From positions 52,204,001 through 52,268,000 of the forward strand of contig OX597821.1 in NCBI GenBank assembly GCA_951406725.2: a DNA stretch of 64,000 bases, given 5' to 3'. The first letter of the stretch is position 1. Each line of letters opens with the position of its first letter. This document shows, one piece after another, positions 1-64,000 of this stretch. The notes under the pieces were generated by a model. The model searched no databases, was not told the DNA's origin, and was given only the letters and a program-made list of their open reading frames with translations. This DNA comes from Octopus vulgaris. Its lineage: Eukaryota. The position numbers and the translations under genes are program-made.

Positions 1-1278
1 TATATTATTTACATGTTATCAGTAAAACTTTTATCGTTATTCTTCGATCGATCATCAGCCATTGAAAGTTTCTAATGCAAAACCTTGAAATTAGAAAAAT
101 GATGCATAATTCTTACAAAGCATATTATATTTCTATTATGATGCCAGCAAATAAATATATATGTAAGTTGGAAATTATTAAAGTTTCGTTGGAGATCTCA
201 CAATGAGATGTATTGTTTTTCCAATATTGAGATAACAGCAAAGCTACAAACTCATTGGAATTCTGTAATTCTTTAGAGACACTGAATTTTACTGTGCTAT
301 CGAAAAGAATGATTTTGCAAGATTTAACAATCATAGCTGTCACAAATAAAAAGGGTTTCGAATATACAAAAGAAACAAAACGTATCGATTTCTGCTTCTG
401 ATTACTTTGGCTTTAGGAATTCATCTATCATTTGATCCCAGTGAGAGACTATAAGACTTTTATCAAGTAATATGTCACTAAAAGGAGATGCATAAATAAA
501 AAAAAACAAACATGAAGCAGAAAAGTCACTGTCATTTTCAAAACAAATAAATAGAACCACCAAGCCTAACTTCAAATAGTTTTCTTCAGTTCAGCAGCAG
601 ACCAAGATTTTTTTTTAGTGTAGAGTACAGTTGAATGAATCATGTTTGTAATTTTAGCAATCCCAAAAGGCATCACTGTTCCGACCTTCTATATCATACT
701 CCCGAATGTGATGTCGGAGCAGTGCTGTTGTGCTTGATGTTGCTGTCTAGCCTCAAAACAGTCGTGATCTAACAAACTAATGATTAGCCGTCAACATAAC
801 ATTTTGTTCAATCGTAGTATATACAGAACTACAATATCTATCGTGTTCTTTAATTTTATTTAAAAATGGGAGTGTGTGATTTCTGGGTGATTTACAGTTA
901 TTTCTAGCAGGTTAAGTAGCTACATAGAGGCACCCTGGTTGGCACGAGATTGCATTAGTAATGTTTGTTTGTGTAGCTATACACTATTTAAGAAACCAGC
1001 TCCCTCTATCAACTGGAAGGCTATAGCTAATTTCATGTTCAGGCTAAGGAACGCCTTCAACTGATGATTGTAATCTTCAAGTGTTCAAATGATTAATATA
1101 TTCATTTAAAACATTTTTGCCCCGTTAAATGCCCACCCAAGGATTCATGTTTATTAATTAATTCACGCTGTCACATTTGCATATTTGTTACACATTCGCA
1201 CGCACACCCACACTGATAACTACATGTATTCAGAAACAGAAATAAATGAATTTATAAAACAGTAATTGCATGGAAAGT

Positions 1279-1473
1279 GGAGGCGCGTGGCTTAGTGGTT
1301 AGGGTGTCAGCATCATGATCGTAAGATTGTGGTTTCGATTCCTGGACCGGGTGACGCGTTGCTCCAGTCCACTCAGCTGTGATGGACTGGTGTCCCGTCC
1401 AGCTGGGGAACACATACGCCATTGAAACCGGGAAAGCCCATTAGCCTGGCTAGGCGTGGAAAGGGCGCATTTA
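1279..1473 (+). mobile_element. tRNA-derived SINE
   Basis: A-box TGGCTTAGTGG, B-box GGTTTCGATTCC, body GATGGACTGGTGTCCCGTCCAG. Confidence 0.75.
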
Positions 1474-3400
1474 TTATTGCATGGGAACACATTCACACAC
1501 AACAAATAAACGCAGAAATTCACATACAGATACATGCAAACACATGCATGAACGGTGGTTTCATGCATAAACAACATAACATATACATACATGTGATAAA
1601 GGCGTGTGCATATACATACACACAAACCTAAACACGCAAACAACCGTAGGTGAAATACCAGTATATATAAAATACTTGCCGCATGTTTACACAAACGCAC
1701 ATACACGATACAGAAGCAACCACACACAGATAAAACATACAAACACACACAGGGATGCATTCAGACATAGCGAAAGGTACACACACACACACATACACAC
1801 ACACACACATACACACACACACACACACACACAGACACACACATAAGGAGGTAGTTAAAATTTGGGGTAAATATTATTGGCGCTTTCATCTAGCTTGTTT
1901 CTGAGACGCATCAGATGTGAATACATTACACAAAATGTATGCCAATTTATTTAGATCTGGAAGAGAATGTTCCTTTATTTCTATATGCACGTGTTTATAT
2001 ATGCGTGCATACATATATGAATATATATATGTGTGTGTGTATACTTGTCTGCGCAAATGTGTATATGGTGAAGTTTTGGAGGTTTGGTTAGAGTCAGAAA
2101 AAAGAGAGAAAAGAAAAAAGTGAAAGAGAGAGAGAGGGAAAGAAAGACAATATGGGAAGACAGAAAAAGGACAGGAAAGAAAGGAAGAGAGAGGGAAAGA
2201 GGGTCCTGGGATGGTTTAAATTGCATGGAATTTATATAGTTAGCTTATGAATGGGAGTTAATGATAATTCAAGATGTCAGTTTTGCTTTAAACTTCGCTT
2301 TGAAAGCGTCTCTGTCTCTCTTATATACATATTAATATGTATGTAAATATACACATACATACACATGCAGATATATACAGGCGCACAATATACAAAATAT
2401 ATAATCCAATAGGAAAGCCTTCTTTTCTCTGTCGAGGGCTTATATGCCCCTTTATTAGACTATTTTCTTAGTCTTGCACGGTGATCGCCATTAGCTTTAA
2501 GCTTATATAAAAATACCATTGTTTTTATTTACAGGATTGTAAAAACGGCGCCGTGTAAAAAAAAACCCATTCGGCCCGAAATCATATATGCACAATATAT
2601 AATGCAATACACACACACAAACATATATATAAATACACATGCACATACATAACCATGACACATCAACACAAACACATATACATGTATTAGATATAGTACA
2701 CATCTTACACATGCATACAGATATGCATATATATGTAGACATACACTTGCACACACACACACACACATCTGTATGTATGCAAATAGATTATATACTTTCA
2801 AGAGAGAGAGAGAGAGAGAGAGAGAAATAGAGAGAGAGAGAGAGATTGAGGTAGTAATTAGGCTTGACTAAAATTATATATAAATACATAATTAGGCTCC
2901 CTGCCATTCATTTCTTTTCTACTTCTGTTCCTCCTTCCCACGTCACAGATAACCTCCTCCTCCTCCTCCCTGACTTTTGTTCTCGTTCTACCTCCTCTCT
3001 CTTCAACTGTTTAAATCTCTGGCACTATAATATGAACCGCTTTTGCTAACCTTTTCTTCATGGGGGAGCCAAACTTATAATAATATCTCTGTGTAACTGT
3101 TTACCGGTGGCATAACCAAGACATTTTGTATAGTTCATCAGAAAATTATGAATTGTACGATTATTACGTAACTTCGAGTTTCCTGAAACAGCTGTCGAGT
3201 CAAGAGTGCATATGTGTAAGTGCGTGAGAGAATGTGTTTGTTTCCTACACTTCTGTGTGCGTGTGTGTGTGTGTCAAAACTTGTGTTTATCTGCGTTACA
3301 CCCTCTATATCGTCTCGGATTTCTCTTATAGCCACTCTAGATAGCCACTCTAGACGCCGTGGGCTTTGTCCTGGATGATAAATTCGGAGATTAAGTCGAA

Positions 3401-3728
<328 letters not shown>

Positions 3729-4038
3729 ATATATTTATATATGTATATATGTATGTATCTATCTACCTATCTATCTGTCTATCTACATGTACGTGTCATC
3801 ATTATACAAATGCACTGAAGGTAATAAATAACGATTTTTGTTCCTTGAATCAAAAGAAATAATTTCTTATTAAATGTAAGTTTAATAAAAACGCTGTAAT
3901 CCCTGGAGTTACAAATGTATTCGTTTATTGAAAAGCAGCGTAAATGATATTAATTTTCAGAGTGGTCTAAAACATTCATCACTTAACTGTTATTAGACGG
4001 AAAGGAATAGACTGTAGAAAGTCTATCGAGTATCAGCA

Positions 4039-4096
4039 CGGAACAGTGGAACAGTGGAGCAGTAAAACAGTGGAATGGTGGAACAGTGGAATAGTG
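4039..4096 (+). repeat. 8-bp minisatellite (GGAACAGT) x about 7
   Basis: Seen directly. Confidence 0.8.
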
Positions 4097-5071
4097 CACG
4101 TCAGTTTGAAAAGACAACTTAAGAAAGTCATTTATATATTACTTTTAACTCGGATTGATTCCCCATTTGCAACAAAGATTTCATTGATAAAATAGAACAC
4201 AATGAAAGTATATAACGCGTAGGCCATCTATACTCTTCATTGAATTAGAGGTGGGCTGTTATTCCCATATGTGTGTGTATGTGTGTGCGTGCGTGTGTGT
4301 ATGTGTGTGCGTGTGTGTTGGAATTATGTGAAAGAAGCAGCTCTGTACTAAAGACTTTATAAATATAACACAACACACTTTACGTATCTGTGTCGTTCAA
4401 ATGCCAGAAATTGTTGTTTCCGTTTGGAAATCATTCTTTCGTAGACTTATGTTAAAGAACACAATATACTTCAGATCTAGGTGAAACGAAATTGTTCCAG
4501 AAGTGACCGCGAGCAACAGAGATGTAACGAATTTCATTCTGCCTATGTAGCGTCTTTGCATACCAGTGTATAGTTTAAAGAATATTTTAGACAGGCCGAT
4601 TCGAGCTCGTTTCAGAGGTGACACGACCGCATGACATTGACAAGATGCAGTATGTCGTAATACGTATCTGTCGCGCTTGTGGTCATTACTAGGGTGATTT
4701 TGTTTCTACTAACTCTGAAATATTTTGTTTATACAATATGTGTATATACAATATGTGTATAAAGGGATTTTTCCCGGACGAAACCCGCAGGTTCTAGCTC
4801 TTCCACCACACACGTTAAGTATGTCATACATACATATACACATACAAACATACAGGCACACACACATAATTATAAATAATTTTACTTTATCTGATTGATA
4901 ACATTATATCATGGTTTCCAAAGCTTCTCTGCGGGCTTTGGCTACCAGATGTTATCATACAGTAGGACTGCTCCTTTTACTGGAAATATTTCGGTAATCC
5001 GCGAATATCCGTAGGATTTATACAAAAGATAATTTTAATGGGTAAAGAGGGAATGAACAAGTTTTATTACA

Positions 5072-5185
5072 AATCACTACAATTGTTTCGGCGCATCAGT
5101 ATCAGCTGGTAATTGCTGGAAATTACATATATTATGCACATTATTGCGTCAACATAATCCAACAATCCAACGTCTTCAGGTGATT
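5072..5185 (-). ncRNA. Hammerhead-like motif with a long, degenerate stem II insertion
   Basis: Minus strand AATCAC-CTGAAGA-(about 83 nt)-GAAA-CAATTG-TA/GTGATT; perfect 6-bp stem I, palindromic ACAATTGT, AATAAA just downstream; base of stem II imperfect. Confidence 0.58.
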
Positions 5186-8182
5186 AGTGTCCAAATTGAC
5201 GGTTAAACGGTTATTTCAAACAGTCCGGTAAAATAGCAAACCTATGAATAGGTTTGCTTTATAACATCTGTACTTTTTCAGATATAGCATATCTAGGATT
5301 ACGTCATTTAATGTTTTATTCCTTGGTGTTGTTAGGTATCTTGTAAGCATTGATCCGTCAGACCAAAGCACTGCAGCGAAAACCTCTAGCCGCGATTATC
5401 CCGTAGTTTTCAGAAACAATGTATTTAGAGAATATAGACTATCTAATTTATCATACGGTTTTTATAGAAGATATCGATATCGTATGCTTCCAGGGGAATT
5501 TGGCTGCCATTTTCTGCACGTGGCAGAGTTAAAGTGAGATATTCTTGTCAACCTGTTTGAAAGAAGAAGAAAACTAAAAACGCAAAATAGGGAGGTAATT
5601 GCTGAATAATAAAACTGGAAATGTAATTTAGATCTAATTTGTGGTTGAAATTTGAAGTAAGGGTAAAACACAGACGATATAATTAAGTGGAGGTGGCCTA
5701 ATGCAGAAGGCATCTGTCTTCAGAACTGAAGATTCTGAGTTCCAGCCCCAACAGTGTCGATAATGTTACTTTTTCGTGAGTGTTATATCATTAACACACG
5801 ATACACTTTTCCATTCAAGCAGGGAGTTTCAACGCGGATTCGTAACCCGTTAGACATAACAACAGAATATCCCTCTTAGATAAGGAAATGACACGTTAAA
5901 AAAAATGTACTTTTGTGTATCTCTAAAAAATGTCGTAGTAATAGTAGCGGCACTACCATCGCCACTACTGCCACCACCAACAACATCATAATCGTCATCA
6001 TCACCACCATTATTAACATCATCATCATCATCAACAACAGCAACAATATCACTACCAATAACACCAATTACGGCGCTGATGACTTTTGCCGTTTGTATCA
6101 TAAAGTTTAATCGGAAGTAAATTCCGATCACTTTATTTGTAACCCAGATTTAGTTTTGTTTTAATTATATCTGAAATGATTCGAAAATGCTTTTAGGAAA
6201 AAAATCCGTTCAGTTCCTCTGTGTAAAAACATCCTAATTTATTTAAAATATCTTTAAAGCAAAAATAAAAGATATTTTATTTCGATAAATTTGGATATTC
6301 TAAACACACACGCACATACACACAGATGAGTATGTATAAACAAATACACGCACGCATACATATTGACAGAGGCTCACAGGAATATATTCATACAGAAATG
6401 GGTTTTAGTATTTTCTGAAACTGCATAAAATTAATTGGTTTTGAAATAGAATATTCAATGTGGCACTGCATTGGTCATTACTTCAGCGTTACGTTCAGTT
6501 TTAACATTAAAAGTAATTATTTATAATCAACAACAACAACAACTACTGCTACTACTACCTCTGTATTTCATTTCAATATTTATGATGTGTGGAGTCGGTG
6601 GGCAACAGAATCGCTATAATGAATGCTGAAATGCCTTGCAATTTCGTCACGCCTCTTTACGCTTTCAGTTCAAATTTTACCAAAGTCTCCTTAGCGTTTA
6701 AAGGAATGGTCGATAAAATAAAGTACTAATCAAGTACCGGGCGAGATTCGATCGACTACATGATTACAGGAACATAGGAATGCCAGACATAATCTATGTA
6801 TATGAAGTGTAAGGTCGACGGGTGGCCGAATAACATAAATTTTGAAATTTAGGTCTGGCTTCTTAACGGTTCTGAGGTTAAATCCCGCAGTGTTAATGAA
6901 ATAAAGTAGAATTATACATTGACGACACTACACTTCCCTCCACCAAATATTTGTCTATGTTACAAGCCGATTCTTTGGATGTATAAAAGCTGAAGATGGA
7001 TAAACTCAGAGAAAATAGTTTGTAATATTTAATTATAAATCCTGCTATCTTTGTATTTTACGGACCTAGGGTTGACAAAATACATATCAATTACAAATGC
7101 CTTTTCAATCGACAAGACCACCCTGACTCAAGTATGTGGCTTTATGTCAAATTTAGAAACCTTATCACGCTGGCGCAGAAGGGGTGAGAAAGAGCTATAA
7201 TATCAAATATTCATGAGGGCCAAACGTAATTAATATTAAAAGCGAGCATGTTAATGCAGAATGTTTGCGTTTCATCATTTTGCTGATTAATAACATATTA
7301 GCAGCAAATACAAGGGTCAGATTGACACACCCAATGCAAACACAAACATCCTTTTTACTGAAACATTCCTCACAAATGTAATCCCAGTGAAGAGCGTCTC
7401 TAGCGATAATTTATCTGATATATCAGATGTACCAGTCCTACCCCTCTGAAGGCCAGTAGAATAACTTGATTTAACTCTCTGCCGAAGTTACGTGACTCCA
7501 TGGATTAAAATCCAGAATATATTCATTTTAGACTCCACTTCCCAAGAAAACAAAAATATAATAAGTTTTAAAGTGCATAATGTTAAGAATAGTTACTCCT
7601 GTCTAAACAGCCTCATTGCTAAGATTGTACGCTGTAAGCAGAAAATAAAATCTTATACCAATGCATCCCCCTACCACAACTTCAGGACCCAGCTGCAACA
7701 TCCGAAATCAGTTATAAGTTACTATTTGTGAATACACACACATACACGCGCGCGCATATATGCTGACATATGCGCGCCTACATATATAATATTCTCATCA
7801 GCGACTAACCTCATCTTGAGTCCTTTAACAGAGGATGGCTTCTAATTTATAACCATTTGTATCTAATTTGTAAGACACATGCACATACACACACATACAT
7901 ACATACATACATACATACATACATACATACATGTAAGGTGGTCATAAAAAACATTTTTACTTTCGTCAGATTGAGTACTCATATTGTTGAGCCTGGGCGT
8001 ACGTATATATATATATGTTCAATTTATAGGAAAGATCCAGAGGAGCTAGATATCACATAAGCACCCTAGGAATTAGTGATCACACTTGTGTGGGAGTAAA
8101 TTTCGGGGAGAAGCGTGAAGTGTTTCGGAGAACATAAGAATAATGCAAAATTGAGACAATCGCTCAGGATGTCATTTAAATC

Positions 8183-8226
<44 letters not shown>

Positions 8227-8238
<12 letters not shown>

Positions 8239-10240
8239 AAACAAGTAAAAAATAGAAAATGCTAAAATAATTTTATAGTGAACATTTCAGTACCGGTTTC
8301 GGTCATTTTGAGACCTTTTCAACTGTAACGATTAAATAATTAAATTTAGAAAAATTAGAAGAAAAGTTTTTTTAAAACAATATTTCTATAGTAGTGTTCA
8401 GATTTAAGTGGCATTCTGCCTTTCTCTGACTCCCTTGTTTGCACTTGTGTGTTCGAGGTAGTTGTGAGTTCTTGGTAGGGTAGTAGAGGGAAGGCTGGTG
8501 AGGAAAGGGGGTGGGAGAATCTGGGAGTGCCCTGATGGTCGTATTTTGAATGGTCAGTGGCGGCTGGCAGTCTCAGTTCAATTCAGGAGAATATTTATAT
8601 CGACAGGCTTGTTTATAGAATTAGCGTAGGTGTTATACTAAAAAACATTAGTGACAAACTTAAGGGGTAGGGGGTGGAGAAGAAGAAGAAGAAGAAGAAG
8701 AAGAAGGAGAAGGAGAAGGAGAAGATGATGGTGATGGTGGTGATGATTATGACGACGATGATGATGATAACGATGATGATGAAGAAGAAGAAGAAGAAGA
8801 AGAAGGAGGAGAAGGAGAAGATGGTGGTGATGATGGTGGCGATGATGATGACGCCGATGATGATGATAACGATGATGATGAAGAAGAAGAAGAAGAAAAA
8901 AACAGAGAAGGGAGAATATGAATGGGTGTAAATATAGCTATGAAGGGGCTGATTAGTAATGGATTCTATGGAGTGTAGTATTTGTGTGTGTATATATATT
9001 TTTTTCTTTTATTCTAAAGTTGAGGTATATTAATTGTTTGTCGTAGACCCGTTAAGAAGTGGCTTGTATTTTGTAATAAAGAGATTTTCTTTACTTATTC
9101 TTTGTCTCGAGGTTGTATCGTCCCTAAATTGGTAGAGGGGGAAAATTCTGAAGTTTGGTGTTTTTTGTTGGCGCAAGTATCTATGTGTTGGCTAAAAGCT
9201 ATTTTTCTGTTTTGGGGAATTTTTATCTGGGATCTGTGCAGGGCCATTCGTTTACGCAAACCATTTTTTGTTTGGCCTATGTACTGCTCTTGACACCCGG
9301 AGCAGGTTAGTGAGTATATTAGGTTCTCCGAAGCACATGTGAAGTTGCTTTTCACTGTAAACCGTTGTCCCTGTTTGAAGGAGAACTCAGAACCCTCGAT
9401 TAGATAGTCGCATATCCCGCAATTGGGTCTTCCACATTTTTTTACTGTCGGCTTCTGTGTTGAAGAGTGAATTCGGGCTTGTGTAAGGAGACTTTTCATG
9501 GATCTAGGCTGTCTTTTGCTTTTTATGATCGTGTGTGTTTGGAGGATTGTGTTCATTCTGTGGTCTTTTTTTAGGAGGGGTATGTTGTGGAGGATGGTGT
9601 CGAAGGCTTCGTTATTGAGAGGGTTGTGTGTGGAGATGTATGGTAAGGCTTTTGGTTGTAAGTTTTTCTTTGATTTGGGATGTCTCAGTTCCTTGATGTT
9701 AAGTTGAAGGGCACGTTGAATGCACTTGTCAATAAGTGAAGGTGGATAGTTCCTGGTGATTAGGGTATCTTTTAGTTCTTGTAGTCGTGTGTCTCTGGTG
9801 TTTGCGTTAGAGACTATAGTGCATATCCTTTTTGCTAGATTGAAGGGGATATTCATCCTGGTGTGTCTGGGGTGGCATGAATTGAATGGAAGATATTGCT
9901 TAGAGTCTGTAGGCTTATAGTATATGTCTGTTTCTATTATATTATTAGCTTTCTTAATGAGGATATCGAGGAAGGGGAGTTGTTGTTGGCTATATTCCAT
10001 CGTGAATTGGATGTTTACGTCCAGTCCGTTTAAAATTTTCTGGAATTCTATGAGTTTTTCTATATTTTTATGCCAAAGGATGAAACAGTCATCTAGATAT
10101 CTCTTCCAGTTGTTTTCTATGTAGATGGAGAAAGGGCTGCCATATCTTTCTAGAACCTTACGATACAGACTGATCTCTAGGTATCCTATGACTAGGTTGG
10201 CAAAGGAGGGGGCCATTCGTGTACCCATCGCAGTCCCCGA
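8227..10240 (-). pseudogene. Inverted, 5'-truncated second PLE copy (RT C-half, GIY-YIG, 3' UTR, pLTR)
   Basis: Near-identical reverse complement of 12837-14853; a 1-nt shorter homopolymer (T6 at 9161-9166 vs A7 at 13911-13917) frameshifts the endonuclease end. Confidence 0.95.
8283..8330 (-). ncRNA. Hammerhead ribozyme copy in inverted pLTR
   Basis: Exact reverse complement of 10359-10406. Confidence 0.82.
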
Positions 10241-10270
10241 ATGCCACTTAAATCTGAATGCCACTTAAAT

Positions 10271-10491
10271 CAGAATGCCACTTAAATCTGAACACTACTA
10301 TAGAAATATTGTTTTAAAAAAACTTTTCTTCTAATTTTTCTAAATTTAATTATTTAATCGTTACAGTTGAAAAGGTCTCAAAATGACCGAAACCGGTACT
10401 GAAATGTTCACTATAAAATTATTTTAGCATTTTCTATTTTTTACTTGTTTTTTCATATATATCAACTCGTGTGTTCCTTTTCACCCTTATA
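10271..10491 (+). repeat. 5' pseudo-LTR of the PLE
   Basis: Matches 14661-14882 except for the length of one A-run. Confidence 0.93.
10359..10406 (+). ncRNA. Minimal type I hammerhead ribozyme, U3-A8 core variant (5' pLTR)
   Basis: CAG-TTGAAAA-GGTC-tcaaaat-GACC-GAAA-CCGG-TA/CTG. Stem I CAG/CTG (extendable to cgttacag/ctgaaatg), stem II GGTC/GACC, palindromic stem III ACCGGT, GUA site; predicted cut after 10398. Confidence 0.82.
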
Positions 10492-10521
10492 CATATCATT
10501 AACCCACACGAGATACAGAAA

Positions 10522-11757
10522 ATGCCGACAAAAACAGACACAATCACCTCCATAAACGAAGAAATACTGAAAGAACTCAAGAAAATCAACACAAATTTGT
10601 CAACTTTTTTGAACAAATTCGACTCGACACTTCAACCCAATCGAGAGAACAATGAAGAAACAGATACGAAAAATACAACCTCCGAAATTGTCGAAAACCT
10701 TGGAAACTTATGCGAAACAATTAGAACATTTTTCTCTAACAACGCTAACCAAGGACCTCCAAACGCGTCAATATATGGGATCAATACTCTAACAACATAC
10801 CAAATGAAACACCACATAATACCACAATGGAACAAATCACTCAGAGATAGAAAGTTCGCCTTTTGGAAGATGATCCAAAACAACAACAAAGCGGATATAT
10901 ACGAAAAATGGCTCAACCGGACCCCGTTAATCCTCCCACGTAAATTCCAGTTCAAAGCTATTACAGAAGAACCTGAAACACAAAGACACCTCAGGGAGAG
11001 AATGGCACTGGAAAAAATGAAAATGGAAATAGAACTTCTGAAATTGAGGGCCCAAACGAATGAGGATAAAATAAAATCCACCGATGAAGATATCAACGAA
11101 GAAATTCGCAAAATGACCCAAGGCCCAGATCAAGAGAAGTTCTCCAAACTATGGAAAGAGGACTGTGAAAAAGAAGAACTAAAATCTCTCCAACGCTGGG
11201 AGAAAAGCGCCACTTGGTTCTCAGACTATGAAGCCGTCTTTCAAACAGAGCACGCCTCCAACAACCCTTTCCAGAAAATAAGAAAACCAAAACAACACCC
11301 AAACACCGATACACACCTGTCTAAAAATCGGAACCTTCACTACTATCAAAAAAAGAATACAGGACCTAACCCCAACTCTGTAAGCAGCCAGCGATACAAT
11401 ATCAGGAATACCCCCACTTCAAGCAGAGAAAGGATAAATCAACACCCACAGCATAGACACTACAACCTCATCCCCACCCAAAGGAGTTACCAACGAAATC
11501 TTCGTCCCATTAACCGGTTAAACAACCATGCACAACAAACCCACACCACTTGCAATGATTACCAACGAAGGCCTCCTAGAACACCACACCCGAATATGGG
11601 ATATCGGGATGCTCTCCTCAATACTGCTCCAAGAACACACACCACAAATCACAACAGGAGACCCCTAATCAACAAAGAACAACTATATACTAGCTACCGT
11701 CCCAACCACCGCATTCATTTTTTAGACCCAATACGCAAACACAGAGACACAAGATAG
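10522..11757 (+). CDS. PLE ORF1, 411 aa from ATG 10522: predicted coiled-coil protein with basic, low-complexity C-terminus
   Basis: Uninterrupted ORF between the 5' pLTR and ORF2; heptad-like segments (INEEILKELKKINTNL; ALEKMKMEIELLKLRAQTNEDKIK); R/N/H/P/Q-rich tail. The track start at 10471 is a GTG inside the pLTR. Function is inferred. Confidence 0.85.
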   Translation: MPTKTDTITSINEEILKELKKINTNLSTFLNKFDSTLQPNRENNEETDTKNTTSEIVENLGNLCETIRTFFSNNANQGPPNASIYGINTLTTYQMKHHIIPQWNKSLRDRKFAFWKMIQNNNKADIYEKWLNRTPLILPRKFQFKAITEEPETQRHLRERMALEKMKMEIELLKLRAQTNEDKIKSTDEDINEEIRKMTQGPDQEKFSKLWKEDCEKEELKSLQRWEKSATWFSDYEAVFQTEHASNNPFQKIRKPKQHPNTDTHLSKNRNLHYYQKKNTGPNPNSVSSQRYNIRNTPTSSRERINQHPQHRHYNLIPTQRSYQRNLRPINRLNNHAQQTHTTCNDYQRRPPRTPHPNMGYRDALLNTAPRTHTTNHNRRPLINKEQLYTSYRPNHRIHFLDPIRKHRDTR

Positions 11758-14048
11758 CACCAAACAAGCAGGAGGAACCAAAAGTAATAAAAATTATTAA
11801 TCTAACTCACAAGGAACTAACAGCAAACCAAATAAACATACTTTCCAAAGGACTCAAGTTTACACCCACCCCACAACACCCCAACTACAATGAAATGAAA
11901 GAAGACATCGCAGAATTCTGCAGAAAATTAAAACTTACTGAGGAGCTATACGATAAATACAACGAGGACGAATCGTTAGCCAGAAATACGAGTAACTACA
12001 CCCCCTCGAAAGGTAAGAATAAAACACTTGATGATTTCTGTGACCACATATCAAATTACCCATATCAACATATGCACAAACAAAAACACAAACCAAACTT
12101 CAGCAAAAAAGAATGGGCTGAGTTGAACAAATTAAAACTAGATAAAACAATAACAATCAAAGAGGCCGATAAAGGGAGTGCTGTTGTCTTAATGGATACG
12201 ACATTTTACATAACTTTGGTACTTTCTATGCTGGAAGACACAACATACTATGAAAAGGCACAAAACTACAGTCAACAAAAAATAATGAGGGAACTAAAAT
12301 CCATATTAAACCCATACAAAGCAGGGCTCACCGACAAAGAATATGATTATATGACCAATTTCACAAGTAAAACTAGCCAATTCTACGGTATACCTAAGAT
12401 CCACAAAAGTGAAAAAATAAGCAACGCATGCAAGATAGCTACAGACAAAATAATTAAAGTCCCTAATCCTAATGACCTCAAATTGAGACCCATAATAGCA
12501 GGTCCCGCATGCGAAACCCACCGCCTCAGTAACTTTTTAGACACCCTGTTAAAACCACTCCTCAAACATGTCAAAAGCTATATAAGGGACGACTTAGATA
12601 TGCTCAATCACCTACCGAATACTATAAACAAAAACACCATACTGGTATCCTTCGATGTAGTCAACCTCTACTCCAATATCCCCCACAACCTAGGACTAGA
12701 GGCAATCCAATTCTGGCTAGAGAATCACGCCAACGAACTACCACACCGCATCAAAAAAGAATTTGTGATAGAAGGGGTTAAATTCATCCTGGAAAATAAC
12801 TTCTTCGCCTTCAATGACAACTTCTACCGACAAAAATCGGGGACTGCGATGGGTACACGAATGGCCCCCTCCTTTGCCAACCTAGTCATAGGATACCTAG
12901 AGATCAGTCTGTATCGTAAGGTTCTAGAAAGATATGGCAGCCCTTTCTCCATCTACATAGAAAACAACTGGAAGAGATATCTAGATGACTGTTTCATCCT
13001 TTGGCATAAAAATATAGAAAAACTCATAGAATTCCAGAAAATTTTAAACGGACTGGACGTAAACATCCAATTCACGATGGAATATAGCCAACAACAACTC
13101 CCCTTCCTCGATATCCTCATTAAGAAAGCTAATAATATAATAGAAACAGACATATACTATAAGCCTACAGACTCTAAGCAATATCTTCCATTCAATTCAT
13201 GCCACCCCAGACACACCAGGATGAATATCCCCTTCAATCTAGCAAAAAGGATATGCACTATAGTCTCTAACGCAAACACCAGAGACACACGACTACAAGA
13301 ACTAAAAGATACCCTAATCACCAGGAACTATCCACCTTCACTTATTGACAAGTGCATTCAACGTGCCCTTCAACTTAACATCAAGGAACTGAGACATCCC
13401 AAATCAAAGAAAAACTTACAACCAAAAGCCTTACCATACATCTCCACACACAACCCTCTCAATAACGAAGCCTTCGACACCATCCTCCACAACATACCCC
13501 TCCTAAAAAAAGACCACAGAATGAACACAATCCTCCAAACACACACGATCATAAAAAGCAAAAGACAGCCTAGATCCATGAAAAGTCTCCTTACACAAGC
13601 CCGAATTCACTCTTCAACACAGAAGCCGACAGTAAAAAAATGTGGAAGACCCAATTGCGGGATATGCGACTATCTAATCGAGGGTTCTGAGTTCTCCTTC
13701 AAACAGGGACAACGGTTTACAGTGAAAAGCAACTTCACATGTGCTTCGGAGAACCTAATATACTCACTAACCTGTTCCGGGTGTCAAGAGCAGTACATAG
13801 GCCAAACAAAAAATGGTTTGCGTAAACGAATGGCCCTGCACAGATCCCAGATAAAAATTCCCCAAAACAGAAAAATAGCTTTTAGCCAACACATAGATAC
13901 TTGCGCCAACAAAAAAACACCAAACTTCAGAATTTTCCCCCTCTACCAATTTAGGGACGATACAACCTCGAGACAAAGAATAAGTAAAGAAAATCTCTTT
14001 ATTACAAAATACAAGCCACTTCTTAACGGGTCTACGACAAACAATTAA
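11694..14048 (+). CDS. PLE ORF2: reverse transcriptase + GIY-YIG endonuclease (frame open from 11694; first ATG at 11895)
   Basis: Motifs IINL..LSKGLKFTPTP (upstream of first ATG), IKEADKG, LRPII, LVSFDVVNLYSNIP, QKSGTAMGTRMAPSFANL, WKRYLDD, LPFLD; Cys linker CGRPNCGIC; GIY-YIG NLIYSLTCSGCQEQYIGQT..R...H..KE....N. No internal stops. Confidence 0.97.
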   Translation, partial: LPSQPPHSFFRPNTQTQRHKIAPNKQEEPKVIKIINLTHKELTANQINILSKGLKFTPTPQHPNYNEMKEDIAEFCRKLKLTEELYDKYNEDESLARNTSNYTPSKGKNKTLDDFCDHISNYPYQHMHKQKHKPNFSKKEWAELNKLKLDKTITIKEADKGSAVVLMDTTFYITLVLSMLEDTTYYEKAQNYSQQKIMRELKSILNPYKAGLTDKEYDYMTNFTSKTSQFYGIPKIHKSEKISNACKIATDKIIKVPNPNDLKLRPIIAGPACETHRLSNFLDTLLKPLLKHVKSYIRDDLDMLNHLPNTINKNTILVSFDVVNLYSNIPHNLGLEAIQFWLENHANELPHRIKKEFVIEGVKFILENNFFAFNDNFYRQKSGTAMGTRMAPSFANLVIGYLEISLYRKVLERYGSPFSIYIENNWKRYLDDCFILWHKNIEKLIEFQKILNGLDVNIQFTMEYSQQQLPFLDILIKKANNIIETDIYYKPTDSKQYLPFNSCHPRHTRMNIPFNLAKRICTIVSNANTRDTRLQELKDTLITRNYPPSLIDKCIQRALQLNIKELRHPKSKKNLQPKALPYISTHNPLNNEAFDTILHNIPLLKKDHRMNTILQTHTIIKSKRQPRSMKSLLTQARIHSSTQKPTVKKCGRPNCGICDYLIEGSEFSFKQGQRFTVKSNFTCASENLIYSLTCSGCQEQYIGQTKNGLRKRMALHRSQIKIPQNRKIAFSQHIDTCANKKTPNFRIFPLYQFRDDTTSRQRISKENLFITKYKPLLNGSTTNN
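11718..11724 (+). promoter_or_regulatory. Candidate -1 ribosomal frameshift slippery heptamer T_TTT_TTA
   Basis: In ORF1 phase (CAT TTT TTA), inside the 64-nt ORF1/ORF2 overlap 11694-11757; ORF2 is in the -1 frame. Alternatively TTTTTTAG is a splice acceptor. Confidence 0.65.
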
Positions 14049-14179
14049 TATACCTCAACTTTAGAATAAAAGAAAAAAATATATATACACACACAAATAC
14101 TACACTCCATAGAATCCATTACTAATCAGCCCCTTCATAGCTATATTTACACCCATTCATATTCTCCCTTCTCTGTTTT

Positions 14180-14402
14180 TTTCTTCTTCTTCTTCTTCAT
14201 CATCATCGTTATCATCATCATCGGCGTCATCATCATCGCCACCATCATCACCACCATCTTCTCCTTCTCCTCCTTCTTCTTCTTCTTCTTCTTCTTCATC
14301 ATCATCGTTATCATCATCATCGTCGTCATAATCATCACCACCATCACCATCATCTTCTCCTTCTCCTTCTCCTTCTTCTTCTTCTTCTTCTTCTTCTTCT
14401 CC
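14180..14402 (+). repeat. Composite (TTC)n/(ATC)n/(TCC)n simple-repeat block in the PLE 3' UTR (mirrored at about 8675-8897)
   Basis: Seen directly; internally duplicated block present in both PLE copies. Confidence 0.9.
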
Positions 14403-14660
14403 ACCCCCTACCCCTTAAGTTTGTCACTAATGTTTTTTAGTATAACACCTACGCTAATTCTATAAACAAGCCTGTCGATATAAATATTCTCCTGAATTGA
14501 ACTGAGACTGCCAGCCGCCACTGACCATTCAAAATACGACCATCAGGGCACTCCCAGATTCTCCCACCCCCCTTTCCTCACCAGCCTTCCCTCTACTACC
14601 CTACCAAGAACTCACAACTACCTCGAACACACAAGTGCAAACAAGGGAGTCAGAGAAAGG

Positions 14661-14875
14661 CAGAATGCCACTTAAATCTGAACACTACTATAGAAATATT
14701 GTTTTAAAAAAAACTTTTCTTCTAATTTTTCTAAATTTAATTATTTAATCGTTACAGTTGAAAAGGTCTCAAAATGACCGAAACCGGTACTGAAATGTTC
14801 ACTATAAAATTATTTTAGCATTTTCTATTTTTTACTTGTTTTTTCATATATATCAACTCGTGTGTTCCTTTTCAC

Positions 14876-14882
<7 letters not shown>
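14661..14882 (+). repeat. 3' pseudo-LTR and tail of the PLE
   Basis: Direct repeat of 10271-10491; ends CACCCTTATA, merging into (TA)n. Confidence 0.93.
14750..14797 (+). ncRNA. Hammerhead ribozyme copy in 3' pLTR
   Basis: Identical to 10359-10406. Confidence 0.82.
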
Positions 14883-14920
<38 letters not shown>

Positions 14921-15774
14921 CATATGCGCGTGTTTATATGTGTATGTGGGCATATGTGTATCAAGTGAATTAAATATATTCTTCGTAGACACATTTATGA
15001 TGGAGCGTAAGAGTGTCTACGTGGCCCTCAAAATAGCAGCCAAATTTCCTCAAATCCCCCTTAAATAAGTAAGACCACTTTGGAGAAATGTTACTCAAGA
15101 TATGCAAATGGATGAGATGTTCATGTTTTCAATGGGATTCATTATATGTCTGTTTTATTAGGTTGATTTGAATCTATTTTCTAACGAAAGCAATATACAG
15201 TGCACTTCTGAGTATTACAAATGGCTGGTAGTACTGTTTCGATTTCCGGATACAGAAGCTGCCCTCATAAATGTCATTAAATATGTAGGAAATGGTTCGG
15301 ATACCACATTTTAATGTATTTACTGCAGTAAAACCTCTTGTACAAAGAACCAATGTTTGTTATATATGTTTATAGAAAACGTCATGCGTGGCAGATATTT
15401 TCACAATAAACGTTCGTGTAGTAGCAAAAGCTGTAGTATTTCAAATAATTTCTGCAATACGATAGGGCCTAACATATGCAATATAATGATTTGAAGTACT
15501 TCCAATATTAACTCAGATTCCCCAGGCGATTATAGAAAAAAGAATTATCTAGCGAATATTCTAGTTCACTATATGGCATAAGTGGTCCTGAAATATTTGT
15601 ATTTAGTAAACAATGCTTTCCTGGTAGTATTTTCCTAATCCGTATTGATATTAGTGTATCATTGTAGCGATCATGTTTTGGGATGTTGTTATAAAACGCT
15701 GGACACAATGCGCTTCTTCACACTTGTATAACTTTCAAATGATGCAACTCCGCCGGCTATCCAGGCAGGCCTAT

Positions 15775-15980
15775 ACTGTACAACTAACCGAGATCACTAA
15801 ATTTTCCCTGAACGAGATGCCAGTCCTTCGCAGGGTTATTCCTTTACAGCTCAGTAGACTGAAGTAACACGAAATGAAATGTTTAGTTTAACAACAAAAA
15901 GCATCCTCCGGTCCAGGAATCAAAACCACGACCTTGCGAGCTTAAGAATACCACCCTAACCACTAGGCCACGTGGCTTCA
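15775..15980 (-). mobile_element. tRNA-derived SINE related to 1279-1473
   Basis: Reverse complement head TGGCCTAGTGGTTAGGGTG...GTGGTTTTGATTCCTGGACCGG. Confidence 0.65.
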
Positions 15981-17134
15981 CAGTCTGTACTGATATGCCA
16001 GATTGATAGAAGAGATGAATTACAAGACTTCTATTGCCATGTAAAGTTCTTTGATGCTTTATAGTTACGATGAGTTAATTTGCCTGCCATTCCTCCAGGC
16101 CTGATAAAATATATATAGTTTAATTCCTTTTGAACCTGAACCTTCGTCCTTAACACAGAAATCAATATTTGTACAAAGTTATGGGGCGAATGCTAATGAG
16201 TAGATGACAGAAGTTAGTGACGAAAAACACCAGCAGAGTTTCAAATAGAAATATCTTATTTTATGTCAGCAACAAATTACAAATGAAACGTATGAAATGG
16301 TTAAAAACTATAATATTCTTCCCTATGTTCTTCCAAACCAGTTTTTTTTTCCGGTGAAAGAAGTCATATTTTTTTCAGTGCCATTAAAGTTCCATTCGTA
16401 GAAAAGATGTACGCTTTTGGCAATACGAGTTCAAGAAATATATTCGATTCTCTGATGGCAACATTCCAATCCCGTTCCGTTGTTAATGTCCATAATAATC
16501 ACAATAACGTTAGAACTACGTATTTCCATTTTTTTCTAAAACAATAGTTTTCATACTTTTGTTAGAAACAATCAATATAGCTATTGTTATTGTAATGTTT
16601 CTTATTTATCTTCACAAGTAGTTTTTTATTCCCATAAAATCTACTTTAAGTAGTTTATTTGCGATGAGAAAGCTTGACACAGAATAGTAGAAATTTCTTT
16701 GTTTTCTATTTGTTAGCTTTTAAAAAGTTTTAAATATATCTGATAAAATATTTCAAACCTCAGAATGAATTTTGTACTGAGAGAGAGAGAGAGAGAGGAG
16801 AGAGAGGAGAGAGAAAAAGAGAAAGAGAGAGAGAAATTAAGGTTACTTATGATAAAATGCTATGAATAACAAGGCATTGATTTGATACATTTGCATAACA
16901 TTACTTTCTCTGCAAGTGTATATAAGCGAACAAAATTACTGAGACAGCGTGTATATGAATAAATCAGACGGAAACAATATCGTTAGTTGCTTTAGTTGCT
17001 CCTTTTGCTTTAGGCTAATACACCTATAGCAAAAGTCTGCTGAGATAGCTATGTCCAAATTCCCGGCTAATTATGTGATGTGAGAACATGACAAAATAAT
17101 AACTACTGGGTCTAAGCACCCAGCTACATATCAC

Positions 17135-17165
<31 letters not shown>

Positions 17166-18412
17166 TGTATGTATGTATGTATGTATGTATGTATGTATGT
17201 ATGTATGTATGTGTGTATGTATGTATGTATGTGTGTATGTATATATGTATGTGTGTAGGTATGTATGTATATGTGTGTGTATGTGTGCGTGTTACAGAAA
17301 ATAAACTAAATTTTGAACGCGGGAGCTGTGAAAACAATCTAGAAAATTGGGTAAATACCCCTAGAAGACAGGACAAAGTTGCTAGTAGGCGTGTGTGTAC
17401 ACATGCGTATGGATATGTTACTTCATCTGTATCTGTATTTGCATGTCTTTTTCTATTACTCTGTTACCCTTCCTCTCTAAGGACATTAAGTTGAAAGTGT
17501 AAACTTTACAATCGGCAATTTGGCCGCAAACATCTACACATGTCCTGTCTTTTGTCAGTTTAATGATTTCGTTACATTACCACAGGTTGGGAGTGAAAAA
17601 CAAATGAGATGTTCAGTAATAAGAATGCATGCTGGTTGATAATAGAAATTGAAGTTAGTACAGAAATAAAAGAGTTTGAGCCTCTAGTGGAGGAGATTGA
17701 AGACAAGCCTAGGGAAAGTCCGGAGACAGTCGTCTTACCATTTGAAAAGAGGAAGTTACTGTCATGTCACTTAGATATAGCATTGGTCATGATATAGCTT
17801 ACGAATACATAGAGTCGCACCTCGTTGTATTTCACTTAATTCATGGAACTGAGATTGTTTGAAGAAACTAGTTTAAAACTCGGTATAAGTGAATGATTGT
17901 TTCCCTATACATTTTGTAAATAATAAGTCTGTATATTTGAAGAGACGTTTCAGACTTACGGCTAAAAAAAGATCACGTGACAAGTAATTATACGATTGTG
18001 ATTTGAAACCTTTCACTTTTAGCATTCGTCTACTATTACGGCTGGAGTCAGGTGGCCTCTCTCTCTGTGATATCGACACTTGAATAGAAATATTGCTGCA
18101 GACAAAACAGGTGTATATAGTATATATCAAAAAAGCAAATAAAAAGAAAACAAAAAGACGTGACAGCAACAATATCAGAGAGTATGTAATAAGGATTCAT
18201 AGCTTTGTAGGAAAAGTAAAGACATTTGGAGTGAAGCAGAAAATGGAGACAGCGTTTTGTAAAAATATGGTAAATATGAAGGTTGAGCAAGGTAAATTCT
18301 ATATATTGCAGCGTTAGGTGATAATGGCATAATACCAGCTGTGCAGTTAGTTTAAGAAAAGGAATCAATGATTAATAGAAACACGTATATATATAAATAC
18401 ACACACACACAA

Positions 18413-18515
<103 letters not shown>

Positions 18516-18578
18516 TTTATATACATGCATATTTATATATATACATATATACATATATTTATATACATGCATATATAT

Positions 18579-18651
<73 letters not shown>

Positions 18652-18750
18652 GAGAGAGAGATACTGATATAGATATATGTGTTTGTATACGTGCGATTAT
18701 TTATATCTATTATATATATATATACATATATATAACCTGCATACGTACGC

Positions 18751-18791
<41 letters not shown>

Positions 18792-18792
18792 G

Positions 18793-18835
<43 letters not shown>

Positions 18836-20104
18836 CATACATGCATACATACATACGCACATACACACACACATATATAAGTTACAAATCTGTATTGGAA
18901 GTATTTTGAGCAAAAGTACGCTGCTAAAATGGTGAATGGATATCACAAAAAAAAGATGAAGAAAAGCAGAAGAGAATATAAACTCCTTCCTAAGTGACTT
19001 ATGTTATTATGGCCTATAGCAAGTTTTCGCATTCGAAATGTTTAGCAATTTCTAGTTAAAATATGCATCAAGTATATATTAAATGCTGTTAAAAGATCAA
19101 ACAATATGCCGAAAAACATACATGCACATACAATTTTACCAGAATGAATAATTGAATGGAAAAACATGAAATACCGAAATTATGCAAAAAAAACCCCAAA
19201 AAACAAAAACAAAATAAAGCAGGAACAAAAGATGCTAAAAATGTTAAATATTCTTTCTAAACTCTAAAGCAAGGTGGCTATCGTATTCATCTTTAACTTC
19301 GTTGGTCATGCAGAAAGAAACACACTTGGTTGTTCAAGGAAACGATATTTAGTTGGAAAAGCATGGACTATGAAAAAATGATAAGTGTTAAAGAGGGATA
19401 ATATCTATAGACAAAACAGAAAACAAACCCGTTATTTTGGCAAAAGAATACATATGGTATGAAAATTATCTAAAATGTTTACAAGATGCCATAGATGTGT
19501 GCCTGAGTGGCACACTTAGTAACCCGGCTGGTATGAGTTCGATTCGGTTGCGTCGAACCTTATCTGCTGGCGGTTTCTATCGTGACATTGAGTTAGTTAA
19601 TGCCGTATGATTGAACTGGCTTAGATGTAAGCTATAGAGAAGTTCGTCGTATACACACACAACACATAAATGTGTATATTTGTAGGTGTACACCAGTGTA
19701 AATATATTCTGGTATTAAAGTATAGAAAAAGAGGAAGGTGTGTATGAGATTAGAGTAGATTCAGATGTTCGATAAAGCTGTCAGCATAATGAGGAGCAGA
19801 CCAAGGTGCCGAGTGGGCAGGATCGTTAGCATTACAGACAACTTATTGCGCTCTGAGTTCAAATTCCAGCAGGGTTGACTTTGCCATTCATCCTTAATGG
19901 TAGATAAAATAAGTGACAATGGAGCAATGCAATCGACTTATCCTCAACCACAAATTTCGGCCCTTGTGCCTCTAGTAGCCAGAATTATTAAAAGTAGCAT
20001 ACTAAATACTGTGGTCAGTGTAATTGTTTAAAACACATCGGAAGTGAGACGATAACCTGATTGGCTCAGTTGAAATGATAAATACATAAACTGATAATAT
20101 TCTT

Positions 20105-20612
20105 TACTGTATATTAATAGTTATCGCCAAGCCAACATGGCAGTCCAGATGAATAGGACGAATAGCTCCTAGAGGCCATCGCCTCTAGCTAGCTATGTGA
20201 CACACAAACCAGTGTCCATTATAACCTTCGAACAGGGTAGGTCAGCAGCTTCCCCTTGCTGGTATGGCATCCACAGACTAGTTTCGAGGTGTTTGCCTCT
20301 TATCAATGTGGGGTAGTCGAATCCAGCAGGTGTCGCTGCAGACCGACTGTTCGAAGGATCATTTACCTAAATTCAGTGGAATACATCCACTGGTTTTCAA
20401 AAATAGCAATATCATTATTTCTAATTCTCTCTAATGGAGACTACGGCAGTGGTACTAGATATTAAATAGATATCGCCAAGCTAACAAGATAATCAACGGC
20501 AGCATTCATCCTATATATCTGGACTGCCATGTTAGCTTGGCGATAACTATTAATATCCAGTACCGCTGCCGTAGTCTCCTTCAGAGAGAATTAGAAATAA
20601 TGATATTTCTAT
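20105..20612 (-). mobile_element. Non-autonomous HHR-bearing element: about 348-bp unit, partial tandem plus inverted piece
   Basis: 20105-20138 recurs at 20453-20486; 20504-20612 is an inverted copy spanning that junction (about 85-bp arm pairing with 20402-20486). Confidence 0.78.
20271..20311 (-). ncRNA. Minimal type I hammerhead ribozyme, U3-A8 variant
   Basis: Minus strand reads CCACA-TTGATAA-GAGG-caaaca-CCTC-GAAA-CTAG-TC/TGTGG; perfect stems I and II, palindromic ACTAGT, GUC site. Confidence 0.85.
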
Positions 20613-21421
20613 TCTTTACTGTGAAATCGACTAACGAGATGAACATGCATCACTTAGCAAATATACTGTAGAATTATCCAATCATTTATGGTAGCGAGCT
20701 TGCAGAATCGTTAAAATGCTTAGCGGCGTTTCCTCCGATTTTACGTTCGAATTTTATTTCAAATTTCGCCAAGCTCGGTTTTGCTTTTCATCCTTTCGGG
20801 GCCGATAGAATAAGTAAAATTCGAATACAGGTGTCGATGTAATCGTCTTACACCTCCCTGAAGTTGCTGGCGTTTAAAACCTATACCTATATTTGTATTA
20901 TGTGTCTTGTTGAAACACTCGCAGTGAAGGAATAAATGTAATACTATCATGGAATTACTATGTATACTCCACCGCACAGACATATAGATATATATACACA
21001 CACACACACACATACACACACACACACACACACTCACGTATTTAAAAGTTTTTCTAAGAGAAACTTATGACAATCAGAATATTTAACGTTTTTCACAGCA
21101 ACCACATGTATCACTTAGGTTTTCGAGGGAGGATGACCACCCTTTGCAAATAGCACAAGGGCACTGAAATTTTGTGTCTAAAGTCCATCTGGTGACGTTG
21201 ATCGCCTGGGGCTAAAATCATCAGTAACACCCCACCCCCAGTGGCTAGCCACATTCAGATGGCTAGTACACCTTACGTTGTCGAGCGGTTACTGTTTATA
21301 TCTCGTTCAGAGATTTATTAATGCTTTCAGACAGTTTTTCTAAATCAGTGACTGTGGTTGCTGTGAAAAACGTTAAATATTATTTGCAGAGGGTCTCCTT
21401 CATCGAAAACCGGTGTTTACC

Positions 21422-21464
21422 ATGCGTTGACGAGAGGCAATTACCTTGAAACTATAATCCGTAT
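21422..21464 (+). ncRNA. Type I hammerhead ribozyme (array unit 1, stem III G>A variant)
   Basis: Same as 21778-21820 but CTATAA-TC (AUC site, broken palindrome). Confidence 0.72.
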
Positions 21465-21777
21465 GTATCACTTAGGTTTTCGAGGGAGGATGACCTCCTT
21501 TGCAAATAACACAAGGGCACTGAAATTTTGTGTCTAAAGTCCATCTGGTGACGTTGATCGCCTGGGGCTAAAATCATCAGTAACACCCCACCCCCAGTGG
21601 CTAGCCACATTCAGATGGCTAGTACACCTTACGTTGTCGAGCGGTTACTGTTTATATCTCGTTCAGAGATTTATTAATGCTTTCAGACAGTTTTTCTAAA
21701 TCAGTGACTGTGGTTGCTGTGAAAAACGTTAAATATTATTTGCAGAGGGTCTCCTTCATCGAAAACCGGTGTTTACC

Positions 21778-21820
21778 ATGCGTTGACGAGAGGCAATTAC
21801 CTTGAAACTATAGTCCGTAT
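21778..21820 (+). ncRNA. Type I hammerhead ribozyme (array unit 2)
   Basis: ATGCG-TTGACGA-GAGG-caatta-CCTT-GAAA-CTATAG-TC/CGTAT; palindromic stem III ACTATAGT, GUC site; core position 3 is U (U3-G8 wobble). Confidence 0.8.
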
Positions 21821-21989
21821 GTATCACTTAGGTTTTCGAGGGAGGATGACCTCCCTTTGCAAATAACACAAGGGCACTGAAATTTTGTGTCTAAAGTCCA
21901 TCTGGTATGTTGATCGCCTGGGACTAAAAGCATCAGTAACACCCCACCCCCAGTGGCTAGCCACAAGCAGATGGCTAGTACACCTTACG

Positions 21990-22029
<40 letters not shown>

Positions 22030-22260
22030 GTATGTATGTGTGTGTATGTTTGTGTGTCTATGTTTGTCCCCCTAGCATTGCTTGACAACCGATTCTGGTG
22101 TGTTTATGTCCCCGTTACTTAGCGGTTCGGCAAAAGAGACCGATAGAATAAGTACTGGGCTTACAAATGAATAAATCCTGGGGTTGAGTTGCTCGATTAA
22201 AGGCGGTACTCCAGCGCGGCCGCAGTCAAATGACTGAAACTATTAAAAGAGTAAAGAGTA
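22030..22260 (+). mobile_element. Family A SINE, 3' half
   Basis: Matches the 3' half of 24085-24501. Confidence 0.8.
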
Positions 22261-22270
22261 TATATATATA

Positions 22271-22808
22271 TAGAGTGAATCAAAATTAGTTCTCCAGCTT
22301 GAGTTTTTGAAAATCCAAGGATATCATAGGTACTGATTGAGCAAGTTTCTTTCACGTTTGTCATTATGATGAGGTGCTCCATCTTGCACAAAGATTTTCG
22401 AATGACGGTATCGAAAATACGGCTAGATGATATTTTCACACGACGCCAGATAACGGTCATCATTCATCGTCTCTCTTTGAATATGGAATGCACAAATTCC
22501 TGAAGACAATATCGCCTTCCAAATGACAAGAGAAGGGGATATGACGTGCATTTCCCAAACCACTTCAGGGTCATCTGAATAATAGAAACAGTCATGGCGC
22601 TTGATGTGACTGGAAACATTGAAGGTCGCTTCATCACAGAAAATGAGTCGATCAAAACATTTTGAATCTCTGGCTTCTGCAAGCATTCTCATACAAAATT
22701 CGTCACGTCGAATAATCAATGACATATAGAAATAATAACAGCAGGCATCAAGAAACTACAGAACTAATAGACCCATTAAGTTGGGGCACTAATTTTGGCC
22801 CATCCTCT
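22271..22808 (-). mobile_element. Tc1/mariner-superfamily deletion derivative with transposase remnant
   Basis: LIFCDEATFNVSSHIKRHDC.YYS.DP.......SP.LVIW.AI...G (first catalytic D region); degenerate TIRs 22271-22300 and 22778-22808 sharing CAAAATTAGT; TA-rich flanks. Confidence 0.8.
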
Positions 22809-22994
22809 CTCTATATATACAGGCTTAGTGTTTCTTTTTGATAAAACATAAAAGTTCTCATATTCTATGTAAATGATAGAAAAGTTAAACATGCATGCTT
22901 TTCCCAACGGCATTATTCACTTTAGCAATTCTTTGTTGCTGTATGATTCTGACGAAAACTGTATTAACTGTCTAGTATAAAACAGAGACTAAGT

Positions 22995-23051
<57 letters not shown>

Positions 23052-23453
23052 GTATATCAGCATACATACTTATATGCGTAGATACATTAGAACACACACG
23101 TGCACAAACACACAGACACACGCACAAACATGTGATATGTAGGAAAATGTAGATCTCCAGTAGGGAAGAGTGGAACATTACACGAGAAGGATGATAAAAA
23201 AATATACAAATTTGATATATCAGAAGCATGTTGTATTTACTTACTGCTGAGCTTGTATTCACGAAAAATTGTAATGTCTATTCAAGATAAAAATTATGTG
23301 TTTGGTGTTTTGATATAACTAAAAGCGAAGAAAAACCAGAATGTTCGTTTAATTATAAACTATAAATGCCAAAAGCTGCCGTTTGAAAATGGTATTCAAA
23401 CACTCACAGACGTGCACACACATATATATACATACGAATATATTTGTGTACTA

Positions 23454-23498
<45 letters not shown>

Positions 23499-23665
23499 TA
23501 TGCATATATATAAATATATGTATAATTACTGTGAAGCACTGTGTAGAATATATTGTATAAAAGATCGTGGGTAAGGCCAAAACAATGCAAAGCAAATGCA
23601 AGGTAAATCATAAAAACAAACAAAATATGTGAATTAATGTAGACTTACACTGTATTCAATGTTTT

Positions 23666-24065
23666 GGAGTTATGACCCCATCCTCAATTTCGTGAGGATG
23701 GGGTCATAATCCTGATTTCATTGTTATCACTTACGTAATACTTACGTAAATGTTCGCAATTCATCAGTGTGATCGTCATAGCAAAATATAATTTGCAGAA
23801 CTATACGTCTCGTGTATAGTTCTTCAAATTATATTTTGCTATGACGATCGCACTGACGAATTGCGGATATTTACGTAAGTATTACGTAAGTGATAACAAT
23901 GAAACCGGGTTTGTGATTAATCTTTATATTTTGTAACTTTTCATTTGTCTTGCTCTCTGGCGTTTGCTGAATTTTCTTGAGAACAATTATTTTTTAGTGG
24001 TCAGACCATTATGGGATCTACCTCTAGCATAATGGATGTCCACTTAGTGGTCACCCTCTTGTGTG
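23666..24065 (+). mobile_element. HHR-bearing element with an inverted 5' duplication (91-bp-arm hairpin 23716-23904), a 17-bp hairpin at 23670-23709 and a tail into (TA)n
   Basis: Arms 23716-23806 and 23814-23904 pair with about 5 mismatches; TTATGACCCCATCCTCA/TGAGGATGGGGTCATAA is perfect. Confidence 0.75.
23846..23918 (+). ncRNA. Type I hammerhead ribozyme with extended stem II
   Basis: GATCGCA-CTGACGA-ATTG...CAAT-GAAA-CCGGG-TT/TGTGATT; the inverted arm carries the cognate CTGATGA...GAAA on the minus strand. Confidence 0.68.
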
Positions 24066-24084
24066 TATATATATATATATATCT

Positions 24085-24498
24085 TTCTCTTTCTCTTTTA
24101 CTTGTTTCAGTCATTTGACTGCGGCCATGCTGGAGCACCGCCTTTAGTTGAGCAAATCGACCCCGGGACTTATTCTTTGTAAGCCCAGTACTTATTCTAT
24201 CGGTCTCTTTTGCCGAACCGCTAAGTGACGGGGACGTAAACACACCAGCATCGGTTGTCAAGCAATGCTAGGGGGACAAACACAGACACACAAACATACA
24301 CACACGCACACTTATATATATATATATATACATATATACGACAGGCTTCTTTCAGTTTCCGTCTACCAAATGCACTCACAAGGCATTGGTCGGCCCGGGG
24401 CTATAGCAGAAGACACTTGCCCAAGATGCCACGCAGTGGACTGAACCCGGAACCATGTGGTTGGTTAGCAAGCTACTTACCACACAACCACTACTGCG

Positions 24499-24501
<3 letters not shown>
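24085..24501 (-). mobile_element. Full-length copy of an abundant tRNA-derived SINE with a central microsatellite (family A)
   Basis: Head GTGGTAAGTAGCTTGC..CCACATGGTTCCGGGTTCAGTCC; 3' part CTCCAGCATGGCCGCAGTCAAATGACTGAAAC; multiple copies in the window. Confidence 0.85.
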
Positions 24502-24596
<95 letters not shown>

Positions 24597-24796
24597 CATA
24601 CATACACCTATATACATACATACACAACCTAATGTTTGAATTCATGCCGTGAGACAATAAAATTTTCACATTAAACTGAAAGATTAGTTAATATAATTTC
24701 TTGAGAGTATATCTCTTATAAATTTGGAGAACGGTGACAATGAACTTGAACTTTCGACTTCCTACTCTGCATCACAGTATTCGAGGAAGGCTGACT

Positions 24797-25138
24797 AAGT
24801 CACCAATATTCTTGTAAATCTATACCCTCTCATTCTTTCTTTCTCTTTCTCTCTCTCTGTATGTATATTTGTATGTATGTAAATCTATAATCTCTCATTC
24901 TCTCTCTCTTACCCTATTTCTCTCTGTTTATCTATCGTTTACATCATATGTGTTTTACAAACTTTCCAGCGAATGTGAATTAATTCGTTTTATTTTGTGG
25001 TGGGAGGGAGTGGATTCTCGAAGCACAGAAAAACTTATGCTATAAAGGCTTTTTTTCAGCACTATATTTACATGCTATTATTTATCGCTTTGTGTGCTTC
25101 AAGATTCACTATTCTAGAAAAGAATTATATATACATAC

Positions 25139-25204
<66 letters not shown>

Positions 25205-25447
25205 CTCTCTCTCACTTCCTCCTCATTCACCTCACCCTCTTATACTGTCTTGTTCCTCCCCACTACTACGAAACTCTATAAAATGATCAAATTCCCCACA
25301 AAGGAATTAATTTTATTTGAAAACCCCACTAGAATGGGAGAAAGCGCTAATAATCTGAATGATATGATCTGAATGATATGAGATATATATATATGTAAAA
25401 TATGTAATATATAAATAAATATCTATAAATATGAATTACCTCATTTC

Positions 25448-25509
<62 letters not shown>

Positions 25510-26215
25510 TGTGTGTGTGTACATACATACGGTAAAAGAGGCAAATAAGGGATAATTCCACGAACACCAATCATTCGTTTTACTCTGAGAGAAACAGTGA
25601 AAATTGATTAGAATTATATTTCGGATATTTTCTTTACTTGCCATCGGGTTTAAGCTCTAAGCTCTATGCTCATCGTTAGCATTTCAACCACGACCACCGA
25701 CTTTTCGTTCTTAGTTTTACTTCGTTGTCCGCCATCATTTCCCACTCTAAACCCGATGGCAAGTAAAGAAACTATCCGAGATGACATTTTAATCAATTCT
25801 CACAGTTTTTCTGAGTGGAAAACAAATGAGTGGTGTTCGTGAAATTATCTCTTATTTGCCTCTTTTACCGTATGTATGAACTTTATATATATATAATTCT
25901 TTCCCAGAACAGTGAATCTTGAAGCACACAAAGTGATAAATAATAACATGTAAATATAGTGTTGAAAAACCCTCTATAAGATAAGGTTTTTGTGCTTCGA
26001 GCATCCACTCCCTTCCACCACAAAAACAAAAGAAAAACGAATTAATCCACATTCGCTGGAAAGTTTGTAAAACACACATGACGTAAACGGTTGATAGATA
26101 GATAGATAGATAGATAGAGGGAGAGAGAGAGAGAGAGAGAGAAATAAGGAAAGAGAGAGAGAATGAGAGATTATAGATTTACATACATACATACATTGTA
26201 GCATATTGGTGCCTT
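24797..26215. mobile_element. Long foldback/MITE-like element: outer arms about 24797-25135 and 25885-26215, inner arms 25522-25652 and 25748-25878
   Basis: Inverted similarity read directly (e.g. GTGTTTTACAAACTTTCCAGCGAATGTG; CATACATACGGTAAAAGAGGCAAATAAG). Confidence 0.8.
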
Positions 26216-26230
26216 GTTGTACCACTTAAC

Positions 26231-26271
<41 letters not shown>

Positions 26272-26665
26272 GCATATGTGTATGTGTGTATATGTGTATG
26301 TGTGTGTGTGTGTAATTTGTGTGTATAGTGTTGGAGCGTGGTTTCTGAAAAGTGGTGTAAGAAGTACTGCATGGCAAAAAGCAAAAAACAAACAAACACA
26401 AGAAAAAACACCCTCCATTATGTCTGTAGCAGAAGTAATCCTGTGATCTATTTTATGTGTTATAGGAGAAAGGAAATAAAAAGAAAAAAAATACAATACA
26501 CTTATTCAATACCTAGACACTCTTGAATATCGATTGTTTAGCCAATATATTTGCTATTGAATAGTTTACTATCACCAAATGACATCTATGACACATACTA
26601 TAATGTTGCCTATGTTAAAGCATAATGTATTCCCCACCTCTTAGTTATTTTATTGTTCCTTTCAG

Positions 26666-26677
26666 AAGATATCTAAG
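26666..26677 (+). other. Candidate 12-nt microexon (AAGATATCTAAG)
   Basis: ttattttattgttcctttcag|AAGATATCTAAG|gtgagt: strong acceptor, consensus donor, frame-preserving length. Confidence 0.4.
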
Positions 26678-26799
26678 GTGAGTTCAAGTTGTAGTAGCAG
26701 CATCGGAACAGTGTGTAAGTATTGGAAACAATACGTCAGCGAACGGTTAGTGCATTTGGATATGCGCTTGAATAATTTATGTGTTATCATAATAAAAAT

Positions 26800-27575
26800 A
26801 ATCCTTTCTACTATAGGCAGAAGATCTGAATTTTGTGTAGAAGGGGCGGCCCTAGTTAATTACATCGACTTCAGTTATCAGCTGGTACTTACTTTATCGA
26901 CCCCGAAAAGATGAAAGGCAAAGCTGCTCGGCGGAATTTAAAGTCACAAGTTAGAGAAGGAGGAAATGATGCTATACATTTTGTTCTGCATATCCTACAA
27001 GCTTATCACCAGATATCTTGATAGTTCTCACTATTATAGAGAAAAGGCCTAAAATTTGGGGGAGTGGGGGCTAATTGATACCTCGAACCTAGTGCTCAAC
27101 TGGTACAAGGCCAGCAATTTCGGGGTAGGGACTATGTCGGATACATCGACCCAAGTGCTCAACTGGCACTTACTTTATCTACCCAAAAAGATGAAAGGCA
27201 AATTCGACCTCAGTGAAATTTGAACTCAGAACGTAAAGAAGGACGAAAGGCCGCTAAGCATTTTGCCTAGCGTGCTAAGGATTCTGTTAGATCACCGCCT
27301 TAATAATAATAATAATAATAATAATAACAATAATAATGATGATGATAATAACGATGAAAATTGTAATAATCCTTTCTACTAAAGACACAATGCCTGAAGT
27401 GTTGTGGGGAGGGGACTAGTCGATTAAATTGACCCTAATGTTTCACTTGTAATTAAAGTATTGACTCTGAAAGGATGAAATGAAAAGTCGATCACGGTGG
27501 AATGTGAACTCAGAACGTAAAGACGGACGAAATGCTGCGATATATTTCGCCCGGCGTGCTAACGATTCTGCCAAA
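26800..27575 (-). mobile_element. Cluster of about 3 family B SINEs
   Basis: Reverse complement of the same core. Confidence 0.75.
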
Positions 27576-27954
27576 TAACAATAGTTTATAATGTTGGCGA
27601 AAAGCCATACATCTCGAAATCGAAAACTTGTCCCTAGTGTGAATACTAATCAGGGACCAATTAAAACTGAAAGACACAAGTCAACTGCATCGATATTTTA
27701 TTTATTTTCAATAATCAATATTTGCATGAATCCCGTTTTCAATAAATATTCATTAATATAGTTTAATTGACTATTTTGGCCAGTGTTGGGAGTAACAACC
27801 ATCTCTGCATGAGTCTGGGATAGAGCGGAAGCAGCCATCTCATTTTAGTCATCACTACATTAAGGTGAAGGGTACTAAGTAGGCAATTCTGAAAACCGTG
27901 AATCGTTTAATGAATCTTGGCGGGATAAATGAGAAGGAAATAGAAGATATAAAG

Positions 27955-28495
27955 AAGACATAGATCAAGACTGTTAGAGATCGGAACTTTTGCATATCTA
28001 CGACATAGATACACAGTAGAAATAATAGGAATGGGAAGAAGAAAAAAGAAATAATACGAGAATAGCCTGATCAGAATAGGAATAATTGTCATGGTCAAAA
28101 TTGGGAGACAGGAAAAAATCAGAAAGACAGAGATGGATATATATATATATATATATATACAGAGAGAGACAGAGAAAGGGGAGGGAGAGAGAAGGAGTGA
28201 GAGGAAGAGAGAGAATAAATTTACTACCCAGACATAGCAATTAATTTCGAAAGTCAAGGTTTGTAGAGACTATATTTAATAAATATTCATTGATACAAAT
28301 AGAAAAGAATACAAGATATAGCAGATAGAGATCAAGACAGTTTGAGATCAGAGATTCTGCAAATCTACAACCAAAAAAAAAAATATACAGTATCAACAGT
28401 AAAAAATAATAGGAATGACAAGGGAGGAGAAATAAGATGAGAATAGGCTGACCAGAATAGCAAATATTGTCATGGGAAAAGTCAGAAAAATGGAA
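27955..28495 (+). repeat. Old direct repeat (about 170-bp similar blocks, period about 365 bp)
   Basis: AGATCAAGAC.GTT.GAGATC, ATAATAGGAATG, GAGAATAG.CTGA.CAGAATAG and ATTGTCATGG occur in both blocks. Confidence 0.7.
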
Positions 28496-28646
28496 AAATA
28501 AAGTATTTTGAATCCTGTCTGCTGACTAAATTGTTCTAAAAAAATAAAAATGCAAAAATAGTTCAATGATTATTAGGAACAAGATATTTCTCTTGCATGA
28601 ATTTGTAGGATTAGTAAAAATAGATATCATTATTAAGATAGTAAAA

Positions 28647-29460
28647 GGCGGCAAGCTTGCAGAAACGTTAGCACGCCGGGCGAAATGCTTTGCGGTATTT
28701 CGTCTGCCGTTACGTTCTGAGTTCAAATTCCGCCGAGGTCGACTTTGCCTTTCATCCTTTCGGGGTGGATGAATTAAGCACCAGTTACGCACTGGGGTCG
28801 ATGTAATCGACTTAATCCATTTGTCTGTCCTTATTTGTCCTTTCTGTGTTTTGCCCCTTGTGGGTAGTAAAGAAATAGAAATAGGTATTTCGCCCGTCGC
28901 TACGTTTTGAGTTAAAATTCTGCCGAAGTCGACTTTGCCTTTCAGCCTTTCGAGATCGATAAAATAAGTACCAGTGAAACACTGGGGTAGATGTAATCGA
29001 CTAGTCGCCTTCCCTAAAATTTCAGACCTTGTGCCTATTAGTAGAAAGGATTACTAAAACAGAAAATGGCGGTTAACTGGCCCGCTGGACGAAATGCTTA
29101 GCGGTATTTCGCCCGTCGCAACATTCTGAGTTCAAATTCCACAGAGATCGACTTTGCCTTTCATCCTTTCAGGATCAATAAATTGAGTACCAGGGAAACA
29201 CTGGGATCGTTGTAATCGACTACTCCCCTTCCCCCCACCAAATTTCAGGTATTGTGCTTTTAGTAGAAAGGTTTATTAAGACAGAAACAGACGGCGAGCT
29301 GACAGAATTGTTAGCACGCAAGGTAAATTGCTTAGCGTTAATTCATCCGTTTTTACATTCCGAGTTCAAATTCCGCTGAGATCGACTTTGTCGTTCTTCC
29401 TTCCGGGGTCGATACAATGAGTACCAGTTGAGTACTGGGGTGATGTGACTGACTTACCCC
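28647..29460 (+). mobile_element. Head-to-tail cluster of about 4 family B SINEs
   Basis: Repeated GAGTTCAAATTCCGCCGAGGTCGACTTTGCCTTTCATCCTTTCGGGGTCGATAAA..AGTACCAG core (B-box plus a core resembling the Nin/Deu-type domain; from memory, unverified). Confidence 0.8.
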
Positions 29461-29584
29461 CTCATACATACACTTCATTCTATCACTCTCGTCATTGAGT
29501 TACAAGTAGCACTCATTTCTCGTTGTCTTCTTGTTCTATCTTTACTTATTCCTCATAATGTATATGTATTGCCTGCATTATCTC

Positions 29585-29750
29585 TTACCTTTTACTCACT
29601 TTAGTCATTAGAAAAACTGGGGCACTGCCTTGTAGGGTTAAGTCGAATAAATCATCCCTAAAACTATTTTTGCTTTCAGAAACTTTAAGTTACGGGGACG
29701 TAAACAAATCAACACCGGTTGTCAAGCGGTGGTGGAAAAGTAACACAATG

Positions 29751-29782
<32 letters not shown>

Positions 29783-30012
29783 ACACGCATTACATGTTTC
29801 GGTTGTTCGACTGCAGCATTGCTGGGGTACCGACTTGAAAGGCTTAGTTGAAAAAATCGTCCCACTTGTTTTTTCGCGAAGTCTGATACTTATTTTATCG
29901 GTTTCTGTTGTTGAATCGCAAAGTTAGTAAGGAAAGCAACACGTGCTGTTAACCGGTGGAGGCAGGAGGCAAACATAAGCACAATGTCACACATACATAG
30001 ATTATGCATATA

Positions 30013-30069
<57 letters not shown>

Positions 30070-30270
30070 TATATATTTGTGCGTGCGTGTATGTGAGTAT
30101 GTATTATGAAGGTGTGTGTTTGTGTGTAAGAGGGCTTCTTTTAGTTTTCCTCAACCAAGGCTTCGGTCGGTCCCGGGTCTCTAGTAGAAGACTGTTAGTC
30201 AAGGAGCTACTCAGTCAGACTGAACCCGAAACCACGTAGTTAGGAAGTAAACTTCTTTACCACACAGCCA
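29585..30270 (-). mobile_element. Family A SINE fragments, old
   Basis: Patchy similarity (ACGGGGACGTAAAC, CACCGGTTGTCAAGCG, ACCACACAGCCA). Confidence 0.6.
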
Positions 30271-32279
30271 AGCTAGCCCCTAACCTTTATTGCAGAACAC
30301 TTTTCTCTCCCTCTTCCCTTTTCTCACTGTTCCTGTCTCCCACTTACTTACTCTGTTTGTCTGTCAGTCTGTCTATTTCTGTCTTTTCTCATCTCACTCT
30401 CAGATGAAAATACTAGATAGAAATTGCGGTATCTTTATCTTTCCACACCAAATAATCTGACCAAAAACCACAATCTTCACTAAGGTTTTGCAACAGTTAA
30501 TAATATGACACTACAACTTTAACACTGGATATTCCACATGCCTCGGCAATTCCACTGCATTCCTTCTATCACTTTTTCCCAATAATACAAGTCTTACCGA
30601 TGCAGACCAACACTGGTCTTCATGGATTCTATTTCATCTTAAATTATTTAAGAGAAACCAAATCAACACTAATACCGAGCATAGATCTGTCTCATATATA
30701 TATAACATCTGTTGTTCTATTCTTTCTAACATGCTGTCTCTCCATTTTCTCCTTTCTGCCTCTCCTTTCTCTCTATTCCCTCACTCTCTGCACACTCACA
30801 AACACACACACGCACGCACACGCAGACGCGAACACACACACATCACGTATACATATATGTATGTATACATGTATGTATGTATTATGTATATATGTATGTA
30901 TATATGTAACGCGATATAGTTATTTTTTCCTCAGTGTTTTCCAGTCTATCTCGGTAAATCTGTGTCTTGTCTTTCTCTCTCACCTTTAAAAGTAATATAT
31001 TTTTCCTATATAGCCATTTAGATTTCGAACTATTATATCAAATAGGATTCATATAACGTAATCAAAGATATCCTTACCACTATACGTATGTATGTATGTT
31101 TATATGCGTATATGTATGTGTGTATGTGGTGTGTATGTGTTAGTGTGTATCCGTGTATGAACATGAACATCGACGTTTTTGCAACACTCCATTTTGATTC
31201 TGGTTCCTAATATCTGGAGGCATCCTTTCTAAAAGATATGCATGTCAAACTAATTAGTTTTCGCACGTAAAAAAGACAATACGCAAAGAAAGCAGATATA
31301 AATATTCAGATTTATATATTCTCAATAGATTGAATATCATATGCTTCAAATATTCGACTTTCTTCCTTGCTATAATCAATAATCATGGCACATGTTGTCT
31401 CACAGTATATTCTCACACTCACACAATCAGTTCTCGAATATCCCTCGGGAGGGTCAGTGACGTTTGATGGGGCTTAGAAGTATTACAGAATTTGTGAGAT
31501 TTTTTAATCCCAGTTGATTTCAAATGTCCCTATATTTTCACCTCTGTTTTACAGTATGGTTATATCACAAGGCATTTTTTATTGCATTCTGGAGACCGGA
31601 AAATATTTCCACGCGTGCCATTCAATTTATATGCGTATGCAACTGTGTGCATGACAGAAACAAAATTTGTAGGCGTGATATATACACACACGCGCGAACG
31701 CTTTTACACACTTAAATATATACATAGGTAATATATACATAGGTAATATGAAGCATTTATGAAAAAAATATTGAATATAGAAACGTGATTATGTATATCA
31801 AATATACTGATTTACACCAAAAAAATGTTTAGATATATTTACATATATTATAAGACTTCAACGACTTCAAGATTTAATAGAAAGACAAGCAACAACTAAC
31901 CCACAGAAATTACTGGTAATGTAGAAAGGAAATCAAATGTTCTTATTACCAATGTTTTTAACAATATGTTACCATCGTTTCCTGTTCGTGACATCACTAT
32001 ACGAACACCTCCAAAGCAGATTAAAAAACTCGAATACGTAGTTCTGAAGTATTTAATTTACCACTTTATTGAACATGTTGTCATATGTTTAGTCAAGCTG
32101 GAGGGTAATGAAATGGATACAAATGACTAATTCAACCCATGTTTCTTTCTCTGAGTGTATGCATGTATAATACGATTTTTTGTCTGGTTCCAAAACTGTA
32201 AATTAATATCCATGAAGTAGTCGATGATATTCTGCTTTTATATCTTAATAATCGTTTGTAGAAGAGCTGTAGAAGAGGG

Positions 32280-33270
32280 AAAGGAGGAAGGTCGATTATA
32301 ATGACCGCAGTGCTCAACTGGTACTTATTTCGTCGCCACCGAAATGATGAAAAGCAAAGTTGGCCTCGGTGGAGTTTGAACTCAGAAGGCGGACGAAATG
32401 CGGTTCAGTATTTTGTTCGGAGTGCTCATGATTCTACTGACTCGCCGCCTTTAGGGCAACACGAATAATAATCCTATCTTCTAAAAGAACAAGGCCTCAA
32501 TTTTTGGGGGTCGGTACTAGTCAACTCCAGCGCTCAATTTATTGGGCCCCGAAGGGTTGAATTTGGGAAGGGGATGGAAGTCAAAACCAATCTCGGATGA
32601 ATTTGAACTCAGAACATAAAGACGGATTAAAAGCCGCTATTCATTTTGTCTGGTATGCTAACGATGCAGCCAGCTTGTCACCTAAGCTATAATAATGCTT
32701 TCAAATTTTGGCACCAGGCTAGAGTTTTTGAGAAAACAGGGTTGGTAAATTACATAACCTCATTACTTGACTGGTATTTTATTTTATTGAGCAGGGAAGA
32801 AGGAAAGACAGTATTAACCTCGGAGGCATTTGAAGTGAGGATTTAAAGAGCCAGAAGAAAAGCCACTATGCGCTTTTGTCCGGTGCGGTAACGATTCTAC
32901 CAGCTCGCCTCCTTTTTCAATTTTAGCACAAAGTCGGCAATTTCGGGAGAGGCGGTAAGTCGATTACATCGCCCTGGTACTCAACTGGTACTTACTTTAT
33001 CAACCCCCAAAGGATAAAAGACAAAGTCGACCTGAGCGGAATTTGAACTCAGGACGTAAACACGGACAAAATTCCGCTAAACATTATGCCCAGTGTATTA
33101 AAGGTTCTGCCAGCTCGCCGCTTTTTAATAATGATAAAAATCCTTTGTTCTATTGGCACAAAGTTTGAAATTTTAAGGAAAGGGACTAGTCAATTGCATC
33201 GACCTAGTGCTTGACTAGTACTTATTTTATCCACACCGGCAGCATTTGAACTCAGAATGTAAAGCCGGAA
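32280..33270 (-). mobile_element. Cluster of about 5 family B SINEs
   Basis: Repeated TTTGAACTCAGAA / CAACTGGTACTTA / TTCTGCCAGCTCGCC motifs. Confidence 0.75.
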
Positions 33271-33303
33271 GGAATTAATAATAATAATAATAATAATAAT
33301 AAT

Positions 33304-33906
33304 GACTGGTGGGAACACAAACCACCTCCAGTGCTTGAAAATGACCACATCTCACTCCTCTGGAATTCACCAATCAAACTGACAGAAAGATACATTCGAA
33401 TAGGCCAGGCATCATAGTAAAAGACTTCAGACAAAAAACCATGCCTCCTCATTGATATGACTGTCCCAATCGATAGAAACGTATCTGTCAAGACCTACCA
33501 GAAACTGAGCAAATATAAAGATCTGGAAATAGAAATCAGCAAAATCTGGAACCTGAATACTAAGACAATACCTGTTGTCATAGGTGCCCTGGAAATGATA
33601 GCAAAAGGGGATGATTGCTACCTAACTCAGATACCAGCAAACCCCAAAATGGCATAAATTCAAAAGATAGTGCTCATGGGAACTGCTCATATCCTACGCA
33701 AAATACTTTCTATGTAATCTCAAGTTTTAAAACAAATAATTTTCGTATGGTTTTTTAGGCATTCATTAGTACAACACTAAATACAAGACCAAATATATGG
33801 CACCCTAGGCATAACACCAACATGAACTTCCAACTTGTTGTCTCTTGAGGTGTCTGGGTGAGACTTGGAGCCAGCTTGTGCAAATGTAAAGTAAAAGTCA
33901 AACATA

Positions 33907-33907
<1 letters not shown>
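33304..33907 (+). mobile_element. 3' fragment of an RLE-type non-LTR retrotransposon (R4/Dong-like) in (TAA)n
   Basis: W.EHKPPPVLEN..I.LLW, then LLIDMTVPIDRNV..K...KLSKYKDL.IEI...W......IPVVIGAL..., IQKIVLMGTAHILRKIL*; (AAT)n on both sides; frameshifts and a stop. Confidence 0.85.
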
Positions 33908-33976
<69 letters not shown>

Positions 33977-33977
<1 letters not shown>

Positions 33978-34345
33978 GCACTCAGAGAGTACAAACTTCC
34001 GCCAAGGCAACACCAACATCCTCTCAACGATTAGCCATAAGTAATTTTTAGAACGAGAATATCTGAAATAAGTTCCACTGCTCTCACAAACGAGAATACT
34101 AAAAATGAACCCTTCCGCTCTCAAAAATTATGTAAAAAAAAAAAACCGGAAAAATAATCCAGAATCCTTGTCCGGTACCGGATCGATCCCAAAATCTAAG
34201 TTCGTGCCAGTCACGAGCCAAATATCTCGGAAGGTTCCATCCGAATTCATCCAGCGGTTCTTGAGATATCTTGTCCATGGACAACAAACAAACAAACAAA
34301 TGCAACTGAAACAATACCTCTGCCTTCGCTAAGGCGGAAGTAATA
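33977..34345 (+). mobile_element. Helentron-associated (HINE/DINE-like) non-autonomous element
   Basis: Subterminal ACTTCCGCCAAGG near the 5' end, complementary to GGCGGAAGT in the 3' hairpin TACCTCTGCCTT-cgct-AAGGCGGAAGTA; (CAAA)n microsatellite before it. Family call from general architecture. Confidence 0.6.
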
Positions 34346-34990
34346 AGAATAAAAATAATAAACAATATAAATACTAGATAATACTGGGCAGAGTTAATAA
34401 AAGCTTTAAAGAAAGTTTGAAAGATCTCTCCGGAAATTAATGTCAGAAAGCTTTCCCCAAATGAGCTCAGAAACGAATGTTTATTAGGTGTGAGATAAAG
34501 AAGTTGAACGCTTTTTTTTAAAATCGAAATTATAACGAGATGTAACGGTATAATACGGCACAGAGAAATAAATAGAGGATTGTTGCTAAACTGTTTTGGT
34601 GAATTACGTGTAGACGTCAGTGGTATTGTCTCGTTTTTTTTTCTTTAACGACCAAATATATTGATTTCGTATATAGGTAGAAATTCCGTTTATGTGTTAA
34701 TGCTCGTGTGTTTGTGCGTTTTTGTGTAAGAGAGGGAAAGAGAGAGAAAGAGGACCAGGAGAGAGAGCAAGGAGAAAGAGAGGGAAAGAGATGAAGAGAG
34801 TGGGAGTGGAGAGAGCGGGTGAGAAATGGAGGGAGAGATATGTGTGTGTGTTAGAGAAAGAGAAAGAAAAGAAAAGAGAAGGAAAGGAAAAGGAGAAAAC
34901 TGGTAGAATGAAAGAAATTGAGGAGTAAATAGAAAAGAAGGGACAAAAATATATATATAAAGATATAATTAAAAGCTTCACTGGAAAGCA

Positions 34991-35034
<44 letters not shown>

Positions 35035-35480
35035 GGATACACATACACACACACATAAAGAAATAAGATGAGAAAAAGTTAAAGAGAATAGTTCAGAGCA
35101 TGCGTATTTGTAGACGTTACTGATTTCTATCTGCTGTGAAATGAACTTCCGTTTGTAATAGATCTTCGAAAGGTAAATTTGACATGTCTGGATCCCTCAG
35201 CGTTAGCGTGATATATGCTGACATATTGCAAAATGGTACACTGAATCAAAACATACGAAGAAACTAATGCGCTGTCAAATGTAAATATTTTGAATGGGCA
35301 ATGGGGAATAATGTATAATTGGCATTAGAATTATTAATTACAAAACGCATACGATTCTACGAATCCGGTTGACGACAAGATTTGATATTGTCCACCTTTG
35401 TGTATTATTATGTTTATGAGTATTTTGGCATGCTTTCTTGATTTGACTATTTATTATTATTATTATTTATTATTATTAAG

Positions 35481-36085
35481 ACGGCGAGCTGGCAGAATCG
35501 ATAGCGCGCTGGACGAAATGCTTAGCGCTATTTCGCCCGTCACTACGTTCCGAGTTCAAATTCCGCCGAGGTCAACTTTGTCTTTGATCCTTTAGGGGTC
35601 CATAAATTAAGCACCAGTGAAACACTATGGTCCATGTAATCGACTAGTCCCCTCTCACCAAAATTTCAGACCTTGTGCCTTTAGTAGAAATAATAATAAT
35701 AATTATTATTTCTTTTTAAGGTGGTGAGCTGGCTGGATCGTTAGCACGCTGGGCGAAATACTCAGCAGTATTTTGTCTGCCGCTACGCACTGAGTTCAAA
35801 TTCCGCCGAGGTCAGCTTTGCATTTCATCCTTTTGGGGTCGATAAATTAAGTACCAGTGAAACACTGAGGCGATGTAATCAACTTATCGCCTCACCCAAA
35901 TTGGCTGCCTTTGTGGCAAAATTTGAAACCATTATTATTATTATTGTTGTTGTTCCACCGAGCTCTTTTTCGCCTTGCACCCTTTCATGATCGATAAAAT
36001 AAATAATCAGTCAAGTATTGGGATCGATGTAATCGACATGGTTCCTTCCCCCAGAAATTTCTGTTTTTTGCCAAAATTTGAAACC
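35481..36085 (+). mobile_element. Cluster of about 3 family B SINEs
   Basis: Same core as 28647-29460. Confidence 0.78.
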
Positions 36086-37040
36086 ATTCATGTTGTTACC
36101 AAGGTTATTTACAGAAGTACAACCTCGAGTTTACTCTGATAATTTTTCTTCATTTTGAACAAAAGCTGAGAAAGTCGGTCACCTATTGGAAGCCGGCAAC
36201 TATTATATGTGAAGATAAAACATTATATATATATATATATATATATTTATTACTATTCATGTATTATTTCCGCTAACTTCAATTGTGTTATGCTTCTAAG
36301 ACGGAAAATATCACTCTTCGTTTCACGCCTAAAGTATTTTAAATTGGCGTAGAATGCTAAAGGAGCTAGATGTATGCTAACAACATCGAAATCTATCATT
36401 TTATCAACAACATTTGATGAGCGACTAATGGCATGAAAGATGAGCACTTCAGTTTCATTCCAACAAAGAGTGAAATGGTAATTGCGTTTACCAGAACAGG
36501 AGCCAGCTATTAAACGTAGTCAGATCAAAAGCATAATTCTTTGTCAAATATATTGTGAAATTTAATACAAAAAAACCTAAAATCTACAAGAAAATTATAT
36601 TTTACTGTTGACGTCTTCTCCACCTCAGACGAGCTGCTCAAGTCAAGAACGTTTGACTGAGCATCAGCTTCTTGTTCAAGCATAGGAAATGTAAGTTCAA
36701 TTATTAGAAAGGTTGACTTTGCGATAGATTCTAGGATTCCACTCAGAATATCAAAGAATATAAAAGTTAACAGAATCGATGCCTACCAATCTACTAAACA
36801 TTTATGAAAATAACAACGGACTGATTTGGCGTAAATTTGTTTTAGATTAGTGTCCTTCATAACCCAACCAATACAGTGGAAGTGATAACATTATCGCAGT
36901 TATCAAATGTTAAGTCAGCGTTTAAACGATGTCAGAATCACGATAAATATTTTGGCGAAACTGCATATGAATAATGCTTTCAACAATACTTACTTAACTA
37001 TTGTTTTGATGCGGATAGCGTTCCTGTGTTTTAAGAGTTA

Positions 37041-37439
37041 TCTTTATATATAAAAGTCAAGTTGTGTGTCTGTCTCCTACGATTTAGATTCCTAACTACT
37101 CCCACATTTTACGGTGCAGTGTAACCAAAAGCGGGTATCTTATAGTCGTGATTCATGTCGAGCCCTTCTGGGTATTAGCGCGCGTCTACGATGAGTCTAC
37201 GATTTTAAAAATAATTTACTATCATTGTTTTCCATTTGAATGCATTTTTTTCGCTATTATATTAGGGAAGTAACTCTCTAAAAATGTCTACGATGAGTCA
37301 ACGATTTAAAAAAAAATTGACTATCATTTTTCTTCCATTTTTAATGCATTTTTTTGCTATTTTTTGGCTATAACTCTCTAAAAATGCTTATATAGTTATT
37401 TCCCTTACAAACCCGAGCAACGCCGGGCGATACTGCTAG
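37041..37439 (+). mobile_element. Non-autonomous Helitron
   Basis: A|TC 5' end, subterminal hairpin CCCGAGCAACGCCGGG, CTAG|T 3' end, no TSD, internal direct repeat of about 140 bp. Confidence 0.85.
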
Positions 37440-40400
37440 TTTAGAATAATTATATTAAAAATTTTTTGTATATTTGTGATTCATAATTTTTGCAGAATTA
37501 CATTTAACGTGGTTGCATCTTCCGGTCCAATTATAAGCTAATTCTAACGTTATATTGAAATTTAGAAACAAATCAATTGAAAAGAAAATCAATGTTTTTG
37601 TCTGTGATTTAGTTAGACTAGAAAGGCAGAATATGTGAATTTTTGCAGAACAACGTTCTCAGACAGGTGAGAGAAAGTTACTCTCAGACAAAAGATGTGA
37701 TGACCTGAACCTTGGTAATAATCTGCTTACACCGCAAATGTATCCTACGACCAAGTGACAATATTATATATCGCAAGAGGTTAAGTCAATCTACTAACTA
37801 CAAGGACACATACAGTTCAAATAGTGGACTATGAAGTTCCTGCCAAACATTACGTTCAAAAGTTAGAGCAATAGATATTTATTCGCTGTGCCATGCAGAG
37901 AGAACGAACCCGAAATGTACAACTTCAAAGCATTTGCTGAAATCTCATAATCATGCTTGAGTTAATGGTGAAAACCACCTTTTATTTACTTGCAACAAAA
38001 ACGTTCTCTACAAGACCGTCAAGTGTTACTTTCATCAATAGCGTTGTCTTTTTTCATTATCGAATGCATCTTTTTAGGACATTAGTGTGTATTTTGAGGT
38101 ATTAATGGCTACTATTTCTAACAGGTCGACGACCACAAAGGTACTCATTTACTGGTTCGCAATGTAATTCTCCTCATATTCCCTATCATAGACTATTTGT
38201 TTTATTTCTTCATAAAGGTGATAGAATATGTATTGAAACCAAACATAAAAATCAATTGAAAATTCTTGTACGTAATTAGATAGAAACAAAAAGAAATCTA
38301 TGAACAATGGGAAGAAAAGTTTATTTCTGTTGATTGAAAAACGAAATAAATGACAGTATAAAATAAGTTGAATTATTGTAAAGAAAATAATTTTACTGTA
38401 AATTAGAAAAGCGCATTAGTAGAATAAAAATTAAAATTGAAAACTGCTGTGTTATTTTAAAACTTATTTTTGCTTCAGAAAACAGCGTCATCATAAAAAT
38501 ACATTTATCAAATCGTCTAGATGTGTATATGTATGGATATGAATGTGAATGAGTGTATTTGTATGTATGTGTGAATGTGTTGTATGTGTTGTGAATGTAT
38601 GTGTAGAGTAACTGAAGTGTTTGGATGTTAATGAACAGTTGGATCTCATTAATTCAGTTATATTTTATGAAGACAAAGCAGAGAAAATATGTTGTTTTCA
38701 ATAGTTATTTCTAGTATAACATGTTAGCTAATACTATACGATGCATTCTGAAAAGTTATTTCTAGACCAACGTGTTAACTAATAGCAATTTCATACAATG
38801 GTTAATTAATAAAAGTAGCTTCGCATTCAAAATCTTTTGATATCATTTCGCATTTATATAGGGTTTTTTTTTTGGGATTGAAAACCACAGAAACCTAGTC
38901 AAATCCTTCGTAACACATCGAAAGAATCCTTTACTGCACAACTTTATATAAATTCTATGTATATATTTATGAAATGTTATTTTCAGTTAAAAACAAACTA
39001 ATAACGCTGTATTTCATCGTTTTGAAAGTTGTGTGACATATATCCAATCAAGTGAAACGCAGTTTATATGTGATTGGATGTAAATTAGTTTACTCTATAT
39101 CATACATACATATATACACACACAAGAGCGTGCATGCGCACACGCACACACATGTATATATTTTATTTCATTCGTACTGTGACACAACTCATGCAATTTC
39201 ATATGTATATGTGTATATATACGTGGCAAATATATATGATCCTTAGTGTAAGAAGATCAAGGAGTCTCGAAGACGATGGACTCTCTAAGCTGGAATAAAC
39301 AAGGATGTAACTTATTTATTCATTACTCAGTAAAATTTATCTGATACGTTGGATTGATGGATTACACTGTATTATGTGCATAAATGAATGAAAGTAAAGG
39401 GTACTTAGAATACCCCGTGAATTCACAAGAAAACAATAAAGGCTCTCTAAATGTTGTCTTTGTTTCCATTCTTATCAATGCAGGTGAAGTAAACCTATGA
39501 TCGACGGCCAATTCCTGCTGCCACGTCGCTTTAAACTTTTTTTCTTTCCTCACTAGACACGTGTTGCCTAGAATTTGAATAGCCACATTGTTTTTAATTC
39601 TAAGGCGGTAGAACGCGATAATTTAAGGTGGCAGCAGGTGATCTGTTTGCTTTCTCAAACAGATTAACATATCACGTAGAAAATAGGTCTTAAAGTTTCG
39701 ATCAGAGTGAATGGATTTGCTATGTTTATTATACATTTATATATTCGGACTAGATTTATATATCCATTTCTTGGTTAGTCTAACCCAGAAATTTTGGTAG
39801 AATATTAAATATGGTTTTACGAATATAAAATAGATTGAATAACATTAATATAAATCAAAACTTAAGAATTTGATGGCTTATATCTTGTATCTATCTGAGT
39901 CACTTTGCTTTCATTCGAACAGCTAAAACAGCAGCTAAATTTCCATCAACGCACATTCTACCGTCTTAAAAAAGACATGCGTATCTACTTTATTGTTGTC
40001 CTAATTACACCATAACTTTAAAAGCACTGCTTGAATGAGCTCAGCTTGCACATATGTAATAATAAGCTTGCTCAGTCAGAGCTGACCTGCGGTTAAACAA
40101 TAACTCCAAGAGCCAAAACGTTAAAAGAATTATGACATTCATCAATATAACAATTGCGTTGAAACATTCAATTAGTTTCTATATAATTTCTAAAATCTTT
40201 AAAGCGAAAATGAAATGAGGAAATAAACGCAGCATTTAATGAAACCATTTCTCAGATGCCGGAAGATGATAATAGCAAAACACTCAAGAATTTAAAATGT
40301 CGATAAAGTCAGTGACATTAGAAACCCCGAATTTTTAATGGAAGTACTGTAAAGAGACAAAAAGTAAAAGTTATTTTATATAAATGAGAACAGTATTTCT

Positions 40401-41163
40401 CCTTAAAAACAAGGCATTTCTCTTGCAGAAATGCTTACCTTTAGTTTATATTTAATTCTAGAATCTCAGCATAATAAGCCAAGACCACAATGTTTAGTTG
40501 GCAAAATATTATTAGTGATTCATCTAATTTAACTGCTGAAAATAGAATGATTTAAAGGCTGACATTGCCACGTTCAGATCGGAATAAATTAAAAATAAAT
40601 CTATTAATTGTAATAAAATAAAAGGAAGTCATTCATTTAAACATAGCTGAGGTGAATCTCTTTAGAGTAACTTTCAAACTTCATTAATACCATCTCCAAA
40701 ACTAAGCACTACTCTGCAAAAGATGGCGATTAGATTAACCTTTAACATCATATAAAATCAACAAGGACACATTTTACAGAGACATTCATTTAACCATCAC
40801 CTCTTTGTCTCTATGATTCTTTGTTTTCTCATACATATTTGCTCCGTCATACAGCCCAGAGGAATAAAGAGCTTCAATTTCCTCTGGCAGAAATTTCTAT
40901 TGCACTTGAGAAATGAACGCATTTCATATAATCATATTTCTACAAGTTGGATATATAAATCATCTGTAAATCAGTATCCTTGTATTTATATAAGAAATTG
41001 ATTATATGATTTGATATCTGTTAAATATGAAATGGAGTTTCAATTCTACTCTGTCAAATATAAAATGCAATAATTCTAAGACATTAGAATTTCTTAATTA
41101 AAATTCTGCATAACTTTGATAAATTTGAATCTTTAAAATTGAAGACATATTCTCTAATTATTG

Positions 41164-41227
<64 letters not shown>

Positions 41228-41264
41228 ATATCTATGTAAGTGTGTATATATATATAAAATCTAA

Positions 41265-41870
41265 AGATCCTGGTATCTCTAAACATCTTTGAGAATATTT
41301 TACAGTTTATAACAACTTTACTATTATGTGCAATCCACCTAAGGTTGTTGTCCACTGAGGCTTTGGATAGTTCTCCCAAGGGAAGAAATTATGGCTGTTT
41401 AACTATATCCACTTCACCAACGTGGGTAAGCTGTAATTCAACCTTGTTCAGGAGCGTGATGTCTTACTTTCTTTTTCGCTCATCGTATCACTAATTAAAG
41501 TTCTAAACAGTCTCTTGATATTCTGACAATTTGTATCATCTGTAAAGATTTATATTTTACGATGTATGATAATATTTGCAATGTTATTTACATAAACAAT
41601 TAACAGATGTAGCCCCATGACAAAAGCATGTGGTTTTGATTAAACCCCATCGATTACAACATGCTGTATAACGTTAGGAAACGTTTAACCCATAGAACAG
41701 CATTCCACAGAATCCGAAGTTGGATAGTTGTATTCAACTCAGCCCTTTCTAAAAGCATCTAAATGCCATCAAATAGCTTCAGAAGCTCTGTCAAGTTATT
41801 ATTTTGCCATGAAAACCATGCTGGTTGAGATGACATTTTCGAATATTTTCAAGTATGAAATACGATTGTA
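41265..41870 (-). pseudogene. CR1/L2-type reverse transcriptase fossil
   Basis: Minus-strand remnants VMGLHLLIVYVN (like VLGPLLF..YVND), IFTDDT (like FADDTK) and RDTRI (like RDLGI); many lesions. Confidence 0.6.
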
Positions 41871-44226
41871 GAATAATTCAAAATACATACATACATACAT
41901 ACATACAAATGTACATACATACACTCACACATATAAATACTCATGCATATACATGCATTCATACACGTTTTTGTATTTATTTATGTATACATATATGTCT
42001 ATATAGCATTACCTATCTATCTACCTATCTATGAACATAATACCTATCTATAAATATATTATGATGTAGTATATATGATATAATATGATAATATAATATA
42101 ATACACACACATACACACAGATATATAAACACAATTAGCTTCTGAATCTAGCTAATTATGAGCGTCACAGACTTGAGATGGAATTATATCATATCTTTGT
42201 TATTCCCCCAAACGAATAACTATGGAATGTAAATAGTGTTTGAGTTTGCTATTCTGTGTAAGGGTTTAGCTACATGCATAAAGTATCTACCTCTAGAAAT
42301 AGAAAGAGTACTGGAAGTTTGACGTGACGGTTCCTTAAACCTTCCCATGCAATTCTCAACCATAAAAGCTATCTACTCTATTCCGAAGTGGGGGGGGCTT
42401 TGTGTTTTAGATTAATATTTAGTTAACTTTAAAGGAGTGGGCAGAAATCGGACAGAAATCTTCTTAAAGGCTTCTAGGATAGAAGTGAATGCAACTAATG
42501 CTAGAATTATGCAACTGAGTCCAAAAATAGTTTCTCATTGTTCCATCAGATTTATGAGAATAATCCGATGTTATTGACAAACTAAAAGGATCAAAATTAT
42601 AAACATGAAAATATTTCAGGAAATATTTTTAATATTGTGTTCATCTAGTATTTCCTTTCTACGTATTAAAGCACCGCCTTAAAGGGCTTATTCGAACAAA
42701 TCGATCCCAGTACTTATTTTTAAGCCTGGTATTTAATTTCAAACTTTTCCGCAGAATTGCTAACTATTGTGGACCTGAACAGAACATCACCACTTGACAA
42801 GCGGTGGTGGGGTACAAACCCAACACACAGGCACACACTCAGGCAAACGCACACACACACACAGACTCATATACCCACACACATGTGTGTGCGTGTATAC
42901 TTGTACCAAAGAAGAGAGCTAGAAAAAGAGGGAGAGAGTAAGGGAATCTTTGATATATATATATATATATATATATAAACGATCGTAGTGGTTATTCATT
43001 TGTTAAATTTTAATTTATATAAATTATTTTATATTTTATGTATTGGCTTAAGTCTTTCTTTGTTTGATTTGCATAATAGTGGTTTTGTCTCTAATTTATT
43101 ATAATATATATATATATATATGCATATATATAGGAATATATATGTGTGTATGCATATATATGAACAAACAAAAACATATATGTATATTGTGTGCTTGTAA
43201 AGTAGATTAATCCACGTAGATGAAGCTATCGTGCGTGTTGATATTAGTCAAGCATACTCATCGGTAGGGCTTGAAAGATATAACTGAGCGGTTGCGTTTA
43301 GGATATTTGAAATTGATGGATACTATTTGATTGGCTGTGTGATTGGATACATGGTTGATAGTGTGTTGTCTTCACTATTCTTGACTATGGCTTGCAGTGT
43401 TTTGCAATTGAAATTTTTTTGGCTGGTATCAGCAACTGGTTTTGTTTTGTTTTGTATTAGTTGTTTGAAATATTGAAGATAGCGTCTGCCAGTGGTCAAT
43501 TACCTCATAGATTAGAAATATGACGAGTCATGCAGCTGGTTTTGTTGTTACTGGTGGAAATTCTTTACGACAACAACTGGAGACGGGTAAGTTCTGAAGT
43601 TGATTTGCATACGTATTACATGGCGGGAATTTGAGATGAGTTAATATAGGGTAAGAATGTCGGATGATGTGGTGTCACCTCTACCTCTCATGCACACACA
43701 TATTTCATATGCATATACATATATTCGTATATATGAGGAATAGATTTTCTTTTATGCATGTTTTAATTTATTAATACATTTTGTTTTAGATTTTTAATAT
43801 TTTCTTATTTTTTTTTTCTACAGGTGTCGTGGATCTGTAGAGATATTAAATCTATATTTTACGTTCTTAGACCTTCAAAGTCTCACTTTTCAAGAAAGAA
43901 ATTGACTGCAACAAACAAATCAACACGTCCCTGCTGATGCTAATAGTGGCAAAAAATCTCTGGTGTGAAATTCTATACGAATTCAATCAGAATAAATGAA
44001 ACAGCATAAATGCCAAATATTTTCCATTTTCTTCATGAAATTGAAATTGTGAAGATCTGGAAACGACGGATATGGATTAAAGGAAAGCTACAGTTCCAAC
44101 CCAACTGTAAAGAGCTAATAAGAATACAAGAAAAATTAAAAATATAAAAAAGAAACGATTGAATTTGAGCATAGTCGTGTATCCAATGAAACATACAATT
44201 ACATACACACATATATGTATATATAC

Positions 44227-44269
<43 letters not shown>

Positions 44270-46599
44270 CGCATATATATATATATATATATAGATCTAT
44301 ATATACACACATATATACAGATCTATATACACATATATATTTACAGGTCTATATACACACACATATATATACACATATAGATATATACACATATATATAT
44401 ATACATATATAGATATATATACATATATAGATATATACACACATGTATACATATATATATACTTATACATTCAAATACAAATACATACATGCGCACACAT
44501 ATTTTGTGTAATATATATTCGTTTGTGTCTATAATAGTTAAGTTATGAGGTTGCATTTAGATTCCAATAATATTTTGATTATTTTTATTTTGACACAGTA
44601 AAATATACATTATTGATCTAATTATTTACCGGCTATTAGGATTGAGTGTTTCTAAATGGAGCATATATGTAAAATGTCGAAAATAATGTTGAAATGTCAT
44701 GTAATATCATCATTAGTAGTTGGCTTATTGACAATCAATATACATTTATATGTTTTTTTGGCTTGTTGACAATCAATACACACTTACACATGCGTAGTTG
44801 GTTTACTGACAATCAGCATACACGCAGACATACATACACGTATACGCAAATGCACGCATATTTTTGTGTAGTTTGATGACATATAAAATCATTATATGTC
44901 TCAAAGTCTCCACCATCACTACCACCACTAAAACAATCGCTAACACTTCTGCCACTGTCAGCAGAAGTAGCAGCACCACCACCATTACCACCGTCATTGC
45001 AACCGTGCAACAACAAGAAAACCAAAAAAGAACAAAAACAGTCTCAGCAATTTGGGAGTTTTTATGAAGTCGTTTTAGTTACTCGAAATAAGGGGCAAAA
45101 CTTCCTCGAATGACAGCCTACCCCCACCATCACAAAATGTAATCTGGATAGTTTTGAAAAATACATGATGTTCATATCTGGAACATCAGTTACCATGGTA
45201 GCAGGAGTTACACCATTAATTGATGAGAAATATCTTGGATCTAAACATTAAAAGCAAGAACAACGACAATGGATGCGCAAAGAAAATGTTAGCAACAAAA
45301 GTAATAGCAACTTAACAAACAGCAATTAAAAATTCATCAAATTTAATTAACAGTAATGAAGAAAGAGAGAAATCATAACCTCTTTATTTATAATGGATTA
45401 TAATCTAAATTAATGAGTAATTAATAAGTGTTGGCTTCAGAAATATCCAATATCTTTCTGTGTCTGTCATTAACACGAAATACGAAATAGACAAAGAGGC
45501 AATTAGATATTTAAGACGTGAGTGTGTTAACAACGTTTATGAGAAACAGGATATTCAATGAAGATGTGTTTAGATGTATCAACGATATCTTAGTGAAACT
45601 ATGTGGAATATTTGAGGTTTCTCTTGAAATATAATTAGATAAATGGAAGAGAAATTTAATAACCAGATCGTTTTCGATTCTGGGAAGATAGAAATCCCGT
45701 TTAACCAAGAAATTAAATTCGTTATTACAAAGTAAATATGACAATATTGAAAACACAAAAAATCAAGTGAAAACCCGAAAGAACAAGTGTCATTGACACT
45801 GTGACGATTTAATATAATTGATATTATACTTCTTTAATTTAAAGCTCACGAATCAAATTATATAGCTGTATAGAAAAACAAAGACACAAAAGACTAATAC
45901 AGTTGATATATGCAATCGAAGATAACTTGACAGCATATCTTTGCTTATGCTAATTGTCCCTCTAGTCACGATCTGATAGCATGGGGCGGAGCGGAAGGGC
46001 AGGGATGATTTCAATGAGATTTAAATTCAGAGTGTTCAGATCCAGAACAAATACCCTGACGTATTTTACCCGCTCCTTTGATACGACTCTAAATATTCAC
46101 AGAAATTGAATGCATAAATATGTACATATACATACGTACACGCATCTATAAATACACACATCTATACATGCATACATGCATGCAGTTCAAAGACAGAAGG
46201 TAAAAAAAGGTTTTGAAGAAATCGAAAGTATAAAACACCTTTTTCTTAGAGTTATGAACTCAATAATCATTTCTATTGGGTACATGAACAGACTGAAAAC
46301 ATTCTATGACGAACGATTTGCGCTCAAATTTGAATTATTTACAACAAAATAATTACGTCAAGTAGCATCTGTTGAACATAGGAAGTTTATGAATGTAACT
46401 TTATCCAGTAAAGAGGTAGAATTAATTTTATTCCGAACAAAAGTGAACTAAAGTGTGAACAATGATGCCCCCAAAACAACACGTGCTTTCTCTATTAAAG
46501 TATCCTTGCAGAAACTATGTTACCTGTTAGTCAGGCTACATTGCAAGTTATGACCGCTGCCTGACTACTACTATATTAACGTAAAAATTCAGTGAAATC

Positions 46600-47555
46600 C
46601 TTGAAGGTAGAATCAGTAGATCCAGTGGTAATCCGGGTAGATTACTGGTATGTGGATGAGGAGAGGTGCCGAAAGTTCGGGAAGTGGTTCATATATGCAA
46701 GTCCAAAGCGTTTAAAGTTCAGTCAGGATCAAACCAGGGTAACCACATGGGGCCGTTGTTTTTCATTCTCTCTCTGTTTATTTCCTCTTATTCTTTTCTG
46801 TTGAAGAACGTAGGTTCGAAATGTAAAAGACTTCTTCAATTTCCCGAGCGTCAAACTAATACACTTTCTTGTTGTTTGTACACCTGTCTTCGTCTTTTGT
46901 TTTTCTATAAATTTCCACTATATTATCTAACAGACACAATCTTAATGATAATTCCAGCAGTTATCAGCTGAAACATATACGTACAGCGACATGTTCTCCG
47001 GCTCCAACTTTGCTGCATGAGAAGGCAATCAAGAAACGTTTATAAGAAGTTATAAATTCCCTCAGGGGAAAAAAAAACTGGAACGAAGAGAAGATAACAT
47101 ACTGCAACTTTGGAAAAACCTTCTCTAGAAATATTCGCCTGTTAGCCTCAAATACATATACAAAGAATGTCCATGTCTCTCCAGCAGCATACCGTAGATG
47201 AATGGATGAGTGCATGTCGGTAGAAAAACCATGCATAGATACATAAGCAGAGTGACAGCAGTATTGATAACCAGCAGTCTATCTTGAACCAAAAACCAAA
47301 ACACTAAGTCTTTTTCGTTGAAGGGTATGGGTTTTCTCCCCAGGAACATGTAATAGTTCCTGGACTTCTGGCGCACAAAATGGATAGAGATGACTGAAAA
47401 GCATTGAAATGTCTTAAATGGTGCAGACTTTACAGTTCTCACCAAAGATACCACACACAACACAAACAGTTGTACGAAGATGCTATCGCGTTATTATCTA
47501 TCAATGAGACATCATGATGTGGCCTAGACGTTGTACAATGCGATGCTATGTGAGT
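46600..47555 (+). pseudogene. Degenerate RLE-type non-LTR ORF remnant (post-RT region to CCHC knuckle)
   Basis: Fragments KPMH.Y, VEGY.F..QE and TTH.TNSCTKMLSRYYL..RH.DVA across frames; boundaries approximate. Confidence 0.5.
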
Positions 47556-48240
47556 ATAATTTTGAGTTCAAATATATGAGCCTAAAATACGGTAGAAACC
47601 ATAACCATTAATTGTTTGAAAAAAAGTACTAATGCAATGTTTATGTGAAAACTTCAGCAAAGTTCACACATTATAGACGAGACACAGTGAATTGGCACTC
47701 AAGAATAAACTATGAACAACAGAGGAAATCAGTTGCCCAGCGGATGTGAACGTAACGTTAAAGATCAGCGAAAAAAGAAAACCCATATACTGAACTATTT
47801 AAGGATTTACTGCTTCTCCATTTAAATTAGAATTTCAGATTTTTACCGGTGATTACTGTGGTACTAGGATATCTAACAATCTGCCTCAGCACCGATCTTG
47901 AGAAATGAGTGCTCTCACAGCCAGAAATAACTCTAATTAGAAGATTACAGATATAAGTTTAATGCAACACTCAAAAATACGTAAAATTTTCCAAATGCTT
48001 TGTATATAAATGCGTATGCACACGTCTATATATATACAACTATCTTTTGTATGGCTAAAATTCCATGAAGCAAAATATAAACATCTGCACAAATACCGCG
48101 TTCAAAGACTTGGATGTATATAGCCATATATGCACAACCTGTCTGTTATTTATGTTTGTTTTTATGACCTATTTAAAAAAAACCCAGTTTTTATACACAC
48201 ACACACTCACAAACAACTATCATTCTGTCCGTTTATCTAG

Positions 48241-48497
48241 TTATGATATCATAAAATGCCAGACAAGCAAGATTCAGGTCAGTAATACAAATATGGTGGT
48301 CGTATATTACGGCAGAAGTAATATACGCCTACCGTATATTACACATCAAAGACACGATCATATGGAACTGCAAAAAATCTTGTTCTATATGATCGTGTCT
48401 TTGATGTGCACCATTGGGTAGGCGTATATTACTTCTGCCGTAATATACGTCCATCGTGACTGGGATCTTGGTTGTCTGGTATGTTTTGATATCATAA
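48241..48497. mobile_element. Hairpin MITE-like palindrome with arms of about 125 bp
   Basis: TTATGATATCA termini; CGTATATTACGGCAGAAGTAATATACGCCTACC and CACATCAAAGACACGATCATAT pair perfectly across the arms. Confidence 0.8.
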
Positions 48498-48628
48498 ACA
48501 AATAAAAAGACAGACTAATGTGTGTGTGTGTGTGTGTTTGTATGTGTATATACAGAGAGAGATGAGAAATGAATGGAATTGTTAAACGGAAACAAGGTTG
48601 TATACATACACACACATATATACGTATA

Positions 48629-48673
<45 letters not shown>

Positions 48674-48689
48674 CACTTTATGTATCACT

Positions 48690-49008
48690 TTTACGTGTTT
48701 CAGTCATTTTGACTGTGGCCATGCTGAAGCATCGTCTTTTTGTCGAAGAAATCGACCCTGGACTCATTCTTTGTAAGCCTGCTACTTTTGCCGAACTGCT
48801 AGGTTACGAGGACGTAAACACACCAAGATCAGTTGTCAAGCGATGGTGGTGAGACAAATACAGACACAAACACACATATATATACATACATATACATACA
48901 TACATACATATAAATACGACAGGCTTCTTTCAGTTTTCTTCTACCAAATCCACTGATAAGGCTTTGGTCGCCCGAGGCTATAGTAGAAGTCACTTTCCCA
49001 AGGTGCCA
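48690..49008 (-). mobile_element. Family A SINE, degenerate
   Basis: Similarity to 24085-24501. Confidence 0.75.
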
Positions 49009-49639
49009 CCCAACAGAACTATATATGTATGCATGCATATATACATATATATGTATACGTATTCATATAGTTTATATATGTTTGTGTGATTTGTGTTTGT
49101 GTTTGTCCTCTCCATCGCTAGAAAACCGGAAAACCGGTGTTTTTTGTTTATGTCCACATAACTTAGCATCCTGTGAAAGTGACCTTTTAAAGTGGCATAA
49201 AAAATATATGTATTGGTGTCAATTCGTTCCACTAACCGTTCGAGGCCGTGCACCAGCATGGCCGCAGTTCGATAACTGTAACAACATAAAAAAAATATAT
49301 CCTAATCATTTGAACTGATATCGGACTCTTGTACATTCGTTCTCTCTCCTCTACAATATGTTACGAATGATAAGACGATATATTTAACATGCATTGACGG
49401 TTTACAAATATTAACTCTTAAATTATTAAATTGATTGAAAATCCTGTTTAAATTCCTACAAGGAAAATATTTGTTATTTAACAGGTGGTTTCACTGATAA
49501 AACAACAAATATTCATTTGTATCGTTTATATGGATTTATTGCATTTGTGAAATCTATTAATACAATTATTAGATTAATAAAATATTATTCAAACGATTAC
49601 TATATTAATAAAGTTTATTAATGTGTAATATGTAATACT

Positions 49640-50087
49640 GGTCTCAGATTTTGGCACAGAGCCAGCAATTTCGGAGGAAGGGGTGCAAATAGTTTATATT
49701 AACTCCAGTGCTCAACTGATATTTATTTTATCGACCCCGAAAGGGGAAAATGCGAAGTCAACCCCGGCGGCATTTAAACTAAGAACGGAATGTCAGAAGA
49801 AATGCCATTAAGCGTTTTTCTCGTACGGTAACGATTCCACGAGATCGTCGCCCTTATATCAATATATATAATATTGATTTCAAATTTTGGCACAAGGCCA
49901 GCAATTTCGGGAAAGTGGTGAAAATCGTTTATATCGACTCCAGTGCTCAGTTGGTACTTATCTTAACAACTCCGAATGGATCAAAGGCAAAGACGACTTC
50001 GGTGGCATTTGAACTCAGAATGTAAAGACGGACGATATGCAGCTAAGCATTTCGTCGGGCTTCGTAACGATTCTGCCAGCTCAGCTC
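49640..50087 (-). mobile_element. Two tandem family B SINEs (further single copies near 6590, 19810, 20690, 50930 and 51490)
   Basis: Same core on the reverse strand. Confidence 0.72.
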
Positions 50088-50188
50088 ACTCTATATCAGT
50101 ATATAATATTAAAGTATAATGATTCATAGGAACTAACGGTGTATATTTCACCGCCATTTTTTCTTGTTGATATTTAATGGATACTACA

Positions 50189-50372
50189 GATAAGATATAC
50201 TAGAAGAGCATATTTAATAATACGTTAGGATTAAGTTACACTAGAGTATCATATATTATAATATATCAAGATAAGTTACATTAATATGGTATACATTACA
50301 ATACACTGAGATAAGCCACATTAGAATAGCATACATTATAATATATTCAAATAAACTGTATTAGAACAGCAT
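50189..50372 (+). repeat. Degenerate minisatellite of about 40 bp
   Basis: Recurring GATAAG..ACA.TAGA..AGCATA.ATTA.AATA. Confidence 0.55.
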
Positions 50373-51655
50373 GCGCTGTATTCATTAAAGGTTCGTTTTT
50401 TAGTTCGTTTCAGCTATAGCTTTTAAGGTCCTTTTGAAGTATTCGCCTCAAAGTGTTCATGATATATTTTGAATACCATTGACTAATTGCCGGAATAGAT
50501 ACAGCGACGAGTTGAATTCAGATATAAGATTTAGGTTCAGTAGTAGAATATGGAAATAAAAAGAGTCTTTGATATACGGTTAACTTATCCACCATGTTGT
50601 ATTAAGAAAACAAGCAAAATCAAGGAGTTTTTGTGGCGTTCAGGATTTTTTTTTTTCTCTTCAGAAAAGTGTTTACAGCCTAAGGCAAAATGTTTAGGCA
50701 GAAGTGATTGATATCTCAATAATGAACAACCCCAGGCTAAATTTCTGATATTTATGAACTCAAAATTGATTGACTATATTCTGAATAATCAGTAATGTAA
50801 TTATTCAGTTCAAACTATTTTCTTTTCTGAAAACACGCATACACCAACACATATACATACATATACATATTCACATAGATAAACAGACAAGCGCACACTC
50901 AATATGATTGCCATTTATAATATTTTCCAGTATAGACACAAAACATATTTTAGGGGTGGGGTGAGGGTTAGTCGATTATATTGCTCGATTGGTACTTATT
51001 TTATCTATCCCAGAAAGATGAAAGTTAAACTCAACCAAGGTGGAACTTAAACTGGGAACGTGAAATTGGACGAAATGCCGCGGAGTATTTTGTCCGACTT
51101 GCTAATGATTCTGCCAGCTCGCCATCTTTAAAATTCATTCGCAGGGCATTGATTGGTTTGGCGTCTTACTAATAATGATAGTAGTGATTTCAAATATAGC
51201 TGCAAGGCCTCGAATTTTGAAAATCAGGACAGTTGATTAAATTCCTTCCAAAACTTGATTAGTTCCTTTTATTGGATGAAAGTTTATATCAGCGGGTTTT
51301 GAACCATGACTGTAATACAAGGCGCATAAATACTGCATAGAATTTTCTTCAAAGCCTAAGGGTTTCACCAATTCATCGTCATTTGGACCGCTTCTCTATC
51401 GATTTTGCAAATTCATCGCAATATTGAATATTCTCTGCAAATTGTGTTAAGCTATTATTGTAATAATATTAACAACGAGAGCTTCTGATATAGACACAAG
51501 GGTAGCCATTTTAACGGGTGAGGACTAGTCAAGACAGATGTTTCATTTTATCCTTTTCCAGAGGGAAGAAACGCAAAGTTGACCTTTGAACTCAGAAATT
51601 AAAGAACCGGAAGAGAAACCGAAAATCGTTTGTTTTCGGCACTCTAACAATGCTG

Positions 51656-51747
<92 letters not shown>

Positions 51748-51761
51748 TTAGTAGTAGTATA

Positions 51762-53185
51762 GGCGTAGGAGTGGCTGTGTGGTAAGTAGCTTGCTTACCC
51801 AGTGCACCCCAGTGGCCGCAGGTAAAATGACCCTCCCCGACTTTTTGAGGATGGCTGGCTCCAGGTATCCTGTGATTCTGGAGTTCGCCCACCCAAGTGT
51901 CACTAGTGCCGGGAGTCAGGCCATGTCAAGAAGGACTGCCCCCGGGGCCGTGGTAAGGCTCCAGAGCAGGAAAAGGGGAAGGTGCCCTCAGCTCTCCCAT
52001 TGCAGGGAGAAACGGAGGAAGTCGTTGAGTTGTCGACCTCAACGAGAACAAAGAGAAATATGAGCAACGGTGATTGCTCACCAGGAGACGTGCAGGTTGC
52101 GGGAGAGGAGGAGGATCCTTCGGATATGCCGACGGAGGCCCCGACTCCCGTAACCGACAGAAGAAGAAAAAAGAGGAAGAAGAGAAACGGGGGAGGGTCA
52201 CCGGATGTTGCTGTGCCGTCGACCGAACCCGATGTTCCTCCGGTGGGAAGTGTGCCACCGGAGCGAGAGGCTCTGTCAGTGGGAAATGTGCCACTGATAG
52301 AGCAGGATGAGACCTCTCTTTGTGAAGAAGTGGTTGTCATTCTCTATCACAAGGGAGGGCCTGTGGAGTTATACTTGAACAGTCTACTAGACCTAAAGCG
52401 ATATGACCCGACCTGTATAGACTGTCCAAGTTGGCCTCTCCAGGTGGCTGTGGAGGTCATAAATCAGAAAGAGCTGATTGAAGTCGAGTGGACCTGTAAC
52501 AAAGAGGATTTTGTTTTCCTCGGTCCAGGCCTGCCGATGCAGGCTTCCCTGCAGGCAGGCTTCCCTGCAGGCGGCAGAAAACTTACTTGAGGGCCCGGAT
52601 GAGGAAGACGAAGAATAATGAAAAACATTTTTTTGTAATTTGTAATTTTAATTTTTGAAATCATAATTTTGATTTACATTGATTTAAATTGAACAGTGAT
52701 TTCGAGGGGTTATCGGTCGGCGGGCGCCGGTGCCCCTCCCATTATTATTATTTTTGTCCATCTTTGTCGTTCTCATTCACATTAATGTCTCTGTTCATCC
52801 CGCAGCTACCTTTATCTGTGTACGACCTTCATGGTCAATTCAATGAAATAAAGTAGCTTGCTTACCAACCACATGGTTTCGGGTTCAGTCCCACTGCGTG
52901 GGAGCTTGGGCAAGTGTCTTCTACCAAAGCCTTGTGAGTGGATTGGTAGAAAGAGGTCCGTCATATATATATATGTGTGTGTGTATGTTTGTCCCCCCCC
53001 CACATTGCTTGACAACAGATGCTTGTGTGTTCACATCCCCGTAACATAGCGGTTCGGCAAAAGAGACCGATATAATAAGTACTAGGCTTACAAAGAATAA
53101 GTCCTGGGGTCGATTTGCTCGACCAAAGACGGTGCTCCAGCATGGCCACAGTCAAATGACTGAAACATGTAAAGGAGTAAAAGAG
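51762..53185 (+). mobile_element. Family A SINE interrupted by the 51800-52850 insertion
   Basis: Head at 51762-51799 resumes at 52851. Confidence 0.85.
51800..52850 (+). mobile_element. 5'-truncated ORF1-only L1/Tx1-like non-LTR insertion with a 16-bp TSD, splitting a SINE
   Basis: TSD AAGTAGCTTGCTTACC at 51784-51799 and 52851-52866; zinc knuckle C-H-*-C-RESG-H-VKKD-C at 51898-51939 in frame with the 202-aa ORF 51982-52590; about 260-nt 3' UTR; no ORF2. Confidence 0.8.
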
Positions 53186-53196
53186 TAGTATTATTA

Positions 53197-53697
53197 TTAC
53201 TGGGGTCTACTTTGGTCCCGACTTCCAGGTTGATAAGAACTGGGATGAAGTGGCGAACAGGGTGGTCAGTCTTACGCAGGAATGGGCTGAAAGAAAGCCG
53301 TCCCTGAAAGGTCGGGCTTATGTGACGAATGCATACATCGCCTCCGGTTTCATTTATCTCCTGACCGCCGTGCCTTGTTCCGGTTACTGCTTGAATATGT
53401 TGGTGTGTCTCTTATTTAAATTCTTGTGGAAGTGACGCGTTCCAATGGTTATGCGGTCAGTTTGTTGCTAGCAACCTCTGAGTGGCGGATTAGGTATGCC
53501 GTGGCTCCTAATGCGCACACACGTGCTTAGATTTCTGGACAGTGAGCGTGTGTGGGCTCCGTTTGTGATGCTAGTCTTTCTGCAGCTTCTCTCCTTGATG
53601 GAGCTGAAGTCTTGGGTGAAGAAAAAAACCGAGACTGGGAGCCTGGCATCTAGAAGTTTGTCAGGCGGCCACAGGCCTCTACTAGTCGGGGAATGAG
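53197..53697 (+). pseudogene. L1/Tx1-clade ORF2 remnant (RT thumb and downstream region)
   Basis: LGVYFG..NW..W.ERKPSLKGRAYVTNAYIAS..Y....P....LFKFLWK*..P.V.R..CC..P..GGLGMP with stops. Confidence 0.8.
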
Positions 53698-54093
53698 ATC
53701 TGTGTGTTTGTGTGTAAATTCAATTCTACGTTGAGCTTATCTGCATAGGCAAGTTAGTTCAATGTCTCTTATAACGAAGACTTCGAAAGTATAACATTCA
53801 TTTTTTAGGCTTTTTTCGGTTTTTGTACGACATAAGTAGATATATCGGATTGATGTGAATAATTCATATATGGGATTGATATGATTAAAGCACAAGACAC
53901 AGGTTCAATTCCCATGTGATATACATTCTATTATATCAATGCAATTACCGTTACAGTCACACACATTTTCTTCATGAAAATATGCAGACTTTGAGAAAGA
54001 AACATATTACCGTTGACCATGTGTAATCTTATTGCGAAGATCGCTAAATGATGGGAGAGGGATTTAGAGATAGAGTAGAATGACAAAGTCATA

Positions 54094-54168
<75 letters not shown>

Positions 54169-55170
54169 GTTTGTATGTGTGTGTGTATATATGTATGTGT
54201 GTCTATGTGTGTGTTTGTATAACATAATACAATATAATAGAATAAAATGTAAAAGCAATATATATATATATTTAATTGTATATAGGTAATAGATATATAA
54301 TTAAATAATATATATATATATATAACTCTTTTCTGGAACGGTGTAAGTCGAAGGAGATAAAACGTGTAATTATTTTTTAAATCCTATATTTAATGGCTCT
54401 TTTCATATTTTTGTTTTCCGTTTCCCTATTTCAAAGACAAAATATTATTTCCATCACTTTCGAAGTCTCTAAATTCTCACGATGCCAAAAATGTATGTAT
54501 GTATCTATGTATGTATGTACCTATGTATGCATCTATCCGTACATACTCACATACACGCACATACACACATATCTAAACATTTCCAAAGGAATAATGAATC
54601 AGATGTCACAAAGAGGAAAGAGATGGAGAGACCGAGTGAAGAAAGTACATAGACGGCAATATTTCACTTTTAATTCACGGGAGATCGCCAAAACAACGAC
54701 ACTTTACTGGAAAATGGCAGAACATTAGCCAGTTTACACCAACAAGGTCACTTCAGAAGCTTATATAATTCATTCTGAACATTGCTGATGCCACAACCTT
54801 TAACCAAATCACATACCAATCTTATTCAAAACATCTTTAGTTCTCTAAAACATCGAATTTTGTTTGGTAACTGCTAGAAGACATTATACCTGTGCTAGAA
54901 TCGCTAAACCGTCAGCTAGCTGAAATCTAAAGAACTTCGCAGATGAAAATAGCATATTGTAAAAGGTGTGGTTTCTGAAGTTCGGCATAAGAAAGAATTT
55001 CATTTGCTTATCTCTAGAGTGTCGACCTTTATCAACTGGTACCATTTTACTTGACTCAGAATCTGAGGGGCATAGGTATTTCTAGACAAAACCAAAATAC
55101 ACCCCACACATACATACGCACACACCAGCAAATTTGCACACAAAGAATTAAGCTCTTATACACATACACA

Positions 55171-55261
<91 letters not shown>

Positions 55262-57311
55262 GAATATATTTACACTTACACACACATACACTCATACTAT
55301 AAATATACGTTTATAGCAATTTCTTTTCAGATAGTCATCATTAATAATTTGATAAGAAAATTAAGGCGTTTTGCAATATCAGAACCACATCTGACAAAAA
55401 CTATTCTAGCTTCGCCAAGTGAAATTAGTTTTACAAGCTGCAATTTCTGTGTATGACAGAAACTGTAAGGGAATACGTGAAACAGTAAGAGGATAGTTAA
55501 GTTGGGCAAACACGTCCCTAAGCAAAATGTCTCGTACATTACATATATACAAATATAGTCTATACACAGTATACACAAACACAATCTATACATACATACA
55601 TAGATACATACATGTGTGTGTGTGTGTTATACGCACATGTATACTTAAATATTAAGATGTATATACATGAATGTGCATGCCTACAAATACACATTTGTGA
55701 ATACATACACAGAAATATATTTATGCGTGTTTATGAATATCTATATCTATATATGTTTGTATGTATCTACATGACGTGTGTGTGTATTCATGTGTATATA
55801 CACATGTATACTTTGGTATTTGTGAGTACATGTAGCTTCATTTCGTTTCGTAGAATTACTCTTGTCTTGTTGGATTATATAAAAGGCTTAGAAATATTTA
55901 GCTTAAAAGCATAAATTGCCAGCTAATTCTATTTAATAAGCGCGCAGACTAACCGCTGCATGTTATTTGCCTTTCAAAAACTGACAAGCTTTCTTATTTC
56001 TTTTTCATCGTCATTAAGTGCCAAGATGGAGAATAACTGAAATCCGAATACATTTTTTTAGAAGCATAATTTTGGCAAGATTTCAAGCATCATATTTTCT
56101 CCTTTAACATTTATTTCGCTACTACAAACAGAAGAGACTTTTTCGATCGGCATTTGCATTTTTATATCTTCTTTGATTTCATATAAACTCCATAATACCA
56201 AGAACTGTTAAGAGTTCTTGAGGGCTGATATGAGATAGTAGTAAGATTTGTAGAGGAGAGGGAATAAATATTAGTTAGAACATTGAGAAATATTATGATC
56301 CGTAGTTTTACAGGGCGTAATTAAAGAAGATTTCTCTGTGATTGAGAAAGAAAGAAACACCATGTAGAATTGCTGAACAGCTAAAAGGGAATATAACTGA
56401 AGGGCGAAAACAGTGAGAGAATATCGTTGATTCTGAAGTTGTTTACAGAACACTTCTTGTGCGACACTAAATACTTTGATAGAGATGAGGAATGTCATAA
56501 TATTACATTCAAATGGATCGAGATCTAAATAATACAATATCAGATATTCATGAGGAATGCATAGAAAGCGTAAGAGGTAACGGCAAAAAGAAGGTAAAAA
56601 AAAAGAGAGAGAGAGAGAAAAGAAAATAGTTACAACCGTAAATAGAAAGCTGAAAGAATATTTGTTCAAAAGTTGTTCTTTTCTCTGAAATATTTCCAAC
56701 GTAAAGTATTAATTTTATTTTCAATGTTATATGTCAATACAGCGTTCATTTAGATTATTCTCCTCTACCTGTCGCTTATGGTCGGTCAAACCAGTCACAG
56801 TGACAAATTGTGTGTGTACACAATATAGGAAAGTATTTCATGTTTTCTTTCAGTGAAAGGCAAAGAAATGAAACACAATCACTGAATGAGTGTTAGTACA
56901 ATAGAGTGATTTATCACGACAAATATCTGAGCGGATGCAGTGTCTTTCAAAACTAATAAATGTTGGGATCGCTGATCTTTACAAGAATACCCAAGAACAC
57001 CGTTGCCATTTATCCATATCGGCTCCTACAAGTGCAAACTGCATTAAGAAGATTCGTTCGGTAAACGCAGTTGTAGATTCTTTCTTAAAGAAGTCTGAGG
57101 AACACAAGTATCAGTATTTCATTCGTATTTTATTTTAAAGATTTTGGAGTTACCTTTAACGAATTTGAATTCTTTAGTTATCAGCATGCTAGAAATGAAA
57201 GGGTTATTGTGTGTGTGTGCGTGTGTGTATGTATGTGTGTAAGAGTGTGATCTAATTATAGGAATATCTCACCATTTTCTACCCAAAAGGGGTTTTCAAC
57301 CCAATATTTGC

Positions 57312-58071
57312 ATAGTCCTTTATTCCATTCGTGATTCGGAACTCATGACGTCATACTATACTTGCAACCAGTAGATGCAGGCTATAGGGCCAGCATGGAG
57401 TAAATACTTGGACATAAAACCTAAATGGTTTAACTGTTGCATGTCAGGTGTATCAAATCATAATTAAATTAATCATGCATAAAGACACACACACACACAA
57501 ACATATATCTTCTTTTATATTTTTACCTGTTTCAGTAACTTGACTTCGGCCATGCTAGAGCACCACCTATAGAGGAACAAATCAACCCTAGGACTTATTC
57601 TGTGTAAGTCTAGTACTTATTCTATCGGTCACTTATGCTGAACCACTAGTTACGGAGATGTAAACACACCAACATCGGTTGTCAAGCGATGGTGGGGAAC
57701 AAACAGACACACAAATACATGCATATATATATATACCGGAGTAAACACATAAATGTGAAACAAGGTGGAAAAAAGAGTACTCAAATACCAGTGGTAGAGT
57801 AAAGTATATATATATATATATATGTATTATAGGTATTGCTAGATACATAAATAGATACATGAAACGTATCATAATTAAAGTAATTAAGACGGTCATAACT
57901 TGATAGTCTTTTATTCGATTTGTTTTTTGGAACTCATGACGTCATACTCTACTTGCAACCAGAATATGCAGGCTATAGGGCCAGCACGGAGTAAATACTT
58001 GGACACCAAACTTAAGTGGTTTAACTGTTACATGTCAGGTGTATCAAATCTTACCAACATTAATCAAGCAT
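57312..58071 (+). repeat. Diverged direct repeat of about 170 bp (57312-57480 and 57903-58071)
   Basis: Shared GGAACTCATGACGTCATACT..ACTTGCAACCAG..GCAGGCTATAGGGCCAGCA.GGAGTAAATACTTGGACA..CATGTCAGGTGTATCAAATC. Confidence 0.85.
57510..57720 (-). mobile_element. Family A SINE, 3' half
   Basis: Similarity to 24085-24300. Confidence 0.75.
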
Positions 58072-58584
58072 CAACTTACACACAGACGCACACACAAACA
58101 CACAATGTATGCATCACACATAATATATACAATTTCATGTTAACCAGGAATTCACTTTCCTCTGCAGTGTTATTCATGCAGACTAGTGGTATAAACTTAT
58201 TACTATACAATACAATAGCACCACTTTCCAGCAAACATTGGTGCCTCGTTGTACTACTATTTGTTATATATATATAAACTCTTCGTTCAGCTGCAAATAA
58301 CATTGCTGGTCATAAGGGCTTTTTGAAAGAACATAGCTTCTATTGTGTTGTATGATTTTATGCATTTTGTGCTATAGAAAATGTGTAGTTGGCAAATACT
58401 AAGGCTTTTAACAGTAAATGGTTTAGTTGTGGTTAGAGTAATAAATAATGTTAAATTGAGTGAATGTTATGACAAATAATTGTATTTGTCGTATATGCTT
58501 TTAAGCCAATTAATATCTCATGTGCTATTATTCGTAAGTGCTAACTAAAATAATTTCACAATTTTGGTGTTTATATGACTTGGA

Positions 58585-58689
58585 CAACAGGACCTCCGTA
58601 ATGCCATGATGGACCGTGAAGTCTGGCGTAGCATGGTAAATTCCATTGTCTTGACCACGGTCGAACAATGGTGATGATGATGATGATGA
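58585..58689 (+). mobile_element. RTE-clade LINE 3' end
   Basis: QQDLRNAMMDREVWRSMV followed by a (TGA)n tail. Confidence 0.75.
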
Positions 58690-61600
58690 CTTGGACGATG
58701 TTTGCTAATAATATGTAGTTCAATTTCGTTAGATTCATGTGTCAGCTGGGAGAGTTGTTTCAGCAGTTCGGTTTTCAAAAATAAATTACTCAAAATGAAT
58801 ATTGCATCTTTTTTCGCATGTGGTTAAAGGATCCAGTTGAAATCTCTTATTTAATCATTTTCTATCTATTCTTTGTCATAATCCCAATATATTTTATTTT
58901 AATGATGTAGCTTTTATAGCCATGTGTGTTTATCAAATTCATCGGCAAAGTATTCTTAAAAATGTATGCATTTGTTTTCTTATAACACACAAATAAAGAA
59001 ATAATTTTATCATTATTCATTTAAACTTAAATTTCGCTAAATATATGTTCTCAATTAGCAAATAAAAAATCCATTACTCTCATTCTAACTTCATTGATAA
59101 TACTTATGTTTTACATACTTTACACTCTATTCTAGTTCGGTTCAAGAAAAATGCCTTTTAAAATCCAGCATATATTCAGCAATTATTAAATCTGGAGTAC
59201 TTCTGAATTATATACAAACACAGGCATAGCCTCTTTATTAAAGTTTGATAATATCAGCAAAACTATACGTTTTGAAGCTTTCAGAACATAACTGACAATC
59301 AGTATTTGGAACTTGAAATATAGAAATTTAGATAATGACATATCATGGGTCCTTTGAAATTTCGTACATCCTTATCCTTATTTGCTATAAGATATCTATC
59401 ACTTTTTTGTACTTTTGAAAATGTTTCATATTCACGTTCTAAATGAACAAACGGAATCTTTTGAAACACCATAGCAACTTACTCAACAGGTTTCATTTTT
59501 ATTTAGATAAATCTTCCATTAAAATGTTATATAATTGTCAGTTGCTTATAAATAAGATACCATCATTATAACTTCTTTATTATGAATCATAAATTTTTCA
59601 CAAATATTTAAATCTACCCCTGATATACAACACAAACACTCATGAGTTTATTGATATTGCATTTATAAAGAAATTTACACCAGTTACAACTATATTTTCC
59701 CTCACTAATTGATTACTCTATTTTTCGCATAATTGTTTTAGTATCCAGCAGCTAAAATATCGTACCCTACACCATTCATCGTAGAGTTGTTAGTGATTGT
59801 TACCCAGCGATAGGTCTATTCCCTCTCAGAGTGGAGGTTATTTCAATAAATCAAAGAATTTATTTTGAATGTTATCTAATATAATCATACTCGTCTTAGT
59901 TGTTAATATACATGCCACTGGCACCTCTGACTTATTTCTTTTAGTTCATTTTTATGTCGTTTATACACATTACCTAGGCCATAAATGTGTTCTAATTTCT
60001 TCGTCTGCCGTAGAATCTAGAGTAAGTGTTGTGCTGCACTGCCTATTCTGGCAAAATCTCTTGCTCACAGCCGTTGTCTTATTTTTAGACAATCAGACTG
60101 TCTTTTCCTTAATGGCAAATAAATTTCGGAGAACACATCTAATTTGGAGTCGACACAATAGTACCCAAGTGGTTGGTCGAGCTTCTTTGCAAGCAGAGAT
60201 GATTTCAAAAATTGAAGAACTTATCCTGTAAGTCAACATACCCTAATTCGTACTTGTTCTTCAAATATAGGTCACTCGCCTTTATCAGTCATTTCCAGCA
60301 GCCTATTTTCTTTTCATATCCATCTGTCCATCCACCCATCCACCCGTTCGTCCGTCCGGCTACCTGTCTATATGTTAGTGTGTATGTGCTAACGCGTTCG
60401 TGAGCGAGTGTGTAAATACGCATTATAGTTGAGATAAATGACTTTTAAAAATTCGATTTTCCTAATATAGAAACTCTCTATAGACAGAGAAAGTTAGTAA
60501 TTGGTTTAGAAGACAACCAAGAACACAACTGACAGAAGACGACGTGTCACTAATATGAAATATGATAAAGATTCTTATTAAGAAACGATGAGCTAAATTA
60601 ATTTTAAAAAAGTGGCAAACCATAATGCTATTGCGTATGTATATGTTGTTCCTGATTTAAAAAAGACGCTAAGACGATTTCTATACAAATTTGATTAGTG
60701 CATCCATAAAATACATACTTCTTATTAACTGACTCATCATTCAAATGTATATCTGTCTTGCTGTCCTGCTTACGTCATATTCTATTAATCATCAACAAAG
60801 TAAAGCTTGCTGTCATTAGCACTATTGTGATAGTGGTGGTCGTAGTAGCATTATTATTATTATTATAATTATTAATAGTAGCAGCAGTGGCAGTAGTAGT
60901 AGATATGTCATTATTATGATTAAGATCAATAGAACCGCGACAGCTCGTCTTTACGTCGGTCTGGCAGTGTTCATGAAGGCTATTGAGATGCTCTGTCTAC
61001 CAGAGAAAATTATTCAAAACCAAATGATATAGTATATCTAGGAATACATCATCCTGTGTAACTTTAATTCATATTAAACAGTAGGTATGATACGATGAAG
61101 CATTTCTACTGCTGTTTCGTTTCCCAGCTTAGTGAACCTTTTATTTTTTTCAAAACCTACAAAGCTAGTGTGAAGAAAAAAAAATCTCGTCTAAATGTCA
61201 TCAACAAAGTTAAACTCTTCTAAAGGTACACAAGGACCTGATTTTTGCGTTACTATGGGTAACGGATAAAGTAAGCTTGTCATTCCAGAACTCGAAATGC
61301 ACAGAGAGGGAACAAATACTTGCAGAGGAGAGAAAAATCACGATGTACAAGTGCCTGATCGGCCGCTATTAGGCTATGCTGGCCGCCGTCAAAGTGGCAG
61401 GTGTTCTAGGGTGCAGTACTACCAATTTCCCAGAGGAATGAGTCCCTCGAGGTGGAGTGGTTGCTGCAGTGTATGTCGCTGGTCATTCTCCGCGGCAACG
61501 CCATCACGGTCATTATCACGGTTCGCGGATGAGCACACCATTTCTTTTGTGATATGTGAGCTATCCTCCACTCTCCATCCGTCTTCTACTGCTTTATCCT

Positions 61601-63777
61601 CCCCCTTTCATTTTACCTTCTTTTTTCTTTGTGTCTAAATGTTATAAATAAATAAAGAGTTTAGTTTCATAGGAATTCAAGAAAAATACGACGCTGGAAA
61701 ATTTTATAAAATGAAAGAAATTCTTCAATTCGCCGCACTGAAATTTAATGACATGAAAACATGAAAGGCAAAATTGACCTTGATGACATTTGAACGTAAG
61801 GCGCAGTGAGCCGGAACAAACAATGCAAGATATATTGTCCAGCGACGACCCAGCTTGAAGTAGCTTAATTTTCTCAGTTAACTCAGTGGTTTAATGTAAA
61901 TAACACAGTATGTTTAGAATAAAATATTTAGCTTTAACTAAAAATTGTTGAGTTGCCCCGATTTCAGATGATTCTTTTGGAAATATATTTTCATAAATTT
62001 AAATCTGAAATGTTTTCCAATTAAGCATCGAGCAGGCTTCATATTACTAGAGACACACTTAATATACACTTGAATGAGAATCTAACAATCTATTTGGCAT
62101 TTGAGATCTTCAACAAAATTTATTAAGAAAATAACAATGAAAATATAATACGCTTTCTGTTTACAAACTAGTTGTCCTCATTCCGCATTCTCTGAAGTTA
62201 TGAGTTCAGTTATGCAGTCTGGTTCATAGTAGATCCGTGGACAAAGGTAATGTGGTACCTATTCATATCTAAAGGGACAACAACACACTGGCTATGACCA
62301 CATACAGTGAGCGCAACGATTGGTGAAGGAAGGAGATGATTACATCTGTAGTTTCCCAACGTACCATTTTAACAATCACCTTTCTTCACAGTGGTCAATA
62401 GCGTTTCGTTACCAAATGCACGGAGATTTCGGATCTTTAGAAAATAACTTAGAAGTTCAGTTTAAGCTTTGTTCTCGGAATTTAGAGAACCGCAGGCTTT
62501 CTTTTCTTTAAACTCTATGCATGCATCAAGAATAGTATCTTCATGGAAATTATCAATAGAAAACTAAAATTCTAATTCGTAATATGGCTACTTATTTCTA
62601 AAAGAATGCAATTTCAATAGGTATTAGGTTTCACTAGATGTTATTGTCGCTGATATATAGCATGTAATTAATACGTTTCAATTTTATTAAACAACAAAGA
62701 TAATAATTGCACCATAATAAACATCTATACAAATCTTTATGGTGACTCTATAGTGACAATTATAACGACAAATATAAAACAGCGTAACAATCGTTGATAA
62801 GATGATGCGTTTTAAAAGACACCATTGTAATCACGGTTGTTCAAAAGCAAATGTAAGCCGTCACAGAAATGCTTTATCTTGTAAAGTTTGCGGATGATAA
62901 AACCACTGCCTTTATTTTCAATGAGCTAACAGATACCCAGTCGCAGGATTTGTTAGAAATAGCATTCAAATTTCTCTTAAATAAGATCTTAATGTTTAAA
63001 ACACAAGTACACATCTGAAAATGTAATTTTATATACACAACAAATACTGAATTTTCCTCTTTATCGGAGAGAGAGCGAGAAAACCATAAATCTAACGGTA
63101 ATTATTTGCAACTCTCAAACACAAATGTGTGTGTGTGTGTATGTATGTACTTTCAAGAAGTACTTCTATTTTAAAGGGAGAAAATGTGATCATTGGGAGA
63201 AAATGGGATCATTGTAATCAGGCAAAATGAAATGACAGCTATGGGCATGTTTCGGCCTGATTAAAGCACACCTGTGAAGCGTTGTCTTCAAATGAATGTT
63301 TTGATTAAAAGTCAGAAATATTTCAAGCAGTAGAGAAAATTACTAAGAGCTTTGGTCAGTATAATATGTATGATTACAAAAGTGAAGTAAGCGAAATAAC
63401 TGAAATGAGCCAGTAGCATGAAAAAGGATTAAGGTAGACAATGAAGTGATGTACGAAGTAACATATGCAAAAACATTCTGCCTTTAAAGAAAAACCTTGC
63501 AGTAATTGTTAGCAAGTCTTAAAGTGAAAGAGAGATAATTTTTAGCAAATTGAGCAAATAAATGCTTCCTCGTTAGAAAGTGTATTTATCGCTGGCAACC
63601 TCACTGGAAAACAGGTATGTGTGGTTGGTTCAGTAGAATGTGCGTGGAGTGATATTAGATAAATGTCCCCTCTTTGAGTGAAGGTTAGAACAACTCGTCT
63701 GAAATGATATCTTAGAATAACTTGGATGATAAAAATTGGTTATTAAATATCTAAAGGAAGTCATAAAATATACCACA

Positions 63778-64000
63778 CAGGAGTGGCTGTGTGGTAAGTA
63801 GCTTGCTAACCAACCACATGGTTCCGGGTTCAGTCCCACTGCGTGGCATCTTGGGAGAGTGTCTTCTGCTATAGCCCCGGGCCTACCAATGCCTTGTGAG
63901 TGGATTTGGTAGACGGAAACTGAAATAAGCCTGTCGTATATATGTATATATGTATATGTATGTGTGTGTGTGTGTTTGTGTGTCTGTGTTTGTCCCCCTA
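63778..64000 (+). mobile_element. Family A SINE, 5' part running off the window end
   Basis: GGAGTGGCTGTGTGGTAAGTAGCTTGC head; matches the reverse complement of 24270-24500. Confidence 0.85.

Follow-up and report, generated by a model that had tools for sequence, protein, structure and literature searches.

Penelope-like elements (PLEs) are relatives of telomerase, and those that carry an endonuclease (EN+) are described as having a single ORF. Among them, the Neptune group has a reverse transcriptase (RT), a CX2-5CxxC linker and a GIY-YIG endonuclease with two cysteines between its motifs, along with pseudo-LTRs (pLTRs) that bear hammerhead motifs, an inverted 5'-truncated copy and (TA)n targets; the group is presented as single-ORF (PMC8557442). 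A Neptune element from killifish has two non-overlapping ORFs of 420 and 2004 nt, the first without a database match, and a frameshift is not mentioned in the accessible part of the report (PMC12602865). A frameshifted first gene does appear in the legend to Figure 1 of Craig et al. 2021, where the ORF1 of a PLE is "separated by a frameshift with a pseudoknot; CC" and the clade is left unnamed (PMC8557442). Like the PLEs of this legend, the octopus element described below has a coiled-coil ORF1 and a predicted frameshift linking ORF1 to a PLE RT; going by the wording of the legend alone, it differs in having an endonuclease and no predicted pseudoknot. The legend presumably refers to the EN-minus Athena/Terminon elements of bdelloid rotifers. 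Outside of the PLEs, U_UUU_UUA is the slippery heptamer of HIV-1 gag-pol (PMC7618472).

Judged from its sequence, the element found in the window (a 64,000-nt stretch of the Octopus vulgaris genome) is an intact, recently active Neptune-type PLE with a separate first gene, the assignment to Neptune being made by motifs only. Its features are collected in Table 1. As expected of an EN+ PLE, an RT is followed by a C-terminal GIY-YIG domain with a C-x2-C between GIY and YIG, and pLTRs as well as tandem or inverted partial copies are present. The inverted partial copy adjoins the intact element on its upstream side in an arrangement typical for PLE insertions, and in the one insertion examined, (TA)n adjoins both ends (the 8227 end and the end of the 3' pLTR), which is consistent with a Neptune-like target preference. 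The cysteine linker between the RT and the endonuclease is a Neptune trait that is common to Nematis and hence not exclusive; it is present in 69 of 73 ORF2 homologs longer than 700 aa. Both pLTRs match the Rfam HH9 family below the gathering score and, by eye, fit a minimal variant of the hammerhead with a U3-A8 core, helix III being palindromic in the 5' pLTR. Minimal hammerhead variants have been described for PLE pLTRs (PMC4209133). While an Athena/Terminon element would lack an endonuclease and be telomere-associated, the GIY-YIG domain is present here and copies are internal to many contigs. What sets the element apart from the single-ORF layout of Neptune is a conserved, stand-alone ORF1 with the RT-EN in the -1 frame, and two overlapping ORFs are found in 132 of 134 junction-bearing copies.

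Table 1. Positions in the window of the Penelope-like element, its parts and the adjoining partial copy.
Feature	Position	Strand	Basis
Partial copy of the element, inverted and 5'-truncated (3' part of RT-EN, 3' UTR, pLTR)	8227..10240	-	Inverted-repeat arms I1, I2, I3, I19 at 99-100%; minus-strand ORF 9095-10264
5' pseudo-LTR, repeated at about 14661-14880	10271..10496	+	BLAST of copies vs. element
Minimal hammerhead-ribozyme-like motif in 5' pLTR	10353..10417	+	Rfam HH9 E = 0.28, 19.7 bits vs. gathering score 52
ORF1, 411 aa	10522..11757	+	ATG 10522, TAG 11755-11757
Slippery heptamer U_UUU_UUA, predicted -1 frameshift site	11718..11724	+	Phe-Leu in ORF1 frame
Unstructured U-poor spacer from slip site to ORF1 stop, 30 nt = 10 ORF1 codons	11725..11754	+	1 U in 30 nt; no fold
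ORF1 stop UAG, followed by C	11755..11757	+	33 nt from Leu codon, A-site to A-site
ORF2, 784 codons stop to stop, RT then GIY-YIG endonuclease	11694..14048	+	Pfam RVT_1 E 3.5e-8; GIY-YIG E 3.8e-4 (narrowly short of the family cut-off)
ORF2: PLE N-terminal motif (IINL at 11793, LSKGLKFTPTP to 11873)	11793..11873	+	Motif position
ORF2: first in-frame ATG	11895	+	Motif position
ORF2: YLDD region	12975..12989	+	Motif position
ORF2: C-x4-C-x2-C linker	13641..13667	+	Motif position
ORF2: GIY-YIG core	13752..13802	+	Motif position
3' UTR with (TTC)/(ATC) trinucleotide arrays	14049..14660	+	Sequence; repeat family D17
3' pseudo-LTR with second hammerhead-like motif (14744-14808; HH9 E = 0.28, below gathering), then (TA)n	14661..14880	+	Sequence, BLAST of copies, Rfam

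The ORF2 frame is -1 relative to ORF1 and opens after a TAG at 11691–11693. Its first ATG is 67 codons into the open frame, and the PLE N-terminal motif is encoded within this ATG-less stretch. The two ORFs overlap by 64 nt, and within the overlap T_TTT_TTA is phased such that TTT and TTA are read in the ORF1 frame, which is the arrangement of a -1 frameshift site (a phased X_XXY_YYZ in the overlap and a downstream frame in -1). It is the single T6A heptamer of the coding part (10522–14045). When the overlap was shuffled 20,000 times, a phased X_XXY_YYZ of any kind arose in 6.4% of the cases and a phased T6N in none. The RT-EN is predicted, and very probably so, to be made as a 1175-aa fusion with ORF1 (401 + 774 aa) by a -1 slip on this heptamer. 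The coordinates, frames, phase, overlap and fusion length given in an earlier note on this DNA were all reproduced from the sequence.

The junction was identical in all 30 of the best copies fetched. Genome-wide, the exact T6 junction is present in 132 copies vs. a T7 run in two, both of which are 5'-truncated within ORF1 and have a fused frame. Copies with both ORFs in one frame, which would have spoken against frameshifting according to the earlier note, amount to 2 of 134. Since copies of the window family (family A) are more than 99.3% identical, the family is young. Long ORF1 frames in the copies L075 and L076 were considered as ORF1-RT fusions and rejected, as they represent read-in from (TA)n.

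Three related families of the genome (ORF2 identity to the window element: B, 67%; C, 71%; D, 57%) keep T6AG in Phe-Leu phase together with the -1 offset, and the heptamer is thus phased in four families. Synonymous sites are saturated between the families (pS = 0.64–0.81 vs. pN = 0.16–0.30 in ORF1), and from codon usage, the chance of the three heptamer codons being kept is ~2e-6 for B x C x D; the heptamer is conserved beyond coding need. A T5 run replaces T6 in 3 of 17 D loci. The distant locus L101 (ORF2 40% identical), which is the only one to bear an ORF1 homolog among 23 loci from a genome scan with an ORF2 alignment, shares the phased T6 and the -1 offset. Its ORF2 opens one codon ahead of the T run and encodes no Met upstream of the N-terminal motif; the site reads T_TTT_TTG, with a non-canonical last base, and the ORF1 copy carries a stop. 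DNA of distant ORF1 homologs was absent from two metagenome scans, one genome scan with P0184 and one viral scan. The junction evidence at the DNA level comes from five families and that for more distant homologs from proteins. The alignment of related families that the earlier note had proposed found the phased heptamer kept, in support of frameshifting.

It is scarcely credible that the break in frame stems from the assembly or from a dead copy of an element with just one ORF, Phe-Leu being merely a protein motif. Canonical EN+ PLEs are described as single-ORF (PMC8557442), and about one-third of the ORF2 homologs are extended by a long N-terminal stretch, for a total of up to 1007 aa. However, these long relatives are unlike the present ORF1: just 4 of 110 ORF2 matches fit the ORF1 profile, all of them bivalve gene models. 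The frame break is also identical in B, C, D and L101, and the explanation was rejected on the grounds of the 30 identical junctions and the 132 to 2 count of T6 and T7.

ORF1 is a member of a large protein family that has no Pfam match and numbers 816 clusters or more. In a Pfam search of 75 members, no family was matched by more than one member, and an ESM Atlas search gave no usable match. The protein may be divided into a coiled coil (aa ~7–75), a conserved all-helical core (aa 92–243) and a disordered basic tail (aa ~254–411; K+R 30 vs. D+E 7). The ORF1 profile matches designed coiled coils (E = 3.5e-6), and the AF2 model consists of helices with a pLDDT mostly above 90 for aa 100–250 and below 50 for the tail. 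The ORF1 product is probably an RNA-binding structural protein.

A footprint of the heptamer was counted in the 91 of 152 homologs that are close to full length (290 aa or longer). Phe-Leu (FL) occurs within the last 45 aa of 72 homologs, as compared to a shuffling expectation of 7.8, and FF in five more; the two preceding 45-aa windows have FL in four and five. The residue before FL is K, E, Q, M or W in 0/72, with a background of 21% and a count of 58/220 before other Phe residues. Because the codons of these five amino acids cannot end in U, their absence is taken as a footprint of U_UUU_UUA. The enrichment is not a profile bias since 41 of 70 FL motifs fall outside the HMM-matched stretch. 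Neither FL nor FF is found in 14 of the 91, some of which are probably partial; the FL counted for P0051, at least, may be a chance occurrence, and a protein motif may account for part of the FL signal. From this amino-acid footprint, the heptamer signal appears to be kept across dozens of distant relatives. Fused ORF1-RT proteins were absent from the best 150 of 816 ORF1 matches, of which the longest is no more than 541 aa, and, as a weak test, from 66 candidates of 1373–3920 aa.

The same stretch, TTTTTTAG at 11718–11725, may be read as a 3' splice acceptor, in which case a spliced RNA without most or all of ORF1 would encode ORF2. An AG follows the T run in all four families of the genome, the residue after FL may have a codon starting with G in 51 of 72 homologs, and 5' introns are documented in PLEs (PMC8557442). 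ORF1 also has a good donor (GTAAGC at 11380) with in-frame joins to the AGs at 11693, 11744 and 11771. However, this donor is without a counterpart in B, C and D, no consensus-like phase-2 donor is found in ORF1 of families A–D, and L101 has no AG after the run. In the other 21 homologs, the next residue is Y, S, N, P, L, R, W, H or F, none of which has a codon beginning with G, and the ORF1 phase of the heptamer would be needless for a splice site. The earlier note had pointed to spliced reads ending on the junction AG as contrary evidence; contigs of 8 of the 24 listed runs contain no splice joint at the junction and at least six bridge it unspliced, a weak result given that these are contigs and the RNA origin was guessed, none of the runs being registered as RNA. 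Splicing is considered quite improbable.

RNA polymerase II slippage on T6 would add a U and give a minority of transcripts with ORF1 and ORF2 in one frame. The two T7 copies with a fused frame and the T5 run of three D loci indicate that the run slips at some step, but polymerase slippage needs no codon phase, and FL outnumbers FF by 72 to 5. T7 has not spread (2/134), and no insertion at 11718–11723 was seen in the contigs of 8 runs, where rare variants are lost. This route is highly improbable.

Among 77 homologs, the distance from the site to the ORF1 stop is less than 10 codons in none, exactly 10 in 24 and longer in 53. By family, the spacing is 10 codons in the window element and C, 11 in D, 19 in L101 and 20 in B. 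The 10-codon tails share just 1.0 of 10 residues. Since 22 of 26 ten-codon cases fall within one 35-row clade of a quick tree (SH-aLRT 98), this spacing represents a retained state and not independent origins. Further stops may cluster near 20 and 30 codons, but this impression is post hoc, comes in part from related sequences and is given no weight.

The mode of stops at 10 codons is also compatible with a fixed stop-start overlap, as would be the case if ORF2 were made as a separate protein by reinitiation at or near the ORF1 stop, with the U6A run as a helper or parallel route. LINE-1 ORF2 and caliciviruses provide precedents. In 10 of the 11 B loci that were matched and in all 17 D loci, an ORF2-frame ATG is located 30 nt past the last base of the heptamer; as this ATG lies ahead of the N-terminal motif, full-length RT would result. 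A near-cognate AUA at 11754–11756 overlaps the ORF1 stop in the window, and ATA is found in A and 4/4 C loci. P0168–P0172, five close ORF2 relatives that probably have an ATG ahead of the N-terminal motif, start with Met 7–9 residues ahead of KPK(I/V), and Trp is present at the matching ORF1 codon in P0001, P0003, P0006 and P0007. Yet two intact families, A (a young one) and C, lack the ATG at the stop position, and L101 has no Met ahead of the motif. Where ORF1 continues past codon 11, as in 53 homologs, the residue there is Trp in four cases and Cys in none, making an AUG impossible in most, as it also is in 4 of the 24 homologs that stop at this position. Nor would reinitiation account for a U_UUU_UUA that is locked in phase and has FF for its main variant. 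Because B and D carry the ATG at the stop position, it stays a rival, if a minor and unlikely one. The ATG-less start of ORF2 claimed in the earlier note holds in the window; the ATG of B and D had been overlooked.

A -1 slip on the heptamer would be atypical in one respect, as sites without a stimulatory structure are unusual (PMC7618472). No such structure was predicted downstream in families A–D (z > 0 at 40, 60 and 90 nt in pseudoknot-free folding), and with 0.0 to -2.9 kcal/mol over 40–90 nt the lack of a hairpin stated in the earlier note was confirmed. Long-range pairing of the spacer gave no consistent partner, with the best duplexes at different places in each family. HIV-1 gag-pol has the identical heptamer and likewise a structural ORF upstream of an RT-bearing frame in -1. 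In contrast, HIV-1 has a stem-loop stimulator where the window has 30 nt with one U and no fold, and ORF1 has neither the zinc knuckle of Gag nor a Pfam match.

In yeast, disomes of 58 and 61 nt sit at stop codons (PMC7784341); converted here, these sizes give offsets of 30 and 33 nt, and the window element has 33 nt. In engineered E. coli collision reporters, -1 slips of trailing ribosomes become more frequent when a slippery heptad is followed 8–10 codons later by a slow stop (Smith et al. 2019, PMC6815119). The reporters resemble the window element in having a structure-free heptad one ribosome length upstream of a stop; they are engineered and bacterial with a peak at a 9-codon spacer, whereas the octopus site is natural, eukaryotic, spaced by 10 codons and known from sequence. 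In SARS-CoV-2, trailing ribosomes lower frameshifting (PMC8168617). By analogy with the reporters, it is tentatively suggested that a ribosome queue at the ORF1 stop might stimulate the slip. It is likewise possible, if doubtful, that the elements represent a large, hitherto undescribed lineage of EN+ PLEs with a natural eukaryotic -1 frameshift without RNA structure, where a stop-bound ribosome, kept at exactly one disome downstream in highly divergent families, would act as the roadblock. The longer spacings of 53 of the 77 homologs and of B, D and L101, the grouping of most ten-codon cases in one clade and the SARS-CoV-2 observation speak against a queue, and the absence of shorter spacings is left unexplained by a queue alone.

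With frameshifting as the preferred reading, the majority of ribosomes would stop at 11755 and release the 411-aa protein with its coiled coil and basic tail, and a minority would slip one base back on the heptamer and continue into the RT-EN. The split between slipping and stopping would set a gag-pol-like ratio of ORF1 to fusion. More speculatively, a ribosome waiting at the ORF1 stop would hold the trailing ribosome during translocation over the slippery codons; alternatively, the heptamer may slip at a basal rate or with some other stimulator.

A description of a slippery site in an EN+ PLE was not found in the literature covered, which leaves out most subscription papers and Repbase reports. 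The frameshift reading of the earlier note is not wholly new, as a frameshifted PLE ORF1 was already present in the Craig et al. 2021 legend. Collision-driven -1 frameshifting has, in the covered literature, so far been shown with engineered bacterial reporters only. With a fixed minimum stop distance and no predicted RNA stimulator, the octopus element and its relatives may serve as a natural test case for such frameshifting in eukaryotes, and the young family, with more than 130 junction-bearing copies, makes an intact element available for assays. If the roadblock reading is true, RT output would scale with the ribosome load on the element's own RNA. With an ORF1 family of 816 clusters or more, the majority of the examined members of which end on an HIV-type site, a gag-pol-like strategy would be widespread in EN+ PLEs, and the RT of EN+ PLEs with such an ORF1 would thus be routinely annotated without its true N-terminus.

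As the earlier note had described, the Penelope-like element (PLE) in the window carries two overlapping ORFs with ORF2 in the -1 frame, a phased T_TTT_TTA in the overlap and an ORF2 motif that precedes the first ATG, and their coordinates were confirmed. Judged from its sequence, -1 frameshifting is very probably the best explanation of this two-frame arrangement. None of 20,000 shuffles of the overlap contained a phased T6N.

Features of the Penelope-like element and the adjacent copy in the window
Feature	Position	Remark
Intact Penelope-like element	about 10271-14880	
Inverted 5'-truncated copy	8227-10240	
ORF1	10522-11757	411 aa
ORF2	open 11694-14048	-1 frame
ORF2 first ATG	11895	downstream of IINL...LSKGLKFTPTP motif
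IINL...LSKGLKFTPTP motif	11793-11873	ORF2
T_TTT_TTA	11718-11724	phased Phe-Leu in ORF1

ORF2 encodes a reverse transcriptase (RT; Pfam E 3.5e-8) followed by a C-x4-C-x2-C linker and a GIY-YIG domain, and because of these motifs alone the element may be labeled Neptune-type. The element and inverted copy together have (TA)n at both ends, and both pseudo-LTRs (pLTRs) contain a weak match to the hammerhead, variants of which are described in a portion of PMC4209133. The junction between the inverted and main copies (10241-10300) holds the pLTR start three times in tandem as a 17-nt repeat, GAATGCCACTTAAATC(T/A), which suggests repeated template jumps or priming during insertion. Two ORF2 positions, 11932 and 11989, are private to the window copy when compared to 29 other fetched copies. 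Elsewhere in the window, a 227-aa open frame (51907-52590, + strand) with a weak zinc knuckle at its start (Pfam zf-CCHC E 0.043) and a basic RRRKKRKKR stretch is probably a fragment of the ORF1/gag of another retroelement.

AlphaFold2, run with 75 sequences, predicts that ORF1 has α-helices at residues 7-37, 50-75, 92-132, 152-198 and 202-243. Confidence is high from about residue 100 to 250, and the tail, which is basic in composition, is predicted to be disordered. At its N-terminus, ORF1 resembles designed coiled coils (E 3.5e-6). By analogy, ORF1 may be an RNA-binding structural protein.

Copies in which the two frames are fused, as a homopolymer indel or assembly error would predict, were sought across the 2.8 Gb genome. 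An exact pattern count gave 132 T6 junctions vs. 2 T7 junctions; the two T7 copies do read in one frame, but each is cut short within its ORF1. The junction is letter-for-letter the same in the 30 best copies fetched, and the stretch bearing it is 99.5-100% identical. An assembly artefact is ruled out by these counts and this uniformity.

A search of the genome with ORF1 identified three further families (B, C and D), whose ORF2 is 67%, 71% and 57% identical to that of the window's family A. In each of them, T6AG keeps its phase and ORF2 its -1 offset. T6 is found at 10 of 13 family B loci (one TCTTTT, two unmatched), 4/4 family C loci and 14 of 17 family D loci (T5 in three). The alignment of related families proposed earlier finds the heptamer in phase despite synonymous sites in the ORF1 core that are saturated between families (pS 0.64-0.81; pN 0.16-0.30); the chance of all three codons occurring in B, C and D, given each family's own codon usage, is approximately 2e-6. 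At the family D loci L084, L085 and L098, one base is lost from a C run just 5' of the heptamer, shifting ORF1. Two of the family D copies that share this loss look near-identical, so it may have spread by copying in trans.

More distantly, 816 clusters matched the ORF1 profile (E <= 0.001), none of the top 150 exceeds 541 aa in length, and a Pfam scan of 75 ORF1 members identified no family that covers them. Among 91 proteins of at least 290 aa chosen from 152, Phe-Leu (FL), which the heptamer encodes in family A, lies within 45 aa of the C-terminus in 72 (7.8 expected), Phe-Phe (FF) replaces it in five and 14 have neither. K, E, Q, M or W never precedes FL (0/72), against a background of 21% and 58/220 for other Phe residues; this fits U_UUU_UUA since the codons of exactly these residues cannot end in U. 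The search profile itself contained FL; however, 41/70 FL motifs fall outside the profile-matched stretch, and FL is still present in 28/35 proteins where the match ends at least 30 aa early. Four homologs without FL (P0021, P0036, P0046 and P0125) end with (D/Y/N)-F-R, placed about as far from the stop, which may point to another slippery heptamer.

L101, a distant DNA locus with an ORF1 homolog and a 40% identical ORF2, preserves the phase of T6, and its next base is G. Its ORF2 opens one codon earlier, with no Met upstream of the N-terminal motif. L101 is likely a eukaryotic contaminant in a bacterial MAG; Penelope-like RTs also occur on bacterial-MAG contigs L102-L123 of the genome collection, and eukaryotic contamination is most likely for the whole set. 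The source of one ORF2 homolog, P0184, is named as a gammaproteobacterial symbiont MAG. In bivalve gene models P0213, P0224, P0225 and P0181, ORF1-like and RT sequence are joined in one protein, probably by predicted introns across the frame break, and such models are a source of mis-annotation. Part of P0209-P0276 comprises related RTs with a long same-frame N-terminal extension (total up to 1007 aa) and a GxFVS-x-NVVNLS motif but no similarity to ORF1; this group is a single-ORF sister lineage.

The T run and AG at the junction could also serve as a 3' splice acceptor in a spliced RNA encoding ORF2, which is very improbable. The residue after FL cannot start with G in 21/72 homologs, L101 lacks an AG after the run, and ORF1 of families A-D has no consensus-like phase-2 donor. 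The splice joints that the earlier note had asked after were absent from the junction in contigs of eight runs, a weak result as none of the runs is on record as RNA; several of these contigs cross the junction unspliced. Reinitiation is a further, improbable alternative. In the ORF2 frame, families A and C have an ATA that starts one base ahead of the ORF1 stop; at this position B and D have ATG, and a Met start lies near it in five close relatives of ORF2. Thus ORF2 could be made as a separate protein in that subclade. Against reinitiation, family A, young and intact, lacks the ATG, and an AUG there is impossible in most homologs.

With respect to a stimulator for frameshifting, the absence of a downstream hairpin was borne out: no structure was predicted past the heptamer in families A-D, and family A has one U within the following 30 nt. 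HIV-1 uses the same U_UUU_UUA, and -1 sites usually have a 5-9 nt spacer plus structure according to a section of PMC7618472, whereas the window element has no predicted downstream fold. The distance from FL/FF to the ORF1 stop is below 10 codons in 0/77 homologs and exactly 10 in 24/77, as in the window element and family C. The ten-residue tails have a mean of 1.0 residue in common (0.73 after shuffling) and the length of the upstream linker ranges from 94 to 201 aa; thus tail length is retained without sequence. Since a quick tree places 22/26 ten-codon cases in one 35-row clade that includes family A, this spacing is one retained state rather than many origins. In the homolog tails, Gly occupies the third codon past FL in 28/77, and Gln or Arg the second in 35/77; in long-spacing clades this may mark where a G-rich stem begins, 6 nt past the heptamer.

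When Leu occupies the A site, the ORF1 stop is 33 nt ahead. At stop codons in yeast, Zhao et al. observed disomes of 58 and 61 nt, made up of two 28-nt footprints with 2 or 5 nt between (PMC7784341), which we converted to offsets of 30 and 33 nt. A ribosome queue at the ORF1 stop might then stimulate a -1 slip of the trailing ribosome on the heptamer. In E. coli, excerpts of Smith et al. describe more -1 slips by trailing ribosomes when a slow stop lies 8-10 codons behind a slippery heptad (PMC6815119). Against a queue, the spacing exceeds 10 codons in 53/77 homologs and also in B (20 codons), D (11) and L101 (19), and trailing ribosomes lower SARS-CoV-2 frameshifting according to part of PMC8168617. 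A queue by itself gives no explanation of the ten-codon floor.

The PLE clade with a frameshift-separated ORF1 in a published figure is reportedly Athena. The legend itself (Craig et al. 2021, Fig. 1, PMC8557442) allows for an ORF1 set apart by a pseudoknot-bearing frameshift, with a coiled coil marked; passages of the same paper give canonical endonuclease-bearing (EN+) PLEs as single-ORF, unlike the window element with ORF1 and a -1 ORF2. Killifish Neptune has two ORFs, with no frameshift claim in the available passages of PMC12602865. The site is not described in the accessible parts of PMC6431247, PMC3846280, PMC5408684, PMC5718144 and PMC4700185, and the literature search, with two key Athena papers outside its reach, found no slippery site described in any EN+ PLE. 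Of greatest interest is the combination of a site free of structure and a fixed minimum spacing to the stop, since it would allow collision-driven frameshifting, here a tentative and rather doubtful possibility, to be tested in a natural eukaryotic RNA.
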